Shown piece by piece: positions 1-64,000 of a stretch of DNA of 64,000 nt (its first letter is position 1; each line of letters opens with the position of its first letter). The position numbers and the translations under genes are program-made. The stretch is from a bacterium (GTDB lineage: Bacteria; Calditrichota; Calditrichia; RBG-13-44-9; J042). Below the pieces are notes generated by a model. It was not told the DNA's origin and did no database searches. It worked only from the letters and a program-made list of their open reading frames with translations. The DNA lies in the NCBI GenBank assembly GCA_015485355.1, contig WFTQ01000065.1, positions 17,391 to 81,390 on the forward strand. Reading direction: 5' to 3'.

Positions 1-1000
1 TGTTTAGTTTGCGGGCGTACCGGGCGGCACGGCGTAGAATGCGCCGCAATACGTATCCTCTGCCTTCATTTCCCGGCAAGGCACCATCGGTGATGGAAAA
101 AGTGAGCATTCGAATGTGATCGGCGATGACCCGGAAGGCCACCTGTTGCTCCGGACGGGACCCATCGTAATCCAATTCCACCAGTCTCCCAATGTGCCCC
201 AGAAGGGGACGAAATAAATCGGTGTCATAATTGGAAGCCACATTCTGCAACACGGCAACGATGCGTTCAAATCCCATCCCGGTATCCACATGTTTGTCCG
301 GCAAAGGGCTCAAGGTGCCCTTCTCGTCGCGATTGAATTGGATAAACACCAGATTCCAGAGTTCAATAAAGCGGGCACAGCCGCCGTTCACCCGGCAGAC
401 GTGATCGGGATCGTTGCGACGGTCACACCGTTCGGCTCCCAGATCGATATGAATTTCCGAGCAAGGCCCGCAGGGACCCGTATCCCCCATTTCCCAGAAA
501 TTATCCTTTTTGCCAAAACGTAACACCTGCTCGGGTCGAATGTCGGTCACCTCTTTCCACAGGTGTTCGGCCTCTTCATCCGGTTCCAGATATTCGGCGG
601 CATCCCCTTCAAACACCGTGGCCCACAGACGATCCTTGGGCAATTTCCAGACCGCGGTCAATAATTCCCAGGCCCACTGGATGGCCTCTCGCTTAAAGTA
701 GTCCCCGAACGACCAGTTCCCCAACATCTCGAAAAATGTGTGATGATACGTATCGTGCCCCACTTCTTCCAGGTCATTATGCTTCCCGCTGACCCGAATG
801 CATTTCTGGGAATTGACCGCCCGTTTGTAAGGGCGACTTCCGAGACCTAAGAAGACATCCTTGAATTGATTCATGCCTGCATTGGTAAACAATAAAGTGG
901 GATCATCCAGGGGCACCACGGGTGAACTGGGAACGAATGTGTGATCGTATTTCTTAAAAAATTCTATGAATTCTGCACGAATTTCTTTGGACGTTTTCAT
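1..1000 (-). CDS. alaS: Alanine--tRNA ligase, N-terminal part (runs off left edge)
   Basis: Minus strand from ATG at 1000 reads [47 protein letters not shown]...[18 protein letters not shown]; absent from the ORF track because it is truncated. Confidence 0.97.
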
Positions 1001-1038
1001 ACCGAAACACCCGATTTTTTGGTTTTTATTATCGTATA

Positions 1039-1067
1039 AATTTAGAGGGACACCAATGGAATTCCAA
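1039..1067 (-). promoter_or_regulatory. Putative housekeeping promoter of alaS
   Basis: TTGGAA-N17-TAAATT on minus strand, 38 nt upstream of ATG. Confidence 0.5.
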
Positions 1068-1402
1068 TAAATTTGTTAGGGGACGTATGGGGGCATTGCC
1101 TTAATGCAAGACGGGAAACGGATACCGCAGTCCGTCAAATTTTCGTATCATTTTGATACAGGGATTCCGCAAGTTTTTCCGGGTCTCCCCCGCCAATCTC
1201 GGCCGCGATGATCGTTCACCGCTCGATGCGTTCTCGTTGACCCGACGAAATCCCGTCATGATTGCGGGAACCGAATGCGAAAGCATCATGCCTTTCTCTG
1301 CGGCCTGTATTCGATAAGGATGTTCGAGTGTTTCCTTTTGTTTTCAAAAATTCCGTTCATTTCGTCCCTGGGAGAACAGTACCTCTTTCCTACAAACAAC
1401 GT

Positions 1403-2632
1403 TTACCGTGCCGAAGCATTCTGCAGTTCCCGGGCGAAAGCCTCATTGACTTTCAATACCCGTAACAGGTTTCCCCCCAGAATTTTAAAGATATCCTCTT
1501 CCGAAAACCCTCTTTTCAATAAAAGATAAGTGATATAGGGCAATCGGCTCACGTCTTCCATCCCCAGGGGCAGGGAGGAAACGCCATCGAAATCGCTGCC
1601 CAATCCCACATGGTCCACGCCGGCTACCCGGACGACATGTTCGATATGGTCGACGATGATGGCGGCATCGGGTACAGGCAAGTCGTATTGGCGGAACAAT
1701 TCCCCGTAGGCCCGCCAGAATCCCATGCGATTCCCTTGATATTGTTGTCGCAGTCGTTTTACCTGAGGCTCCAGTTCCCGCTTGGCGTTCTCGTAGGCAT
1801 CGTGGTATTCCTGACTCAGGAATCCCGAATAAAAATTGATATGAATCACCCCTCCATTCTCCTTCACCTTGCGGATAAGATGGTCCGGTAGATTGCGGGG
1901 CACCTCACACAAGGCCCGGCAGGAGGAATGGGAGGCGATGACCGGGGTGCGGGAAATCTCCAGGACCTCGGCAATGGCAGCGTCGGACAGGTGGGAAATG
2001 TCGATCAACATGCCCAGCCGATTCATTTCCCGCACCACCGTACGACCGAAATCGCTCAGGCCCTTCCAGCGGGGCGCATCGGTGCTGGAGTCACTGATAT
2101 CATTGGCCGAGGAATGAGTCAGCGTCACATAGCGGACGCCCAGGCGATAAAAATTACGCAGCAATGCCAGACTATGCTCGATGGGCCCTCCATTTTCCAT
2201 CCCCATCAAGGCCGCCATTTTCCCCTCCCGGTGCAGCCGTAAAATGTCCTCGCTACTATAGGCCATGGCGATCTGATCGGCATTGGCTGTTACCGCCCGG
2301 TAAACCGCATCGATTAGTTCCAGGGCGTATTTTGCCGGATGCAAACTGTCCATCCGATTCGGAACAAATATGGAAAAAAACTGGGCATCCACCCCTCCTT
2401 CAACGGCCCGAGGCAGATCGAAATGCCCCTCATCGTGACGCTTGCCCAGATCAAAATTATCGTGAAACAGTTTCATGGTCACATCACAATGGGTATCGAT
2501 CACGATCGCCCGACGATGGATTTCCAGGGCCTTTTGCCACAAAACTGGATCCACATCTTCGGGAATATCCCCTCCGAAAACGGCCCCGGCAATGGCACCG
2601 ATCAACCATCCAATTAAAAGATGCATCCTCAT
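1403..2632 (-). CDS. Membrane/periplasmic dipeptidase (peptidase M19)
   Basis: Signal peptide, DTHCD, GMENG, DISH, IASHS and GLGSDFDG motifs. Confidence 0.93.
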   Translation of the reverse strand: MRMHLLIGWLIGAIAGAVFGGDIPEDVDPVLWQKALEIHRRAIVIDTHCDVTMKLFHDNFDLGKRHDEGHFDLPRAVEGGVDAQFFSIFVPNRMDSLHPAKYALELIDAVYRAVTANADQIAMAYSSEDILRLHREGKMAALMGMENGGPIEHSLALLRNFYRLGVRYVTLTHSSANDISDSSTDAPRWKGLSDFGRTVVREMNRLGMLIDISHLSDAAIAEVLEISRTPVIASHSSCRALCEVPRNLPDHLIRKVKENGGVIHINFYSGFLSQEYHDAYENAKRELEPQVKRLRQQYQGNRMGFWRAYGELFRQYDLPVPDAAIIVDHIEHVVRVAGVDHVGLGSDFDGVSSLPLGMEDVSRLPYITYLLLKRGFSEEDIFKILGGNLLRVLKVNEAFARELQNASAR

Positions 2633-2665
2633 GGGGCTCCTCCATGCCTTCCGTTTTTAAAGGGT

Positions 2666-2694
2666 AATATAGAAATTCCCCGGAGAATTCCCAA
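2666..2694 (-). promoter_or_regulatory. Putative promoter of dipeptidase gene
   Basis: TTGGGA-N17-TATATT on minus strand. Confidence 0.45.
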
Positions 2695-2961
2695 AAAGGA
2701 AGACCGAAATCGTGAAAATCACATTGTTATTGCTGATGTTACTGATGACAGGCACTCGACGCCCCGAGGAAACGCCTGCTCATTTTCCAAAGGAGTTGCC
2801 CGGGAATAGAGTTTCGCTTAAACTCCCTCCACACGAATTCGATAATGGATTCAGCCCGGGAGGCAGTCCCTATCCCTGAAGCGGCTCCGGGGCATCGGAA
2901 TAATCCCGGTTCTCTGGACGATCGAAAAAGCAAGGACTTCATATATAATAAGGACAGGGGA

Positions 2962-4605
2962 ATGATCGCAATCTTACACGGATATTTGTTGGAAGGGTCG
3001 GGGAGCAATTTATGGACCCGATCCATTGTTCGATCGCTGGTTCGGGATGGGGAGACGGTACACCTCATGTGCCAGGAAAATCAACCCGAACTGTACGATT
3101 TCATTGCCGAGGCCTATCGGTATCATCGCAACGGGTCCGTAGAAACGATCTTCCGCCGCACGACCGCCTACCAAGGAAAGTGCATATTGCACAAACCCGA
3201 CATCGGTGACGTTTTACCGGTATACGTCTGGGATCATTACGAGGAATTTCCCCGGGTGGTGCCTATGATAGAACTCCCCGACGATGTTCTGGGTCAATAC
3301 ATCGAATGCAATAAAAAGGCCCTACGGAAAATTCTGCAACGTTACCCGGTATCGGTTCTCCACGCCAATCATGCCGTGCTGATGTCGGTGGTGGCCAGGG
3401 AAATATCCCGCGAGACGGGTCGCCCTTATACCATTATGCCCCATGGCAGTGCCATTGAATATACCGTAAAAAAGGATGGGCGATTTTTCCGCTGGGCCGA
3501 AGAGGCTTTTCGGAACGCCGGCCGGATTTTTGTGATCGGCCGGGAAATGCGTACCCGGGTGCTGGAACTGTTCCCGAATATCGCCGATCTTGCGGAACGT
3601 TTGGTGGAACTCAATCTGGGTGTCGATACTCAGATGTTTGTCCCCCTCGAAACCTCTCAGCGACGGGCAACCATCCGGCGGTTGATTGAACATCTTCATG
3701 ATCATCCCCGCGGTAAATCGTCCCGGCAAACCCGAGCCTTTTTGCAGGAAGCCTCTTCCCTTACAAACGCTCAATCCCTTACGGCCCTGACGCAAATGTA
3801 TCGGGAATATCCGGCGAAACTGCCGGATCAGGACGTGGAAGAAAAGCTTTCCCGCATCGACTGGGATCGAGAACCGATTTTACTGTTTGTGGGACGATTG
3901 ATTGCCGGCAAAGGGCTCCATTCGATCCTGGCTGCGCTTCCGGAGGTCTTTTCCCGTTCCCCGGAAGCGCGCTTACTGGTTGTGGGACACGGCCCGCTTC
4001 GAGAAGCCATGGAATTGCTGGTTTATGCTCTGTCCACAGGAAACCGACCGCTGGCCGAACAGATTGTGCACCTGGGCAGGGCCTTGGAGGGCGGTCCGCG
4101 GGAACCGTTGGTCACAATTCAGTATTACTGGCAAAGATTGAAACGAGAAGGACGTTGGGCGTCTTACTGGCAAACCGCTCAACGGTATCTTTCGCTGGAA
4201 AGGGTGGTATTTACCGGCTACCTGACCCATGCCGAACTGCGCTATCTGTTTCCTTGTTGCGATGTGGCCATTTTCCCTTCGGTAGTGGCGGAAGCCGGTC
4301 CACTGGTCTTTCTGGAGGCTCTATCTGCGGGATGTTTTCCCATGGGAACGGATTTTGCGGGGATGGCTGCCAGCATCGATGCCGTCTCCGCTTATCTGCC
4401 CCCACCGGTGGTGGAGTATATGAAAATCCGCCCGGATGCCGCGCACACCGTGGAGGATATAGCAACGAAAGCCCCTTTGGCCCTGAGCGAAGCATCCCGG
4501 TATAAGGAATCGCTGCGGAAGGCGGCTGTCGAGCGCTATGACTGGCGCCGTGTGGCCGGGCGCTTTTCCCGGGAACTGCATCAGCTGGGGACCATCCGCT
4601 CCTGA
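2962..4605 (+). CDS. Glycosyltransferase family 4 (GT-B)
   Basis: Likely start MIAILHGYLLEGSGS at 2962; LFVGRLIAGKG and FPSVVAEAGPLVFLEAL motifs. Confidence 0.88.
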   Translation: MIAILHGYLLEGSGSNLWTRSIVRSLVRDGETVHLMCQENQPELYDFIAEAYRYHRNGSVETIFRRTTAYQGKCILHKPDIGDVLPVYVWDHYEEFPRVVPMIELPDDVLGQYIECNKKALRKILQRYPVSVLHANHAVLMSVVAREISRETGRPYTIMPHGSAIEYTVKKDGRFFRWAEEAFRNAGRIFVIGREMRTRVLELFPNIADLAERLVELNLGVDTQMFVPLETSQRRATIRRLIEHLHDHPRGKSSRQTRAFLQEASSLTNAQSLTALTQMYREYPAKLPDQDVEEKLSRIDWDREPILLFVGRLIAGKGLHSILAALPEVFSRSPEARLLVVGHGPLREAMELLVYALSTGNRPLAEQIVHLGRALEGGPREPLVTIQYYWQRLKREGRWASYWQTAQRYLSLERVVFTGYLTHAELRYLFPCCDVAIFPSVVAEAGPLVFLEALSAGCFPMGTDFAGMAASIDAVSAYLPPPVVEYMKIRPDAAHTVEDIATKAPLALSEASRYKESLRKAAVERYDWRRVAGRFSRELHQLGTIRS

Positions 4606-4821
4606 TCTGGAACTCGGCGGATAAGGTCCGAGCATCGAGGATTGCTGATCCATGGTGAAATCTGGCATTTTACTTTTATTTGGAATAAAGCTGGATTATA
4701 TTTGATTTTCTTAAGTTTAACCGCGTATTCCCGATAGGGTGAATGATTTCCCTTGATGGAAGGCAAAAATGCTGGATAGCTGGAGTCAGGCCACGGGGTA
4801 AAATGCAGGAGCACACCACCG

Positions 4822-6429
4822 ATGAACCGGATTGAATCGCGCGTCAATATCCGAAGCAAGGAGTTTCAGGAAAATAAGGCTCACATGGAAGCGCTGGTGG
4901 CGGAGCTGAAAGAGCGGGTGGCGCGGGTTAAAAAAGGGGGGCCATCGCATTTGCACGAGGCCCATAAAAAACGGGGAAAATTATTTGTTCGGGAACGCTT
5001 AAAATTATTATTCGATCCGGACACCCCGTTTTTAGAACTCTCCCCCCTGGCGGCCTGGGATATGTACAACAACGAAGCCCCTTCTGCGGGAATCATCACG
5101 GGCGTCGGTGTGGTTCGCAAGCGGGAGGTCATGGTGGTAGCCCACGACGCCACGGTCAAAGGGGGCACCTATTTCCCCATGACCATCAAAAAACACATTC
5201 GGGCCCAGGAAATCGCCATGCAAAATCGTTTGCCGTGTATTTACCTGGTCGACTCCGGAGGCATTTTCCTCCCTTACCAATCGGAAACGTTTCCCGATCG
5301 GGACCATTTTGGACGGATTTTTTTTAACCAGGCGCGCATGTCGGCCGAAGGCATTCCTCAAATTGCGGTGGTACTGGGTTCCAGCACCGCCGGGGGAGCC
5401 TACCAACCCGCCATGAGTGACGAGGTGGTCATCGTCCGCAAGCGTGGCACCATTTATATCGGCGGCCCTCCGCTGGTCAAGGCGGCTACCGGAGAGGTGG
5501 TTACCGATGAAGAATTGGGCGGTGCCGATGTTCATGCCCGAATTTCCGGGGTGGCCGACCATTATGCCCTGGATGAGCCTCATGCCTTCGAAATCACCCG
5601 AAATATCGTAGACAATCTGGGAAAGGCGCAAAAATTTGAACTGGATCGCTGTGAACCCGAAGACCCCCATTACGATCCTGAAGAACTGTATGGGATTGTT
5701 CCCAAAGACATCCGAAAACCGTTTGACATCCGGGAAGTGATCGCCCGTTTGGTGGACGGGAGTCGGTTTCAGGAATTCAAGGCTTTATACGGACAAACCC
5801 TGGTTTGCGGGTTTGCCCGAATTATGGGCTATCCCGTGGGCATTCTGGCCAACAACGGCGTACTCTTTAGCGAGAGTTCTTTGAAGGGGGCCCACTTCAT
5901 CGAGCTGTGCACCCAGCGAAAAATCCCTCTGGTTTTTCTGCAAAACATAACCGGATTTATTGTGGGCAAAGAATACGAGCATCGAGGCATTGCCAAGGAC
6001 GGCGCCAAATTGGTACATGCTGTGGCCAACGCCCAGGTACCCAAGTTTACGGTGATTATAGGTGGTTCTTATGGTGCCGGGAATTACGGCATGTGTGGCA
6101 GGGCTTACGAACCCCGATTACTCTGGATGTGGCCCAGCGGTCGGATTGGCGTCATGGGTGGAGAGCAAGCCGCCGATGTTCTGGTAACGGTAAAAAAGCG
6201 CTCCATGGAAAAGAAAGGCATCCGGGTGTCCGATGAGGAACTCCACAAATTAAAAGAAGAGATTCTGGCCAAATACGAACAGGAAGCCAGTCCTTATTAC
6301 AGCACCGCGCGCATCTGGGATGATGGGATTCTGGACCCGTTGGATACCCGCAACGCACTGGCTCTGGCCATTTCCATGGCTCTGAACGCCCCCATTCCGG
6401 ATCAACAATACGGTGTTTTTCGGATGTGA
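4822..6429 (+). CDS. Methylcrotonyl-CoA carboxylase-type carboxyltransferase (beta) subunit
   Basis: [48 protein letters not shown] and C-terminal YGVFRM. Confidence 0.93.
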
Positions 6430-6452
6430 GCCGGAAGAAGGAGAAGAACGGC

Positions 6453-8000
6453 ATGAAACGAACCCGCTCCTCGGTAACCGGGCGTTCCCTCAGGGGTAGC
6501 ACCCATCGGATTGAACGCCTTTTAATTGCCAATCGAGGCGAGATTGCCCGGCGAGTCATTCAGGCTTGCAAGGAATTGGGGATCGAAACGGTGGCGGTGT
6601 ATTCGGAAGTGGACCGGCATGCGCCGCATGTTCTGGATGCGGACCGGGCGGTGGAAATAGGTCCCGCCCCTCCCACCGAGAGCTATTTAAATATGGATCG
6701 CATCATCGAGGCGGCAAAACAAACCCGTTGCCAGGCCATCCATCCCGGCTATGGATTTTTAGCAGAAAACGCCGAATTTGCACGCCGATGCAAGGCCGAA
6801 GGATTGATTTTCATCGGCCCCGGCCCGGAAGCCATGGCCCTGGTGGGGGACAAGTTGAAGGCCCGTCAAACGGTCGCAACAGCCGGGGTGCCCATCATCC
6901 CCGGTATGGAAAGCCGCGCCACCGATGCCGCAGCCATTCAAGCGATTGCAGACGAGATTGGATTCCCGATCATGATCAAAGCGGCCGCCGGTGGGGGCGG
7001 CAAAGGCATGCGTATTGTTCGGGATATGCAAGAACTTCAGCCGGCGCTGGAAGCCGGTCGACGAGAAGCCCAAGCCGCTTTTGGAGACGATACCGTCTAC
7101 CTGGAAAAATTCATCGAACGACCCCGTCACGTGGAAGTTCAGGTGCTGGCCGACCAGCACGGAAACGTGGTGCATCTCTTCGAACGAGAATGTTCCATAC
7201 AACGCCGGCACCAAAAAATCATCGAAGAAAGCCCCTCGCTCGCCCTGGATGATACCCTGCGGCAAACCATGGGACTCACCGCCTGCCGGGTGATGCAAGC
7301 CGTGGGTTACACCAACGCCGGTACGGTTGAATTTTTATTGGATCCAGACAAGAATTTCTATTTTCTGGAAGTGAATGCCCGCATTCAGGTAGAACATCCG
7401 GTAACCGAAATGGTGACCGGCATCGATCTGGTCAAGCAGCAGATTCGCATCGCGGCCGGAGAACCGTTGCCTTTCTCACAAGCGCAGATTCAACCAAAAG
7501 GCCACGCCATCGAATGCCGCATCTATGCAGAAGACCCGGAAAACCAATTTTTACCCTCGATCGGGAAGTTAGAATACGTCCAGGAACCTCAAGGGGCCGG
7601 CATCCGATGCGATTCGGGCATTTATCCCGGGATGGAGGTCACCCATTATTACGATCCCATACTGGCCAAGGTCGTCGTTTGGGATGAACACCGGGAAGCG
7701 GCCATTGCCAAAATGATCCACGCGCTGTCCCAGTACGTGATTTTAGGGATCCAGACGCCCATCCCTTTCCTGATCGAATTGTTGTCCCATTCAGAATTTC
7801 GCAAGGGGAATTTACACACGCATTTTTTGGAAGAGCATTTTTCCGGCTGGAAGCCCAAGCCTGGGGAAACCATTCGCCGGCTGGCCTTTCTCGTTGCTGC
7901 GTATTTGGATAGTCGTCCGCGAGGGATTGCTGTTCCTGCAGAGGAGCACCGCATTCCGACCCCCTGGGAAACGCTGGGGAACTGGGAAATGCTTGTTTAA
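6453..8000 (+). CDS. Biotin carboxylase subunit of acyl-CoA carboxylase
   Basis: LIANRGEIA, HPGYGFLAE, AGGGGKGMR, ERECSIQRRHQK, EVNARIQVEHP; SD AAGGAG before ATG 6453. Confidence 0.93.
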   Translation: MKRTRSSVTGRSLRGSTHRIERLLIANRGEIARRVIQACKELGIETVAVYSEVDRHAPHVLDADRAVEIGPAPPTESYLNMDRIIEAAKQTRCQAIHPGYGFLAENAEFARRCKAEGLIFIGPGPEAMALVGDKLKARQTVATAGVPIIPGMESRATDAAAIQAIADEIGFPIMIKAAAGGGGKGMRIVRDMQELQPALEAGRREAQAAFGDDTVYLEKFIERPRHVEVQVLADQHGNVVHLFERECSIQRRHQKIIEESPSLALDDTLRQTMGLTACRVMQAVGYTNAGTVEFLLDPDKNFYFLEVNARIQVEHPVTEMVTGIDLVKQQIRIAAGEPLPFSQAQIQPKGHAIECRIYAEDPENQFLPSIGKLEYVQEPQGAGIRCDSGIYPGMEVTHYYDPILAKVVVWDEHREAAIAKMIHALSQYVILGIQTPIPFLIELLSHSEFRKGNLHTHFLEEHFSGWKPKPGETIRRLAFLVAAYLDSRPRGIAVPAEEHRIPTPWETLGNWEMLV

Positions 8001-8011
8001 ACCGTGGATTT

Positions 8012-8040
8012 TTGCCCGAGAGTAAAAAATTGCTTATCTT
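8012..8040 (+). promoter_or_regulatory. Putative internal promoter before BCCP gene
   Basis: TTGCCC-N17-TATCTT. Confidence 0.45.
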
Positions 8041-8061
8041 AGGCAAATCGGAGATAATCTG

Positions 8062-8601
8062 GTGGGGGATATGGTCAAAAAATACCGGTATGCCGGGGAA
8101 GACACCCCGATAGAGATCCGCAACCCATCCCCGGAAACATTCACCGTCACGATAGAGAATCACACCCTCACGGCCCGAATTGAGCCGATATCGGCCCAAC
8201 GATTGAAGTTAGAACACCAGGGTAACATTTTCACCGTTTACGCCATACCCAAAGATGGGGGGTATCAGATTTTCCTGGATGGTCATGTATTTACCATTTT
8301 GCCTCGGGATTCGGGAAAGACAGGGGTGAAGGAAGCGGGGCCGGTTCGGCAGGAGACCTTTGGGGACAATTTGATAGAAGCACCCATGCCGGGGCGCATT
8401 TTAAAGCTCTTTGTCCGGGAGGGGCAACGGGTGGCGGCTGAGGAACGGCTGTTCATTTTGGAAGCGATGAAAATGGAAAATGAAGTTCGAGCCCCCCGAG
8501 CGGGTGTGATTAAGAAAATCCATTTCGGCGAAAACCAGTTGGTTTCTCTGGGGCAAACGGTCATCGAAATGGTGTTCTTGGAAAGTGATGGCGATTCTTG
8601 A
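8062..8601 (+). CDS. Biotin carboxyl carrier protein (BT-like domain plus biotinyl domain)
   Basis: APMPG...EAMKMENE biotinylation motif. Confidence 0.9.
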   Translation: MGDMVKKYRYAGEDTPIEIRNPSPETFTVTIENHTLTARIEPISAQRLKLEHQGNIFTVYAIPKDGGYQIFLDGHVFTILPRDSGKTGVKEAGPVRQETFGDNLIEAPMPGRILKLFVREGQRVAAEERLFILEAMKMENEVRAPRAGVIKKIHFGENQLVSLGQTVIEMVFLESDGDS

Positions 8602-8828
8602 GTTGTTAGCTACAGCACAAAACGGGAAACGAAAATTTTTAAGCGTTCTCATATAATGTCAGGAAAATTCAATAGTTATGAAACGTTTCGAAAGCCGTTT
8701 GGTGGCCGTTGATAACGGAAAAAAGGCTGTCCTTCAGGGAAAAAATTGATATTTATCATACAGATAGGGACAAAAATGCAGATATTGTAAATAAAGTTAA
8801 GATATTTTCATATATGAGGAGGGCGATC

Positions 8829-10013
8829 ATGTTTATGCGCCGAAGCTTTGTTTTCAGTTTCTTGCTGTTAGGGCTGCTTTTTGGAACCACCCGAGCCGAC
8901 ATTGAAATCGATTTAACCCTTTTAAACACTCAGGCACGCGTATTTTACGTGGGGGATTTGGATTTCACCAAAACCGGCAGTGCTCCGGACATTTTCCGCC
9001 TGCGCCTGAGAAACACCACCGCAAACCCGGAAGAGATCGTCGTCGAAATTAAAATTCTGTACAATGGGCGGGTGCTGGGAAAAGGACAAACCAACAACTT
9101 TGTGGTCCCGGGCAATTACGATCGGATCATTACCCAGCGGGACCTTACCGGGGGCGTTCTATTTATACCCAACCCCGATGGCAGGCCGCAGAAAGTGTAC
9201 CTGAAGCGATATGAACTGGATACCCGGCAACTGGAAAACCTGAAGAACAAGATCCTTTCCACCGGTCGTTTACCCTCGGGACGCTACGAATTTATTGTTC
9301 AGGCGCGGTCTCTGCAAAGACCCGGGGTCGTCTACAACGAAAGTCCGGGGAATTTGGGGGACAATACGCTGGTGATCACCAATCCCACCAACGTCCAGCT
9401 GATCTTTCCAGGTAATCCTACAGGAACGCCCAATATCCCCACCGTTTCTACCATTTATCCCTATTTTCAATGGCAGTCCGATGCTAACATCTTTAACATC
9501 TACGTATACGAAAAACTGGCCCAGGACCGCAACGTGCAGGATGCCCTCAGTCACCCCCCGATTCTGTTCATCGAACGATACACCCTAGCTCCAGACCAGC
9601 GGCAATACCTTTTCCAATATCCCACCAGCACCCAGCCGATCCGTTTCGAAAATGGGGGCCAGAGCGTGGGCCCTATTCGGTTGTTGGAACCGGGGAAAAT
9701 TTACTACTGGTATATCGAGGCCATTGTGCCCACCGGGGCGGGGGGAGAGCAGGTGATAAAAAGCGAGGTCTATCATTTCAAAATTCAGGAACGGGTCCCC
9801 AAAAACAGCCAGGCGCAACAGGTGTTGACCGTCCTACAGAACATTGGGGGAGATGTGCTGCTTCAGCAAATCAAATTGTTGAAAGAAAAGGGGTTTGAAC
9901 CCACCGGCCGAGTGCGTCTGAATGGAAGGGAAATCGATCTGAACGAATTTATCCGCTACATCAATCAGTTACAAACCTCGCAGACGGAAATAGGGAAAAT
10001 TCGTATCTATTAA
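8829..10013 (+). CDS. Secreted hypothetical protein with Ig/FN3-like segments
   Basis: SD GAGGAGG, signal peptide, LPSGRYEF, YFQWQ, LEPGKIYYWYIEA and KSEVYHF segments. Confidence 0.75.
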   Translation: MFMRRSFVFSFLLLGLLFGTTRADIEIDLTLLNTQARVFYVGDLDFTKTGSAPDIFRLRLRNTTANPEEIVVEIKILYNGRVLGKGQTNNFVVPGNYDRIITQRDLTGGVLFIPNPDGRPQKVYLKRYELDTRQLENLKNKILSTGRLPSGRYEFIVQARSLQRPGVVYNESPGNLGDNTLVITNPTNVQLIFPGNPTGTPNIPTVSTIYPYFQWQSDANIFNIYVYEKLAQDRNVQDALSHPPILFIERYTLAPDQRQYLFQYPTSTQPIRFENGGQSVGPIRLLEPGKIYYWYIEAIVPTGAGGEQVIKSEVYHFKIQERVPKNSQAQQVLTVLQNIGGDVLLQQIKLLKEKGFEPTGRVRLNGREIDLNEFIRYINQLQTSQTEIGKIRIY

Positions 10014-10037
10014 AGAAAAAAACCGAAAGGGGTATCT

Positions 10038-10724
10038 ATGTTTCGTAAAACCACCTGGTTTATGGCCTTTATTTTCGTCCTTAGCGGCTTTCCTTTCGTT
10101 TTCGCGGCCAGCGATTATGTGGCTGTGGTTATCAAAAGTCGCGGACGGGTCACCTTAATGTCCAAAGGGAAATCCCGGAGCATTAAGGTGCAAAAGGGGC
10201 AATTGTTGCGGGACGGCGATCGGCTGGAGACGGGAACCGCGTCCTTTTGCGCCATTAAATTTCTGGATGACAAAAGTTTGTTGCGGATCAAGGAAAATTC
10301 CACCTGCGTTATCGAAGGTAAGAAAGAGGGAGAAAAAATTGACAAAAACATATTGGTGGAAGTGGGGTCTTTCTTTGCCAGCATTTTTAAACAGCGAGGG
10401 AAATTTCTGGTCACAACACCAACGTCGGTGGCATCGGTCAAAGGAACCCAATTCTGGACCATTCAGAAACGCAACGGTCCCACGATCTACATTGGTATCG
10501 AGGGTTCGATCGACATCAGCAACAAGGCGGGTCGGGTGTTGCTGCGTGCCGGTCAAACGGGCATCGTCTCCTCCCAGAATCAGTTACCTCAAATCCGCCT
10601 TACCAACCCCTCTGAAATTCCCTCCGAAGGGGAGGGTTCCGTCAAAACCCAGATTCTGGAAATCGAATTTAAAGACAGCGATGGGAGTCAGAAGGTGATG
10701 CAGATTGAAGTGATTCAAAAATAA
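10038..10724 (+). CDS. Secreted FecR-domain protein
   Basis: Signal peptide; GDRLETG, IKFLDDKSLLRIKENS and VTTPTSVASVKGTQF FecR signature. Confidence 0.88.
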   Translation: MFRKTTWFMAFIFVLSGFPFVFAASDYVAVVIKSRGRVTLMSKGKSRSIKVQKGQLLRDGDRLETGTASFCAIKFLDDKSLLRIKENSTCVIEGKKEGEKIDKNILVEVGSFFASIFKQRGKFLVTTPTSVASVKGTQFWTIQKRNGPTIYIGIEGSIDISNKAGRVLLRAGQTGIVSSQNQLPQIRLTNPSEIPSEGEGSVKTQILEIEFKDSDGSQKVMQIEVIQK

Positions 10725-10727
10725 AGG

Positions 10728-13130
10728 ATGGAAAAAAGGATGGGGAGAACCGTGGAAAGGCTAAAAATTGTCGGGCTGGTGTTTGTATTATGGGGAATTG
10801 CCGTTTGGGCTTCGGGGGTGAAACGAGTGGACGTGCAGGTATCTATGCCGACGTTCCATGAAGCAGAGGATCAACTTTATCTGGAAATGACCATCACCAA
10901 TCGCAGCCGGTTTGCCGTTCGGGAGGCCCGAATCTATTACCGGGAAAGCGGGGAGGCGGATTTTCGGTGGATACGCATGGAACCTCAAGGGTTTCGCTAC
11001 TCCGCCGCTGTGAATACGGGAAATTTGAACACTCCGCTGATGGAATATTATTTTGATTTACAATTCGAAGACGGGATGCATCAAACCTATCCGGAGGGAG
11101 CACCTATCGCCGGTTTGCTCACGTACTCCCTGCCTCAAATGGGCCCCACCGATGAAAATATTTTAATAATCAGTCCCGAACCCAACGAAGAAATTTACAC
11201 CGATGAATTGATCATCACCGTATCGTTTCCTCGTTTTAGCGCCCAGGTGGATAAGGAACGCATTCGGTTGTTTTTAGACACCTGGGAAGTCTCCAAATCC
11301 CGATTTTTCCAGGTGTTTGACGATTTTCTCACTTTCTCGCCCAATCAAATTCCCCCGGGGAAACATCGCATTCGGTTAGAATTATACGATCGGGGGGGGA
11401 AATTGCTGGCCCGGACCGAATGGAATTTCGTGGCCCACCGACGGACAGGCCCGCGGGCCATCACCGAAGCATTGACCCTTACGGGAAACGTTTTCGCCGA
11501 AAGCCGCCAGGAAGTCCTTCAAGATGCAACTTCGTCCATTCTCTACAATCGAACGGGTCTGGATCTGAATGGCAGCTATGGCAATGTACTATTCGGATCC
11601 CGAATATTTGTCTCCAATCAGGAAAAAAAAGACCGCCAGCCGATCAACCGCTTTTCGGGTTTCCTTCAATACTCATTCTGGAACAACCGTTACCTTCGCC
11701 TGGACCTCGGCGACAGTTACCCCATCTTCGGCCCCATTTCCTTGCAAAATATTTTTGTGCGCGGGTTTTACGGACAACTGTTCCTGAAATTTCTCAATCT
11801 GGAATTTTCTCAGGGTTACATTCAGCGGGCCATTGCCTCTAAGACCCTCGCACCAGGAGATACGGTTCCGGGAACGTTTCAGAGAAACCTGACCGCCATC
11901 CGTACCAGCTTTGGCGCCCGACGCAAGTTCCAGATCGGGTTTTCCTATCTGAAAGGCAGGGACGAGGTGCAATCCCTGAACGGCCCGGCCGTGGAACCGC
12001 CCAAGGAGAATCTGGTGATCGGCTCCGACGTTTATTTCGCTACAGCCGACCAGCGCTTCGTCCTGGAAGGGTATGTAAACGCCAGTTTTATTAACAATAA
12101 CATCACCGGCGGATCCATCCCCTTCGACACGCTGAAGACCAGCTTGCCGGACTCCGGTAAGGGCATGGAAAACCTCTACAACACGGCCAAACAGTTTATC
12201 ACCATTAATCAATATCTCAGCCTCATCCCAAGCGTGGCCTACCAGCTGCAGGCAAGATTCCGTTACTTCGGTAATTACGTGACGGTGGCGTTCCAGTCCA
12301 TTGAAGATGGATATTATAGTATGGGACAACCCTACTTGCTGTCCGACTACCAGGGCCTCAATTTCTCCGACAACATTAACCTCTTTCGCAATCAGGTCTT
12401 CCTGACGTTAGGGTTCCAATATTTTCAAAATAACGTGAAGGGTACCAAGGGGACGACCACGCGCACCCGTTCCATGTATTTCAATCTCTCTTACTTTCCT
12501 TCCGGAAATGCTCCATCGATAACCTTAGGATTCAACAATTATCAGCGGGGCAACGATTTGACCCGTCCGGATTCCCTTCGCCCCGAACTCCCAGAAAATA
12601 ATCAGACCAATACCTTCAATTTTTCCACCAATTATTCGGCCAACCTTCTGGGATTGGACCATCAGTTTACGATCAATTTAATGAGCTTCCAGCAGCGGGA
12701 TAGATTTTACAATACCGGAAACAGCAACTCGGGTCTGGTTGCCTTCATCACCAAGACCCGCTTTCAATTTCCTCTTACTACCACCCTGGAGGTTTCGTTA
12801 CAGCAAACGGAAAGCGCCAAAGGCAGCGACGTGGAGAGTCAGATTGCGGTGAACAATGTGGGGCTGGGGCTGGAATATCAACTGGGTAAGATATTTTCCC
12901 GCTCGGATAATTTGGCGGTGGCGTTGAATACACAGATCGGAACGGTAAACTCCATTATTCGTAATGCGGATCAGAACCTGAACTATACCCGTGCTTTTCT
13001 GAGTGGGCGTTTAATTTACTCGCTTCCTCGAATCGGCCGGTTTTCTTTAAACGCCGATTTTATTAATTACAGTGGCGATCAGGCCTATGTGGACTACATC
13101 CTGACGGCACGTTACGACCTAAGTTTTTAG
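10728..13130 (+). CDS. Putative outer-membrane beta-barrel protein with N-terminal Ig-like domains
   Basis: Signal peptide, alternating aromatic/polar strands in the C-terminal ~500 aa, terminal beta-signal-like ARYDLSF. Confidence 0.75.
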   Translation: MEKRMGRTVERLKIVGLVFVLWGIAVWASGVKRVDVQVSMPTFHEAEDQLYLEMTITNRSRFAVREARIYYRESGEADFRWIRMEPQGFRYSAAVNTGNLNTPLMEYYFDLQFEDGMHQTYPEGAPIAGLLTYSLPQMGPTDENILIISPEPNEEIYTDELIITVSFPRFSAQVDKERIRLFLDTWEVSKSRFFQVFDDFLTFSPNQIPPGKHRIRLELYDRGGKLLARTEWNFVAHRRTGPRAITEALTLTGNVFAESRQEVLQDATSSILYNRTGLDLNGSYGNVLFGSRIFVSNQEKKDRQPINRFSGFLQYSFWNNRYLRLDLGDSYPIFGPISLQNIFVRGFYGQLFLKFLNLEFSQGYIQRAIASKTLAPGDTVPGTFQRNLTAIRTSFGARRKFQIGFSYLKGRDEVQSLNGPAVEPPKENLVIGSDVYFATADQRFVLEGYVNASFINNNITGGSIPFDTLKTSLPDSGKGMENLYNTAKQFITINQYLSLIPSVAYQLQARFRYFGNYVTVAFQSIEDGYYSMGQPYLLSDYQGLNFSDNINLFRNQVFLTLGFQYFQNNVKGTKGTTTRTRSMYFNLSYFPSGNAPSITLGFNNYQRGNDLTRPDSLRPELPENNQTNTFNFSTNYSANLLGLDHQFTINLMSFQQRDRFYNTGNSNSGLVAFITKTRFQFPLTTTLEVSLQQTESAKGSDVESQIAVNNVGLGLEYQLGKIFSRSDNLAVALNTQIGTVNSIIRNADQNLNYTRAFLSGRLIYSLPRIGRFSLNADFINYSGDQAYVDYILTARYDLSF

Positions 13131-13141
13131 AGCAAGGCCGG

Positions 13142-15253
13142 ATGAAGAAAAACCCCATTGTTCCTCCATTGCTCATTGGAGTGGGCGTGTTTTTACTCTC
13201 GGTGATGCTGAGCGCCATACCGGTGCTCAGCAGCCTGGAGCTGCGCACCATCGATTGGCGCTTTAGCTGGCGCGGAGTCGAGTCGGTGGAGGACTCCCCT
13301 ATCGTCATTGTTACCATCGATGATCAGTCTTTCGAGTCGCTTCCCGACCGCTGGCCCTGGCCCCGCTCTTACTATGCCCATGTTATCGACAACCTGACCC
13401 AGGCGGGGGCGCGGGTGATTGGCCTGGATATCATTTTCGACATCCCGGACCCCTATGGCCCGGAGAAGGATCAGATGCTGGCCGATGCCATCCGCCGGGC
13501 CGGTAATGTGGTGTTGACCGGTAAATTGGAAGAAACTGTGGGCCGAGTCCGCTACCCCTATCTGAACAAGCCTCTCCCTCTGTTGTTGGAAGCCGATAGC
13601 ACCTGGGGCATTGTGGCCATCCAATCGGATACCGACGGCATGTACCGCCGCTATTTCGTGGCACAGCGGTACCGGGAGCGTTGGCTGCCTTCATTCGGGC
13701 TCCAGGTCATCCGGAAATACCAAAATTACGGCCCCGAGGTGAAACCCAAACGCCTCCAGAAAGGCTTCCAATTCGGAGATTTCTTCATCCCTCTGTACGA
13801 CGAAAACACCATGTTAATTAATTTCGCCGGACCCCGGAAAACGTTTCCGTATTACTCCTTTGATACCGTCATCGACGACGAAGATTTCGATCTGAAAGGC
13901 GAATTCGATCTGGACTATTTCAACGAACTACTGCAGGAGGGGGTGTTTAAAGATAAGATCGTTCTGATCGGCTCGACGGTCTCCGAATTGCACGACAATT
14001 TCCCGACCCCTTTTCTGGAATACACCGACCGGCAGGGCAATCGCTTCAAGGCGGAAATGCCCGGTGTAGAAATCCACGCCAACGCCATTCGTACCATCCT
14101 GAATCACCTGTATTATTTTCACATGCATCCCGTATTATTTTTCGCCCTGGTTTTGCTTCTGATTTTCGTTGTTCAGTTGATCACCTTTCGGTTACCCACC
14201 CTCGCCGCGGTCCTGTTCACCATGGGGATGATTCTGCTTTATAACCTCTTGCAGTTTTATCTGTTTGCCAATTATCGTTTAATAATGGAAATGGTCTTTC
14301 CCACGCTGGCGATTTTTCTGTCCTTTGTGGGTAACAATATTTACCAGTACATCGTTACCCAACGGGAAAAACAGATGATTTTTGGGGCATTCCAGCAATA
14401 TGTTCCTGAGAAAGTGGTCAAGGAGTTATTGGCCCATCCAGAGAAGTTAACCCTGGGGGGCGAAGAGCGGTTTATGACGGTCATGTTTTCCGATGTAGCC
14501 AATTTTACTTCCATTTCCGAAAACATGACCCCCCGGGAACTGGTCAATTTGATCAACGAGTATTTGTCGGAAATGACCGATATTATTTTGAAATACGATG
14601 GAATTATCGACAAGTATGAAGGCGACGCCATTATGGCCGAGTTTGGAGCGCCTGTGTATTTCGACGATCATGCCGCCAAAGCCTGTGCGGCGGCCCTGGA
14701 AATGCAAAAACGACTCAAGGAGCTGGGGGAGCGCTGGCGTAAACAGAACCGCCCTGTGCTGACCTGCCGGGTTGGGATAAACAGCGGCAACATGATCGTG
14801 GGTAACATGGGATCCCGGAAGGTGTTCGACTATACCGTACTGGGCGATGAGGTCAACCTGGCTTCCCGCCTGGAAGGGGCCAATAAAATCTTTCAAACCC
14901 ATATCATGATTTCGGAAAGTACCTACAAACTGGTCAAAGAGGAATTCGTTACCCGACCGCTGGATTTGATCCGGGTCAAGGGGAAAAAAAAGCCGGTTCA
15001 GGTCTTCGAATTGATCGCCCGAAAAAACGAAAAACTGCCCACCAGTTATCGGGAAATTTTACCCGTCTATCTCAATGGCATTCGCTATTACCAAACCCGC
15101 CAGTGGGATAAAGCCATCGAATGCTTTACCTATTGCTTGCGCATTAAACCCAACGACGGCCCCTCCAAGCAATATTTACAGCGGGTTAAGGCCTATCAAC
15201 TCAACCCGCCGCCCCCCGATTGGGATGGAGTATTTACCCTTACCACCAAGTAA
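13142..15253 (+). CDS. CHASE2-domain class III adenylate cyclase
   Basis: IVIVTIDD, RWPWPR, PGVEIHANAI (CHASE2); 3 TM; FSDVANFT, DKYEGDAIMA, DYTVLGDEVNLASRLE (cyclase); C-terminal TPR-like tail. Confidence 0.93.
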   Translation: MKKNPIVPPLLIGVGVFLLSVMLSAIPVLSSLELRTIDWRFSWRGVESVEDSPIVIVTIDDQSFESLPDRWPWPRSYYAHVIDNLTQAGARVIGLDIIFDIPDPYGPEKDQMLADAIRRAGNVVLTGKLEETVGRVRYPYLNKPLPLLLEADSTWGIVAIQSDTDGMYRRYFVAQRYRERWLPSFGLQVIRKYQNYGPEVKPKRLQKGFQFGDFFIPLYDENTMLINFAGPRKTFPYYSFDTVIDDEDFDLKGEFDLDYFNELLQEGVFKDKIVLIGSTVSELHDNFPTPFLEYTDRQGNRFKAEMPGVEIHANAIRTILNHLYYFHMHPVLFFALVLLLIFVVQLITFRLPTLAAVLFTMGMILLYNLLQFYLFANYRLIMEMVFPTLAIFLSFVGNNIYQYIVTQREKQMIFGAFQQYVPEKVVKELLAHPEKLTLGGEERFMTVMFSDVANFTSISENMTPRELVNLINEYLSEMTDIILKYDGIIDKYEGDAIMAEFGAPVYFDDHAAKACAAALEMQKRLKELGERWRKQNRPVLTCRVGINSGNMIVGNMGSRKVFDYTVLGDEVNLASRLEGANKIFQTHIMISESTYKLVKEEFVTRPLDLIRVKGKKKPVQVFELIARKNEKLPTSYREILPVYLNGIRYYQTRQWDKAIECFTYCLRIKPNDGPSKQYLQRVKAYQLNPPPPDWDGVFTLTTK

Positions 15254-15329
15254 ACGGCAGATTCCCTGCACGTTCGTGGGGAGAAGCGCCCGGCCGCCGC
15301 TTCTCGTCCCCATTTTGTTCGCCGGAAAG

Positions 15330-16217
15330 TCAGGTTTCGTAACTCCAACGGCTCTTGTCGCGAAAATCTTCTCCCCAGCGGAGCTTGCTGTTCAACAGGG
15401 CAAAGAAGTCGCTCTTTTCGTGCTTTACCAGACGCGTCGTATACTCGGCTTTTTCGATGACGATCCGCGTGCGACTCTTACAATAGCGCACATCTCGACC
15501 ATCCCCTACCACCACCACCTCGGGATGTTCGGTATACACAGTGGCGGATATTTTCACGGTGTCGGGCAGAATCACCGGGCGGTTGGTAAGCGAGTGAGGT
15601 GCAATGGGATTGATGATCAGCACCCGTGTAGAGGGAATGACAATGGGCCCACCCACAGACAACGAATAACCCGTGGAACCCGTAGGCGTGGAGATCAATA
15701 AACCATCGGCGATATAATTGTTCAAATAGCGGTCGTTCACCTTGGTGGTTATCTGAATCACTCGAGGAGAACTCCCCTTATCGATGGTAATTTCATTGAG
15801 GGCGAATATGGGACGCTCATCGCCCTCAATGGATGCCCGCACCATCAAGCGCTCTTCGATGTGGTATTTGCCCTGCAAAATCTCCCGAAAAATCACTTCG
15901 AACTTTTCCAAAGGAATTTCTGTTAAAAATCCCAGCCCCCCCACGTTGATCCCCAAAATGGGAATCTGTTCGCGGTACACCAGTTGCACGGTCTTTAAAA
16001 TCGTTCCGTCTCCGCCAAAGGCCAGGATCATGTCGAACCGATCATCCATTTCCTGCTCCGAAAAGGTCGGATAATCCTGGATGGGAAACTGGGATGCTTC
16101 GACAATTTGTTCCGATAAGGCAACCTCTACTCGATGTTTTTTGAACCAATGGAGCAAATAGGGAAGCCGTTCCCAGAACAGCCGTTTACGCACATTAGCG
16201 ATCAGAGCAAACTTCAA
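15330..16217 (-). CDS. nadK: NAD(+) kinase
   Basis: GGDGT, GINVGGLGFL, ALNE, DGLLISTPTGSTGYSLS; TTG start with SD AAGGAG. Confidence 0.95.
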   Translation of the reverse strand: MKFALIANVRKRLFWERLPYLLHWFKKHRVEVALSEQIVEASQFPIQDYPTFSEQEMDDRFDMILAFGGDGTILKTVQLVYREQIPILGINVGGLGFLTEIPLEKFEVIFREILQGKYHIEERLMVRASIEGDERPIFALNEITIDKGSSPRVIQITTKVNDRYLNNYIADGLLISTPTGSTGYSLSVGGPIVIPSTRVLIINPIAPHSLTNRPVILPDTVKISATVYTEHPEVVVVGDGRDVRYCKSRTRIVIEKAEYTTRLVKHEKSDFFALLNSKLRWGEDFRDKSRWSYET

Positions 16218-16253
16218 AGCACGGCTCCTTATGGTGAAATCGTCCTTCTTTAC

Positions 16254-16282
16254 AAATTAAAGGCTTACAAAGGATCAATCAA
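16254..16282 (-). promoter_or_regulatory. Putative nadK promoter
   Basis: TTGATT-N17-TAATTT(G) on minus strand; divergent from smpB promoter. Confidence 0.5.
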
Positions 16283-16328
16283 GCTTTTCCTGAAAGTGGC
16301 CTCTGGATGCTCCGGGAACACATTTTGC

Positions 16329-16357
16329 TTGTAAAAAGGGGAGCGATACCCTAATTT
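16329..16357 (+). promoter_or_regulatory. Putative smpB-tyrS promoter
   Basis: TTGTAA-N17-TAATTT. Confidence 0.5.
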
Positions 16358-16384
16358 TTAGAGTTTGGAAGGATTGAAAAGGCC

Positions 16385-16852
16385 ATGACGTCGGAAAAAG
16401 TCCACATCGTTACCTCCAATCGCAAAGCGTATCACGATTATCAAATTTTGGAGACGCTGGAAGCGGGGATTGTGTTGACCGGCACCGAGGTGAAATCCCT
16501 TCGGCTGGGAAAATGCAGTTTAAAAGACGCCTACGCCCGGATTCGGGACGGCGAGGCCTGGCTGATCGGGATGCATATCAGTCCCTACGAGAATGCCGGA
16601 TATGCCTCCCACGATCCTTTCCGGGAGCGGAAGTTGTTGTTGCACAAGGACGAAATCAAACGTCTGTGGCGGAAAGTTCAGGAGAAAGGCGTAACCCTGA
16701 TCCCTTTGAAAGTGTATTTCAAGCGGGGTCGGGCTAAAATCGAATTGGGCCTGGCTACCGGGAAAAAGAAATACGACAAGCGGCAGGAAATAGCCCGGAG
16801 AGACCAGGAACGGGAAATGAAACGCCTGGAAAAACGGTATCGTGTTAAGTGA
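16385..16852 (+). CDS. smpB: SsrA-binding protein
   Basis: NRKAYHDY, EAGIVLTGTEVKSLR, RKLLLHK, GKKKYDKR. Confidence 0.97.
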   Translation: MTSEKVHIVTSNRKAYHDYQILETLEAGIVLTGTEVKSLRLGKCSLKDAYARIRDGEAWLIGMHISPYENAGYASHDPFRERKLLLHKDEIKRLWRKVQEKGVTLIPLKVYFKRGRAKIELGLATGKKKYDKRQEIARRDQEREMKRLEKRYRVK

Positions 16853-16940
16853 AGCGGGTGATGAAAATTCATGGGCTTTGGAAGGAGCCTTTTCCGTTTA
16901 AATCCAAGGTAGACTAAGAGGCAAAAGCAAGGTGGATCGG

Positions 16941-18167
16941 ATGAAACGGCCATTTCCTCCGGTAGAGGATCAGTTGGAAATTATCGCCCGCGGGACGGTG
17001 GATTTGCTTCCGCTGGATGAGTTGAAGAGGAAGTTGGAGCGGAGTTACCGCACCGGCCGGCCCTTGCGGATCAAGCAGGGATTTGATCCCACGGCACCGG
17101 ACATCCATCTGGGGCACACGGTGGGATTAAGAAAATTAAAACAGTTTCAGGATCTGGGTCACCAGGTGGTGCTCATCATCGGCGACTATACCGGAATGGT
17201 GGGAGACCCCAGCGAAAAATCGGCCACCCGTCCCCGCCTGACCCACGAAGAAGTGTTGGAAAACGCCAGAACCTACGAGCATCAGTTTTTTAAAATCCTG
17301 GACCCCGAACAGACCGAGGTGCGCTACAACGGGGAATGGTTCAGCAAAATGAGCTTTGCCGAAGTCATGGAACTGGCCTCCAAGTTCACCGTTGCCCGGA
17401 TGCTGGAGCGAGACGACTTTGCCCGGCGCTTCGCCCGGAATCAGCCCATCAGTATCCACGAGTTGTTTTATCCCTTGATGCAGGGCTACGACAGTGTGAT
17501 GATTCGATCCGATGTGGAGATCGGGGCCACGGAACAGAAGTTTAATCTGGTCACCGGACGGGATATTCAACGGGAGTACGGCCAGGAGCCCCAGATCGTG
17601 CTCACCTTGCCCGTGCTGGTGGGCATCGATGGAGTGAATCGGATGAGTAAATCGTTGGGCAATTATATCGGCATCGACGAACCGCCCGAGGAAATGTTTG
17701 GAAAGACCATGCGCATCCCCGATGAACAGATCTATCCTTACTTCGAGCTGGTGACCGATGTAACTTTAGAAGCGTTGCGGGACATTCGGCGGCAACTGCA
17801 GGACCCTCGGGTCAATCCCCGTGATGTGAAACGACGGCTGGCTTTTACCATCGTGCGGATGTACCACGGGGAGGCGGCTGCACGGCGCGCAGCGGCCCAT
17901 TTCGAACGGGTGGTGGTGCACAAGGAAATCCCCGAGGAGATCGCCGAGTACCCGGTAAGTCCGGGGAACCATCGCTTGCTGGATATTCTGGTGAATGCAG
18001 GGCTGGTCAGCAGCAAATCCGAGGCCCGTCGACGCATTCGGCAGGGGGCCGTTTCCATCGATGGTTCTGTTGTCGAGGACGAATTCTGCGAACTGTACAT
18101 CCAGAAGCCCGTGGTGATTCGGGCCGGCAAACGCGCCTTTGTCCGAGTGGTGCCTTCGGATCCATAA
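16941..18167 (+). CDS. tyrS: Tyrosine--tRNA ligase
   Basis: GFDPTAPDIHLGH, YPLMQGYD, RMSKSLGN, C-terminal S4 domain. Confidence 0.96.
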   Translation: MKRPFPPVEDQLEIIARGTVDLLPLDELKRKLERSYRTGRPLRIKQGFDPTAPDIHLGHTVGLRKLKQFQDLGHQVVLIIGDYTGMVGDPSEKSATRPRLTHEEVLENARTYEHQFFKILDPEQTEVRYNGEWFSKMSFAEVMELASKFTVARMLERDDFARRFARNQPISIHELFYPLMQGYDSVMIRSDVEIGATEQKFNLVTGRDIQREYGQEPQIVLTLPVLVGIDGVNRMSKSLGNYIGIDEPPEEMFGKTMRIPDEQIYPYFELVTDVTLEALRDIRRQLQDPRVNPRDVKRRLAFTIVRMYHGEAAARRAAAHFERVVVHKEIPEEIAEYPVSPGNHRLLDILVNAGLVSSKSEARRRIRQGAVSIDGSVVEDEFCELYIQKPVVIRAGKRAFVRVVPSDP

Positions 18168-18622
18168 AGCTTTATGCCGGGTTGAAGGGAACAATCACCC
18201 CCTGGTCGATCAACCCAAACACCTTCCAGCGACGTACAATGCTTCGTAAATGGGGGGGAGTCCATCCGGTTTGCCTCGGCACGTTGCTTCAAGGGAAGTC
18301 CTTTATCCACCGGAGCTTAGGGAAGAAAAATTCGAAAAATCGGGAGGGAAGAGGACGTTGGACCGATACGTCACCGATGGCCTTTTTGATGGCCGCATCA
18401 CGGGTGGATGGGGGGATGGAAACGACACTTTCATCCGGGGAAGGCGATCTGCTTTTCCATCGATTGAAAATGGTCGGCCAAGGGATGGGTGGGCTTGCGC
18501 TTATCGATGCAGAAGGGTCGGCGGAACGACTGGAATGGCGCACCGGAGGATATCGGCGGGGCGTTCATCCGCCCGACCGCTGTGGAGCGAAATGTTCACT
18601 CCCAAACGGGGGGCATGCCGAA

Positions 18623-21600
18623 CTAACGCGGGTTCGACGACTTGCCTCTCACTTTCGCTTTGGGCTTATCTTCCAGTAATTTGCGAATCGTTTGCAATAA
18701 TTTTTGTGAAGAAAACGGTTTCTGAATGAAGAGGGCGCCTTCGGTAGATTGCAGATGGTATTGGATGGTATTGTCGGTATATCCCGACATGAAAATGATT
18801 TTTAGACGGGGGTGTTTCTGCTTCAGGCTGCGTCCCAACTCCGGGCCGTTTATGGAAGGCATCACCACATCGGTCAGCAACAGATCGATCGGTCCTTTAT
18901 AATGTTGTCCGATTTCCAGGGCCTCCTCTCCATTTTGGGCGGCCAGTACCCGGTAGCCGTGATCTTTTAAGATGGTGATGGCCAGTTGACGAACCATTTC
19001 CTCGTCTTCCACAATTAGAATGGTTTCGTTGCCCATCAGTGTGGAAATGGTGGATTTTCGTGATGTCGGGAGGGGGGCGGTTTCCATGATTCGCGGTAGA
19101 TAAATTTTAAATGTGGTTCCTTGACCCGGCTCGCTATACACCAGAATGTAACCGTTGCTCTGCTTAATGATTCCATACACGGTGGAAAGACCCAAACCGG
19201 TGCCTTTGCCTTTTTCTTTCGTGGTAAAGAAGGGTTCGAAGATGTGGTCTTGAATCTCTTTGCTCATGCCGATGCCGGTATCGCTGACCGCCAGCATCAC
19301 ATAAGGGCCTTCTTTGATGTCGAAGTGGGTGCGGGTATAATTTTCATCCAGCCATACGTTCTGTGTTTCAATGATGATTTTACCGCCCTGGGGCATGGCA
19401 TCTCGTGCATTGACCACCAGATTTACCAGCACCTGTTCCATTTGCATGGGATCGATCTTGGTGTTACCCAGGTCGCCGGCCAGACAGGTTTCGATATCGA
19501 TGTTTTCCCGGATCAGGCGCCGCAGCATCCGCAGCAGTCCGGTGATCAGGCGGTTCAGGTTCACGACTTCGGGTTTCATCACCTGACGCCGACTAAAAGC
19601 CAGCAGCTGGCTGGTCAGCGAGGCCGCTTTTTCCCCGGCATTCTGAATCATCTGGATTTTATTATAGGCCGGATCATCGGGTGGCAGTTGGGTCAACAAT
19701 AATTCGCAATATCCGTTGATGACGGTCAACAGGTTGTTAAAGTCGTGGGCTATGCCGCCGGCCAGCTGTCCAATGGCTTCCATTTTTTGAGACTGGCGCA
19801 GCTGTTCTTCCAGTTTCTTGTGCTCGGTTACATCGAATAAATAGCCCTGAATTCCGCGCAATCGTCCCCGTCGGTCGAAGATACCGATCACGTTTTCGAT
19901 GATGTGAATGGGCCTGCCGTCTCGCCGATTTAATTGCACCTCGATTTGTTCCAGTTTCTTTTCCTTTTTCAGCCGACGAACCAGTTCGCTCCACTGTTCG
20001 GGATTCGGGTAAAACTCCCGGAAGTTCGCCCGGGCGGCGGCCTTTACGGTGTCAAACCCCAGCATGCGGGCAAAAGCAGGATTGCAAAACTGAATGCGGC
20101 CCCGGGGGGTGGCGATGAAATCGCCGGTCAAATCCTGCTCAAAGAAACGGCGGAATCGCTCTTCACTTTCTTTGAGCCTCTCTTCCGCCTGAATACGTTC
20201 GGTGATGTCCCGCCCGGTGGAAACAAAATGGGTGATCTCGCCCCGACTGTTGCGGATGGGGGTGATGGTTTTTTCCTCGAAATACAGGGCGCCATTTTTG
20301 GCACGGTTTACAAATACGGCGCTGAAGGTGTTGCCGGAAAGAATTTCCTGCCACATTTTTTTGAAAAAGGAATCCGGGTGACGCCCGGATTTAAAAATTG
20401 CCGGGGTTTTCCCAATGATTTCTTCTTTGCGGTAGCCGGTACATTTTTCCACGCTGGAGTTGACATATTCGATAATCCCATTGCGGTCGGTGATAAAAAT
20501 ATGATCGTCGGTCTGCTGAATGGCGCTGTAGAGCCGTTTCATTTCCTCGGCCGTCTGAATCCGCTCGGACACATCGCGCACCACAACCTGCACCGAAGGT
20601 TTACCCTGCCATTCGAAGTAAGCCGCATCGGTTTCCACATGCACTTTCCGATGGTTAAGGCTGATCATTATACTGTCCACCCGTTTGATCTCCGAGGGCG
20701 ATTCCAGAACTTTTTGGAAGCATTCCTGGCAGTGAGGCCGTGATTCCGGGGCTAAAAATTCCTGGAAGTTTCGTCCCAAAATCTGGGCTTCGCTGTCGGC
20801 ATCCAGAATCTTCAACATCGCCGGACTGCACATTTGAATATGACCTTGCAGATCGATGATCATGATGCCGTTGGGCGATAGTTCGATTAACCGCCGAAAT
20901 TTTTCCTCACTTTCTCGGAGCGATTTTTCAATCTGGCGGCGTTCCTGGACTTCGGCCTTCAGCTTCCGGTTCGAGGTCTCCAGTTCCCGGGTGCGCCGGG
21001 AAACCAGCTTTTCCAGATGCTTCTGGTAATTCTTTAATTCCTTCTCGATTTGCTTGAATATGGTAATGTCCCGGAATTTCCACATGTAATAGATGGTTTC
21101 GCTGTTCTCGTCGATGGGAACCAGGTATTGTTCCAGGATTTTTCCACTCGTGAGGTGAATTTCCACCCCCACGGGCATCGGAGAGCCGTTGTGCGATTGT
21201 GGCCGGGCGAAGATGCGTGGGTTTTTAAACTGGCGACGAAGGTGGTCCCGCAGGTCTTTCAATGGTTGGCCAATGATGGTTTCCTCGTCTCGCAGCAGCT
21301 CGAAGATGTGTCGGAACGCATTATTGATATAGATGATGCGTTTCGATTTGTCTTCCACCAGAATGCCTTCGGTCAATGTGTTCATCAGGGTGTTTAAGAA
21401 CGTGCTCAGGTGGCGCAATTCTCCTTCCATCCTTTGCCGTTCCCGGATCTCTTCAATCAGCCGGGCCTGGGCCAGATTGCCCTCCAGCGAATGAGCAAAT
21501 TTGACCAGCACATTGCGCAATTGCCGGAGGGTGTGTTGATGGTAAGGGATTCGGTTTGGCGGACAATACAGCTTTAAAAAGCCGATTTCTCCCAGGCGGA

Positions 21601-21973
21601 AAATGAACATGCCCTCCCGGGGTTGGGTTCGCTCGGTGATCAGGCGATCGAATTTGGCATCCTCAGGCGACAGGAAAAGAGCGCTGGTATGGGATTGAAT
21701 CTTGACCAGTGGATGTTCCGGGTGTAGCCAGGTAGCCCGTTTGCGGGATTCCGGAAAGGCGTAGACCAGAGAATATCCCTCCCGTTCGGGATGATTTTTT
21801 AAGTAACGGTCGTGGATCCAGATACTCGCAAAGGTGAAATTTTTTCGGGAAAGCAGCGATTTAATGAAACGATCGCAATTTTCGGTGATGTCTTTGGATT
21901 GACCGATGGCCAAGGATAATTCGTACAATAAAGATAAATCTCTAATAAACTGCGCCTGGTCTATCTGTTTCAT
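18623..21973 (-). CDS. Cytoplasmic multi-PAS hybrid sensor histidine kinase/response regulator
   Basis: Four PAS/PAC units, GGIAHDFNNLL (HisKA), NARDAM, DTGIG, FFTTK, GTGLGL, REC domain with LLLTDVVMP. Confidence 0.93.
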   Translation of the reverse strand: MKQIDQAQFIRDLSLLYELSLAIGQSKDITENCDRFIKSLLSRKNFTFASIWIHDRYLKNHPEREGYSLVYAFPESRKRATWLHPEHPLVKIQSHTSALFLSPEDAKFDRLITERTQPREGMFIFRLGEIGFLKLYCPPNRIPYHQHTLRQLRNVLVKFAHSLEGNLAQARLIEEIRERQRMEGELRHLSTFLNTLMNTLTEGILVEDKSKRIIYINNAFRHIFELLRDEETIIGQPLKDLRDHLRRQFKNPRIFARPQSHNGSPMPVGVEIHLTSGKILEQYLVPIDENSETIYYMWKFRDITIFKQIEKELKNYQKHLEKLVSRRTRELETSNRKLKAEVQERRQIEKSLRESEEKFRRLIELSPNGIMIIDLQGHIQMCSPAMLKILDADSEAQILGRNFQEFLAPESRPHCQECFQKVLESPSEIKRVDSIMISLNHRKVHVETDAAYFEWQGKPSVQVVVRDVSERIQTAEEMKRLYSAIQQTDDHIFITDRNGIIEYVNSSVEKCTGYRKEEIIGKTPAIFKSGRHPDSFFKKMWQEILSGNTFSAVFVNRAKNGALYFEEKTITPIRNSRGEITHFVSTGRDITERIQAEERLKESEERFRRFFEQDLTGDFIATPRGRIQFCNPAFARMLGFDTVKAAARANFREFYPNPEQWSELVRRLKKEKKLEQIEVQLNRRDGRPIHIIENVIGIFDRRGRLRGIQGYLFDVTEHKKLEEQLRQSQKMEAIGQLAGGIAHDFNNLLTVINGYCELLLTQLPPDDPAYNKIQMIQNAGEKAASLTSQLLAFSRRQVMKPEVVNLNRLITGLLRMLRRLIRENIDIETCLAGDLGNTKIDPMQMEQVLVNLVVNARDAMPQGGKIIIETQNVWLDENYTRTHFDIKEGPYVMLAVSDTGIGMSKEIQDHIFEPFFTTKEKGKGTGLGLSTVYGIIKQSNGYILVYSEPGQGTTFKIYLPRIMETAPLPTSRKSTISTLMGNETILIVEDEEMVRQLAITILKDHGYRVLAAQNGEEALEIGQHYKGPIDLLLTDVVMPSINGPELGRSLKQKHPRLKIIFMSGYTDNTIQYHLQSTEGALFIQKPFSSQKLLQTIRKLLEDKPKAKVRGKSSNPR

Positions 21974-23084
21974 AAAATTGTCCTATCACAATGGTTTTAT
22001 TGAACAGCTCCAGGTAGAGATGACCGGAGGAGGCGATTTCTCCGAGCGTCAGTATGCCCTTGACAGGCAAAGGGATTTCCGGGTGTACCTGGGACGCCAC
22101 GGCCTGGAGTTCCTGTTGAAACGCCTTTTCCAGAAAAAGAACGCGGGAGATGCAGTCGGCCATCAGCACTTCTCGAAACGCCAGCGGTGCAACATCGTTC
22201 GCCCGACGGGCCGCTTGACGAGCCGCGGCGATGAGCTTTTCGGGATCGCCCCGCAAAATGTACAGTGCCGTGTTTTCCGGTACGTCCCCCACACAAATTA
22301 AACCGCCTTCCTCCGTCACCGCTATGGGGTCCCGAACAATGTCCTCTTCCCCTTCTTTATAAATACCGAAGGGATATTGCTTGGCAACGGCGAAGAAATT
22401 TTCCCGCCTAAAGGGTGTCTGACAATCCCCCTCAACGATGGATCGGTACAGATCGAAAGCGTTCTGCCAATTCAATTCTTTGATCGTGTTTCCGTCGGTT
22501 TTCGTGGCCACTATCGGGCCGTACAGGCGTTCCCAACCGTGGCTCACACCAATATGGCTCTCCCAGGGTGTAAAAACCATCACGGCCGCGTCCTGAAATA
22601 TACCTGCGGAGGTAAACACACAGGGTTGCTGTTTCAGGCGGATCGAGCCGGCACCCCCACCAAAATAATTGAACGAATATCCCCCCAATTGGTGGTAAAC
22701 AGCGGTTAAAAACTCCCGAATATGCGGACTCAGCCCATCCACCAGAACAATACAGGAACGAAACGTGCGATTAATTTTATCCAGAAGTGGTTGCCAGATT
22801 TCCATACGGGAGTTCGAGGCGGAAAGAGGGAATAACAAAGGCGGATGCGAGGCCGGAAGCTTGAGGACCAGTATGCCGGATGAATAATGGCGGGCATGGT
22901 ACACAATACCCGGAAAAACGCCGCCCATGAAGGTGATGGATTGGTGATTGAGGTGCTGAATGAGCTTGTTCAGGTCAAGATCGGTATTTTCGGCCACAAA
23001 AAACAGCAAAATATCCTGTTCCGTGGGCGCCAATCGTTCTATTGCCAGCTGAATGTGTTTGATGTCGTTTGACCTGACCAGCAT
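21942..23084 (-). CDS. FIST N/C domain sensory protein
   Basis: GGVFPG, FGGGAG, VSHGW, IVRDP, DCISR and GILTLGEIA motifs; overlaps the kinase start. Confidence 0.88.
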   Translation of the reverse strand: MLVRSNDIKHIQLAIERLAPTEQDILLFFVAENTDLDLNKLIQHLNHQSITFMGGVFPGIVYHARHYSSGILVLKLPASHPPLLFPLSASNSRMEIWQPLLDKINRTFRSCIVLVDGLSPHIREFLTAVYHQLGGYSFNYFGGGAGSIRLKQQPCVFTSAGIFQDAAVMVFTPWESHIGVSHGWERLYGPIVATKTDGNTIKELNWQNAFDLYRSIVEGDCQTPFRRENFFAVAKQYPFGIYKEGEEDIVRDPIAVTEEGGLICVGDVPENTALYILRGDPEKLIAAARQAARRANDVAPLAFREVLMADCISRVLFLEKAFQQELQAVASQVHPEIPLPVKGILTLGEIASSGHLYLELFNKTIVIGQFYETDRPGAVY

Positions 23085-23422
23085 TTGGAATTCCCTATCG
23101 TTTGGGGAACCTTGTTTCAGCCCGCAGAGGATTATGCAGAAACGAAAACCGGCGTGCTGTGTCTCCGGTACTTCTTCTTAAATCGTTCATTCTTGTTCTA
23201 AAATGCCATCGGGTTTGCCCATCCCTTGCCCATGGTCCGATCCCTCGAATACGGAGAAAATACGAAATTTTCAAATTCTTCTTCGAATTTTTAATATTCG
23301 ATATCTATGAAAAGAACTTTATTCTTTTTCAGTTAAGTATCGGAAAAAGGTGTACGGAACTTAACCCCGGTTGGATATTGGGGGGTGGACAGCGACAAAG
23401 AGAAACGTCCCTCATCGGTAGG

Positions 23423-23446
23423 CGGCCCGGCTCCCCGGCCGGGCCG
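23423..23446. terminator. GC-rich hairpin downstream of DUF5916-type gene
   Basis: CGGCCCGGC-TCCCCG-GCCGGGCCG 9-bp stem; no clear U-tract. Confidence 0.35.
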
Positions 23447-23492
23447 GTGACCATTCTCGGGAAATGTAGGCCGTGGATGCCAAATTGGGTGT

Positions 23493-26135
23493 TTATACCG
23501 GGAACCAGTAACTGATTTTTACCAGAAAAATGTTGTCTGGATACACCTGAAACAGCCCCTGAAAATCGTCGGCCGTGGAAAAGGTTCCTGTGGGCAAAAA
23601 ACCGGTGCGATCTTGGGACCAAACCAGATACAGGATGGAGCCCGGAACGTACTCCCACCGAATAACCAGATTGGAACGGAATTGGCGGAAATTGAAATCC
23701 GGGTTCCAGAAGGCGTAGTCGGCTTTTCCGTCCTGATTTTCGTCTACCCGATAAACGTTTTGTTTGCCGTCGTAGAAGAGTTCCTTGTCGGAGAATTGGC
23801 GAAATCGATCCCGATAGGAGAGGGCCCGTGGATGGGTGATGCGTTTTAAGTGGGTGTATTTCCCGGCGGAAACAAAGGGTTGTCCGTAGTATTGAATGGA
23901 GAGGTTGGGTGTCAGGCTCAGGTTGAACCGTAGCACCATGCCCAGGGTGTTTTGTTCGATGCGGCCAAAAAGATAGCGCGGCCGATCGCCGGTGTACACC
24001 GTGGTGATGTATTGCAGGTCATCCCGATTGTATGAATAAAACGGCCGTAGTTGAATTTGCAGGTACGATGTGGGCCGCCAGGTCATCCGGAGCCGATATC
24101 CTTTACGAAAAGAGGGATGGCCAATGCCGAAACCGATGTTGCCGCCGAAGTTGGCGTACAGCCTTTTTCGATTATCGGTGGAGAGGCGATACCATACATT
24201 TACCCATCCCGGAAGCCGCATCGAAGGCCCTCCCCGCAATTCGGTCGTGGAAATGCCCTCGCGTTCAAGGCCGATGCCTCCGCCCACACTCCACAAATTG
24301 GTGAATTGGACCCATCCGTTGATGTTTCCGCCGGTGTTCAATTTTTCGAAGCTGAAATCCCACACGTTCCACTGATTGACATTGAAATTGAAGGTTCGGA
24401 AGATGGATACCGGGGTCCACCACTGATATCCGATCCACAAGAAATGGACGATTTGATCGGCCCGACGTAAATACCCCATATCGTTGAGTTCCAGTCCCGG
24501 TGAGCGCCAGATGGTCCCGCTCACCAGTCGCCAGTGACCCCCTCCGACCTTCCCCAGCAGGAGGGCACCGCCATGGCCGTTCATCCGCGTGGCCGTGGAA
24601 TCCAACCGCAGGTGCGGAGCATCCGGGCGCTGAAAATAATGGGCCGAAGACCGCTGAATCTGTAAGATGGCTGCAGGATCGCCCGCAATGTGGCTCATGG
24701 TGGCCTTCAGATTCAACATGAGAGTCCGGTTTTTCCAGAATTTAATCATGTCTATCCCGGCGGCGTAAGCCCGCCGGTTCAGAAATTTCAAATGGTCGGC
24801 GGTGATCCGGCGATGGGTGGCGGTTACAATGCCGCCAATAATAAAATTGCCCTGATCATAATCTTTCTGGATGCGTCCCAGAAAGTAATTCGTGAGCGGT
24901 TCCACCATTATGCGACGGCGGTTACCGGCGGAATCGATGGCCGCGTATTCTTCGGCGGTGACCGCTTCCAACACCCCCACGGATAGCCCTTTTTCGGTTT
25001 TACCGGTCACTTTCAGTGCGGCCAGAATGGAGGTATTATCCGGTTGCTTGGCGAACTCTCCTGGACGCAGGCGGGGGTGGTATTGGGGGGGACGACCGAT
25101 GCGGCGGGAATAAAATAATCCCTCCCGGGCCAACGGCCCCTCGCCGAAACCCAGGGAAAATTCCAGGATGTTTTTCCCTTCAATAAAGAAAGGGCGTTTC
25201 TCTTCATAGAAGGTTTCGAATGCGGTTAAATTCACCACCGAGGGGTCGGCCTCCACCTGCCCAAAATCCGGATTGAGGGTAAAGTCCAGGTTCATGTTGC
25301 TGGTCAACCCCACTTTACCGTCCAGGCCCCCGGAAGCGCTTTGCAGTCGTCCCGGCGCAAAAGGGTTCCCGGTCTCTTTCCTAAAGGCGTGTAACTTCCC
25401 CACGGTATAGGGGAGCAGTTCGATCCGGCGGCGGGGTTGAATCCCTTTTAAACCGTGCAACTCCCCGAAATAGGGGATAGGTATGGAGGCATCCTGAGGG
25501 ATAAATGACCATGCGGAGAGTTCCTTGTTTCGATACAATTGACGAAAGACGTTTAAACCCCAGATCTGCTTGGGCCGACTGCTGAAACGCAACTGGCTGA
25601 AGGGGATTTTCATTTCTGCCGTCCATCCGGAATCGTCGACGGTGACCGCTGCCTCCCAAACCGGGTCCCAGGAATCATCCCGGGTGGTTCCCCCGTTGGA
25701 CCAAACTTCATCCATGCGAACGCCGGCGGCGTTTACGCCGAATAGAAAGGCGGTGCGCTGGTCAAAATAGGTATCGAAGCAGATGGCCACCATGTCCGAA
25801 TTGTCCCCTTCGTCCCGCCGGGTAACCTGCCCCACGATGTTCTCTGCCTGACGGTCCCGGGCCCGGATCAGCACGTACAGGTTTTTCGTGTCGTATACAA
25901 TTTTAAAAAGGGTGGTTTCGGAAGGGGCGGCCTTTTCGTTGGGCGCCATTTGGATGAACCGCCGTCCGGTGGGCGCCTTTGCCCAGATGGGATCATCCAT
26001 CCGCCCATCGATGACGGGGGGATGCGGATTGGTGGGAATGGCCCGGTAAATCTTTTTGGTGTCCGCCATGCCCGAAACGATGAACCCGAAAAAGGTGCTG
26101 AAAATGAAAACAGCGTGCCAAATCGTCTTGCTCAT
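23493..26135 (-). CDS. CBM9-like/DUF5916-type outer-membrane protein
   Basis: SD GGAGGT before ATG 26135, signal peptide, PVIDGRMDD, WTAEMKIPFSQLRF, NPDFGQVEAD, EKRPFFIEG, FYSRRIG, NLVIRWEYVPGS. Confidence 0.85.
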   Translation of the reverse strand: MSKTIWHAVFIFSTFFGFIVSGMADTKKIYRAIPTNPHPPVIDGRMDDPIWAKAPTGRRFIQMAPNEKAAPSETTLFKIVYDTKNLYVLIRARDRQAENIVGQVTRRDEGDNSDMVAICFDTYFDQRTAFLFGVNAAGVRMDEVWSNGGTTRDDSWDPVWEAAVTVDDSGWTAEMKIPFSQLRFSSRPKQIWGLNVFRQLYRNKELSAWSFIPQDASIPIPYFGELHGLKGIQPRRRIELLPYTVGKLHAFRKETGNPFAPGRLQSASGGLDGKVGLTSNMNLDFTLNPDFGQVEADPSVVNLTAFETFYEEKRPFFIEGKNILEFSLGFGEGPLAREGLFYSRRIGRPPQYHPRLRPGEFAKQPDNTSILAALKVTGKTEKGLSVGVLEAVTAEEYAAIDSAGNRRRIMVEPLTNYFLGRIQKDYDQGNFIIGGIVTATHRRITADHLKFLNRRAYAAGIDMIKFWKNRTLMLNLKATMSHIAGDPAAILQIQRSSAHYFQRPDAPHLRLDSTATRMNGHGGALLLGKVGGGHWRLVSGTIWRSPGLELNDMGYLRRADQIVHFLWIGYQWWTPVSIFRTFNFNVNQWNVWDFSFEKLNTGGNINGWVQFTNLWSVGGGIGLEREGISTTELRGGPSMRLPGWVNVWYRLSTDNRKRLYANFGGNIGFGIGHPSFRKGYRLRMTWRPTSYLQIQLRPFYSYNRDDLQYITTVYTGDRPRYLFGRIEQNTLGMVLRFNLSLTPNLSIQYYGQPFVSAGKYTHLKRITHPRALSYRDRFRQFSDKELFYDGKQNVYRVDENQDGKADYAFWNPDFNFRQFRSNLVIRWEYVPGSILYLVWSQDRTGFLPTGTFSTADDFQGLFQVYPDNIFLVKISYWFPV

Positions 26136-26221
26136 TGTGCACCTCCCTTTCCTGACCCGAAAGATGCCTACGGAAATTGGAATGGGGTGTTCCAGGGCAA
26201 AATAACCTAAAATTCCTGATC

Positions 26222-26251
26222 TTGTTTTTTTAGAGTGGAGCATTGTAATTT
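26222..26251 (+). promoter_or_regulatory. Putative promoter giving a leaderless asparaginase mRNA
   Basis: TTGTTT-N18-TAATTT ending 6 nt before the ATG; no SD. Confidence 0.45.
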
Positions 26252-26257
26252 CTTCTC

Positions 26258-27271
26258 ATGAAGACACGAAAGCGGATTCTGATTATGCATACGGGGGGCA
26301 CTTTCGGGATGGTGCCGATGCCCCCGAATCAGCTGCTGGCGCCGGATGAGGTGGCGTCGCACATCTTAACTCATGTACCCGAACTGGAGAAGCTGGCGCA
26401 CATTACGGTGCAGTGTGTTTTTAATCTGGACAGCGCCGACATCCAGATCGATCATTGGCAGCGGTTGGCCCGCATGGTTGCCGAACATCTGGACGACTAT
26501 GACGGTTTTGTCATTATACACGGAACCGATTCCATGGTCTACACGGCGGCGGCACTGTCCTTTATGTTGCGGAATCTACCGCGCCCGGTCATTCTTACGG
26601 GTTCGCAGCGGCCCCTGGCCGCCATCCGCACCGACGCTCGTACCAATCTCATCAACTCCGTGGAGTTGGCCACCCATTCCATTCCTGAAGTGGCCATCTT
26701 TTTCGGCACCCGCCTGTACCGGGGCAATCGTACGGTCAAAAACTCCAGTATTCATTATGATGCCTTTCAGAGTCCCAATTACCCACCCCTGGCGGAAGTG
26801 GGTATCGACGTGCATGTCTTCGATCATCACCGGCGATGCCAGGGGGGCTTTCAGTTGCGGGAGGCCATATCCCCCGCCGTCCTGGCGGTACGCTACTTCC
26901 CGGGATTGTTGCCGGAATATTTGGAGTATGTGGCCGGTTTACCGGTGAAGGCGGTGGTGCTGGAAGCATTGGGTTTGGGACATACGGCCGTGAAATCCCA
27001 ATCGCTGGTTCCTTGGATCAAGGGCCTGAGGGAAGCGGGGAAATTGGTGGTCATTACCTCGCAGAGTCGCCATGGAAGAGTCGATCTAAGCCGTTATGAA
27101 AATGGTCTTCGGTTGCGGCAAGCGGGTGCGGTGGGAGCCGGGGATATGACCACCGAGGCCGCCATCGTTAAACTGATGCACCTGTTGGGCCAGGGGTACG
27201 ACACGCCCGAAATCCTGGGCCGACGATTGCGGGAAGACCTGGCAGGGGAAATTACAACGGACCATGGATAA
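26258..27271 (+). CDS. ansA: L-asparaginase type I (cytoplasmic)
   Basis: HTGGTFGM, HGTDSM, ILTGSQ, DMTTEAAIVKL, LAGE. Confidence 0.9.
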   Translation: MKTRKRILIMHTGGTFGMVPMPPNQLLAPDEVASHILTHVPELEKLAHITVQCVFNLDSADIQIDHWQRLARMVAEHLDDYDGFVIIHGTDSMVYTAAALSFMLRNLPRPVILTGSQRPLAAIRTDARTNLINSVELATHSIPEVAIFFGTRLYRGNRTVKNSSIHYDAFQSPNYPPLAEVGIDVHVFDHHRRCQGGFQLREAISPAVLAVRYFPGLLPEYLEYVAGLPVKAVVLEALGLGHTAVKSQSLVPWIKGLREAGKLVVITSQSRHGRVDLSRYENGLRLRQAGAVGAGDMTTEAAIVKLMHLLGQGYDTPEILGRRLREDLAGEITTDHG

Positions 27272-27325
27272 GGAAGGCTTCAACTCCTTCCCGATATCCG
27301 GGGCCCAAATTGAAGTAAAAATTAT

Positions 27326-27354
27326 TTGATTTTTTCTATTGAAAGCTGTATCAT
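27326..27354 (+). promoter_or_regulatory. Putative promoter of the 27410 gene
   Basis: TTGATT-N17-TATCAT. Confidence 0.45.
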
Positions 27355-27409
27355 TGATCCGAGGAGGTTCACGTAACTTCTTACTGGTCAATTAACAATG
27401 GAGGGTGTA

Positions 27410-27847
27410 ATGGGTAAACGTCTGGGATACCGTGTTTTTGTTGGAGCGTTAACACTGGTGTTAGCGTTGTCTTTGTTGGTCATGCCGTTGGCATCCGATT
27501 TAGTGGCGGCCAATGCTTTACCGCAGGCCGATGCTCAGCAGGCTTGTGTCGATGCGGAAGCTCAAGCTACCCAGGACATCAACGGCACGACCTGGTTTTT
27601 AATTGGATGTATTATCGGGGTGTGGGGATATATTGTAGCCATTGCGTTGGAATCCAACCCGCCTTCTGCCGCACTGGTGGGGCAGTCCCCGGAATATGTG
27701 GCCGCTTATACAGATTGCTATAAACGGAAGGCCAAAGAAATTAAAAGCAAGAACGCGTTATACGGGTGTTTGGCGGGGACGGGAGCGACTTGTTTATTGT
27801 ATTTCTTGTTGTTTGCCGCCGCAAGCGGTGCGGAATCGACCTATTAA
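27410..27847 (+). CDS. Hypothetical exported protein with hydrophobic helices and Cys residues
   Basis: SD GGAGGG, signal peptide, WFLIGC, GQSPEYVAAYTDCY and ALYGC segments. Confidence 0.75.
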   Translation: MGKRLGYRVFVGALTLVLALSLLVMPLASDLVAANALPQADAQQACVDAEAQATQDINGTTWFLIGCIIGVWGYIVAIALESNPPSAALVGQSPEYVAAYTDCYKRKAKEIKSKNALYGCLAGTGATCLLYFLLFAAASGAESTY

Positions 27848-27915
27848 CGAGCCAGCTTCCCGAAACACAGATCAGGCATTTAGGGGGTCAGGGTTGTCCA
27901 AAGAAATAATTACAT

Positions 27916-27944
27916 TTGTTTCTCGGGCAACCCTGATTTAATTT
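27916..27944 (+). promoter_or_regulatory. Putative promoter of the LolA-like gene
   Basis: TTGTTT-N17-TAATTT. Confidence 0.4.
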
Positions 27945-27974
27945 ATGCCTCGCATGAACAGAGGCGTCACATTG

Positions 27975-28715
27975 ATGAAACGTTTTGTCCGGCCTATTCA
28001 CAAGGCAGCCGTTTTTTTATTGATAATCCCCCTCTGGAGTTGGGGACAAACTCCAGATTTTACCGCGGTAGCCTCTCCGCCTTATCAAACGCTGCAAGGG
28101 AATTTTCAAAAGGTCAATGACCGGGACGGACAAGTGGATTCTTCCAGCGGGATTTTCTTTGTCAAAAAAATGGATTATATGTACCTGGAAGTCACCCATC
28201 CCATTCACCAGATCATGGTCATCGAAGGCAATGTGACTCTGGTATATTACCCGGAGCGGAAACTGGCCTACCGCATTACAAGTAAAAATCCCGCCATGTT
28301 GCCTTTCGTTCCCAAACTCATTGCCGCTTTGCGGTCGGAAATCGGTTTCGATAATCTGGGTTTGAAGCTGGAAAAACAAGAATTGCTGGGCGATACGCTT
28401 ATCAGTTACTGGATTTCCCCGGATCCGGAAAAGAATATCGGCCGGTATCAAATGATTCAGGTAAACGATCAACCGGTTCAGATTTTCTACACTACCCCCG
28501 ACAGCCTGTTTGCCAGTAAACTCGTTTTTCAGAATTATCGCCCGGTCGGGGATCTAATTCTCCCGCATAAAATCGTTTCCGAGAGCGTCTCTACGCGAGG
28601 GGTAACCATCGAAAAGGTATACTTTTCCCAATTGAAAAAAGATGTACCGCTGCCGACCCGCGTGGTCCGCTTCGATCTCCCGGACGATGTTGCTGTGGAA
28701 GAAAAGGAGTGGTGA
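27975..28715 (+). CDS. LolA-like periplasmic carrier protein
   Basis: Signal peptide; TLQGNFQK..SGIFFVKK..HPIHQIMVIEGNVTLVYYPE LolA-type N-terminus; FDLPDDVAV C-terminus. Confidence 0.7.
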   Translation: MKRFVRPIHKAAVFLLIIPLWSWGQTPDFTAVASPPYQTLQGNFQKVNDRDGQVDSSSGIFFVKKMDYMYLEVTHPIHQIMVIEGNVTLVYYPERKLAYRITSKNPAMLPFVPKLIAALRSEIGFDNLGLKLEKQELLGDTLISYWISPDPEKNIGRYQMIQVNDQPVQIFYTTPDSLFASKLVFQNYRPVGDLILPHKIVSESVSTRGVTIEKVYFSQLKKDVPLPTRVVRFDLPDDVAVEEKEW

Positions 28716-28889
28716 TGGTGGTCAGACGCCGCCGTGGAGGCATTACGGCGACCCCAACCCGGAGCCGGAAAGACCTTTACACGAATGGACGTGTTCATCC
28801 CGTGGGCATGTGTTTGCAGGAGCAAACCTGCCGGGGTATGGCCTGACGGGGTGTAAGTCGAGAACGAAAAGATGCTTTGGAGCGGCCGA

Positions 28890-29384
28890 GTGATCCGAAC
28901 AAGGTTACATCGGGAATGGTGTTTTGGCATGGGTCTGGTTGTGGTCTTCTTTGCGGCGGGGGAATCGGCCGAAGCGCAGACGGTCCGGAAAGCGTTTTTG
29001 CATACTCTGCACGCCTTTCAGGCCGAAAAGGTGCAAGCCGCTTCCGTGGGAAGGGTGAGCGAAGATTTCTGGCAAAAATCGGAACCGGCGCAACTCATGC
29101 TGGGGATGATTACCCTCTATCAGCAATTGATTGCTTCGCAGGATGCTCCCGCCTGTAATTTTACGCCCAGTTGTTCCCGCTTTGGTCAGGCGGCCTTGGC
29201 CAGGGCAGGATTGGTGAAGGGATTGCTATTGACCTCCGATCGCTTGCAACGGTGCAATGGATTGCCGGGAAGAGAACGGTTTTATCCGGTCGATCATTCC
29301 ACCCACCGATTTTACGATCCGATTGACGTGTATTTAACCTTAACCCCAGCCAAGGAAAAGGGTAGTCATGATCATTCCCATTAA
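28890..29384 (+). CDS. YidD-like protein with N-terminal signal peptide
   Basis: LYQQLIAS..CNFTPSCSRFG..GLVKGLLLTSDRLQRC and YDP; GTG start after GGAG (start uncertain). Confidence 0.8.
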   Translation: MIRTRLHREWCFGMGLVVVFFAAGESAEAQTVRKAFLHTLHAFQAEKVQAASVGRVSEDFWQKSEPAQLMLGMITLYQQLIASQDAPACNFTPSCSRFGQAALARAGLVKGLLLTSDRLQRCNGLPGRERFYPVDHSTHRFYDPIDVYLTLTPAKEKGSHDHSH

Positions 29385-30288
29385 GCGAGTGGGTTTGTGG
29401 ATGGGCCTGGTTGTGCTTCTGGGAGGACAAGGGATTTCGGCACCGGGCGATTCTTCCCGCATTAGCCGGGCCGATTCGGTCTATACCCCCGAATATTTCT
29501 TAAAATTTGGACAATTTCTCTGGGAGCAAAGGGATTATTCCCGGGCCGCTACGGAGTTTGAGCGCTATGTTTTTTTAAACCCCCATCGAAAGTTGCCGCG
29601 GTTACGCTACCGGATCGGGTTATGTTATTATCGCCTGGGAGAGCTGGAACGGGCCCTCCGCTATTTTCAGGAGGCCTTTCAGTTGGGAAATGCTCCCTCT
29701 TTGAAGGATTCCAGCCGCTTGGCAATGGCGGCGGTATATTTGCGGCGTGGGGAAAATGGAGCCTTGCTGAGTCTGTTGTCGGAAAACGGAGCCCGGGTGA
29801 GTCGTTCCGAAATCCGCCGGCGCCTCCATTTATTTCGGGCGTTTTATTTCCTCCAGATGGGGGATTGGAACCTTGCCGCGCATTCGGTTCCCGATACGGC
29901 CGGGGTGTCCTCCCGGGAGTTTGCCCTGGCAGTGCGGAGAATCCGGGACCTGGCCCGAAAAGGACGGGAGTTACCGTATAAATCCCCTGTTAAGGCGGCG
30001 CTGTTGTCCGGACTGTTGCCCGGGGGCGGCCGATTTTATCTCGGCCGGAAACAAGACGGTTTCTATTCCCTGTTGCTCATCACCGGTAGCGCCCTGCTCA
30101 GCTACCGGGGGTATCGCAATCATGGCCCTGCCCATTTCCAAACGATATTTTTCGGGTCCACCGCGGCCCTGTTGTATCTGGGGAACATCTACGGCTCGGC
30201 TGTGGCCGCCCGGCTACACAATCGGCAGATTGAGGAAAGATTGTGGAATGAAATTGATGAAGAAATGCTTCGCTGGACTGATCTATAG
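29368..30288 (+). CDS. TPR protein with C-terminal membrane segments
   Basis: Signal peptide, DYSRAATEFERYVF TPR, KSPVKAALLSGLLPGGGRFYLG, YLGNIYGS. Confidence 0.8.
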   Translation: MIIPIKRVGLWMGLVVLLGGQGISAPGDSSRISRADSVYTPEYFLKFGQFLWEQRDYSRAATEFERYVFLNPHRKLPRLRYRIGLCYYRLGELERALRYFQEAFQLGNAPSLKDSSRLAMAAVYLRRGENGALLSLLSENGARVSRSEIRRRLHLFRAFYFLQMGDWNLAAHSVPDTAGVSSREFALAVRRIRDLARKGRELPYKSPVKAALLSGLLPGGGRFYLGRKQDGFYSLLLITGSALLSYRGYRNHGPAHFQTIFFGSTAALLYLGNIYGSAVAARLHNRQIEERLWNEIDEEMLRWTDL

Positions 30289-31183
30289 TCTGCTCCTCAC
30301 AATATCCATTCAGGCTTCTGCCCCTCTTTCGGGCGATTCTCTCCTGATAGCCGTCGGGGATCGGTTCTTTGACCGGCGTAACTATACTGCGGCCATCACC
30401 GAATACCAGCGACTGCTGTTTTTTAACCCGCACCCGCCTCTGGCTCCTTACGCGTTTTACAAGATGGGTCAATCGTATCTGCACCTGGGGCAATACCGAA
30501 GGGCGGTGCTTTTTCTGAGAAGGGCTCTGATGTTTCCGGCAAAGAAAAACACCAGATTGAAATTGCGCCTCCAATTGGCCCTGGCATTTTTGGAAGGCCA
30601 GCGATACGATTTGGCCGCACTGGAATTTTTTAAAATGGAATCGCGCACCCAGGATGAAACCCTGAAGTTAACTGCTCAATTGTTTCGGGGATTGATTTAT
30701 ATCCGTCAGCAAAATTGGAAAGAAGCACGAAAAGTTCTGCGGAAGCTGAACGATCATCCCCGCTGTCACTTTCAAGAAACCCTTCAGGCGATCGACCGTC
30801 TACTGACTCGGTTAATGGAAAAACCCCGACTAAAAAATCCCCGAACGGCTCGGCTGTTGTCCACACTCCTGCCCGGTGCGGGACAGATGTATACCGGTCA
30901 TTTTTTTCTGGGGGTGGACGCCCTGGTCTTGAACGGTGCCAATACTTATCTGGTATGGCAAACTATCGTCAACCGAAATTATCTGGACCTGGGATTAAGT
31001 GTCGCCCTCCTATGGTTGCGCTATTATGAAGGCGGTCGCATTCGGGCAGAAATGCTGGCCCACAAAGTCAATCGTGAATATCAGGAGCGGATGACGCGAA
31101 GGTTATATCGGTTCCTTCAGGAACTGGCGGACTGTCTTCCTGCGTTCAGTACCCGGCTTACCTGGGAGGATTTTATTCCATAG
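30257..31183 (+). CDS. TPR protein with C-terminal membrane segments (paralogue of upstream gene)
   Basis: Likely start MKKCFAG; NYTAAITEYQRLLF TPR, KNPRTARLLSTLLPGAGQMYTG. Confidence 0.8.
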   Translation: MKKCFAGLIYSLLLTISIQASAPLSGDSLLIAVGDRFFDRRNYTAAITEYQRLLFFNPHPPLAPYAFYKMGQSYLHLGQYRRAVLFLRRALMFPAKKNTRLKLRLQLALAFLEGQRYDLAALEFFKMESRTQDETLKLTAQLFRGLIYIRQQNWKEARKVLRKLNDHPRCHFQETLQAIDRLLTRLMEKPRLKNPRTARLLSTLLPGAGQMYTGHFFLGVDALVLNGANTYLVWQTIVNRNYLDLGLSVALLWLRYYEGGRIRAEMLAHKVNREYQERMTRRLYRFLQELADCLPAFSTRLTWEDFIP

Positions 31184-31304
31184 ACCATAACAGCAGGGCA
31201 TTGGTGGGGAGGCGCAAAGTCTCTTTTAAAGATTGAAAAACAGCCGATTGTTGAGATCATCTTTCTGGGATTCGGAGCAATGAGGGTTAAATAAGGAGAA
31301 GCCC

Positions 31305-33176
31305 ATGCGCACAAATGTTCTGGATGGCTCTGGGGAGGCGCCTTCCTCCTCCGCGCCGAGGTTGCCCGAGCGGCGGGAGATCGATTCCCGATACCAATGG
31401 CGACCGGAAGCCATTTATCCCTCTCTAAAGGCCTGGGAAGCGGACTATGAAAAGGTCCGGCGGATGATGACCGGGATGGACGCTTTTCTAGGGCGTTTGG
31501 GAGAGTCTGCCGAAACCCTTCTGGCCTGCCTGCGACAACGGGATCGGTTGAACGAGCGGATTGGCAGATTAATATTGTATGCGGGCATACGCAGCGATGA
31601 AGATAGCCGGGTGGCACAGTTTCAGGCGCTGCGGGATCGGGTCGCCGCTTTGGCTGCCGGTTTGCGGCGACATCTGGCCTTCATTCAGCCGGAAATTCTA
31701 TCCCTTCCGGAAGGGAAGTTATGGAACCTGGTTGATCGATTGCCCGAATTGGGTGTCTATCGCCATCATCTGGAGGATATCAAGCGACGGAAAGCCCACG
31801 TGCTTCCTCAACAACAAGAACAGCTGCTGGCCCTGGCCGAAGAGTTTGCCCAGGGACCTTACAATATTTTCAGCATGTTCAACTATGCCGATATCCGGTT
31901 CCCCAGGGTGAAGGATGAGAGCGGTCAGGAAATTGAACTCACTCAGGAGCGTTTCCAGAAATTGTTGGAGTCCGGAAACCGCCGGGTGCGCAAAAATGCC
32001 TTTCTGGCGTTTTATGGAACCTACGAGAAATGGCTGAACACCTTGGCCGCCACCCTTGCCGCAAATATTAAGAAAAATGTTTTTTACGCGAAAGCCCGTC
32101 GGTATGCCTCGTCCCTGGAAGTGGCCCTGGATGAAGAGAATATCCCCCCCGAAGTCTACCAGAATTTGGTGGATACGATGAACCAGAATTTAACGCCGTT
32201 GCATCGATACATCCGTTTCCGCGGCCTTCGGCTTCACCTTTCCACCGTCTATCCCTGGGATTTGTATGTACCTTTAGGAGAGCCCCCTCACTTCAATTTT
32301 TCTTATGAAGAAGCGGTGCAACTGATCACCGAAGCGTTACAACCATTGGGGGAATCCTACCAGAAAGAATTGCGCCGCGGATTTTCCGAAGGATGGATCG
32401 ATGTGTTCGAAAATCGGGGCAAGCGAGCAGGGGCCTACTCCTGGTCCACTTATGGTGTGCACCCGTTCATTCTGCTGAATTATGATGGAACCTTGCGGAG
32501 CGTTTTTACCCTTGCTCACGAAATGGGGCACGCATTGCATTCCTATTTCACCCAGCAAAAACAACCCTTTATCTACAGCCAGTACGACGTGTTCGTGGCC
32601 GAAGTGGCCTCCACCCTTAACGAAGCCCTGGTGATCGATTACCTGTTGAACATGACCCGGGAACCGGAGAAGAAATTGTATTTATTGAATCAATATGCGG
32701 ATCAGATCGTAAAAACGGTCTACATTCAAACACTGTTTGCCGAATTTGAAAAACTCATCCACGAAAGGGTTGAGGCCGGCGAGGCGCTTACCTCGGAATT
32801 TCTCTGCAACCTGAAGGAAAAACTCTATCGTCGATATTTTGGAAAAGCGTTTAGTTTAGGCAGGCTGTATTGTGTGAACTGGTGCCGGATCCCTCATTTT
32901 TATTACGGCTTTTATGTGTATAAATATGTGACCGGATACTCGGCCGCCGTCGCACTGTCGCAACGCATTCTTTCCGGGGATGTCGCAGCACGGAATGCTT
33001 ATCTGGATTTTCTTTCCCGCGGAGGTTCCGACTATCCCCTGAACCTGCTGAAAGATGCCGGTGTGGACCTGACTCGTCCGGAACCCCTTCAAGCCACCGC
33101 CCAGCTGCTGGATCGGCTGGTGGAAGCAATGGAAACCATGGGAGGAATCAAGGATACCTCGGCTCCAGGGCGTTGA
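31305..33176 (+). CDS. pepF: Oligoendopeptidase F (M3B)
   Basis: GKRAGAYS, TLAHEMGH zinc motif, FVAEVAS, RIPHFY, GGSDYP. Confidence 0.95.
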   Translation: MRTNVLDGSGEAPSSSAPRLPERREIDSRYQWRPEAIYPSLKAWEADYEKVRRMMTGMDAFLGRLGESAETLLACLRQRDRLNERIGRLILYAGIRSDEDSRVAQFQALRDRVAALAAGLRRHLAFIQPEILSLPEGKLWNLVDRLPELGVYRHHLEDIKRRKAHVLPQQQEQLLALAEEFAQGPYNIFSMFNYADIRFPRVKDESGQEIELTQERFQKLLESGNRRVRKNAFLAFYGTYEKWLNTLAATLAANIKKNVFYAKARRYASSLEVALDEENIPPEVYQNLVDTMNQNLTPLHRYIRFRGLRLHLSTVYPWDLYVPLGEPPHFNFSYEEAVQLITEALQPLGESYQKELRRGFSEGWIDVFENRGKRAGAYSWSTYGVHPFILLNYDGTLRSVFTLAHEMGHALHSYFTQQKQPFIYSQYDVFVAEVASTLNEALVIDYLLNMTREPEKKLYLLNQYADQIVKTVYIQTLFAEFEKLIHERVEAGEALTSEFLCNLKEKLYRRYFGKAFSLGRLYCVNWCRIPHFYYGFYVYKYVTGYSAAVALSQRILSGDVAARNAYLDFLSRGGSDYPLNLLKDAGVDLTRPEPLQATAQLLDRLVEAMETMGGIKDTSAPGR

Positions 33177-33227
33177 ACCTGGCATTATAAATATTCGGAC
33201 TATAATGTCCACAATTTGCTTTCGTTA

Positions 33228-33256
33228 TTGCTTCTTATCCGGAAAACGGTTAATAT
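33228..33256 (+). promoter_or_regulatory. Putative promoter of the copper-uptake locus
   Basis: TTGCTT-N17-TAATAT. Confidence 0.5.
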
Positions 33257-33297
33257 AAAGGCCACGAAGGAATCGATTCAATGAGGGCGGAAGGTTG

Positions 33298-33720
33298 ATG
33301 AGGCGGGTATTGGTTTGTGGCGTGGTCTTCTTTTTACTCGGTTTCGGTAGCGGGTTTCCGCTGTTTCTGGCACCGGGGGTCGGTTCGGCTGCTCCTCATG
33401 CTCATGGTACCTGCCGGTGCGGTTGTGCCGCAGATGAACATGCCGATTGTGATGGCGGATGTTGTGGTGCGGCGGCAGTAACCGGCCAGGTGGGTATTTG
33501 CTCGTTCACTTGCAGCTGTTATTCCCATCCGCCCCAGCTTATCCCCCTGACGCTGAAATGGATCTTACCCCGCACTATTCCATTGGTGAATATCCCCAGG
33601 GATGGGCGGTGGTTGGGAGACATTTTCATTCCCGGGCCTCTGGCGGTTCCCGACTCTCCCGATCACCCTCCGGAAAACCTCTCCAGCAGTTTTACCTCCT
33701 GGCATTTCGAAATCGTCTGA
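33298..33720 (+). CDS. Cys/His-rich exported leader ORF (DUF2946/CruR-like architecture)
   Basis: Hydrophobic N-terminus, HAHGTCRCGC, CDGGCC, CSFTCSC, Pro-rich tail with PDSPDHPP. Confidence 0.7.
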   Translation: MRRVLVCGVVFFLLGFGSGFPLFLAPGVGSAAPHAHGTCRCGCAADEHADCDGGCCGAAAVTGQVGICSFTCSCYSHPPQLIPLTLKWILPRTIPLVNIPRDGRWLGDIFIPGPLAVPDSPDHPPENLSSSFTSWHFEIV

Positions 33721-33970
33721 AAGAGCCGGTAAGGGATCCCGCTTCCCGATGATCCCGGCAACCGTGACCCGGTTCTCGACAGGGCGGGCAGGGATCGGCT
33801 CGGTCAATCCCTGTGGTTTGCTGCTCTTCCTGGTTCAAAGACGCTCCTCTTGGGAATGGAGCTATGCCGCTGCCCGGCGGGTCTCAACGCGGAAAGAAGC
33901 GCCCCGGCTCTTGGAAACAACAGTGAAAATCATTCGCTGCTTCTCCCGAAATTAGGAAAAGCAGCAAATA
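33721..33970 (+). promoter_or_regulatory. Structured cis-regulatory RNA between leader ORF and ytkA-like gene
   Basis: Helices 33721-29/33904-12, 33733-38/33751-56, 33789-95/33807-13, 33936-42/33959-65 and competing 33817-35/33950-68. Confidence 0.55.
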
Positions 33971-34000
33971 CTGGTGTCAAACGTTTCCGGAGGAATCAAT

Positions 34001-34798
34001 ATGAAAGCGTCTCTGCTTCTTTTCATTACCTTGGTGATTGGAATTTGGCTTTTCTCTTGTAACCGAAACAGCACCGGGGTTGATCCCGAACCTGATCCCA
34101 CCAAGGATTTGCATCGGATAGCCACCGGCGAACTGGAAAAGACCCTGGTAACGGTTTATTCGGATGCATCCTTACAAACGGGGTATTGCCGGATTTACGT
34201 GTTGTTAAAAGACCGGAACACAGGAAAAGTCTTACAAAAGGCCCGGATACAGATGACTCCCATAATGGATATGGGAGATATGAAACACAGTGCTCCCTGT
34301 GAAAATCCCCAGACCGGCTATGCGGAGAATGGATTGTTCCCGTGTGGGGCGGTTTTCATCATGTCGGGTACCTGGCAACTGGAGTTCCTCTTGCAGGAGC
34401 TGGAAAATGGTGATGCGGGTAAGGTGGTTGTTCCGGTGCAAGTGGCTCCCGCAAACCGCCTGAAGCAGGAGACCGGCAGCGACAGTGCCCACTATTTTCT
34501 GGCCCTGGTGGAACCTCGTTCCCCAAAGGTGGGAATCAACACTTTTGAAATCACCATTCATCAACAAGAATCCATGATGGCCTTTCCTGCCGTAACGGAT
34601 GTTGAAGTGACCATGGAACCGACCATGCCGTCCATGGGACACGGTTCACCCAATAATGAACACCCTATCCACAAGGGGAAAGGGCATTACCGGGGGAAAG
34701 TCAATTTTACCATGTCCGGGGCCTGGCAAATCGCTCTGCGGGTCTCTCGTAATGGACAATTGCTGCTGCAAACGATGTTTGATCTTCAGGTGCCCTGA
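34001..34798 (+). CDS. YtkA/FixH-family lipoprotein, two Met/His-rich Ig-like domains
   Basis: SD GGAGG, lipobox LFSC, PIMDMGDMKHSAP..FIMSGTW and PTMPSMGHGSP..VNFTMSGAW. Confidence 0.85.
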   Translation: MKASLLLFITLVIGIWLFSCNRNSTGVDPEPDPTKDLHRIATGELEKTLVTVYSDASLQTGYCRIYVLLKDRNTGKVLQKARIQMTPIMDMGDMKHSAPCENPQTGYAENGLFPCGAVFIMSGTWQLEFLLQELENGDAGKVVVPVQVAPANRLKQETGSDSAHYFLALVEPRSPKVGINTFEITIHQQESMMAFPAVTDVEVTMEPTMPSMGHGSPNNEHPIHKGKGHYRGKVNFTMSGAWQIALRVSRNGQLLLQTMFDLQVP

Positions 34799-34920
34799 CC
34801 CGATTGTTCGCTCCTTCAGTGGGGTGAGGTAAGGGACGGTTCCATGCCCTCGGGATTTCCCGATGGGCATGGAAATCAATGGATGGTTTCGATGGAGAAT
34901 CCAAACAAGGAGTTTGTCGG

Positions 34921-37215
34921 GTGAAGCGAATACCCATTTTCGAGAAAATTGCGATCCGCGTTTCTGGCAAGAACGGAGCGTTCTGCGGCCGGTTTACCCG
35001 GATAGGTCCGTGGATTTTTCTGATGGTAATGATCATCCAATCCATGGTTTCTGCTCAAGAAACGGAAGGTGTATTGGCGGGGCAGGTGCGGGATAAGGAA
35101 ACAGGAGCACCGGTGCCGTTTGCTAACATAAAGGTGCTGGGTACTCCGCTGGGAACCGCCGGGGATTCCAGTGGCAATTTCTGGATGCGGTTGCCTCCGG
35201 GCCGTTATCGGTTGGCGATCTCTTCTCTGGGTTATGCCCCGGGCTATGTCAATGCTCAAGTTCATGCCATGCGGAATACCTTGGTTGAGATTTTCTTAAC
35301 CCCGGTTGCCATTCAATATGCCGAAGAAGTGGTGGTTTATGGAGATTCCGAAGCCCGGCGGCCGGCGGTTCGATTGAACCGCACCGAAGCCCTTATGGAA
35401 CGGATGGAGGGTATGGCTCTGATCAAACGGGCTGACTTTGCTTGGGAGCCTTCCATCCGCGGGATGAGTGCCGCACAGATTGGTGTGGTGATTGACGGGA
35501 TGAAAATCTTCAGCGCATGTGTGGACCGAATGGACCCGGTGACGGCCTACGTAGAGGTGGAAAATCTGAAAGAGTTGGATATCCGCAAAGGAGGATTCGA
35601 CCTGACGCTGGGTGCGTCTGCCGGCGGTACCGTTAATCTGGTGACCTACAAGCCGGAGTTTGACCGCCCGCTTTTGTTACGGATGGAGGCGGGGGTGGAG
35701 TCTGCATCCGCTTTGCGAGTCGCCCGGGGAGAGGCGAATTGGTCGGATGGCACCCTGGCGGTTCGCGCCACCCTTTCGGTGAAACAGGCCGGTGATTTTT
35801 ATGCCGGCGGAGGCCGGCGCATCCGGAATTCCGGATATCGAAAATACAATTTTCATGTCGGTTTTTCCCGCAGGTGGGGGACGGACCGACAATTGGAATT
35901 CTCCCTGATCGGCGACGAAGCGCGCGATATCGGATATCCCGTCTTGCTCATGGATGCTCGGAAAACCTCTTCCCGCATCCTGCGTCTGGAGTATTTCTGG
36001 CGCCCCCACGGCCGGGATGGATTCACCCTGCGCAGTAAAATCTATTATAACCACATTCGCCACTGGATGGATGACTTTCAGCGTGATGTGCATCGCCGAA
36101 CCGTGATGCCGGGCATGTACATGCCCATGTTTGGCGAAACCCATACCGTGGGATGGGTGGAAGAAGTTCGGTTGCAAAAGGGAACTCACGTCCTGAAGCT
36201 GTTTCTGGATGGTTACCGAATGCGGGCGTTTGCCGATATGCAAATGATCAGCCTGGATGCCGAAAGTCCCCCGGCCTACCTGATGAACCTGGGCGATGTG
36301 GTGAATGTCCAAGGCGCTCTGGCCCTGGATCACACCGGGATGATCGCTTCCCGATGGTGGATCCGAAACAATGTGCGAGTGGATTTCTCCTCAAGGGATG
36401 TGACCCGTGAATTCGGCCGCAGGGCGCTGACCGGTTTCTGGGAGGGATCGGACACTTACCGGCGTTACTGGACTTTCAGTGCCAGTACTTCCCTGGAATA
36501 TCAATTCAGTGATCACCGGAGCCTGCGTTTCTCTGTGGCCAGTACCCAGCGCATGCCCTCCCATATGGAAAATTATGGTTTTTTCCTTTATAATATCCTG
36601 GATGGGTATTTCTACACCGGGAATCCGAGTGTATTACCGGAATGGAGTCGTCAGGCAGAGCTGGTATTCGAACAATTTTCCCGCCCCCTCCGTTTCCGCA
36701 TGGTGGGGTTTGTCAACGACGTGCGCAATTACATAAGTGGAATGGTGCAGTCGAAGGAATTTAAGGTATACACCAATCTGTCTTCTGTATACTGGCTGGG
36801 GGCCGAAATGCGGGGGGAGTGGGAGGTCCGGGAACATCTGGCTACCCGGTGGAGCATTGCCTACACCCGCGGTCATAATCGAGAGTTCAAAGAACCCTTG
36901 CCGTTGATTCCGCCGCTGGAAGCCATGGTCAGTGTCGATTGCCGGTGGGATAAATTCCGGCTGGCGCTGGAAGGGCGGTTTGCGGCTCCCCAAAACCGCA
37001 TTGCCACACGAACCACTCTGGAAGATAAAACCCCGGGATTTGTTCTACTGAATCTGCGGCTCCAGTTTCCTTTGGCACCCTGGTTGAAAATAAGATTAGG
37101 AATGGAAAATGTGCTGGATCGCTATTATCATGAACACTTGAGCATCAACAACTTACCCGGGAGAGGCCGCAATATGTACCTGATGTTTCGCATCCTTTTT
37201 CCCCCAGAGGGTTAG
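34921..37215 (+). CDS. TonB-dependent receptor, OprC-like putative copper transporter
   Basis: SD AAGGAG before GTG 34921; CarboxypepD-like N-domain, plug SIRG..IDG..SACVDRMDP, HWMDD, MPGMYMPM, ENVLDRYYHEHL..PGRGRN. Confidence 0.88.
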   Translation: MKRIPIFEKIAIRVSGKNGAFCGRFTRIGPWIFLMVMIIQSMVSAQETEGVLAGQVRDKETGAPVPFANIKVLGTPLGTAGDSSGNFWMRLPPGRYRLAISSLGYAPGYVNAQVHAMRNTLVEIFLTPVAIQYAEEVVVYGDSEARRPAVRLNRTEALMERMEGMALIKRADFAWEPSIRGMSAAQIGVVIDGMKIFSACVDRMDPVTAYVEVENLKELDIRKGGFDLTLGASAGGTVNLVTYKPEFDRPLLLRMEAGVESASALRVARGEANWSDGTLAVRATLSVKQAGDFYAGGGRRIRNSGYRKYNFHVGFSRRWGTDRQLEFSLIGDEARDIGYPVLLMDARKTSSRILRLEYFWRPHGRDGFTLRSKIYYNHIRHWMDDFQRDVHRRTVMPGMYMPMFGETHTVGWVEEVRLQKGTHVLKLFLDGYRMRAFADMQMISLDAESPPAYLMNLGDVVNVQGALALDHTGMIASRWWIRNNVRVDFSSRDVTREFGRRALTGFWEGSDTYRRYWTFSASTSLEYQFSDHRSLRFSVASTQRMPSHMENYGFFLYNILDGYFYTGNPSVLPEWSRQAELVFEQFSRPLRFRMVGFVNDVRNYISGMVQSKEFKVYTNLSSVYWLGAEMRGEWEVREHLATRWSIAYTRGHNREFKEPLPLIPPLEAMVSVDCRWDKFRLALEGRFAAPQNRIATRTTLEDKTPGFVLLNLRLQFPLAPWLKIRLGMENVLDRYYHEHLSINNLPGRGRNMYLMFRILFPPEG

Positions 37216-37551
37216 CGGGGGGCGGTTTGCCGCTTTCTTCGCTCCATCGGCGTGGCCGCATCCCTTGGAGCCGTGGGGAAGGCGACATTTCGGGAAGTAC
37301 TGAGGGAGGGTGGCGTCCTCCGGGTGTCGGTTTCCCGGCATCCCTTTCGAAAATTAAGGCGGGCAAAAGAACCCGTTGAATGGGGAGCGATCGCTGGTTA
37401 AATTTCCCTCAGGGTATTCAAAAGAGGGAAAGCGACAACCTGAGATCAAGGATAAGAAATGGGGGGGTGAAGGGAACCCGTATATGCGTGTATCAGAGTT
37501 TCGGTCGGGAAAGGGAAGAGCATTTCCAAGCGTAACCCTGGAGGTTAAGAT

Positions 37552-38190
37552 ATGGCTTCTAAAGATCCTAAACGGCGGGGAAATCGACGGAAACAAGTCC
37601 AGTTTTTCAATAGATTCACCCGGGATCGGGAACGGGTTCCCCCGGGGCAGTATGTTACTCGTAAATTTCCGGTGCTCACCCACGGAGAAACCCCGGATAT
37701 CCGACCGGAGGATTGGCATCTGGAGGTGTTTGGGGCCGTGGAACAGCCCCTTCGTTTGGATTGGAAAGCCCTGATGAAACTGCCTCGAAAGACGGTTCGG
37801 GTGGATATCCATTGTGTCACCCGATGGACTCTTTTAGGTACCGAATGGGAAGGCGTTCCTTTTCAGGTTATTGTGGACAAGGTGCACCCTCATCCTCAGG
37901 CCCGTTTTGTGATGCAATATGCTTATGGTGGGTACACAACCAATTTACCCCTGGAGGATTTGTTGAAAGAAGATGTGTTATTGGCCTTCCATTTGAATGG
38001 TTATCCCCTGCCCCGGCAACATGGGGGACCGGTACGAATGCTGGTGCCCCACTTGTATTTCTGGAAAAGCGCCAAATGGTTAAAGGGGCTGGAATTTATG
38101 ATCGAGAACCGACCGGGTTTCTGGGAACAGCATGGCTACCATATGCATGGGGACCCCTGGAAGGAGGAACGATTCTCCCAGGAGGATTGA
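37552..38190 (+). CDS. Sulfite oxidase-like molybdopterin-dependent oxidoreductase (YuiH-type)
   Basis: VPPGQ, DIHCVTRW, YTTNLPL, HGGPVR, YFWKSAKW, GFWE..GYH..GDPW..ERF. Confidence 0.92.
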   Translation: MASKDPKRRGNRRKQVQFFNRFTRDRERVPPGQYVTRKFPVLTHGETPDIRPEDWHLEVFGAVEQPLRLDWKALMKLPRKTVRVDIHCVTRWTLLGTEWEGVPFQVIVDKVHPHPQARFVMQYAYGGYTTNLPLEDLLKEDVLLAFHLNGYPLPRQHGGPVRMLVPHLYFWKSAKWLKGLEFMIENRPGFWEQHGYHMHGDPWKEERFSQED

Positions 38191-38444
38191 CCGCCCCGAA
38201 CAGGGTCTAGTAAAGGGTTCCGGGTGAAAACCCACCACGTCTCGGGCCCTGATTGGTCTTTGTCCTCATCCGGGGATGGACGTCTCCAATCGTTCCAATG
38301 CTGAACTCTGCGCATCGCTCATCCGGCAACCTGTTCCTTTCATTGAACCCGTCGGATGCCTCCCCGGCATTAGTTCACCCTCCCACGGGATGGTTCCAGC
38401 GATGTTCAGGATGGGGGGGCGAAAACGATTTCCCCGATCATCTG

Positions 38445-39701
38445 TTATTTCAAACGGAAAAAGTCCTCCCGTACTTGCCGGAGCAACGGCAATAATTGAT
38501 ACTGATAAATATTGTCCCAGACATATTCTTTAATCACCTTTCGAAAGAAGCGACGGGTGGGAAGGCGAGAGATAAATTTCAGGATTTTATCGGCGATTTC
38601 GGCGGGGGTATCCTCCAGTTCAAAAAAACATACATCTCTTCCACCGATTTCCCGAAACGGGGGGATGTTGGAGCAAACGATGGGCAATTTAATCATTCCC
38701 GATTCCAGCAAAGGGATGCCGAAACCCTCCTGAAAGCTGGGCATGAATAAAATGTCGGAGATCAAATAGAGGTCCCGGATGATGATCCGATCCGGGGTCA
38801 AAGGCTGGCCGCTTCGAAACTTATATTCCGCCATAATGAGCACATCGGAGGAAATTTTCAGTTCCCGCGCCAGGGCCATGAGCTGTTTGTAATAGGTAAC
38901 CGTTTTGGGCTCGTGAGGATCATAGGCCCCGGTGACCAGCAAACGGGCCTGAAGCCCCCGGTCCTGTAACGCCCGGGTGACCCGGATGGACAGTTCGATG
39001 TTCTTTCGGGGATGGAGTCGGGAAGGCTGCACCATCAAAAAATCCCCTTCAAACAACCGTTGCTCCTGGATAATGCGCACGGTGGCGGGATCCAGGCGAA
39101 AAAATTGAATGGGATCGATGCCGTTGGGTATTACATAAATGTGATGCCGGGAACCGTAGAGCCGGGTGAACTGTTTTTTGCGGCTGTCGGAAATGACCAC
39201 ATAATAAATTTTGGCATGCGAGCGTTTCAGAATGTTCCAAGGAGAAGTATCCAGGAAGCGGGGATAATCCTCATAAAAAAAGGGTGAATCATGGTTCCAG
39301 CTGATGATGGGAAGTTGATCGTCCTGCGCCAGCCGGAAGATGGCATAGGTGAGTGGCAGGTTGTAGCGCATCGTCAGAACATTGTGGGCGATGAGCACAT
39401 CAAAATTGGCCAGGGCGTCGGATAGATAACGGTATACTTTGTGCGCTAATCTTTCTAAGGGTTCAAGATGACCCTCCAGAACCGTTTCGTGAGCCTTGAT
39501 GACCTGTTTATTGCGCGAGCCGAGTAAAGGGTTGATCTCCACCCGATAATGCGGGCTGAATTGGTCCCCGGCTCCGGCAAAGACTTTCACCTTATGATAA
39601 TATCGATGAAACAGGTTGGCCTGTTGCCGGATCACTTCTTCCACACCACCCACCACCGGAGGACAGGAGTAATGCAAAAGGGCGATGTTCAGTTGATCCA
39701 C
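38445..39701 (-). CDS. Glycosyltransferase family 4
   Basis: HYSCPPVVGGVE, PSRLHPRKNIE, PSFQEGFGIPLLE. Confidence 0.9.
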   Translation of the reverse strand: MDQLNIALLHYSCPPVVGGVEEVIRQQANLFHRYYHKVKVFAGAGDQFSPHYRVEINPLLGSRNKQVIKAHETVLEGHLEPLERLAHKVYRYLSDALANFDVLIAHNVLTMRYNLPLTYAIFRLAQDDQLPIISWNHDSPFFYEDYPRFLDTSPWNILKRSHAKIYYVVISDSRKKQFTRLYGSRHHIYVIPNGIDPIQFFRLDPATVRIIQEQRLFEGDFLMVQPSRLHPRKNIELSIRVTRALQDRGLQARLLVTGAYDPHEPKTVTYYKQLMALARELKISSDVLIMAEYKFRSGQPLTPDRIIIRDLYLISDILFMPSFQEGFGIPLLESGMIKLPIVCSNIPPFREIGGRDVCFFELEDTPAEIADKILKFISRLPTRRFFRKVIKEYVWDNIYQYQLLPLLRQVREDFFRLK

Positions 39702-39704
39702 GCT

Positions 39705-41009
39705 TCACACTCCCTGAAAATATTCTAACTCCCGAATCAGGTGCAACAACTTGCGTTCCAGTACCTCGTAGGAAAAATATTTCAATGCCAGTTGATAATT
39801 TTTTTCCACCATTTGCCGGCGTCGCTCGGGATTATGAAGCACCTGGCAAATGATGTCGATGGTATCTTGAGTAACAAAACCATCGATAGGAATGACATCA
39901 AAACCTTTGGGTTCAATATCGGCCACATAGATGGAATAGCGATTGACGACGATAGGCTTTTTGTAATAAATGGCTTCCAGAAAGGCATTGCCGAATCCTT
40001 CGTACCCGGATGGATAAGTGACCAGATCTGCACACTGGTATACATCCCCTATGGTGTAGATGTTCTCGCCGGTGAGGGTCGTGGCCCGGTGGGGGCCGAT
40101 CAGGTGATCGATGGTGGCGATTTTGACACCCAGATTCCGGGCGTATTCCATCACGCGGTGGTAGTAGGCGTCGCCCTCATCGCCGGTGGCGTGAGAAATG
40201 ACCAGAGTCGGGTTTTTTAACTTCATCAGGTATACGATTTCCACCGCCCGTTCGATCCACTTTCGGGGCACGACCCGTGTCGGTTGCAAAATGAACCAAT
40301 CGCCCTCCTTCAGCCCGATAATGGTGCGGAGTTCCCTGCAATGGCTGTTTTCCGGCGGTGGGGGCGAGGCAAAGTCGTACACATTCGGGATCAGGGTATT
40401 GGATATGCCCTTCCGGTGGCTCAATTGTTCGCTGGCCAGGGAATTGATGACCACATGACGAATGGAAGGCAAGTACGGGGGAAAAGATCGGTCGAGGTAA
40501 TCCATTACCGAATTGACCAGAAAGCGATTCCGCTCCCAGTAAAAATCGTGGTGATGGGCAATGGTGGGAATTCCCGTTTCCGCGATAAACTCTGTGATGG
40601 CCAGGCCCAGGGGGATGTTCATGGGAATGGCCAGGGCGTTTTCGGGGATAATCAGGTCAATGCCAAACCCATCCACAAACTCGTAAATCTTTTGTTTTAA
40701 ATAATCTTTGATCCCCTGAATCAGTTCACTGATTTCCCGGGGACGGAGGTGAAAACCGAAGGAAAACTCATTGATCTTCTGAATTTCCGGATGTTCGAAA
40801 TGGGCCTCTTCCACAATATGAGATTTCTCTGCGGGACGGTCACACAGTCCCGCCATATAGTAACAATCGTAATGGTTCCGTTCCAGCACGGCGGCCCACT
40901 TTTCGATTTCTAAGGAAACCCCATCGGTGCCGGCAATGCGGGTGGAAATAAATCCGATGCGCTTGAAACGGGTGCGCCTTTTCTTGCGCTTGGCCGTTGT
41001 TGCTGGCAT
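39705..41009 (-). CDS. Glycosyltransferase family 4, mannosylglucosylglycerate synthase-like
   Basis: RIAGTDGVSLE, AHHHDFYWER, QPTRVVPRK, YPSGYEGFGNAFLE. Confidence 0.85.
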   Translation of the reverse strand: MPATTAKRKKRRTRFKRIGFISTRIAGTDGVSLEIEKWAAVLERNHYDCYYMAGLCDRPAEKSHIVEEAHFEHPEIQKINEFSFGFHLRPREISELIQGIKDYLKQKIYEFVDGFGIDLIIPENALAIPMNIPLGLAITEFIAETGIPTIAHHHDFYWERNRFLVNSVMDYLDRSFPPYLPSIRHVVINSLASEQLSHRKGISNTLIPNVYDFASPPPPENSHCRELRTIIGLKEGDWFILQPTRVVPRKWIERAVEIVYLMKLKNPTLVISHATGDEGDAYYHRVMEYARNLGVKIATIDHLIGPHRATTLTGENIYTIGDVYQCADLVTYPSGYEGFGNAFLEAIYYKKPIVVNRYSIYVADIEPKGFDVIPIDGFVTQDTIDIICQVLHNPERRRQMVEKNYQLALKYFSYEVLERKLLHLIRELEYFQGV

Positions 41010-41036
41010 TGTCCACCTTTAGGTTTGATGGCAAGT

Positions 41037-41243
41037 TCAGGGAAACAAACGTACGTTTACCGCCCGATCACCTTTCATCTCCCGCCGCAGGTCAAAACCC
41101 ACTTTCAGCCCCTCCCGGATGGGCACATGGCGCGATTTGGGATGGATGTCTCGAACCGAAAAATAGATTTCCTCATCCTCTTCGGTCACAATAAATCCAA
41201 ATCCTTTAAAAGGGTCGAACATTTTGATGATACCGTATTGCAT
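41037..41243 (-). CDS. Cold-shock domain protein
   Basis: GIIKMFDPFKGFGFI, EIYF, KGDRAVNV. Confidence 0.88.
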   Translation of the reverse strand: MQYGIIKMFDPFKGFGFIVTEEDEEIYFSVRDIHPKSRHVPIREGLKVGFDLRREMKGDRAVNVRLFP

Positions 41244-41270
41244 GGGCGCGTTTCCTATTTTTAGTGGTAT

Positions 41271-41300
41271 AAGTTATGAAAAGAAAAAGGATGAATTCAA
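41271..41300 (-). promoter_or_regulatory. Putative promoter of csp-GT4-GT4 unit
   Basis: TTGAAT-N18-TAACTT on minus strand. Confidence 0.4.
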
Positions 41301-41537
41301 AGATAAAATCACAATTTCGCGGGAAAGGTTGGGGATTGGGGTTCGGCAGAGCCCCGGTGTTTCTGCCGTCGGGGGGCGAAAATGAGAAAATTATTGCAAT
41401 GGCCGGTGGATATTTTAAATTGGCCAGGTTTTGAATCCGGGAGCGGCGGCCGCCGGGCCGGGAACAAAACGCAAAGATAAAAGGTTTTCTGGGTGACTTT
41501 GTGAGGCGGGGCAAGGGATGTGAAAAAATTTTTTATG

Positions 41538-41565
41538 TTGCATAGAGATATAAAATTCATAAATT
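41538..41565 (+). promoter_or_regulatory. Putative promoter of tRNA-tuf operon
   Basis: TTGCAT-N16-TAAATT preceded by an AT-rich UP-like tract. Confidence 0.5.
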
Positions 41566-41586
41566 ATAAGGCTTAAAAACTACAGG

Positions 41587-41659
41587 GCTGGCGTAGCTCA
41601 ACAGGTAGAGCAGCTGATTTGTAATCAGCCGGTTGGGGGTTCGAGTCCCTTCGCCAGCT
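41587..41659 (+). tRNA. tRNA-Thr(TGT)
   Basis: GCTGGCG/CGCCAGC acceptor stem, CTGAT-TTGTAA anticodon arm, TTCGAG T-loop. Confidence 0.97.
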
Positions 41660-41672
41660 CTTGAGGAAGCTT

Positions 41673-41755
41673 GGGGAGGTAGCGAAGCGGTCAAACGCAC
41701 CAGACTGTAAATCTGGCGGCTGATGCCTTCGGAGGTTCGAATCCTCCCCTCCCCA
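41673..41755 (+). tRNA. tRNA-Tyr(GTA)
   Basis: GGGGAGG/CCTCCCC acceptor stem, CTGTAAA loop, long variable arm. Confidence 0.97.
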
Positions 41756-41834
41756 CAATAGCTCGACCAAGGAATGGCTGTGCCAACGACTGGGTGATCG
41801 AGCGAGGGGTTGGGGGTGGTCTGCTATGACATAG

Positions 41835-41910
41835 GCGGGAGTAACTCAGCTGGTAGAGTCACGGCCTTCCAAGCCGTTGGTCGCGGGTTCGAGTCCCGTC
41901 TCCCGCTCCA
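41835..41910 (+). tRNA. tRNA-Gly(TCC)
   Basis: GCGGGAG/CTCCCGC acceptor stem, CTTCCAA loop, encoded CCA. Confidence 0.97.
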
Positions 41911-41954
41911 GAGGCAGAGGCCGGAAGGGATCCCGGCTTCTGCCTATTGTATAA

Positions 41955-42027
41955 GCCCACGTAGCTCAGTCGGTAGAGCACATCCTTGGTAAGGATGAGG
42001 TCACCGGTTCAAATCCGGTCGTGGGCT
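41955..42027 (+). tRNA. tRNA-Thr(GGT)
   Basis: GCCCACG/CGTGGGC acceptor stem, TTGGTAA loop. Confidence 0.97.
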
Positions 42028-42100
42028 CTTTTTTATTGGGTTTGGCAAGGGCGTTTTAAGAAAAGTTTGGTTTAAATCTTAAATTTTTGGAGGAAATCCG

Positions 42101-43291
42101 ATGGCGAAGGCAAAATTTGAAAGAACAAAGCCCCACGTCAATGTGGGTACAATCGGTCATGTGGACCATGGCAAGACCACTCTGACGGCGGCCATTACCA
42201 AGTATCTGGCCCGCAAAGGTCTGGCGCAGGAACGCGAATTTGATGACATCGATAACGCGCCGGAAGAACGCGAACGTGGGATCACCATTGCCACCGCCCA
42301 CGTGGAATACGAAACCGATAAGCGCCATTACGCCCATGTGGATTGTCCCGGTCATGCCGACTATGTGAAGAATATGATCACCGGTGCGGCCCAGATGGAT
42401 GGCGCCATCCTGGTCGTGAGTGCCGCCGATGGGCCCATGCCGCAGACTCGAGAGCACATCCTGTTGGCCCGTCAGGTGAACGTCCCTTACATCATTGTAT
42501 TTTTGAATAAAGTGGATCAGGTCGATGATCCGGAATTGCTGGATCTGGTGGAGCTGGAAGTGCGGGAGTTGCTGAGCAGCTACGAGTTTCCGGGTGATGA
42601 CGTGCCGGTGATCCGCGGGAGTGCCCTGAAGGCCTTGCAAAATCCCGACGACCCCGAAGCCACCCAGTGCATCCAGGAATTGGTCGATGCCCTGGATGAG
42701 TACATCCCCGTTCCCGAACGCGATGTGGATAAACCCTTCCTTATGCCCGTGGAAGACGTCTTTAGCATTACCGGACGGGGTACCGTGGGTACCGGACGCA
42801 TCGAGCGGGGGCGCGTCAAAGTGGGCGATGAGGTGGAGATTGTGGGGCTGGGAGCCCATCGGAAGACCGTGGTGACCGGTATCGAAATGTTTCGCAAGAT
42901 TTTGGATGAAGGGATTGCCGGCGACAATGTGGGACTGTTGTTGCGCGGGGTGGAAAAAGACGAATTGGAGCGGGGTATGGTGGTGTCGGCACCCGGTTCC
43001 ATCACGCCGCACACGCGTTTTAAGGCCAATGTCTACGTGTTGAAGAAAGAGGAAGGTGGACGGCATACGCCTTTCTTCAGCGGTTATCGACCGCAATTCT
43101 ACTTCCGTACGACCGATGTAACCGGCGAAATCAAGTTGCCCGAAGGCGTGGAAATGGTGATGCCGGGCGATAACATCGTGATGGAAGTGAACCTCTTGAA
43201 GCCCATCGCTCTGGAGAAGGAATTGCGTTTTGCTATCCGCGAAGGGGGTCGCACGGTGGGTGCCGGGGTGGTGACCGAGATTCTCGAATAG
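42101..43291 (+). CDS. tuf: Elongation factor Tu
   Basis: [25 protein letters not shown]. Confidence 0.99.
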
Positions 43292-43334
43292 CCAACGGGT
43301 TGGATGAAGTGGACAAAATAGATGGGACGGTAAA

Positions 43335-43484
43335 GTGCGCGAGATAATAACGCTGGAATGTACGGTGTGTAAACAAAGAAATTATACCACGACCAAGAAC
43401 AAGCGAAAGCATCCGGAGCGGGTGGAGTACAAGAAATATTGCAAATTTTGCAATAAGCATACGATACATAAGGAAACGAGATAA
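43335..43484 (+). CDS. rpmG: 50S ribosomal protein L33 (Zn-binding type)
   Basis: GTG start; [49 protein letters not shown]; below ORF-track cutoff. Confidence 0.96.
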
Positions 43485-43499
43485 CTCGTTAATTGGGTT

Positions 43500-43573
43500 A
43501 GGCCTGTAGCTCAATTGGCTAGAGCACCGGTCTCCAAAACCGGGGGTTGGGGGTTCGAGTCCCTCCAGGCCTG
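43500..43573 (+). tRNA. tRNA-Trp(CCA)
   Basis: AGGCCTG/CAGGCCT acceptor stem, CTCCAAA loop. Confidence 0.97.
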
Positions 43574-43618
43574 CTCCCAATTAATGAGTTTTTTAATGTC
43601 AAAACGCCGAGTAGAGTT

Positions 43619-43801
43619 ATGTTGAAAAAGGCCAAAGATTTTATCGAAGATGTGCAGACGGAAATGAAAAAAGTGAGCTGGCCGGAAACCAATCAGCTGC
43701 TCAACTCCACCATCGTCGTGATCGTGATTTCCATATTGTTTACTCTGTACATCTTTTTTGTGGACCAAATTGTGACGTTTTTGATCAAATATCTATACTG
43801 A
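43619..43801 (+). CDS. secE: Preprotein translocase subunit SecE
   Basis: EMKKVSWP motif plus one TM; conserved position. Confidence 0.95.
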   Translation: MLKKAKDFIEDVQTEMKKVSWPETNQLLNSTIVVIVISILFTLYIFFVDQIVTFLIKYLY

Positions 43802-43815
43802 TAAGGAAAACATCC

Positions 43816-44352
43816 GTGGAAAAAAAGTGGTACACATTGCGTGTGATGTCCGGGCAGGAGAACAAGGTCAAAGCCCATCTGGAAAACAATATCGAACTGC
43901 GGGGAATGCAGGAGCATTTTGGGCGAATCATTGTGCCTTCGCAACCGGTGCTGGAGATGCGCAATGGGAAAAAGCGCGTGAAAAACAAGGTGTTTTTTCC
44001 GGGCTATATTTTGATCGAGATGGATTACGACACCCGAACGGCCATGTTGGGGCAGGAGACACCGGGCGTCATCGGTTTTGTGGGGCCCAAAAACAATCCT
44101 CAGGAGGTGCGTCCGGAGGAAGTGGAAGCGGTTTTACGGAAGGTGGAGCGCGAAGAGGCCACCGTGGAGAAAGTGGAAGTCCCCTTCAAAGTCGGGGATA
44201 CCATTCGGGTGGTGGACGGCCCCTTTGCCGACTTTACCGGCGTGGTTGAAGAAATCAATGAAGAGAAAAAGAAGGTGAAGGTGTTGGTCAGCATCTTTGG
44301 TCGGCCGACACCGGTGGAACTGGATTTTCTACAGGTTGAACTGGAAAAATAA
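43816..44352 (+). CDS. nusG: Transcription factor NusG
   Basis: SGQENKV, FFPGYILI, KOW DGPF, IFGRPTPVEL. Confidence 0.98.
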   Translation: MEKKWYTLRVMSGQENKVKAHLENNIELRGMQEHFGRIIVPSQPVLEMRNGKKRVKNKVFFPGYILIEMDYDTRTAMLGQETPGVIGFVGPKNNPQEVRPEEVEAVLRKVEREEATVEKVEVPFKVGDTIRVVDGPFADFTGVVEEINEEKKKVKVLVSIFGRPTPVELDFLQVELEK

Positions 44353-44368
44353 ACGATAGGTATTTCCC

Positions 44369-44797
44369 ATGGCCAAAAAAGTGTTAGGTTACATCAAATT
44401 GCAGATACCTGCGGGTCAGGCGAACCCGTCTCCGCCTGTAGGCCCGGCGTTGGGGCAACACGGGGTGAATATTATGGAATTCTGTAAGGCGTTTAATGCG
44501 CGTACCCAGGATAAAATGGGCTATATCATCCCGGTGATCATTACGGTGTACGCCGATCGCTCGTTCACTTTTATTACCAAAACCCCCCCGGCGTCCACTC
44601 TGTTGTTGAAAGCGGCGGGCATCGAGAAAGGCTCCGGGGAACCCAATCGAAATAAAGTAGGTAAAGTGACCCGGACACAGGTGGAGGAGATTGCCCGAAG
44701 CAAAATGCCCGACCTGAACGCCGGCGATATCCAGGCCGCCATGCGCATCATAGAAGGTACGGCTCGGAGTATGGGGATTGAAGTGGTTGAATCATAG
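44369..44797 (+). CDS. rplK: 50S ribosomal protein L11
   Basis: [15 protein letters not shown]. Confidence 0.99.
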
Positions 44798-44822
44798 AAA
44801 AATTTTTGAAGCGAGGCCATCT

Positions 44823-45521
44823 ATGAAAAAGCGAAGTAAAAGATACCGCGAAATTGCCCGACTGATTGAAAAACGCGAATACACATTGGACGAAGCCATC
44901 GGTTTGCTGAAAAAGACCGCTTCGGCGAAGTTCGACGAAACGGTGGAGATTGCTGTGCGTCTGGGTGTCGACCCTCGGCATGCCGATCAGGTGGTGCGGG
45001 GAACGGTGTCGTTGCCTCATGGGCTGGGTAAGGAAGTGCGTGTGTTGGTGATTGCGAAGGGCGATAAGGCCCGGGAAGCCGAAGAAGCCGGAGCCGATTA
45101 TGTGGGCTACGAGGACTATATGGAAAAAATTCAACAGGGATGGTTGGATTTCGACGTGGTGATCGCCACCCCCGATGCCATGAAAGACCTGGCCAAGCTG
45201 GGGCGCATCCTGGGCCCCCGGGGGTTGATGCCCAGCCCTAAAAGCGGTACCGTTACCTTCGATGTGGGCAAAACGGTGAAAGAAGTCAAGGCCGGGAAAA
45301 TCGATTTCCGGGTGGATAAGACCGGCATTGTGCACACCGGCGTGGGGAAAGTCTCTTTCGAGCCGGAAAAACTGAAGGAAAATATCAAAACCCTGGTGCA
45401 GACCATCATTCGTTTGAAACCCCCTTCGGCAAAGGGAACCTATTTGAGAAGCATTTATCTGTCCAACACCATGGGGCCGGGGATCAAACTGGTAACCAAT
45501 CCCCAGGAGTATCAGGATTAA
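44823..45521 (+). CDS. rplA: 50S ribosomal protein L1
   Basis: [18 protein letters not shown]; ATG 44823. Confidence 0.98.
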
Positions 45522-45545
45522 TTGAAAAGACCGAGGTAGCAAACG

Positions 45546-46064
45546 ATGCCGACACCACAGAAGGAACAGATCGTTAAGGAGATGACCGACAAGTTTTCCC
45601 AGGCGCAAAGCATCATTCTGGCGGATTTTACGGGTATCGATGTGAATACCCTGACCGCGCTGCGCAAGCGCTTCCGAGAAGCGAACGTCGAATACCGGGT
45701 GGTCAAGAATACACTGGCCCGTCTTTCGGTGCGCCATGCGGGGATCGAAGGATTGGAGGAGTACCTGGTAGGCGTCAATTCTTATGCCATCAGCTACGAC
45801 GATCCCACCAAACCGATTAAAGTCGTCGAAGAGTTTAAGAAAGAACTGGACGATAAGTTCAAGATCAAGGCCGCCTATTTTGAAGGAAGGATCATCGGAC
45901 CGGATCGGGTTGCCGAACTGGCGACATTGCCCAGCCGGGAGGAGTTGCTGGCTCAGTTTGTGGGGCTGTTGAATTCGCCCATGGGCAAGTTGGTCGCCAC
46001 CCTTCAGGGGGCGATGGTCAAATTCGTCGGCGTTTTAAAAGCGCTGGAAGAAAGCAAACAATAA
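45546..46064 (+). CDS. rplJ: 50S ribosomal protein L10
   Basis: VVKNTL, LATLPSREELLA. Confidence 0.97.
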   Translation: MPTPQKEQIVKEMTDKFSQAQSIILADFTGIDVNTLTALRKRFREANVEYRVVKNTLARLSVRHAGIEGLEEYLVGVNSYAISYDDPTKPIKVVEEFKKELDDKFKIKAAYFEGRIIGPDRVAELATLPSREELLAQFVGLLNSPMGKLVATLQGAMVKFVGVLKALEESKQ

Positions 46065-46106
46065 TCCATCGTTAATCAAGTTACTATAATTGGAGGTATT
46101 GGCAAA

Positions 46107-46499
46107 ATGGCTGATATTACCCGTGAAGATGTGATTGCATATTTAGAAAAGGCCACCATGCTGGAGATTTCGGAGCTGATTAAGGAGATTGAAGAGAAGT
46201 TTGGGGTCACCGCAGCGGCCCCGGTGGCTGTGCCCGTCGGCGGTGCCGTTGCAGGAGCGGGGGCCGCGGAAGCCGCCGCAGAAGAAAAGACCGAGTTCGA
46301 TGTGGTTCTCAAAGACATCGGTTCCCAGAAAATCCAGGTGATTAAGGTGGTTCGCGCCATCACCAATCTGGGCCTCAAAGAAGCCAAAGAGCTGGTGGAA
46401 AGTGCACCCAAAGCCGTAAAAGAAGGTGTGTCCAAAGCCGAAGCCGAGGAGCTCAAAAAGCAGCTGGAAGAGGTCGGGGCGACCGTGGAAATCAAATAA
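46107..46499 (+). CDS. rplL: 50S ribosomal protein L7/L12
   Basis: [28 protein letters not shown]. Confidence 0.99.
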
Positions 46500-46529
46500 A
46501 AATTTCGTACCCCAAATCATTAAAAAGAG

Positions 46530-49500
46530 GTGGTTCCTTTGATGGACAACAGCTTGATTAAGCGAAAATCGTTTTCCAAGATTCCCACGATCATTGAATA
46601 TCCCAACCTGCTGGATATTCAATTGAAATCGTTTGCGGAATTTTTACAGGAGGATAAGGCCCCGGCGGAGCGCGAGGACAAGGGGTTGCAGGCGGTGTTT
46701 CTGAATATCTTTCCGATCGTGGACAGCCGGGAGAACTTTATCCTGGATTTTGTCGAGTATTACATCGATAAGCCCAAATATTCCGTCCAGGAATGCCGGG
46801 AGCGGGGGTTGACATATGCGGTGCCTTTAAAAGCCAAACTGCGGCTTTCCATCAAGGATCCCACGGGTGAGACGGACGAGTACACCGAAACCATCGAACA
46901 GGATGTTTATTTGGGAAACATCCCCTATATGACGGAACGGGGAACTTTTGTGATCAACGGTGCCGAACGGGTGATCGTTAACCAGTTGCACCGGGCTCCC
47001 GGGGTGTTTTTCGATGAGAGCATCCATCCCAATGGTACCAAGATCTTTTCCGCCCGGATCATTCCCTTCCGGGGAAGCTGGGTGGAGTTTATGACCGATG
47101 TGAATGATAATTTGCATGTGTACATCGACCGGAAGAAAAAATTCTATGTGACGACGTTTCTGAGGGCTTTGGGTTTTAAAACCGATCAGGAGATTCTGCA
47201 GCTGTTCGATTTGGTCGACGAGGTGGAATTGCTCAAAACCGATACCCTTTCCCTGGTTGGGCGAAAAACGGTTGAGGATGTCGTGGATGAAAAGACCGGG
47301 GAGGTGCTGGTTGAAGCGGGCACGGTCTTGGACGAGGATGTGATCGAAGCGTTGAAAAACAAAAAGGTCCACACCATCAAACTGGTGCAGGTGAACGATC
47401 CCTCCATGCCCAATATCGTGTTGAATACCCTGGAAAAGGATCCGGCCAAGACCGAGGAAGCGGCCCTCCGAACCATATATGAGCTGCTACGCTCCGGTGA
47501 ACCCCCGGATATGGACACCGCCCGGGACTTGTTAAAAAAGATGTTTTTCAATCCCAAACGCTATGAGCTGGGTGCGGTGGGACGCTATCGATTGAATAAG
47601 AAGCTGGGTCTGGATATCGATTACGAAACCACGGTGTTGACGACGCAGGATTTTGTGGAGATTATCCGTTACCTGATTGAACTGCGCGAAGGCAGGCGCA
47701 CCACCGACGATATTGACCATCTGGGCAATCGGCGGGTGCGAACGGTTGGGGAACAGCTGGCCGCCCAGTTTAATCTGGGCTTAACCCGCATGGCGCGCAC
47801 GATCAAAGAACGGATGAACTTGGGCGATGCGGAAACGCTGACCCCTCAGGAGCTGGTCAATGCCCGGGCCATCACCTCGGTCATCAATACCTTTTTTGGT
47901 ACCTCGCAGCTGTCGCAGTTTATGGATCAGACCAATCCGCTGTCGGAGCTGACCCATAAGCGGCGAATGAGTGCCCTGGGACCGGGAGGATTGACCCGCG
48001 AACGCGCCGGTTTCGAGGTGCGCGATATTCATTATACCCATTATGGGCGCCTATGTCCCATCGAAACGCCCGAAGGACCAAACATCGGGCTCATCTCCTC
48101 GCTAAGTGTGCTGGGTCGAGTGAACGACTTCGGGTTTATCGAAACCCCATACCGCAAAGTGAAAGATGCGAAAGTGACCGATGAAATCGAATTTCTTTCT
48201 GCGGACGATGAAGAACGCGCCGTGATCGCCCAGTTTAACGCACCGGTGGACCCCCAAAGCGGTAAGTTCACCCGCAATCTGGTCAAGGTGCGGAAGCGAG
48301 GCGATTTTCTGGTTGTGCCCCCCGAAGAAGTCCAATATATCGATGTGGCCTCTAATCAGATTCTATCGGCTTCGGCCTCCTTGATACCGTTTGTGGAACA
48401 TGACGACGCCAACCGGGCCCTGATGGGATCCAATATGCAACGGCAGGCTGTGCCGCTCATCCGCACCGAAGCACCGGTTGTGGGTACCGGGATGGAAGCC
48501 AAGGTGGCGCGAGATTCCGGTGCTTTACTGGTGTCCGACGTGGATGGGGTGGTGGAAAAGGTGGATGCGGAACGCATTGTCATCCGCGTCAATCCGGATA
48601 CGATCGATGATCCTCGTCAAATTCTAACCGGCGAGGCCCAACGGGTGGAATATCGATTGCTCAAGTTTGTGCGCACCAACCAAAACACCTGCATCAATCA
48701 GCGCCCCTTGGTAAACCAGGGGGATGCGGTCAAAAAGGGGCAGGTGTTGGCGGATGGCCCCGCCACCGATCGGGGAGAGCTGGCGCTGGGGAAAAACATC
48801 CTGGTGGCTTTTATGCCCTGGAATGGATACAACTTCGAAGATGCCATTGTGATATCAGAACGCATTGCCCGGGACGATGTCTATACGTCAATTCATATTG
48901 AGGAGTTTGAAATTCAGGTGCGGGATACCAAACGCGGCGAAGAGGAACTCACCCGGGAAATCCCCAACGTCAGCGAGGAAGCGACGAAGAATCTGGATGA
49001 AAATGGCATCATTCGGATCGGGGCCGAGGTCAAAGCCGGGGACATCCTGGTGGGCAAGGTAACCCCCAAAGGCGAGACCGAACCGACACCGGAAGAGAAA
49101 CTGTTGAAGGCGATCTTCGGCAGTAAAGCGGGAGATGTAAAAGATGCGTCCCTAAAATTGCCTGCCGGTATGCAGGGCATTGTCATTGATGCCAAACTTT
49201 TTTCACGGAAGAAGAAAGATCCCCGCACCAAAAAAGAAGACAAAAAGAAGATTGAGCAACTGGAAAAAGAGGCCGAAGAAAAGATCATCGCGATTCAAAA
49301 ACGGTTGCGGAAGTATCTGTACGACAAATTCAAGGATATACCGACCAAAGGAATCAAGACCAAACTGGACAAATATCTGGTCAAACCGGGTGACAAGATC
49401 ACGGCCAAGACTTTCGAAAAAGTGGAAATTGATCTCATCGATTACCTGGAAGCCTGGTTTGATGACGACGAAAAGAACGACAAGGTTCGGAAGCTGTTTT

Positions 49501-50315
49501 CGGAATACAAGGTTTTGTTGCGGGAGATCGAAAACGATTTGCGTACCGAAAAGCACAAGATCATGATCGGCGATGAACTGCCGCCAGGAATTGTTCAGCT
49601 GGCAAAGGTATATGTGGCGCAGAAGCGTAAACTGAAGGTGGGCGATAAGATGGCGGGTCGCCACGGAAATAAGGGGGTGGTCGCCAAGATTGTCCCCATC
49701 GAGGACATGCCGTTCCTACCCGATGGCACTCCCGTGGATATTGTGTTGAATCCCCTGGGGGTACCCTCACGCATGAATCTGGGGCAGATATTTGAAACGA
49801 CTTTGGGTTGGGCCGGAAAGGTGCTGAATCGGTATTATGCCACACCGGTGTTCGATGGCGCCACTTATGAAGAAGTGCTGGAAGAGATGCGCCAGGCTGG
49901 TTTGCCGTTAACCGGAAAGATGAAAATTTACGATGGTCAGACCGGTGAACCCTTCGATCAGGAAGTAACCATCGGCTATATTTACATGATGAAGCTTTCT
50001 CACATGGTAGACGATAAAATTCACGCACGTTCGATCGGTCCCTACTCGCTGATTACTCAACAACCATTGGGCGGTAAGGCGCAATTTGGTGGTCAGCGGT
50101 TTGGAGAAATGGAAGTTTGGGCGCTGGAAGCTTACGGAGCGGCTTACACGCTGCAGGAAATTCTGACCTACAAAAGTGATGATGTTCAGGGCCGGACCCG
50201 GGTCTACGAGGCGATTGTGAAAGGAGATAATCTACCCGAACCAGGTCGACCAGAGTCATTCAATGTTTTGGTAAAAGAGTTGCAAGGGTTGGGGCTGGAT
50301 GTTAAGGTGGAGTAA
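46530..50315 (+). CDS. rpoB: RNA polymerase beta subunit
   Basis: [36 protein letters not shown] (start may be 46539 or 46542). Confidence 0.99.
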
Positions 50316-50385
50316 ACCCAACAAACCCCTAAATTGTATGTAGATTATTTCCTTAAAAACAAACCAAAATAAAACGTTTAAGGAG

Positions 50386-53300
50386 ATGGTTGACTTGGAA
50401 ACTTATTTGCAAAAAGGCCAGATTTCAAAGATTTCCATCGGTTTGGCTTCCCCCAGTGCCATATTGGAGAAAAGTTATGGGGAAGTTACCAAGCCCGAGA
50501 CCATTAATTACCGCTCCTTTAAGCCGGAAAAGGACGGGCTGTTTTGCGAAAAGATTTTCGGTCCGGTCAAGGATTATGAATGTCATTGCGGCAAATACAA
50601 ACGAATTCGCTACAAAGGCATCATCTGCGACCGCTGTGGAGTGGAGGTAACCACCAAAGCCGTGCGCCGGGAACGGATGGGGCACATCAGTCTGGCCGTG
50701 CCCATCGTGCACATCTGGTATTTTCGTTCCACCCCATCCAAAATCGGATATCTGCTCAATATCTCTCCCAAGGATCTGGAAAAAATCATTTACTACGAAG
50801 CGTATGTGGTCATTCAGCCGGGTGCGACCGGTTACAGTGTCGGGGATTTGCTGACGGAGGAGGAATACCTGAATGCCGTTGAAGGGCTTTCTCCGGAAGA
50901 GAAGAACTTGCCGGAGGATCACCCGGATAAGTTCATTGCCAAAATGGGCGGAGAAGCCATTCGGGACATGTTGCGACGCATCGATGTGGAGAAATTGGCC
51001 GATGAATTGCGCACCATTTTAAAGACCGAGCGTTCCCAGCAAAAGAAGCTGGAGGCGCTGAAACGTTTGAAAGTGGTCGAGGCCTTCCGAACCCGGGAAA
51101 ACGGCGAATATAAAAACAAACCCGAGTGGATGGTGCTGGATGTTATACCCGTGATTCCTCCGGAATTGCGGCCGTTGGTGCCCTTAGAGGGGGGGCGTTT
51201 TGCCACCTCCGATCTGAACGATCTGTACCGCCGGGTGATCATTCGAAACAATCGATTGAAAAAATTAATGGACATCAAGGCGCCGGAAGTTATTTTGCGA
51301 AACGAAAAGCGCATGCTTCAGGAGGCCGTGGATGCCCTGTTCGACAATACCAAGCGGACCACGGCCGTGCGGAGCGATGGCAACCGACCCCTGAAGTCGC
51401 TTTCGGATATGCTGCGCGGTAAACAGGGACGCTTCCGGCTCAACCTGCTGGGAAAACGGGTGGATTATTCCGGCCGTTCGGTGATTGTGGTGGGTCCCAA
51501 ACTGAAACTTTATGAATGTGGGTTACCCAAGGAAATGGCCGTGGAGTTGTTCAAACCGTTTATCATCCGCAAATTGCAAGACCGTCGGATCGTGAAAACG
51601 GTGAAGAGTGCCAAACGGATTGTGGAACGTCGGGATGCCGTGGTGTTCGAGATTCTGGAAGAGATCGTCAAAGATCATCCGGTTCTTTTGAACCGGGCAC
51701 CGACCCTGCACCGACTGGGGATTCAGGCCTTTCAACCCGTTTTGATCGAAGGGAAGGCTATCGAAATTCATCCCTTGGTTTGCACCGCCTTTAATGCCGA
51801 CTTTGACGGAGACCAGATGGCCGTCCATGTGCCCCTTAGCTTCGAGGCGCAAATGGAGGCCCGTTTGCTCATGCTGGCCTCGCATAATATCCTCTCGCCG
51901 GCCAACGGAAGGCCCCTGGCCACCCCCAGTCAGGATATGGTGTTGGGGAGCTACTACCTGACCAAAGAAAAAAGCGGGGTGAAGGGCGAAGGCAAAATCT
52001 TTGCCTCTCCCGAAGAAGTCGTGATCGCCTATAACGATGACAAAGTAGACCTCCACGCCATCATCAAGGTCCGAATCAACGGCGAATTAATCGAAACCAC
52101 CGTGGGTCGGGTGCTCTTCAATCAGATCATTCCCGATGAGATGGGATTTATCAATGAGTTGATGTCCAAAAAAAACCTGGAGCAACTGGTTTCTAATGTG
52201 ATGTTAAAAGCGGGTAACCTGCGCACGGTGGAGTTTCTGGATGATTTAAAAGAACTGGGTTTTCGCTATGCCACGCTGGCCGGTACCAGCATTGGACTGG
52301 ATGACGTGGTGATTCCCAAGAGCAAATACGATATTATTGAAAAGGCGTATGAAGAGGTTCAGCAACTGGAAGAACAGTACCGGATGGGCTTGATTACGGA
52401 TGGGGAACGCTATAATAAGGTGATCGATATCTGGACGCGGGTCACCGAACAGGTTTCCACGGAACTGTTCAAATTGCTGGAGTCCCATAAGGATGGGTTT
52501 AACAGTCTCTACATGATGTCGCACTCAGGTGCCCGGGGCAGCCGGGAACAGATTCGCCAGCTGGCCGGGATGCGTGGCCTGATGGCCAAGCCCCAAAAAA
52601 CCCTCACCGGGCAGACGGGTGAGATTATCGAAAACCCGATCACGGCGAACTTTTTCGAAGGGCTATCGGTGCAGGAATACTTCATCTCCACCCACGGTGC
52701 CCGCAAAGGGTTGGCCGATACGGCCCTGAAAACCGCCGATGCCGGGTATCTGACCCGCCGATTGGTAGACGTGGCCCAGGATGTCATGATTACCGAGTAC
52801 GATTGTGGCACGATTCTGGGCATCGAAACGTTTCCCATCAAAGAAGGCGAAAAGATCATCGAACCGCTGTCCGATCGGGTGCTGGGGCGGGTGTCGGTGG
52901 ACGATGTGTATGATCCTCTGACCGGTGAGTTGATCGTGAAAGCCGGGCAGTTGATTGACGAGGATGTTGCCAGAAAGATCGATGAGTCGGTCATCGATTC
53001 GATCAAGATCCGCTCGGTATTGACCTGCGAGTCGACCCGAGGGGTCTGTGCCATGTGTTATGGCCGGAATCTGGCCACGGGACGCCTGGTGGATATCGGC
53101 GAAGCGGTGGGAGTGATGGCGGCACAGAGTATCGGTGAACCGGGTACCCAGTTGACCCTGCGAACGTTCCACATCGGTGGAACCGCCGGCCGAATCGCCG
53201 CCCAGTCCGAGGTGTTTGCCAAAGTGGCCGGTACCATCAAGTATGAAAACATCCGTTACCTGGATACCGAGATCGAGGAAGAGGGCGAGTGGCAGCAGGT

Positions 53301-54633
53301 GAAAATCAGCCTGGTCCGCAACGGGGTGATTCATATCGCCGACGATACCGGCCGTACGCTGACCCATTACACCGTGCCCTACGGCGCGAAAATTTTGGTC
53401 GAAGACGGCCAAAAAGTCAAACGGGGCCACATCCTGTTCGAATGGGATCCTTACTCTTCGGTCATCCTGACGGAAAAAGGGGGGCGAGTACAGTATGTGG
53501 ATCTGGTGGAAAATGTGACCGTTCGCGAAGAGGTGGATGAACAAACCCTGCAGCGGCAGCGAGTGGTCATCGAGTCCCGAAACAAAAACCTGAGCCCCCA
53601 TATTTCGATACTGGATGAAGACGGCAATGAAATTGCCAGTTATATTCTGCCGCAAAAGGCGCACATCCTGGTGAACGAGGGTGAAGCGGTGAAGCCCGGA
53701 CACGTGATCGCCAAAATTCCTCGCGAGATCGGCCGAACCCGAGACATCACCGGTGGGTTGCCCCGGGTGGCCGAATTGTTCGAAGCACGAAAACCCAAAG
53801 AGCAGGCCATTGTCAGCGAAATCGACGGCATTGTGCGCTTCGGGCCGATCAAGCGCGGGATTCGAGAAATTACCGTAGAAGGAAAGCTGGAAAAGAAAAA
53901 GTACTTGATCCCTTATAGTAAGCACGTGCTGGTGCACAACGGCGATTACGTGAAAGCCGGAGAGATGCTCACGGATGGTTCCATTTCTCCCCAGGACATT
54001 CTGCAAATTCTGGGCCCCAATAAGGTGCAGGAATATCTGTTGAACGAGATTCAAGAAGTGTACCGCCTGCAGGGCGTACGCATCAACGACAAACACATCG
54101 AAATTATTGTGCGCCAGATGATGCAGCGGGTGAAGGTTGTGGATCCGGGTGACACGCGTTTTCTGGAAGGCGATACGGTCAACAAATTCACCTTTAACGA
54201 AGAGAACGAGAAGATTCGTAACAAGGTGATCATAGTCGATCCCGGGGATTCCCGGTTTAAGAAGCGGCAGCTGGTCGAACGGGTAAAATTTGAGTATACC
54301 AATCGGCAATTGACCAAGGCGGATAAGAAACCGGCGGAGGCTCGTCCGGCGGAACCGGCCACCGCCGAACCCATTTTGCTGGGCATCACCCAGGCGGCGC
54401 TGTCGACCGACAGCTTCATTTCCGCGGCATCGTTTCAGGAGACCACGCGGGTGCTTACCGATGCCGCCGTGGCCGGCAAAGTGGATTACCTGTACGGCTT
54501 GAAAGAAAATGTCATTGTGGGGAACCTGATACCGGCCGGCACCGGGCTGAAAAAGTATAAACAACTTCAGGTGGAATACAAAGAAGAAACCGGCAAAGAA
54601 GAGGAAGTTCCCGAAGAAGTCCCGGCTAAATAG
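50386..54633 (+). CDS. rpoC: RNA polymerase beta' subunit
   Basis: [11 protein letters not shown], Zn-binding CxC..CxxC, SAASFQET. Confidence 0.99.
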
Positions 54634-54646
54634 GCCGGGTTTTCTT
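54621..54646 (+). terminator. Putative intrinsic terminator overlapping rpoC stop
   Basis: CCCGGC-TAAATAG-GCCGGG followed by TTTTCTT. Confidence 0.5.
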
Positions 54647-54670
54647 ATGGCCATAAAAATTTATTTATAA

Positions 54671-54699
54671 TTGATTAAGCTATATCGGTTTCGTAAATT
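54671..54699 (+). promoter_or_regulatory. Putative rpsL operon promoter
   Basis: TTGATT-N17-TAAATT. Confidence 0.55.
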
Positions 54700-54735
54700 T
54701 TAAGGCTCTGTCTTTTTAGGCAAAGGAGGAGAAAG

Positions 54736-55110
54736 TTGCCAACGATTAACCAGATTATTCGGTTTGGTCGCAAGAAGCTGGAAAAGAAAAACAAGGCGCC
54801 CGCATTGAGCGGTTGTCCTCAAAAACGGGGTGTGTGCACCCGTGTATATACCACGACGCCCAAGAAGCCCAATTCGGCGTTGCGCAAGGTGGCACGGGTA
54901 CGGTTGACCAATGGGGTTGAGGTCACTGCCTATATCCCCGGTGAAGGGCATAACTTGCAGGAGCACTCCATCGTGCTGATCCGGGGCGGCCGCGTGAAGG
55001 ATCTGCCCGGGGTGCGCTACCATGTCATTCGAGGGACGTTGGATGCCGCCGGGGTGGAAGACCGGAAGAAAGGCCGATCCAAATACGGGACCAAAAGGCC
55101 AAAACAATAA
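54736..55110 (+). CDS. rpsL: 30S ribosomal protein S12
   Basis: TTG start; [17 protein letters not shown]. Confidence 0.99.
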
Positions 55111-55596
<486 letters not shown>

Positions 55597-55631
55597 GATG
55601 TATCACGGGTGAATGAAGGATTGATGGATCG

Positions 55632-57716
55632 ATGTCGAAGCGTTTTCCGTTAGAAAAATTGCGCAATATAGGCATTATGGCTCATATCGATGCCGGTAAA
55701 ACGACCACCACGGAACGGATTTTGTTCTATACCGGTCGGGTGCATCGAATGGGCGAAGTCCATGAGGGATCGGCCACCATGGACTGGATGGAGCAGGAAA
55801 AAGAGCGCGGCATTACCATCACTTCCGCCGCCACCACCTGTTTCTGGCGGGATCATCGAATCAATATTATCGATACACCGGGACACGTGGATTTCACCGC
55901 GGAGGTAGAACGTTCCTTACGCGTTTTGGATGGTGCGGTTGCCCTGTTTTGCGCCGTTGGCGGGGTCGAACCCCAATCGGAAACCGTGTGGCGCCAGGCG
56001 GACAAATACGGGGTGCCTCGAATTGCCTTTGTCAACAAGATGGATCGGGTGGGAGCCGATTTCTACAACGTGGTGGAAATGATGAAGGTGCGGCTGGGGG
56101 CCCATCCGGTGCCGGTGCAAATTCCTCTGGGGGCCGGCGAGTTGTTCACCGGATTGGTGGATCTGGTCAAGATGAAAGCGGTGATCTACGACGAAAGTAG
56201 TCTGGGCACGCGCTGGTACGAGGAAGAAATCCCCCGCGATCTGATGGAACGGGTGGAAACCTACCGAACCCTTCTGGTGGAGGCCGCCGCAGAGTTTGAT
56301 GATCACTTGATGGAAAAATATCTGGATGGGGAAGAAATCAGCGAACAAGAGCTCAAGGCCGCCATACGGAAAGGAACATTGCAGAATCATCTGGTCCCGG
56401 TGTTGCTGGGTTCGGCGTTTAAGAATAAAGGGATCCAACGGCTCTTGGACGCCGTGATCGATTATCTGCCTTCCCCTCTGGATGTGGCCGCGGTAAAAGG
56501 GGTGGATCCGCGTACGGATAAAACGGTGGAGCGTCCCGTGTCCGACGATGCTCCCTTTACCGCCCTGGCGTTCAAAATCATGACCGACCCTTACGTAGGA
56601 AAGCTGACCTTCTTTCGGGTGTACAGCGGGTCGGCCAAAGCGGGTTCCTATGTCTACAACACCGCTTCGGGTAAAAAGGAGCGCTTTGGACGGCTCCTGC
56701 AAATGCATGCTAACCATCGGGAAGACATCGATGAAGTGTTTACCGGGGACATCGCCGCCGCGGTGGGGCTGAAGTTTACCAAGACCGGCGATACTCTGTG
56801 TGATCCCCACAAGCCCATTATTCTGGAATCCATGAAGTTCCCCGAACCGGTGATTTCGGTGGCTATTGAGCCCAAGTCCAAGGCGGATGCCGATAAATTG
56901 AGCGAGGCCCTGAGTAAATTGAGTGATGAGGACCCCACCTTCCGGGTATCCAGCGATGAGGAAACGGGCCAGACACTTATTAGTGGAATGGGGGAATTGC
57001 ATCTGGAAATCATTGTGGATCGGCTGCTGAGGGAATTTAGGGTGGGTGCCCGGGTCGGCCGTCCCCAGGTGGCCTACAAAGAAACCATCACGCGATCCGA
57101 AAAGGCCGAGGGCAGATTTGTCCGGCAAACCGGGGGACGGGGACAATATGGTCATGTGTGGATCGAAATGGAACCGAACGAGAAGGGGAAGGGGTTCGAA
57201 TTCGTCAATAAGATCGTCGGCGGGGTCATCCCCAAGGAGTTTATTCCTTCCGTGAAGCTGGGCATAGAGGATGCCCTTAAAAATGGTGTTTTGGCCGGCT
57301 ATCCGGTGGTTGATGTGAGGGTGACGCTGTTTGATGGATCCTATCATGAAGTGGATTCCAGCGAAATGGCCTTTCGGGTCGCCGGCTCGATGGCGGCCAA
57401 GGAGGCCTTGCGCAAAGCCGGTCCCATCCTGCTGGAACCCATTATGGAAGTGGAAGTGGTGGTTCCGGAAGAGTATATGGGCGATGTCATCGGCGACTTG
57501 AACGCCCGCCGCGGCAAGGTTACGGGGATATTGCCGCGCAAGGATGCCCAGGTGGTCGAGGCGCTGGTACCCCTGGCGGAAATGTTCGGGTATGCAACCC
57601 GTTTGCGCTCTTTGACTCAAGGGCGTGCCATTTACACGATGCAATTTCATCATTACGATACAGTGCCCCAGGAAATTGCGGATACGATCATCGAGAACAT
57701 TATAACGAACCAATAA
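55632..57716 (+). CDS. fusA: Elongation factor G
   Basis: [24 protein letters not shown]. Confidence 0.99.
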
Positions 57717-57733
57717 ACGGGAGAGGTGGAACG

Positions 57734-58042
57734 GTGCCTGGTCAGAGTATTCGTATAAAGTTGAAGGCTTATGATCATCATTTGATCGATAAGTCGGCGG
57801 AAAAGATCATTACCACGGCCAAGGCGACGGGGGCTTTGATATCGGGTCCGATTCCGTTGCCGACCAAGCGGAGTCTGTTCACCGTGTTGCGTTCACCGCA
57901 TATTGATAAAAAGTCGCGCGAACAATTTGAAATGAAAGTACACAAACGTCTGATCGACATTCACAATGCAACGAACAAAACCATCGATCAGCTCATGAAG
58001 TTAGAATTACCCGCAGGGGTGGACATCGAGATCAAGACGTGA
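57734..58042 (+). CDS. rpsJ: 30S ribosomal protein S10
   Basis: [22 protein letters not shown]. Confidence 0.99.
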
Positions 58043-58075
58043 GGATTGGGGATAGAAAACGCTCTGGAGAGAATT

Positions 58076-58696
58076 ATGGGTGGATTGATCGGCAAAAAAA
58101 TCGGCATGACCCGGATCTTTGATCAGGATGGAAACATCGTGCCGGTAACCGTGATTCAGGCGGGTCCCTGCTATGTCACCCAGGTCAAAACCGTCGATCG
58201 GGATGGCTACGAGGCCGTTCAGCTGGGATTCGAGGTAAAGAAGGAAAAAAACACCACCCGGCCATTGTTGGGGCATTTTAAAAAGGCCCATGTGCCACCA
58301 TTGCGTCGGTTAAAAGAATTTCCTCCCTTCAAGGATCGGGAGTTGAAGGTGGGGGATCAGGTGACGGTGGAAATTTTTCAACCCGGAGAAATCGTTAAGG
58401 TGTCGGGCACCAGTAAGGGGCGCGGTTTTGCTGGTGTGGTAAAGCGGCACGGTTTCGGTGGTGGCCCCAAAACGCATGGTCAGTCGGATCGGTTGCGAGC
58501 ACCGGGTTCGATCGGTCAAAGTTCGTTTCCTTCGAAAGTTTTTAAAGGCATGCGCATGGCCGGGCGCATGGGGAATCGTCGAGTCTCTGTGCTGGGATTG
58601 CAGGTGGTTAAAGTCGACCCGGAAAAGAACTTGCTTTTTATCAAAGGGGCCGTTCCCGGGGCCCGGAACCATTATGTGGAAATTTATAAACGGTAA
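58076..58696 (+). CDS. rplC: 50S ribosomal protein L3
   Basis: [22 protein letters not shown]. Confidence 0.98.
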
Positions 58697-58737
58697 TTAA
58701 CCAGGTAACGGTGAAACAGTAAAAGTTGGGTAAAGCT

Positions 58738-59367
58738 ATGGAGCTGGACGTTTACAAACTGGACGGGAGTAAAAGCGGAGAAAAGGTGACCTTAAATCCC
58801 GAGGTGTTTGAAATACCGCCCAATGATCATGTCCTGTACCTTGCGGTAAAGGCGTATCTGGCCAATCGGCGTCAGGGGACCAGTAGTGTCAAGAATCGGG
58901 CCGCGGTTTCTGGCGGGGGACGGAAACCGTTTCGCCAGAAGGGCACCGGGCGAGCCCGCCAGGGAACCATCCGTGCGCCCCACATGGTGGGTGGTGGTCG
59001 GGCCTTTGGGCCGCATCCGCGGGATTACCGTCAGGATTTACCTAAAAAGGTAAAGCGCTTGGCCCGCAAATCGGCCTTGAGCTATAAGGCCAGGGAAAAC
59101 AAGATTGTGGTGGTCGAGGATTTCAAGTTCGAGGAACCCAAGACCAAAAAAGTTGTGGAATTGTTGAAGAACCTGAATGTTGAAGATCGGAAAGTGCTGT
59201 TTTTAACGGCGGATTATGATCCCAATTTCTATAAATCCGCCCGCAATATTCCCTACAAATCGGTGTTGAAGGCACCTGAATTTTCCACATACGATATTAT
59301 CAATGCCCAGGTGCTGATCTTTCAAAAAAGCGCGGTGGAACGGGTAAACGAGGTGCTGGCGAAATGA
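58738..59367 (+). CDS. rplD: 50S ribosomal protein L4
   Basis: [11 protein letters not shown]. Confidence 0.98.
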
Positions 59368-59666
59368 GGGACCCAAGAGATATCATCATCGAACCGGTGT
59401 TAACGGAAAAGGCCTTGCGGCTGAAGGACGAGGCCAATCAGTATGTCTTCAAGGTTGCCAGGGATGCGAATAAGATTGAAATCAAGAGGGCTCTGGAAGT
59501 CCGTTTTGATGTGAAAGTGAAAAGCGTACGTACCATGATTGTGAAAGGCAAGCCCCGGCAGCGGTTCACCCGATCGGGGCGCGTTCAGGGGTATACCTCC
59601 AGCTGGAAAAAGGCGATCGTTACCCTGGAGGAAGGCAGTCAATTCGATTTTCTGGAAAACGTATAG
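59364..59666 (+). CDS. rplW: 50S ribosomal protein L23
   Basis: PVLTEK, ANKIEIK, WKKAIVTL. Confidence 0.98.
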   Translation: MRDPRDIIIEPVLTEKALRLKDEANQYVFKVARDANKIEIKRALEVRFDVKVKSVRTMIVKGKPRQRFTRSGRVQGYTSSWKKAIVTLEEGSQFDFLENV

Positions 59667-59686
59667 GATAGCACTGGAGAGCCGAC

Positions 59687-60511
59687 ATGGGACTGAAGAA
59701 ATACAAACCCATTACACCGGGACTCCGCTTCCGGATTGATGTGACCCGTGAGGACCTTACCGCGGATGAGCCGGAGCGTTCGTTGGTTTATCGCATTCCT
59801 CGAACGGGTGGCAGGAACAATCAGGGGCGTATAACCGCCTGGCAGCGTGGAGGGGGGCACCGGAAGCTTTATCGGAAGATCGATTTCAAACGCAACAAAC
59901 GCGATATTCCGGCTACCGTGAAGACCATTGAATACGATCCCAATCGCAGTGCCCGAATCGCCCTGCTGGCCTATGCCGATGGCGAAAAGCGATACATCCT
60001 GGCCCCCGATGGTCTGAAGGTCGGCGATCGGGTGATGGCCGGAGAAGAGGTGGAAATCAAGGTGGGGAATGCCCTGCCCCTGGCACGGATACCCTTGGGC
60101 ATGATGGTGCACAACATCGAGCTGTATCCCGGTAAAGGGGGGCAGGTGGCGCGCAGTGCCGGTACGGCCGCCCAGTTGATGGCCAAGGAGGGGGAATGGG
60201 CCCTGTTGAAAATGCCCTCCGGGGAAATTCGTAAATTCCGGATGGAGTGTTATGCCACCATCGGTCAGGTCAGTAACGTGGAGCACGTCAATGTTTCGCT
60301 GGGCAAGGCGGGGCGGGCCCGCTGGCGCGGCCGGCGACCCAACGTGCGGGGCGTGGCCATGAATCCCATCCATCACCCCATGGGTGGGGGCGAAGGACGT
60401 TCTTCGGGGGGGCGGCATCCCTGTTCCCCCTGGGGGAAACTGACGAAAGGATTGAAAACCCGCAAAAAACGGAAACCGTCGGATGCGCTGATTGTGAAAC
60501 GACGAAAATAA
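59687..60511 (+). CDS. rplB: 50S ribosomal protein L2
   Basis: [24 protein letters not shown]. Confidence 0.99.
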
Positions 60512-60525
60512 GCCGAGAGGATAGT

Positions 60526-60813
60526 ATGGCACGTTCATTGAAAAAAGGACCGTACATCGACCCCAAGTTGTTCAAGAAAATTCAAAAACTTAACGAGACC
60601 GGACAGAAAAGGGTGATTAAAACCTGGGCCCGGCGCAGCACCATTCCGCCGGAATTTGTGGGGCATACCATCGCGGTGCACAACGGGATTAAATTCATCC
60701 CGGTGTATATCAGCGAAAATATGGTCGGGCATAAGCTGGGGGAATTTGCTCCCACCCGTACCTATCGGGGGCACGGCGGTAAATTAGCAGAACGAATGTC
60801 GAAGGTTCGGTAA
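60526..60813 (+). CDS. rpsS: 30S ribosomal protein S19
   Basis: [16 protein letters not shown]. Confidence 0.99.
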
Positions 60814-60833
60814 GGAAAAGATCGAGGAAACCA

Positions 60834-61181
60834 ATGGAAGCCATTGCCAGAGAACGGTTTGTGCGCATCTCGCCCATTAAAGTGCGGCGGGTCGTCCATT
60901 TAATCAAACACAAGAATGTGGAAGAAGCGCTGAACATCTTGCATTTTACACCCAAACGGGCCGCCCGGGTGCTGGAGAAGGCTTTGCGCTCCGCCGTGGC
61001 AAATTTTTATGAAAAAGAAGAAGGCGCCAAAGTCGCGGCTCGGGAAATCTTTATTAAAAATGTTTATGTGGATAACGGTCCCATGTTGCGCCGCTTTCGT
61101 CCCATGTCCATGGGACGGGTTGGCCGTATCCGTCGACGGACCAGTCACATAACCATCATTCTGGAAAACAAACAGGGTTAA
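60834..61181 (+). CDS. rplV: 50S ribosomal protein L22
   Basis: RISPIKVR, SAVAN, TSHITI. Confidence 0.98.
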   Translation: MEAIARERFVRISPIKVRRVVHLIKHKNVEEALNILHFTPKRAARVLEKALRSAVANFYEKEEGAKVAAREIFIKNVYVDNGPMLRRFRPMSMGRVGRIRRRTSHITIILENKQG

Positions 61182-61200
61182 TTGAGCGGAGGAGTGCGCT

Positions 61201-61836
61201 TTGGGTCAAAAGACAAATCCAATAGGTTTTCGGTTAGGATTTATTAAAACCTGGAATTCCCAGTGGTTCAACGAGAAGAATTTTGCCAAAACGCTGAATG
61301 AGGATTTGTTCATCCGGCGTTATATCCGGCAGCGGTTTCGCGACGGTGCCGTATCCAAGATCGAAATAGAGCGCACCGCCAAGCGGATCTTGATCGACAT
61401 CCATACCGCTCGGCCGGGTGTGGTCATTGGGAAAAAAGGCGCCGAGGTGGATAAGCTGAAAGGGGAATTGGGCAAACTGATTGCTAAGGACGTGCAGATT
61501 AATATAACCGAAATTAAGCATCCCGAACTCGATGCCTTTTTGGTTGCCCAGAACATTGCCCGGCAGCTGGAGGGCAAAGTCTCCTTTCGCCGGGCCATGA
61601 AGCGTGCCATCACCGCGGCCATGCGTCTGGGAGCCGAAGGGATTAAAATCGCCTGTGCCGGACGTTTGGGTGGCGCCGAGATGGCTCGAACCGAAAGCTA
61701 TAAGGAGGGACGCATTCCCTTGCAAACCCTTCGGGCCGAAATCGATTATGCCACTACCACCGCCATTACCACCTACGGCACCATTGGGGTGAAGGTGTGG
61801 ATCTACCATGGAGATGTGATCGGGCGTAAATCGTAA
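61201..61836 (+). CDS. rpsC: 30S ribosomal protein S3
   Basis: TTG start; GQKTNPIGFRLG, GRLGGAEMAR. Confidence 0.99.
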   Translation: MGQKTNPIGFRLGFIKTWNSQWFNEKNFAKTLNEDLFIRRYIRQRFRDGAVSKIEIERTAKRILIDIHTARPGVVIGKKGAEVDKLKGELGKLIAKDVQINITEIKHPELDAFLVAQNIARQLEGKVSFRRAMKRAITAAMRLGAEGIKIACAGRLGGAEMARTESYKEGRIPLQTLRAEIDYATTTAITTYGTIGVKVWIYHGDVIGRKS

Positions 61837-61849
61837 GGAGAAATAGATC

Positions 61850-62278
61850 ATGTTGATGCCAAAACGGGTCAAATACCGGAAGCAACATCGGGGACGTATG
61901 AAAGGAAAGGCCAATCGGGGTAATACCCTGGCGTTTGGCCGTTACGGACTGAAGGCCCTGGAACCGCATTGGATTACCAGTCGCCAAATCGAAGCGGCCC
62001 GTGTGGCCATTACCCGATACATTAAGCGGGGGGGGAAGGTCTGGATCCGGATCTTTCCGGATAAGCCGGTGACCAAAAAGCCGGCCGAAACGCGGATGGG
62101 CAAGGGAAAGGGCTCGCCGGAATACTGGGTGGCCGTGGTGAAACCGGGACGCATTCTATTCGAACTGGAGGGCGTATCCCCGGAGATCGCCAAAGAAGCC
62201 ATGCGGCTGGCTTCCCATAAGTTGCCGATTAAAACCAAATTTGTGATGCGTGAGGAAAGCGGAGAATCGTCGCCATGA
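61850..62278 (+). CDS. rplP: 50S ribosomal protein L16
   Basis: [15 protein letters not shown]. Confidence 0.99.
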
Positions 62279-62496
62279 AGGTCGAAGAATTGCGAAGCAT
62301 GCCCATTAAGGAATTACAGGATTTACTGGAAGATTTGAAGGATGAGCTGGCGAACCTGAGGATTCAGAAGGCCATGCATCAAATTGATAATCCCAACCGC
62401 ATTCGGCAGGTGAAGCGGGACATCGCCCGGGTGAAGACTTTGCTGCGGGAGTACGAGTTGGGAATTTCGAAGCCAAAACTGGAAACCAAAGAGTAG
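62275..62496 (+). CDS. rpmC: 50S ribosomal protein L29
   Basis: [19 protein letters not shown]. Confidence 0.97.
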
Positions 62497-62503
62497 GTGT
62501 GAA

Positions 62504-62764
62504 ATGATGATGGAACGAGGTGTTCGTAAAACCCGTGTGGGCGTGGTGGTCAGCAATAAGATGGACAAAACCGTGGTGGTGGCTGTAGAGCGTCTGGTAA
62601 AACATCCGCTGTATAAAAAATACATCAAGCGCACCAAGAAGTTTAAAGCCCACGATGAGCGAAATGAATGCCAAGTGGGTGATAAGGTGAAAATCATGGA
62701 AGCACGACCTTTGAGCAAGACGAAACGTTGGCGGGTGGTGGAAATTTTGGAAAAAGTTAAGTAA
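62504..62764 (+). CDS. rpsQ: 30S ribosomal protein S17
   Basis: [23 protein letters not shown]. Confidence 0.98.
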
Positions 62765-62783
62765 AACGAGTTGGGGTGGTATC

Positions 62784-63152
62784 ATGATTCAGGAATATAC
62801 ACGGCTAAATGTGGCGGATAACTCGGGTGCCAAGAAAGTCATGTGCATCCGGGTGCTGGGTGGGACCGGAAAGCGGTATGGTACCGTGGGTGATATCATC
62901 GTTGTGTCTGTCAAGAGCGCCATTCCCAATGCTCCCATCAAAAAGGGTGAGGTTTCCCGCGCCGTGATCGTTCGGACCAAGAAGGAAATTCGCCGAGAAG
63001 ACGGCTCCTACATCCGTTTCGATGAAAATGCGGCGGTGTTGCTGGACAATCAGGGAGAACCTCGGGGTACCCGCATTTTTGGGCCCGTGGCTCGGGAATT
63101 GCGGGAAAAGGATTTTATGAAAATCATTTCTTTGGCACCGGAAGTTCTTTGA
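62784..63152 (+). CDS. rplN: 50S ribosomal protein L14
   Basis: [23 protein letters not shown]. Confidence 0.99.
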
Positions 63153-63165
63153 GAGGAAGGAAAAG

Positions 63166-63483
63166 ATGAGGAAAGTGGTGAAAAACGATTTGGTCATGGT
63201 CATCAGTGGAAACTATCGGGGCAAAACCGGAAAAATCCTCAAAGTTTTCCCCAAAACGAATCGGGTGGTGGTCGAAGGGGTGAATTTGATCAAACGGCAT
63301 ACCCGCCCCACTCAAAAGCTGCCCCAGGGTGGGATCATCGAGAAAGAAGCCCCCATCCATATTTCCAATGTCAAAGTCATATGTCCGAAGTGTAATCGAC
63401 CGACGCGCGTGGGATTCCGTTTCTTGGACGATGGTTCCAAGGTGCGCTACTGTAAACACAAAGATTGTGGCGAGATGATCTAA
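63166..63483 (+). CDS. rplX: 50S ribosomal protein L24
   Basis: KOW motif, EAPIHISNV. Confidence 0.98.
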
Positions 63484-63502
63484 ATATGGGGAACGGTGAG
63501 TA

Positions 63503-64000
63503 ATGGAGAAATATATTCCACGATTCCAGAAAAAATATCGTGAAGAAATTATTCCTGCCTTGATGAAACGTTTTGGTTATAAGAACGTGATGGAGGTTCC
63601 CAGACTGGAAAAGATTGTTTTGAACATGGGCGTGGGCGAGGCGGTCCAGGATCCCAAAGAGCTGGATCGGGCGATGGGCGACCTGGCAACGATTACGGGT
63701 CAGAAACCGGCATATACGATGGCCAAAAGGTCCATCTCGAACTTTAAGTTACGCAAGGGGATGAAGATCGGCTGCCGGGTGACCCTACGAGGAGCACGCA
63801 TGTACGAATTCCTGGATCGTTTCATTAACCTGGCTGTTCCCCGGATTCGCGACTTTCGTGGTTTATCCGACCGATCTTTTGACGGACGGGGCAATTATTC
63901 GGTGGGAGTTCGGGAACAAATCATCTTCCCCGAAATTAATGTGGATAAAATCGATAAGATTCGCGGCCTGGACATCACGTTTGTGACCACGGCAGAAAAT
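63503..64000 (+). CDS. rplE: 50S ribosomal protein L5 (runs off right edge)
   Basis: [35 protein letters not shown]. Confidence 0.98.

Follow-up and report, generated by a model that had tools for sequence, protein, structure and literature searches.

The copper-import operon described here begins with a small cysteine-rich open reading frame, which raises the question of whether such a frame acts through its finished protein or, while it is still being translated, on the genes behind it. The sequence analysed, hereafter the window, is a 64,000-nt stretch of the genome of a hydrothermal-vent bacterium assigned to Calditrichota (GCA_015485355.1 WFTQ01000065.1:17391-81390). Sequence comparison makes it reasonably probable that its 140-residue upstream ORF (uORF) is a cis-acting, copper-responsive arrest leader, which would resemble CruR and CutF in function while belonging to a separate sequence family, and that a ribosome stalled on it unmasks translation of the following gene, ytkA.

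The connection with copper comes from the two genes downstream of the uORF (Table 1). The Met/His-rich lipoprotein noted next in the original prediction is a YtkA-like protein, which matches PF13115 with an E-value of 1.3e-19 (71 bits against a gathering score of 25.9); in alignment A4 its lipobox Cys is invariant and an MPSMGHGSPNN block is seen. The YtkA domain has been tied to copper delivery in B. subtilis (PMC13344008). The third gene encodes a TonB-dependent receptor, the start of which was picked by comparison with homologues, the longest frame running from 34879. Its best NCBIfam model is TIGR01778 (TonB-copper), at 159 bits and below the equivalog cut-off of 472, the receptor being a distant relative, and among solved structures OprC comes closest (E 1.7e-25). 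The OprC-like CxxxM motif of the original prediction does align with the OprC ligands and is accompanied by an HxM motif, so all four OprC copper ligands, as defined in PMC8610252, are kept in the window receptor, and both motifs are present in each of the five family loci checked. This conservation strengthens the copper assignment. The same genome also carries a NosZ-like gene and three heme-copper oxidase subunit I genes.

Upstream of the uORF, the proposed promoter-like element has its two hexamers in place, and the hexamers and their spacing are the same in two close relatives (G001 and L023, alignment A5), but no more than 7 of its 12 positions agree with the consensus, and a consensus promoter scan did not return the element. 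An inverted repeat in front of it may serve as an operator or may terminate the peptidase gene that lies upstream. The ATG-AGG-CGG beginning of the uORF is kept in the same two relatives; an alternative TTG start at 33295 would give a protein of 141 residues.

Table 1. Features of the locus, with positions counted from the first nucleotide of the window.
Feature	Position	Strand	Basis
Inverted repeat GGAC-(6 nt)-GTCC, 5' of the -35-like hexamer	33196-33211	+	Terminator-like hairpin scan; both arms kept in G001 and L023 (A5)
Promoter-like element TTGCTT, 17 nt, TAATAT	33228-33256	+	7/12 consensus positions
Leader ORF (uORF), 140 aa, putatively exported or membrane-anchored, Cys-rich, C-terminal DHPP	33298-33720	+	ORF call and homologues
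Putative N-terminal signal peptide or N-in membrane anchor, about residues 1-30	33298-33387	+	Hydrophobic stretch and AlphaFold2 helix
Cys cluster C39-C74, putative periplasmic copper-sensing part	33412-33519	+	Alignment A3
Lys87 in (F/Y/W)K(F/Y/W)(V/I/L), 37 residues before PP	33556-33558	+	Alignment A3
DHPP, residues 122-125, putative ribosome-arrest site, aligned with (D/E/P)KPP of other members	33661-33672	+	Alignments
Anti-Shine-Dalgarno element CCTCCGGAAA, Pro-Pro-Glu-Asn codons	33667-33676	+	Complementarity and MFE fold
Spacer, uORF to ytkA, 280 nt	33721-34000	+	Coordinates
Partner of the anti-SD, TTTCCGGAGG, holding the ytkA SD GGAGG (33989-33993), 7 nt before ATG	33984-33993	+	Complementarity and MFE fold
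YtkA-like lipoprotein, 265 aa, Met/His-rich motif	34001-34798	+	PF13115
OprC/NosA-like TonB-dependent copper receptor, 730 aa from likely start	35023-37215	+	NCBIfam and OprC match
CxxxM copper-ligand motif, plug domain, C166-M170 of the 730-aa form	35518-35532	+	Aligns with OprC Cys/Met pair
HxM copper-ligand motif, barrel wall	36061-36069	+	Aligns with OprC His/Met pair

The protein features that had been ascribed to the uORF, namely its length, a hydrophobic N-terminus, HAH, nine Cys and DHPP, were all located where predicted. HAH occupies residues 34-36, the Cys residues behind the hydrophobic segment are C39, C41, C43, C51, C55, C56, C68, C72 and C74, and the stop codon comes 15 codons after DHPP. 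The uORF matched no Pfam or NCBIfam model (0 Pfam families at E <= 1) and its homologues are rare, since 1.84 billion representatives yielded just 8 clusters at E <= 1e-3. Nevertheless, E-values of 4.4e-29 for a homologue in a congener, and from 2e-55 to 1.7e-4 for those of the representative library, place it, as a real gene, far beyond chance. It was found in 5 of 86 Calditrichota genomes, with further members in a few neighbouring lineages, including a Melioribacteraceae MAG and a MAG labelled Chlorobiota. A conserved upstream ORF had been anticipated at homologous ytkA/receptor loci, and every member of the family indeed adjoins the same two downstream genes, ytkA-like and TonB receptor.

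Members are 128-147 residues long and all 13 begin with a hydrophobic stretch, for which AlphaFold2 gives a helix at residues 2-17 of the window protein (pLDDT 74-90), the one confident part of the model; with an alignment of only 10 sequences as input, no folded domain was predicted past this helix and the mean pLDDT was 51. In alignment A3 (10 sequences), C39, C41, C51, C56, C72, K87, P124 and P125 are invariant, the Lys87 column of a 13-sequence alignment showing no K for L109, L157 and L110. PP follows the last conserved Cys at a distance of 50-52 residues in all but one of the 13 members. Conservation of the Cys cluster and of an xHPP tail had both been expected: Cys and PP are invariant as described, but the family's own tail is (D/E/P)KPP in 12 of 13 members (K123 in 9 of 10 sequences in A3), the window's DHPP being the exception. 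The distance from PP to the stop is likewise 3-7 residues in the 12 others and 15 in the window, so that within its own family the window protein is an outlier in both respects.

The PP tail is a wider property of these loci. A small upstream ORF with such a tail was present at 43 of 58 metagenome and 54 of 71 genome ytkA-like loci, or about three quarters, against 24 of 409 (5.9%) and 30 of 368 (8.2%) control ORFs. The commonest tail, and here the predicted HPP type does prevail, was FHPP (22 metagenome and 26 genome loci), with DHPP at 3 and 1, respectively. The FHPP proteins form an unnamed family, found in this analysis mostly in Bacteroidota, with a membrane segment and a three-Cys motif, CxNKxxPxxxCxGxC, which is followed by PP after 62-74 residues (interquartile range 66-67), with xxPP 1-8 residues before the stop. 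They resemble the window family in their position before a homologous ytkA, the membrane segment, the presence of a Cys motif, its fixed spacing and the xxPP near the stop, but differ in the Cys motif itself, in shorter spacers and in their hosts, and profile comparison of the two families gave no significant similarity (probability 1.2%). As judged from such comparisons, the PP-tail theme recurs in families without detectable homology, including the window family, FHPP, DUF6660 and DUF2946.

The length of the region between the uORF and ytkA is 236-302 nt for five genomes and 318 nt for L023, and the additional members span 123-500 nt. It had been described as structured, which the folding results do not bear out (z -1.18, 14 of 100 shuffles folding equally well or better), and within it neither an Rfam match nor an intrinsic terminator on the + strand was found. 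What distinguishes the leader RNA is a long-range complementarity, in which the 3' end of the uORF, at or just past the PP codons, matches the ytkA SD about 310 nt downstream. In the window, the 10-nt element CCTCCGGAAA occurs once on the + strand of the 64 kb, and its reverse complement also occurs once, at the SD; CCTCCGGAAA and TTTCCGGAGG are paired with each other in the MFE fold. In 4 of 5 loci, the segment of the entire leader that pairs best with the RBS overlaps the PP codons. Several loci, however, have their anti-SD 8-13 nt 3' of the first Pro codon, at the edge of the stretch that a stalled ribosome would cover, which speaks against the masking model.

In most loci this pairing is locus-specific. 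Cognate pairs have a mean energy of -15.3 kcal/mol compared with -10.3 for non-cognate pairs, the observed value being matched in none of 100,000 permutations, and six decoy segments from the same mRNAs showed no locus-specific pairing (p 0.22-0.69). Individually, 8 of 11 loci pair specifically with their own SD and three do not (G028, L142 and L110). When a 30-nt footprint at PP is blocked, the predicted accessibility of the SD rises 12- to 490,000-fold in 9 of 11 loci, to open-SD probabilities that are still low (0.0002-0.024), and in most of these nine the top-scoring windows of a footprint scan overlap the PP site. Comparison across loci thus establishes three things at the level of sequence: a conserved architecture, a fixed spacing and a locus-specific pairing.

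A mechanism can be proposed in which the uORF would be translated as the first of three copper-import genes, followed by those for the YtkA-like lipoprotein and the OprC-like receptor, and its N-terminus would bring the nascent chain to the Sec translocon. With the ribosome at the (K/H)PP codons, the Cys cluster would stand 50-85 residues behind the peptidyl-transferase centre, which would place it just outside the membrane. The ribosome would pause on PP and cover the anti-SD encoded by PP and the next few codons, which would free the SD for translation of ytkA, and the receptor gene would probably follow; once the ribosome departs, the uORF 3' end would pair with the SD and the operon would be shut down. 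We infer both the arrest at PP and an effect of copper, bound at the exported Cys cluster, on how long the arrest lasts. The likely regulatory effect of the stalled ribosome is to unmask the ytkA SD, and a Rho mechanism of the CruR type may act alongside. Copper would presumably release the arrest and turn the importer off, a direction favoured only because of the logic of an uptake system, the CruR precedent and the reported copper repression of oprC. Overall, each computational check suggested in the original prediction favoured the interpretation given there.

The invariance of the Cys cluster could also mean that the uORF encodes a stable copper-binding accessory, periplasmic or membrane-anchored, such as a chaperone or a metallothionein-like buffer, and that the pairing only couples ytkA to uORF translation, without regulated arrest or copper sensing by the nascent chain. 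The constant gene order agrees with this, as does the conserved K87 motif, which is part of neither the Cys cluster nor the PP motif. Moreover, KPP and HPP are unproven as strong arrest motifs, and stalling would not be needed to open the SD helix, since any ribosome that reaches the 3' end of the uORF would do so. However, an invariant PP at a set distance from the last Cys and right before the stop is hard to explain in a mature protein, the more so when the same tail ends FHPP, DUF6660 and DUF2946 proteins of no detectable kinship, and AlphaFold2 gives no fold; CutF, the studied analogue, is reported as undetectable as a protein in vivo (PMC9973294). Such an accessory role is unlikely, if worth keeping in mind.

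The arrest leader could alternatively act mainly or only as CruR does, with the stalled ribosome masking a Rho loading site in the uORF 3' end, so that its release lets Rho terminate transcription in the spacer, SD pairing being secondary. Spacers of up to 500 nt are in line with this, as CruR homologues also have long ones (PMC9426467), and so is a spacer devoid of + strand intrinsic terminators. For 6 of 9 loci, the stretch of uORF and spacer in which C most exceeds G (C 0.23-0.45, G 0.06-0.14) is found no more than about 60 nt from PP, and the window locus shows C 0.40 and G 0.17 in the stretch that begins 30 nt upstream of PP. The skew may nevertheless be functionless, since Pro codons make any PP region C-rich, and the spacers themselves are not C-rich; Rho dependence, besides, is not reliably predictable from sequence. 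Termination by Rho would also leave the locus-specific SD complementarity unexplained, and as the main output it appears decidedly unlikely. The Rho mechanism and SD unmasking are compatible with each other. In the SD-unmasking model, the C-rich, G-poor stall-site stretch would permit a parallel Rho mechanism of the same polarity. That the uORF, a small Cys-rich frame adjoining a TonB-dependent receptor, is instead the precursor of a chalkophore-like RiPP, a ribosomally made copper-chelating peptide imported by that receptor, is highly improbable, as the conserved module holds only the uORF, ytkA and the receptor, without modification or export genes, the protein has 128-147 aa and a hydrophobic, putative export segment at its N-terminus, OprC's ligands for ionic copper are retained in the receptor, and both the C-terminal PP and the RNA pairing would go unexplained.

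Among known systems, the arrest leader proposed here is closest in outline to CruR (Bp2923, DUF2946, PF11162) of Bordetella pertussis, an ORF with an N-terminal export signal that is the first gene of an operon with a copper-repressed TonB-dependent transporter and acts in cis and post-transcriptionally across a 162-nt intergenic region (PMC9426467). Both are first genes of copper operons with a Cys motif at a fixed distance from xxPP and a long intergenic region, and the hydrophobic N-terminus of the window family may likewise serve export. On the other hand, CruR has a single CXXC and RAPP, which DUF2946 proteins keep 45 residues apart (PMC9426467), whereas the window family has a cluster of 5-9 Cys and (D/E/P)KPP, or DHPP in the window, 50-52 residues apart. 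The next gene here encodes a YtkA-like lipoprotein, the host belongs to Calditrichota and not to Proteobacteria, and regulation is predicted to work by SD unmasking instead of by Rho termination alone. The original wording, 'analogous, divergent', fits the lack of a DUF2946 match: PF11162 hits no sequence among 10 family members at E <= 10, the DUF2946 model has no match in genome G000 and matches in 4 of 86 Calditrichota genomes, and hhalign of the 13-sequence family against four Calditrichota DUF2946 ORFs, a small target alignment, gave a probability of 1.9%.

Two further groups share the general design. DUF6660 (PF20365) of Bacteroidota, the nearest named cluster type to the window uORF in the ESM Atlas (score 0.93), also comprises small Cys-rich ORFs with an N-terminal hydrophobic segment and a PP tail (WQPP), but these sit upstream of a metal-efflux RND pump, whereas the window family precedes import genes, and hhalign detected no similarity between the two (probability 0.5%). 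The RAPP/RGPP arrest peptides (ApdA, ApdP, SecM-like) are small secretory or membrane proteins with xxPP near the C-terminus, encoded upstream of a regulated gene, in some cases a metal gene, and robust EF-P-resistant arrest has been demonstrated for RAPP and RGPP cores (PMC12992588). The core Arg and Ala/Gly are absent from the window family, in which KPP and HPP are putative arrest motifs only, and a plain PP pause may be quickly resolved by EF-P.

CutF of Rhodobacter capsulatus is an exported nascent-chain copper sensor with a detoxifying oxidase under its control, and it stalls more strongly when copper is present, opposite to CruR (PMC9973294). CutF-like proteins are defined operationally as those that are shorter than 150 aa, carry PP close to their C-terminus, have a signal peptide and are followed on the same strand by another gene within 1000 nt, and the main text describing this class does not mention YtkA neighbours (PMC9973294). 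The window uORF has the size and, with ytkA after its spacer, the downstream gene of this class; its PP (residues 124-125 of 140) falls just outside the last 15 residues, whereas that of the 12 other members falls within them. If the arrest-leader reading is true, the uORF represents a new sequence family of the already-known copper-sensing, ribosome-stalling leader peptides. CutF has a local stem-loop and a short spacer, while the helix predicted here joins strands 120-330 nt apart, one of which is the coding sequence of the stall site itself, and this complementarity between stall-site RNA and the SD of the next gene is what is new at these loci.

The leader ORF has a hydrophobic N-terminus followed by nine cysteines (C39, C41, C43, C51, C55, C56, C68, C72 and C74) and a DHPP motif 15 codons before its stop, all found where the original prediction had placed them. 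The protein matches no model in Pfam and NCBIfam, and a word-indexed protein search returned its own cluster alone; among 1.84 billion representative proteins, profile searching yielded 8 homologues at E <= 1e-3. Within the phylum Calditrichota, whole-genome searches of 86 genomes located the family in 5, and a scan based on the YtkA protein in species-representative genomes added members from a Melioribacteraceae MAG, a Chlorobiota-labelled MAG, a Calditrichales chromosome and an unclassified MAG. In the source annotation, these homologues are named only 'hypothetical protein'. Because the leader is conserved across lineages, a chance ORF can be rejected, and a RiPP precursor is likewise dismissed since the conserved module contains no maturation genes. 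The ATG-AGG-CGG start is kept in two close relatives, and the stretch itself is present in five sequencing runs, all of DNA, from hydrothermal-vent metagenomes.

Features of the leader locus (window coordinates)
Feature	Position	Strand	Remarks
Inverted repeat GGAC, 6 nt, GTCC	33196-33211		between the M3 oligopeptidase gene and the -35-like hexamer
Promoter-like element	33228-33256	+	
Leader ORF	33298-33720	+	ATG start, 140 aa; TTG at 33295 would add one codon
DHPP	33661-33672	+	leader residues 122-125
Anti-SD element CCTCCGGAAA	33667-33676	+	Pro-Pro-Glu-Asn codons of the leader
Reverse complement of the anti-SD element	33984-33993		includes the ytkA GGAGG, 7 nt ahead of the ATG
ytkA	34001-34798		265-aa lipoprotein
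ytkA-receptor gap	34799-35022		224 nt; 33-170 nt in four relatives
TonB-dependent receptor	35023-37215		35023 is the likely start; longest frame begins at 34879, with an N-terminal extension that is not conserved
MsrP/YedY-like gene	37552-38190		212-aa molybdopterin oxidoreductase domain protein (PF00174, E 1.5e-44)

In a 10-sequence alignment, residues C39, C41, C51, C56, C72, K87, P124 and P125 are invariant, which agrees with the expected conservation of the Cys cluster. The residue preceding the Pro pair is Lys in 12 of 13 distinct sequences and His in the window alone, and the pair lies 3-7 residues from the stop in 12 of 13 and 15 residues from it in the window. From the last conserved cysteine to the Pro pair there are 50-52 residues in 12 of the 13, and the thirteenth carries an additional, non-conserved cysteine. 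Judged by its sequence, the window's leader is thus an atypical member within its own family. Structure prediction adds little detail: AlphaFold2, run on the family alignment, is confident only for the N-terminal helix (mean pLDDT 51), and the ESM Atlas returned unnamed clusters only, with DUF6769 and DUF6660 scoring 0.93; a search of five Bacteroidota genomes found no DUF6769. A scan of the window's whole genome for further leaders of like design gave this ORF and two unconvincing candidates only. Only one other small ORF in that genome combines a hydrophobic N-terminus with Cys/His residues and a near-C-terminal Pro pair; it encodes 162 aa (G000:C51:3433-3921), lies 52 nt upstream of a 563-aa gene and does not clearly belong to this class.

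All loci examined have the leader ahead of a ytkA-like gene and a TonB-dependent receptor with an N-terminal CarboxypepD_reg domain, and no further conserved neighbours surround this module. In the window, a 280-nt spacer separates the leader from the lipoprotein, which has a YtkA-like domain (PF13115, E 1.3e-19). The top NCBIfam model of the receptor is the TonB-copper equivalog TIGR01778, although its 159 bits fall well under the cut-off of 472, and among solved structures P. aeruginosa OprC is the closest to it (E 1.7e-25). The predicted copper link of the receptor held up, as both halves of the OprC copper site (defined in PMC8610252), the CxxxM of the plug and the HxM of the barrel, are retained in the alignment and kept in 5/5 family loci checked. 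The organism also has a need for copper, since its genome carries a NosZ-like gene along with three genes for heme-copper oxidases. The MsrP-like gene downstream of the receptor was considered as a part of the module and rejected, being no conserved neighbour in relatives.

The promoter proposed ahead of the leader was borne out in part: the element matches 7/12 consensus positions and is absent from the list of a consensus scan, but its hexamers and their 17-nt spacing are kept in two close relatives. The inverted repeat that precedes it is kept in the same two relatives (G001 and L023), and may be the terminator of the upstream gene or a transcription-factor operator. A structured spacer had also been predicted; taken as a whole, the spacer folds no better than shuffled sequences (z -1.18), and Rfam gave no match at E <= 1 on 30000-40000.

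An RNA feature of the locus connects the putative stall site with the start of ytkA. Apart from the anti-SD element itself, which is formed by the stall-site codons, the 64 kb contain a single site for this sequence or its complement, namely the reverse complement that includes the ytkA Shine-Dalgarno (SD) sequence, and both sites pair with each other in the minimum-free-energy fold of 33640-34010. Among the 36-nt windows of the whole leader, the best partner for the ytkA ribosome-binding region overlaps the Pro pair in 4/5 genomes, the exception being G028. In a footprint scan, where a 30-nt footprint was forced unpaired and the probability of an open SD then computed, a footprint on the Pro pair raised SD opening 1.3e5-fold in the window and by factors of 1e5, 4.9e5, 12 and 86 in other genomes (0.9 in G028). 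The factors in five further loci were 402, 99, 5749 and 665, with 0.2 in L142, and the top windows overlap the Pro pair in most responding loci; the predicted open-SD probabilities with the footprint are nevertheless low in absolute terms (0.0002-0.024).

Since the sequences differ between loci, cross-locus pairing could serve as a control, and the 3' end of each leader was matched with the ribosome-binding region of every locus (11 loci, L023 being dropped as a near-duplicate of G001). The mean pairing energy was -15.3 kcal/mol for cognate and -10.3 kcal/mol for non-cognate partners, an observed mean that was reached in 0 of 100,000 permutations, and the cognate partner was the best in its row for 6/11 loci. 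Decoys matched in length, drawn from 45-180 nt upstream of the true segment or from downstream of it, showed no cognate preference (p 0.22-0.69), which rules out a composition artefact. Specific SD pairing was not found in 3/11 loci (G028, L142 and L110). The leader in L142 (992-1363), which matches the HMM weakly (E 7.7e-6), has a CCC-type Cys cluster resembling that of the window's family and an FRPP tail resembling that of a larger family described below; it may be an evolutionary intermediate.

The original prediction also anticipated conserved short ORFs with an xxPP motif upstream of homologous ytkA genes. Relatives of the YtkA-like protein led to 80 metagenome and 80 genome loci, of which 58 and 71, respectively, had at least 650 nt upstream; an ORF was scored when it lay on the same strand, encoded 60-175 aa, ended within 480 nt of the ytkA-like gene and had a Pro pair within its last 22 residues. 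Such ORFs are present in 43/58 metagenome loci (24/409 control ORFs of that size) and in 54/71 genome loci (30/368 controls), which confirms the expectation, but the two sets are not independent because some contigs are common to both. L110, with a spacer of 500 nt, was counted as a miss although it is a true member of the window's family. The majority of the PP-tailed ORFs belong to a different, larger family, mainly from Bacteroidota, that matches no model in Pfam and NCBIfam. Its commonest tail is FHPP (22 and 26 loci), next to FRPP, FQPP, DHPP and FKPP, so that the predicted xHPP form prevails here, but in the window's own family KPP takes its place in 12/13 sequences. Members of this FHPP family have a membrane segment and a three-Cys motif 62-74 residues ahead of the Pro pair (interquartile range 66-67). 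They are ~110-135 aa long with the Pro pair 1-8 residues before the stop (L024-L102 and L113-L180, e.g. L027:1978-2364 and L032:1989-2369), and their hosts include Chitinophagaceae, Flavipsychrobacter, Ferruginibacter and Pontibacter. The apparent cognate preference is weaker in this family (-6.44 vs -4.55 kcal/mol, reached in 0/20,000 permutations), the cognate partner being the best in 10/46. In the loci L029, L084, L049 and L058, TTTCAT, which encodes Phe-His, is the complement of ATGAAA at the start of ytkA, and the codons past the Pro pair match a stretch further upstream; part of the constraint on FH in FHPP may thus act on the RNA.

Two further families share this layout. True DUF2946 leaders in other Calditrichota end in HRAPP, NRAPP or NKAPP (L016:64-351, L017, and L018 with two ORFs) and precede either a porin-like gene or a pair of lipoprotein and CarboxypepD_reg TonB receptor genes, so the phylum uses at least two unrelated leader families. 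In Chitinophaga pinensis and a Lacibacter MAG (L184:1495-1815 and L185), Cys-rich DUF6660 ORFs with a WQPP end lie directly upstream of an RND efflux pump gene; they look like CutF-like leaders in Bacteroidota form, serving efflux systems. The window's family had been called divergent from DUF2946, and the DUF2946 HMM indeed matched none of ten relatives even at E <= 10; profile-profile comparison with the FHPP family, DUF6660 and DUF2946 gave no significant similarity (probabilities 1.2, 0.5 and 1.9%). The likeness of the window's family to the other three is one of design, with no detectable descent.

Comparison shows the architecture, the spacing and the pairing; all else in the mechanism is modelled on two studied systems. 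While a ribosome waits on (K/H)PP, the anti-SD would be covered and the ytkA SD left accessible, and upon release of the ribosome the helix between the two would re-form. During the hold, the Cys cluster would be 50-85 residues from the peptidyl-transferase centre, which, given the lengths of the exit tunnel and the translocon, corresponds to a position just outside the membrane; the nascent chain could therefore report periplasmic copper. The favoured direction, which the sequence cannot decide, is that copper releases the arrest and turns the importer off, because a substrate should shut its importer, oprC is reported to be copper-repressed (PMC8610252) and CruR behaves likewise. Furthermore, a C-rich, G-poor stretch overlaps the stall site, the strongest such window lying within ~60 nt of the Pro pair in 6/9 loci, and therefore a parallel Rho route of the CruR type is possible.

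A bolder version, which we regard as tentative and somewhat doubtful, is a convergent force-sensing metal switch, in which the exported Cys cluster would fold around copper where the chain leaves the translocon, at a distance of exactly 50-52 residues from the peptidyl-transferase centre, and pull the nascent chain off a weak (K/H)PP arrest. The arrest codons would double as the anti-SD of a gene 120-330 nt away, so that peptide and RNA constraints would fall in the same dozen nucleotides, and the design would recur in at least four families (DUF2946, DUF6660, the FHPP family and the window's own) that lack detectable homology. If true, 'Cys or His motif, fixed spacer, xxPP' would be a general, family-independent grammar for periplasmic metal sensing. 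Less probable still is a simpler account, in which the leader is a stable accessory protein that binds copper, and its translation is just coupled to that of ytkA. The robust arrest cores described in PMC12992588 are RAPP and RGPP, from which KPP and HPP differ, and this speaks against arrest; in several loci, the anti-SD starts 8-13 nt past the first Pro codon, which counts against masking by a stalled ribosome. The departure of the window's leader from the pattern of its own family is a further point against the arrest model.

To our knowledge, copper-sensing arrest leaders have been studied by experiment in two Proteobacteria only, and both are DUF2946 proteins. In B. pertussis, arrest of CruR on RAPP is described as keeping the downstream TonB transporter gene expressed until copper, sensed via CXXC, relieves it (PMC9426467), and in R. 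capsulatus copper is reported to enhance stalling of the exported CutF, which melts a stem-loop hiding the next SD (PMC9973294; bioRxiv 10.1101/2025.02.05.636593). Exported metal-sensing xxPP leaders are a known kind, described in 2022-2023, and PMC9973294 lists 5,334 'CutF-like' proteins as a class with TonB-like neighbours among the frequent ones. The main texts of PMC9973294 and PMC9426467 do not mention YtkA, and their supplementary lists may already include the family. What appears to be new is the window's leader family together with the larger FHPP family that accompanies ytkA, the tails of (D/E)KPP and HPP type, and the long-range pairing in which the stall-site codons themselves serve as the anti-SD. 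The complementarity makes a concrete prediction: regulation would follow the base-pairing, being lost when synonymous changes of the Pro-Pro-Glu codons destroy CCTCCGGAAA and restored when TTTCCGGAGG is altered to match, with GGAGG kept. It also provides a criterion, based on sequence alone, by which leaders that escape homology searches could be found. Compared with the two proteobacterial systems, the principle would reach into Calditrichota and neighbouring lineages through a family absent from all profile libraries, and most ytkA-linked copper importers in Bacteroidota carry another unannotated family of the same design.

Follow-up and report, generated by a model that had tools for sequence, protein, structure and literature searches.

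The codons for two consecutive prolines near the end of a small open reading frame (ORF) are predicted to pair, across some 300 nt of mRNA, with the Shine-Dalgarno (SD) strand of the next gene, ytkA. The DNA in question, a 64-kb stretch referred to here as the window, belongs to a Calditrichota genome (G000) obtained from hydrothermal-vent metagenomes. In ribosome-free mRNA, the Pro125-Pro126-Glu127 codons would pair with the ytkA SD strand and the downstream site would be closed; a ribosome on the Pro-Pro codons would occupy the anti-SD strand and thereby open the ytkA site, and with a ribosome farther on, including at the stop codon, the mask would re-form. The dwell would be longest if the nascent Cys-rich peptide stalls at Pro-Pro, as in CutF, CruR or SecM, and translation of ytkA and of the TonB receptor gene behind it would be proportional to the dwell time. 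A second, 19-position helix would extend the masking stem inward, with the spacer between the two genes as the enclosed loop. We lean towards this long-range mask, in which occupancy of the Pro-Pro codons unmasks ytkA, as the explanation of the locus; it is built on modelled structures, all of those described here being thermodynamic predictions. That dwell time on Pro125-Pro126 sets ytkA initiation is proposed because the architecture of the locus matches that of published copper-sensing leaders, and the stalling at Pro-Pro, the metal signal and the effect on expression are what we infer.

The features of the locus are collected in Table 1. An M3 oligopeptidase gene lies 5′ of the small ORF, and the promoter-like site between them, judged from its sequence, is the likely candidate for the start of the operon transcript. 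Within the spacer (33721-34000), a site scan of the + strand found neither a promoter-like nor a terminator-like site. The top NCBIfam model for the TonB-dependent receptor is the copper receptor TIGR01778, at 159 bits, below its cut-off of 472. Both EF-P and Rho (726 bits, above cut-off) are encoded in the genome. Scanning 32500-35500 on both strands against Rfam 15 gave no match near a gathering score; the best scores (tsr31 at 23.1 bits with gathering 50, IsrR at 19 with 52, and P36 at 15.8 with 36) were all on the minus strand with E of at least 0.65. A DNA search with 33295-34300 in 40 relatives found no match beyond the window's own genome. A mobile element or a repeat was considered as the source of the spacer and set aside, the genome having a single copy. 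The ORF tail and the spacer share short direct repeats of 78-83% identity, which are too weak for interpretation. A metagenome scan with the YtkA-like protein found no close relative and only two distant loci, at 38-40% identity. Among sequencing runs, five DNA runs from two studies were listed as containing this DNA, and no RNA run.

Table 1. Features of the small ORF-ytkA locus, in window coordinates
Feature	Position	Strand	Description
Promoter-like site CTGGCA-16-TATAAT	33179..33206	+	Consensus match alone, 10/12; between M3 peptidase gene and small ORF
Small ORF, 141 aa	33295..33720 (TTG 33295, ATG 33298)	+	Hydrophobic N-terminus, Cys/His-rich block, C-terminal D-H-P125-P126-E
Anti-SD strand CCUCCGGAAA	33667..33676	+	Pro125 (CCU), Pro126 (CCG), Glu127 (GAA) and first base of Asn128
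Second CCUCC in ORF tail	33695..33699	+	Thr-Ser codons; candidate back-up anti-SD
Spacer, 280 nt	33721-34000		Separates small ORF from YtkA-like gene, all co-oriented
H1 5′ strand AAGAGCCGG	33721..33729	+	First bases past stop codon
Strand A of 19-position competing helix	33817..33835	+
H1 3′ strand CCGGCTCTT (33904-12), then GGAAAC (33913-18)	33904..33918	+
Strand B, 5′ arm of local hairpin	33936..33947	+	Near-repeat of strand A (GCUGCUUCUCC vs GCUGCUCUUCC)
Strand C	33950..33968	+	3′ partner common to A (long-range) and B (local)
SD strand UUUCCGGAGG	33984..33993	+	GGAGG 33989-93, 7 nt before AUG 34001 of YtkA-like gene
YtkA-domain lipoprotein gene (ytkA)	34001..34798	+	PF13115 YtkA, E 1.3e-19; signal peptide ends LFSC
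TonB-dependent receptor gene	34879..37215	+	N-terminal carboxypeptidase-regulatory-like domain; PF00593, PF13620, PF07715

The helix between the Pro-Pro codons and the SD, absent from the earlier sequence-only reading of this DNA, is formed by CCUCCGGAAA and UUUCCGGAGG, which pair perfectly over 10 bp at a distance of 307 nt. The inverted repeat was missed by the repeat scan and was confirmed by exact sequence search, in which CCTCCGGAAA occurs twice in the window, at 33667-76 on the + strand and at 33984-93 on the - strand. The helix closes both the MFE and the centroid structures; in the ensemble of 33640-34030 it has P = 0.97, and the probability that the SD is unpaired is 0.00. Adding the ORF tail gives a more sharply defined fold than the spacer alone: for 33655-34005, z is -2.18, with 4 of 100 shuffles as good, and the centroid is close to the MFE. 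Nearly all of the 3′ strand 33950-93 is paired, successively with 33816-35, 33687-90 and 33667-76, and the 19-position helix prolongs this SD-masking stem on its inner side. A point against the mask is that a 10-bp helix closing a loop of ~300 nt depends on compact folding of the enclosed domain.

Masks standing for a ribosome on the mRNA indicate that the helix responds to ribosome position. Masking 33655-86 raises the unpaired probability of the SD from 0.00 to 0.28, a partial unmasking in the model, and with masks over 33680-711 or 33703-33 it stays at 0.00. When codons were resampled synonymously with the peptide kept, according to window codon usage (CCU being a minority Pro codon, 130 of 897), a perfect complement of at least 10 nt covering the SD appeared in 135 of 5000 sequences (2.7%) for G000 and in 105 of 5000 (2.1%) for G001, a sister species of the same genus. 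A CCUCC:GGAGG match is nearly free wherever Pro-Pro is encoded as CCU-CCN ahead of an SD-led gene, and the argument is carried by only five extra pairs plus two covarying positions in two species.

These covarying positions come from G001, in which the ORF is 41% identical and the spacer, of 305 nt, is not alignable. At this locus (L007), CCUCCUGAAU (2663-72, Pro-Pro-Glu-Leu codons) pairs with AUUCAGGAGG (2967-76) in 10 perfect pairs, and the helix runs on through the stop codon, 2673-81 pairing with 2956-64. Compared with G000, position 6 changes from G:C to U:A and position 10 from A:U to U:A, none being left unpaired. The unpaired probability of the SD is 0.00 until the 5′ boundary of the folded RNA passes 2663, after which it is 0.18-0.27. 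At closer range, strain X5 differs in neither strand of the helix, and the variant sequence gives P = 0.97.

In nine of 14 loci from lineages that use SD sequences, with spacers of 41 to 305 nt, the stretch between PP-6 and stop+3 masks the SD by pairing with it at P of at least 0.75; shuffled tails in the SD-lineage loci gave means of 0.13-0.28, and the observed value was reached by 0-2 of 30. Tail-to-SD pairing was not seen in the other five SD-lineage loci (L012, L069, L008, L015 and L040), and it is absent in Bacteroidota, which are mostly without an obvious SD. Across 75 loci, the duplex between ORF tail and ribosome binding site (RBS) reached p < 0.05 in 13 against shuffled tails or in nine against other locus windows, with ~4 expected, and the mean z values were -0.57 and -0.24; for G000 alone, p was 0.04 and 0.067. 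Because this family-wide effect is weak, the pairing is claimed for SD-using lineages and not for the whole family.

The sequence-only reading had instead looked to the spacer, proposing a translation-coupled switch between two folds: helix H1, which starts at the first base after the stop codon, together with a local hairpin; and a competing 19-position helix that takes the 3′ strand of that hairpin. The elements themselves are present as described. H1 joins AAGAGCCGG (33721-29) and CCGGCTCTT (33904-12), 9 nt that are 100% complementary; the local hairpin has arms at 33932-46 and 33955-69, with the core GCTGCTT/AAGCAGC at 33936-42/33959-65; and the inner hairpins 33789-813 and 33843-62 appear in the predicted folds. 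The competing helix, 33817-35 with 33950-68, has 16 Watson-Crick pairs, 2 G-U pairs and 1 mismatch when extended by eye, and was listed by the inverted-repeat scan as 33817-31/33954-68. The pairings A:C and B:C are mutually exclusive, both using 33950-68. As a terminator, the local hairpin (33936-65) was rejected: no U-run follows it on the + strand, and it was flagged only on the minus strand, where there is no converging gene.

How far these helices exceed chance was judged against 500 dinucleotide shuffles of 33721-34000. A perfect helix of at least 9 bp occurs somewhere in 66 of the 500 (13.2%), and H1 is therefore ordinary as a helix; 2 of 500 have such a helix beginning at the first base, a criterion chosen post hoc. 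The gapless score averages 19.3 (sd 2.4) in the shuffles; the 19-position helix scores 31, which 0 of 500 reached. The stability of the isolated spacer is not unusual (z = -1.19, 29 of 200 shuffles folding as well; z = -0.95 in a second calculation), and its centroid is far from its MFE.

Folded alone (33721-34030) and unconstrained, the spacer gives probabilities of 0.80 for H1, 0.81 for the local hairpin and 0.13 for the competing helix; with 33721-35 forced unpaired, these become 0, 0.01 and 0.94. The probability of H1 in the spacer alone is 0.80-0.91, and in the H1-type fold GGAAAC (33913-18) pairs with GUUUCC (33983-88) at P 0.77-0.94, a pairing that falls to 0.000 in full context. Forcing the competing helix in the isolated spacer costs 1.3 kcal/mol (-104.7 vs -106.0), and the rearrangement on constraint changes 146 base pairs, which was matched by 2 of 150 shuffles. 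The isolated spacer is thus genuinely bistable in silico, with two near-isoenergetic folds, and to this extent the expected response to freeing 33721-35 is borne out. It does not survive inclusion of the ORF tail, with which one fold dominates: over 33640-34030, H1 and the local hairpin have probabilities of 0.002 and the competing helix 0.95, and forcing H1 costs 6.4 kcal/mol. The collapse of H1 and the local hairpin holds for any 5′ boundary at or before 33668, and for boundaries between 33672 and 33720 the balance of the folds flips erratically with each 4-nt step.

With a mask for a terminating ribosome (33703-33), the competing helix stands at 0.95 and H1 at 0, and with a mask for a ribosome on the Pro-Pro codons (33655-86) they stand at 0.80 and 0.14, so that the two ribosome positions barely toggle the two folds. 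Neither H1 with the local hairpin nor the competing helix contains the SD or a terminator, and no U-tract follows 33965; the two-fold switch as proposed is consequently without an output. In the absence of a ribosome, the SD is masked whichever spacer fold is forced (P 0.96-0.97). When the Pro-Pro codons are masked, the two folds lie within 1 kcal/mol of each other (-123.4 vs -124.2), and the SD is unpaired at a probability of 0.32 in the fold with the 19-position helix but of 0.03 when H1 is forced, a difference that is within model noise and without support from conservation. The low exposure with H1 forced is probably due to the second CCUCC in the ORF tail, as the presumed partner; with a 5′ boundary at 33688-92 the SD likewise stays paired (unpaired 0.02).

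Neither H1 nor the competing helix recurs in G001 or in the other homologous spacers. The best helix of the G001 spacer is ordinary, 128 of 200 shuffles being as good; among 10 long spacers, an exceptional helix was found only in those of the window and of L015; an unusual post-stop helix was found at the 1% level or below in one of 13 spacers, namely that of the window genome; and three spacers could be aligned only at their RBS ends. In strain X5 (~97% identical), the spacer differs by 8 substitutions and 1 deletion, read from contigs whose depth is 2.4-5.2, so that the differences may include errors. Uncompensated changes in the inner hairpins 33789-813 and 33843-62 reduce their probabilities to 0.11 and 0.00, respectively. 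Between the strains, divergence of the spacer is roughly double that of the ORF (9 differences per 280 nt vs 6-8 per 378 nt). A more general property is that all 13 spacers of at least 190 nt fold below their own shuffle means (z between -0.8 and -8.9).

Leader-peptide attenuators with alternative hairpins, of the trp, erm and cat types, are the known systems closest in form to this pair of spacer folds. As in these, strands A and B of the window compete for C, and the position of a ribosome could bias the choice; strand-sharing, mutually exclusive helices are indeed found. In contrast to these, neither alternative is an intrinsic terminator or holds the SD, and relatives do not preserve the arrangement. 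The two spacer folds are best regarded as real alternative arrangements of the enclosed loop, species-specific, which do not open or close the ribosome site.

Four readings have to be weighed against the preferred mask. One is the original switch between H1 with its local hairpin, on one side, and the 19-position helix, on the other, in which a terminating ribosome covers the 5′ strand of H1, a ribosome stalled at DHPP leaves it free, and the output passes through Rho or RNA stability. The bistability of the isolated spacer, the shuffle results for the 19-position helix and for a helix at the first nucleotide, and the near-equal energies with masked Pro-Pro codons all speak for it, as does the observation that 0 of the 9 differences in X5 fall in its strands, which make up 73 of 280 nt (P about 0.07). 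It is contradicted by the loss of H1 once the ORF tail is present, by the near-identity of the terminating and stalled masks and the erratic dependence on the 5′ boundary, by helices that hold neither SD nor terminator while the SD is masked in either fold, and by their absence from G001 and the other spacers, together with the broken inner hairpins of X5; we consider it very improbable. A translation-coupled switch is likely here, as the sequence-only reading had supposed, but not one that works through H1 and the 19-position helix. A more elaborate version would make the spacer a bistable ‘memory’ domain that sets how long or how often a stall becomes initiation: at rest, the helix between the Pro-Pro codons and the SD and the 19-position helix would lock ytkA off; a ribosome held at Pro-Pro would free the anti-SD strand, and the loop would refold between two isoenergetic shapes, one leaving the SD open (0.32) and the other giving it to CCUCC 33695-99 (0.03). 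It would, if true, amount to a long-range, two-layer arrest-peptide control in a new leader family, and it is a long shot.

Attenuation of the CruR type is also unlikely, if less so, as the main mechanism. Here the C-rich, G-poor 3′ part of the ORF would load Rho, a ribosome stalled at Pro-Pro would block it, and release would lead to termination before ytkA, the spacer structures being at most pause sites. Over 33620-33720 the GC skew lies between -0.33 and -0.44, and over 33480-33600 between -0.23 and -0.43, the spacer being balanced; Rho is encoded as well. Such features are necessary and not a proof. The gene order, with a Cys-motif Pro-Pro leader, a long intergenic region and a TonB-dependent copper-type receptor, is that of the cruR-bfrG case (PMC9426467). 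Yet such attenuation leaves unexplained the 10-bp complement of the SD and its covariation in G001, and the shortest spacers of the family (40 nt, many being ~100) give little room for termination. It could be combined with SD masking, and a contribution of this type alongside the mask is possible. Lastly, nothing regulatory may reside in this fast-evolving intergenic DNA, its helices and the CCU-CCG/GGAGG match being by-products of composition and of close scrutiny. Such a reading fits a spacer that is no more stable than its shuffles when isolated, the noise-level Rfam matches (best E 0.65), the lack of DNA similarity in 40 relatives, the divergence at about twice the rate of the ORF and the missing tail-to-SD pairing in five of 14 relatives. 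It is hard to reconcile with the score of the 19-position helix, the rarity of the SD complement in both synonymous tests, the two covarying positions, the strong tail-to-SD pairing of nine of 14 relatives against shuffled tails and the low folding energies of all 13 spacers of at least 190 nt, and it appears decidedly unlikely.

Rather than a short leader, the 141-aa ORF is, as its sequence conservation indicates, a real gene. An iterated profile search found a homolog directly 5′ of a YtkA-like gene in 74 of 80 loci from genome contigs, in Calditrichota, Bacteroidota, Ignavibacteria-like and other MAGs; of the six loci without one, two are cut by contig ends (L011 and L039) and four (L013, L017, L019 and L072) gave no match at E ≤ 0.01. 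C42, P125 and P126 are invariant across 32 aligned members, and C52 and C56 are nearly so. An H, K or R stands before the Pro-Pro, and 2-15 residues come after it (2-10 in most members and 15 in the window protein), and the spacers range from 40 to 504 nt, many being ~100. The window protein matches no Pfam family at E ≤ 0.1, PF11162 (DUF2946) matches 0 of the 32 members at E ≤ 1, and no NCBIfam match was found for four members.

Rules for CutF-like proteins, as set out in PMC9973294, comprise a length below 150 aa, a signal peptide, a Cys/His metal site, Pro-Pro within ~15 C-terminal residues and a co-oriented downstream gene at no more than 1000 nt. The window protein shows the corresponding features, with fewer than 150 aa, a hydrophobic N-terminus (judged by eye), a Cys/His site, a C-terminal Pro-Pro and a co-oriented gene 280 nt downstream. 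The small ORF belongs to a wide, unnamed family that is built like CutF and CruR and is not DUF2946 according to Pfam. The lists of the CutF authors include Bacteroidota, and the (H/K/R)PP family may already sit among the 29 CutF-like clusters of PMC9973294. A literature search of limited coverage found no account of a YtkA-linked (H/K/R)PP leader or of long-range masking by Pro-Pro codons.

The nearest described relative in mechanism is CutF of the Rhodobacter capsulatus cutFOG operon, which combines a Sec signal and a CxxxC motif with a proline repeat at its C-terminus, and whose stalling at the Pro-rich C-terminus melts an SD-shielding stem (PMC9973294; bioRxiv 10.1101/2025.02.05.636593). 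Shared with CutF are a length below 150 aa, a signal for export or the membrane at the N-terminus, a metal motif with Cys, C-terminal prolines and the place of first gene in an operon for metal homeostasis; mRNA pairing likewise masks the next SD, and a proline-held ribosome is proposed to open it, and EF-P is encoded in the genome. The two differ in the seat of the anti-SD, which in cutFOG (CUUC) lies in an intergenic stem-loop just before cutO, whereas in the window it consists of the Pro-Pro-Glu codons 307 nt upstream and encloses a structured spacer of ~280 nt. Of the elements of a CutF-type shield, the window has an SD predicted to be paired without a ribosome, and no short local intergenic stem-loop. 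Further differences are (H/K/R)-P-P in place of PPP, the lack of a DUF2946 match, and downstream genes for a YtkA lipoprotein and a TonB receptor (uptake), not an oxidase.

CruR (Bp2923) of Bordetella pertussis, encoded in cruR-bfrG-bp2921, carries CXXC and RAPP motifs, and 162 nt of intergenic DNA separate its gene from that of a TonB-dependent transporter; it acts via Rho-dependent termination, the rut site lying within cruR in a C>G bubble (PMC9426467). The window resembles this case in its Cys-motif leader, an xxPP motif a few residues before the stop codon, a long intergenic region and a TonB-dependent copper-type receptor. The accessible part of PMC9426467 describes Rho termination and no SD masking by the codons of the motif, which sets CruR apart from the mask proposed here. 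The two are further alike in a C>G-rich stretch in the 3′ part of the leader and the presence of Rho, and they differ in the motif itself, RAPP in CruR and DHPP, without Arg-Ala, in the window, where there is no Pfam match to DUF2946.

In SecM-secA, MifM-yidC2 and VemP-secDF2, a ribosome arrested near the 3′ end of the upstream ORF disrupts a stem that hides the SD. The stems of these systems are local, spanning tens of nucleotides, and the signal is the force of secretion or insertion and not a metal. The window would share with them the freeing of a downstream SD by arrest near the 3′ end of the upstream ORF, with arrest sequences that differ from its own.

What is new here is the long range of the masking and the protein family. 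The locus also carries a caution: helices that compete and look statistically striking in a single genome can be a species-specific embellishment of an element that is itself conserved. Öztürk et al., the CutF authors, expected stalling-driven melting only for short intergenic regions and thought a range of ~300 nt unlikely (PMC9973294). If the proposed mask is real, SD control by an arrest peptide would need no short local hairpin, since the stall codons would themselves be the anti-SD over a folded spacer of ~300 nt, and a large family of leader proteins missed by Pfam and NCBIfam, with an invariant Cys and (H/K/R)PP and a place upstream of YtkA-TonB receptor pairs in several phyla, would be added to metal sensing of the CutF/CruR type.

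The 280-nt spacer between the small Cys-rich leader ORF and the YtkA-like lipoprotein gene appears to diverge faster than the leader itself. When 33280-34100 was compared with the corresponding region of a strain about 97% identical, found in a sequencing run of a second study (X5), the spacer carried 8 substitutions and 1 deletion, whereas the ORF, over 378 nt, had 6 listed differences (8 by the count of the record table). These counts indicate a roughly twofold faster divergence of the spacer, at an X5 depth of only 2.4-5.2, so that part of the differences from the window may be errors.

Concerning the origin of the spacer, a repeat search returned short direct repeats shared by the spacer and the ORF tail, just 5′ of the codons for Pro125-Pro126 (see table). 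They may have arisen by chance, or they may be the remnant of an origin of the spacer through duplication of the 3′ end of the ORF. The perfect 10-nt inverted repeat predicted to pair the Pro-Pro-Glu codons with the ytkA Shine-Dalgarno sequence was absent from the repeat-search output for 33640-34010 (seed 7, minimum length 9), perhaps owing to the palindromic TCCGGA at its core; both copies were recovered by direct DNA search.

Features of the window and of homologous loci in other genomes
Feature	Position	Strand	Detail
M3 oligoendopeptidase F gene	31305-33176		L003 counterpart at 3-1205
Small (leader) ORF	33295-33720	+	141 aa
ORF opening	33295-33300	+	TTG directly followed by ATG (MM...)
Direct repeats, ORF tail	33644-33668		CGGTTCCCGACTCTCCCG; TCCCGATCACCC
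Direct repeats, spacer	33740-33757		CGCTTCCCGATGATCCCG (78% with first); TCCCGATGATCC (83% with second)
Inverted repeat	33667-76/33984-93		10 nt
Spacer	33721-34000
YtkA-like gene	34001-34798	+
L064 spacer	2738-3003		z -5.1
L082 spacer	2596-2988		z -8.9

In two other genomes, the homologous spacers (L064 and L082) are structured far above shuffled sequences and have the appearance of repeats or MITE-like elements that inserted downstream of the leader gene, ahead of the YtkA gene. The L064 spacer contains a unit of ~24 nt in two direct copies, and a long, near-perfect inverted repeat is present in that of L082.

At the 5′ side of the leader, either TTG or ATG may be the true start codon, and the upstream oligoendopeptidase gene is syntenic in the same-genus genome. 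An iterated profile (E ≤ 0.01) detected no leader-family ORF at L019 (a Caldithrix abyssi MAG), L013, L017 and L072, four loci where a YtkA-like gene is present and the upstream DNA is long enough for the search. The pairing of leader and YtkA-like genes is therefore frequent, not obligatory.
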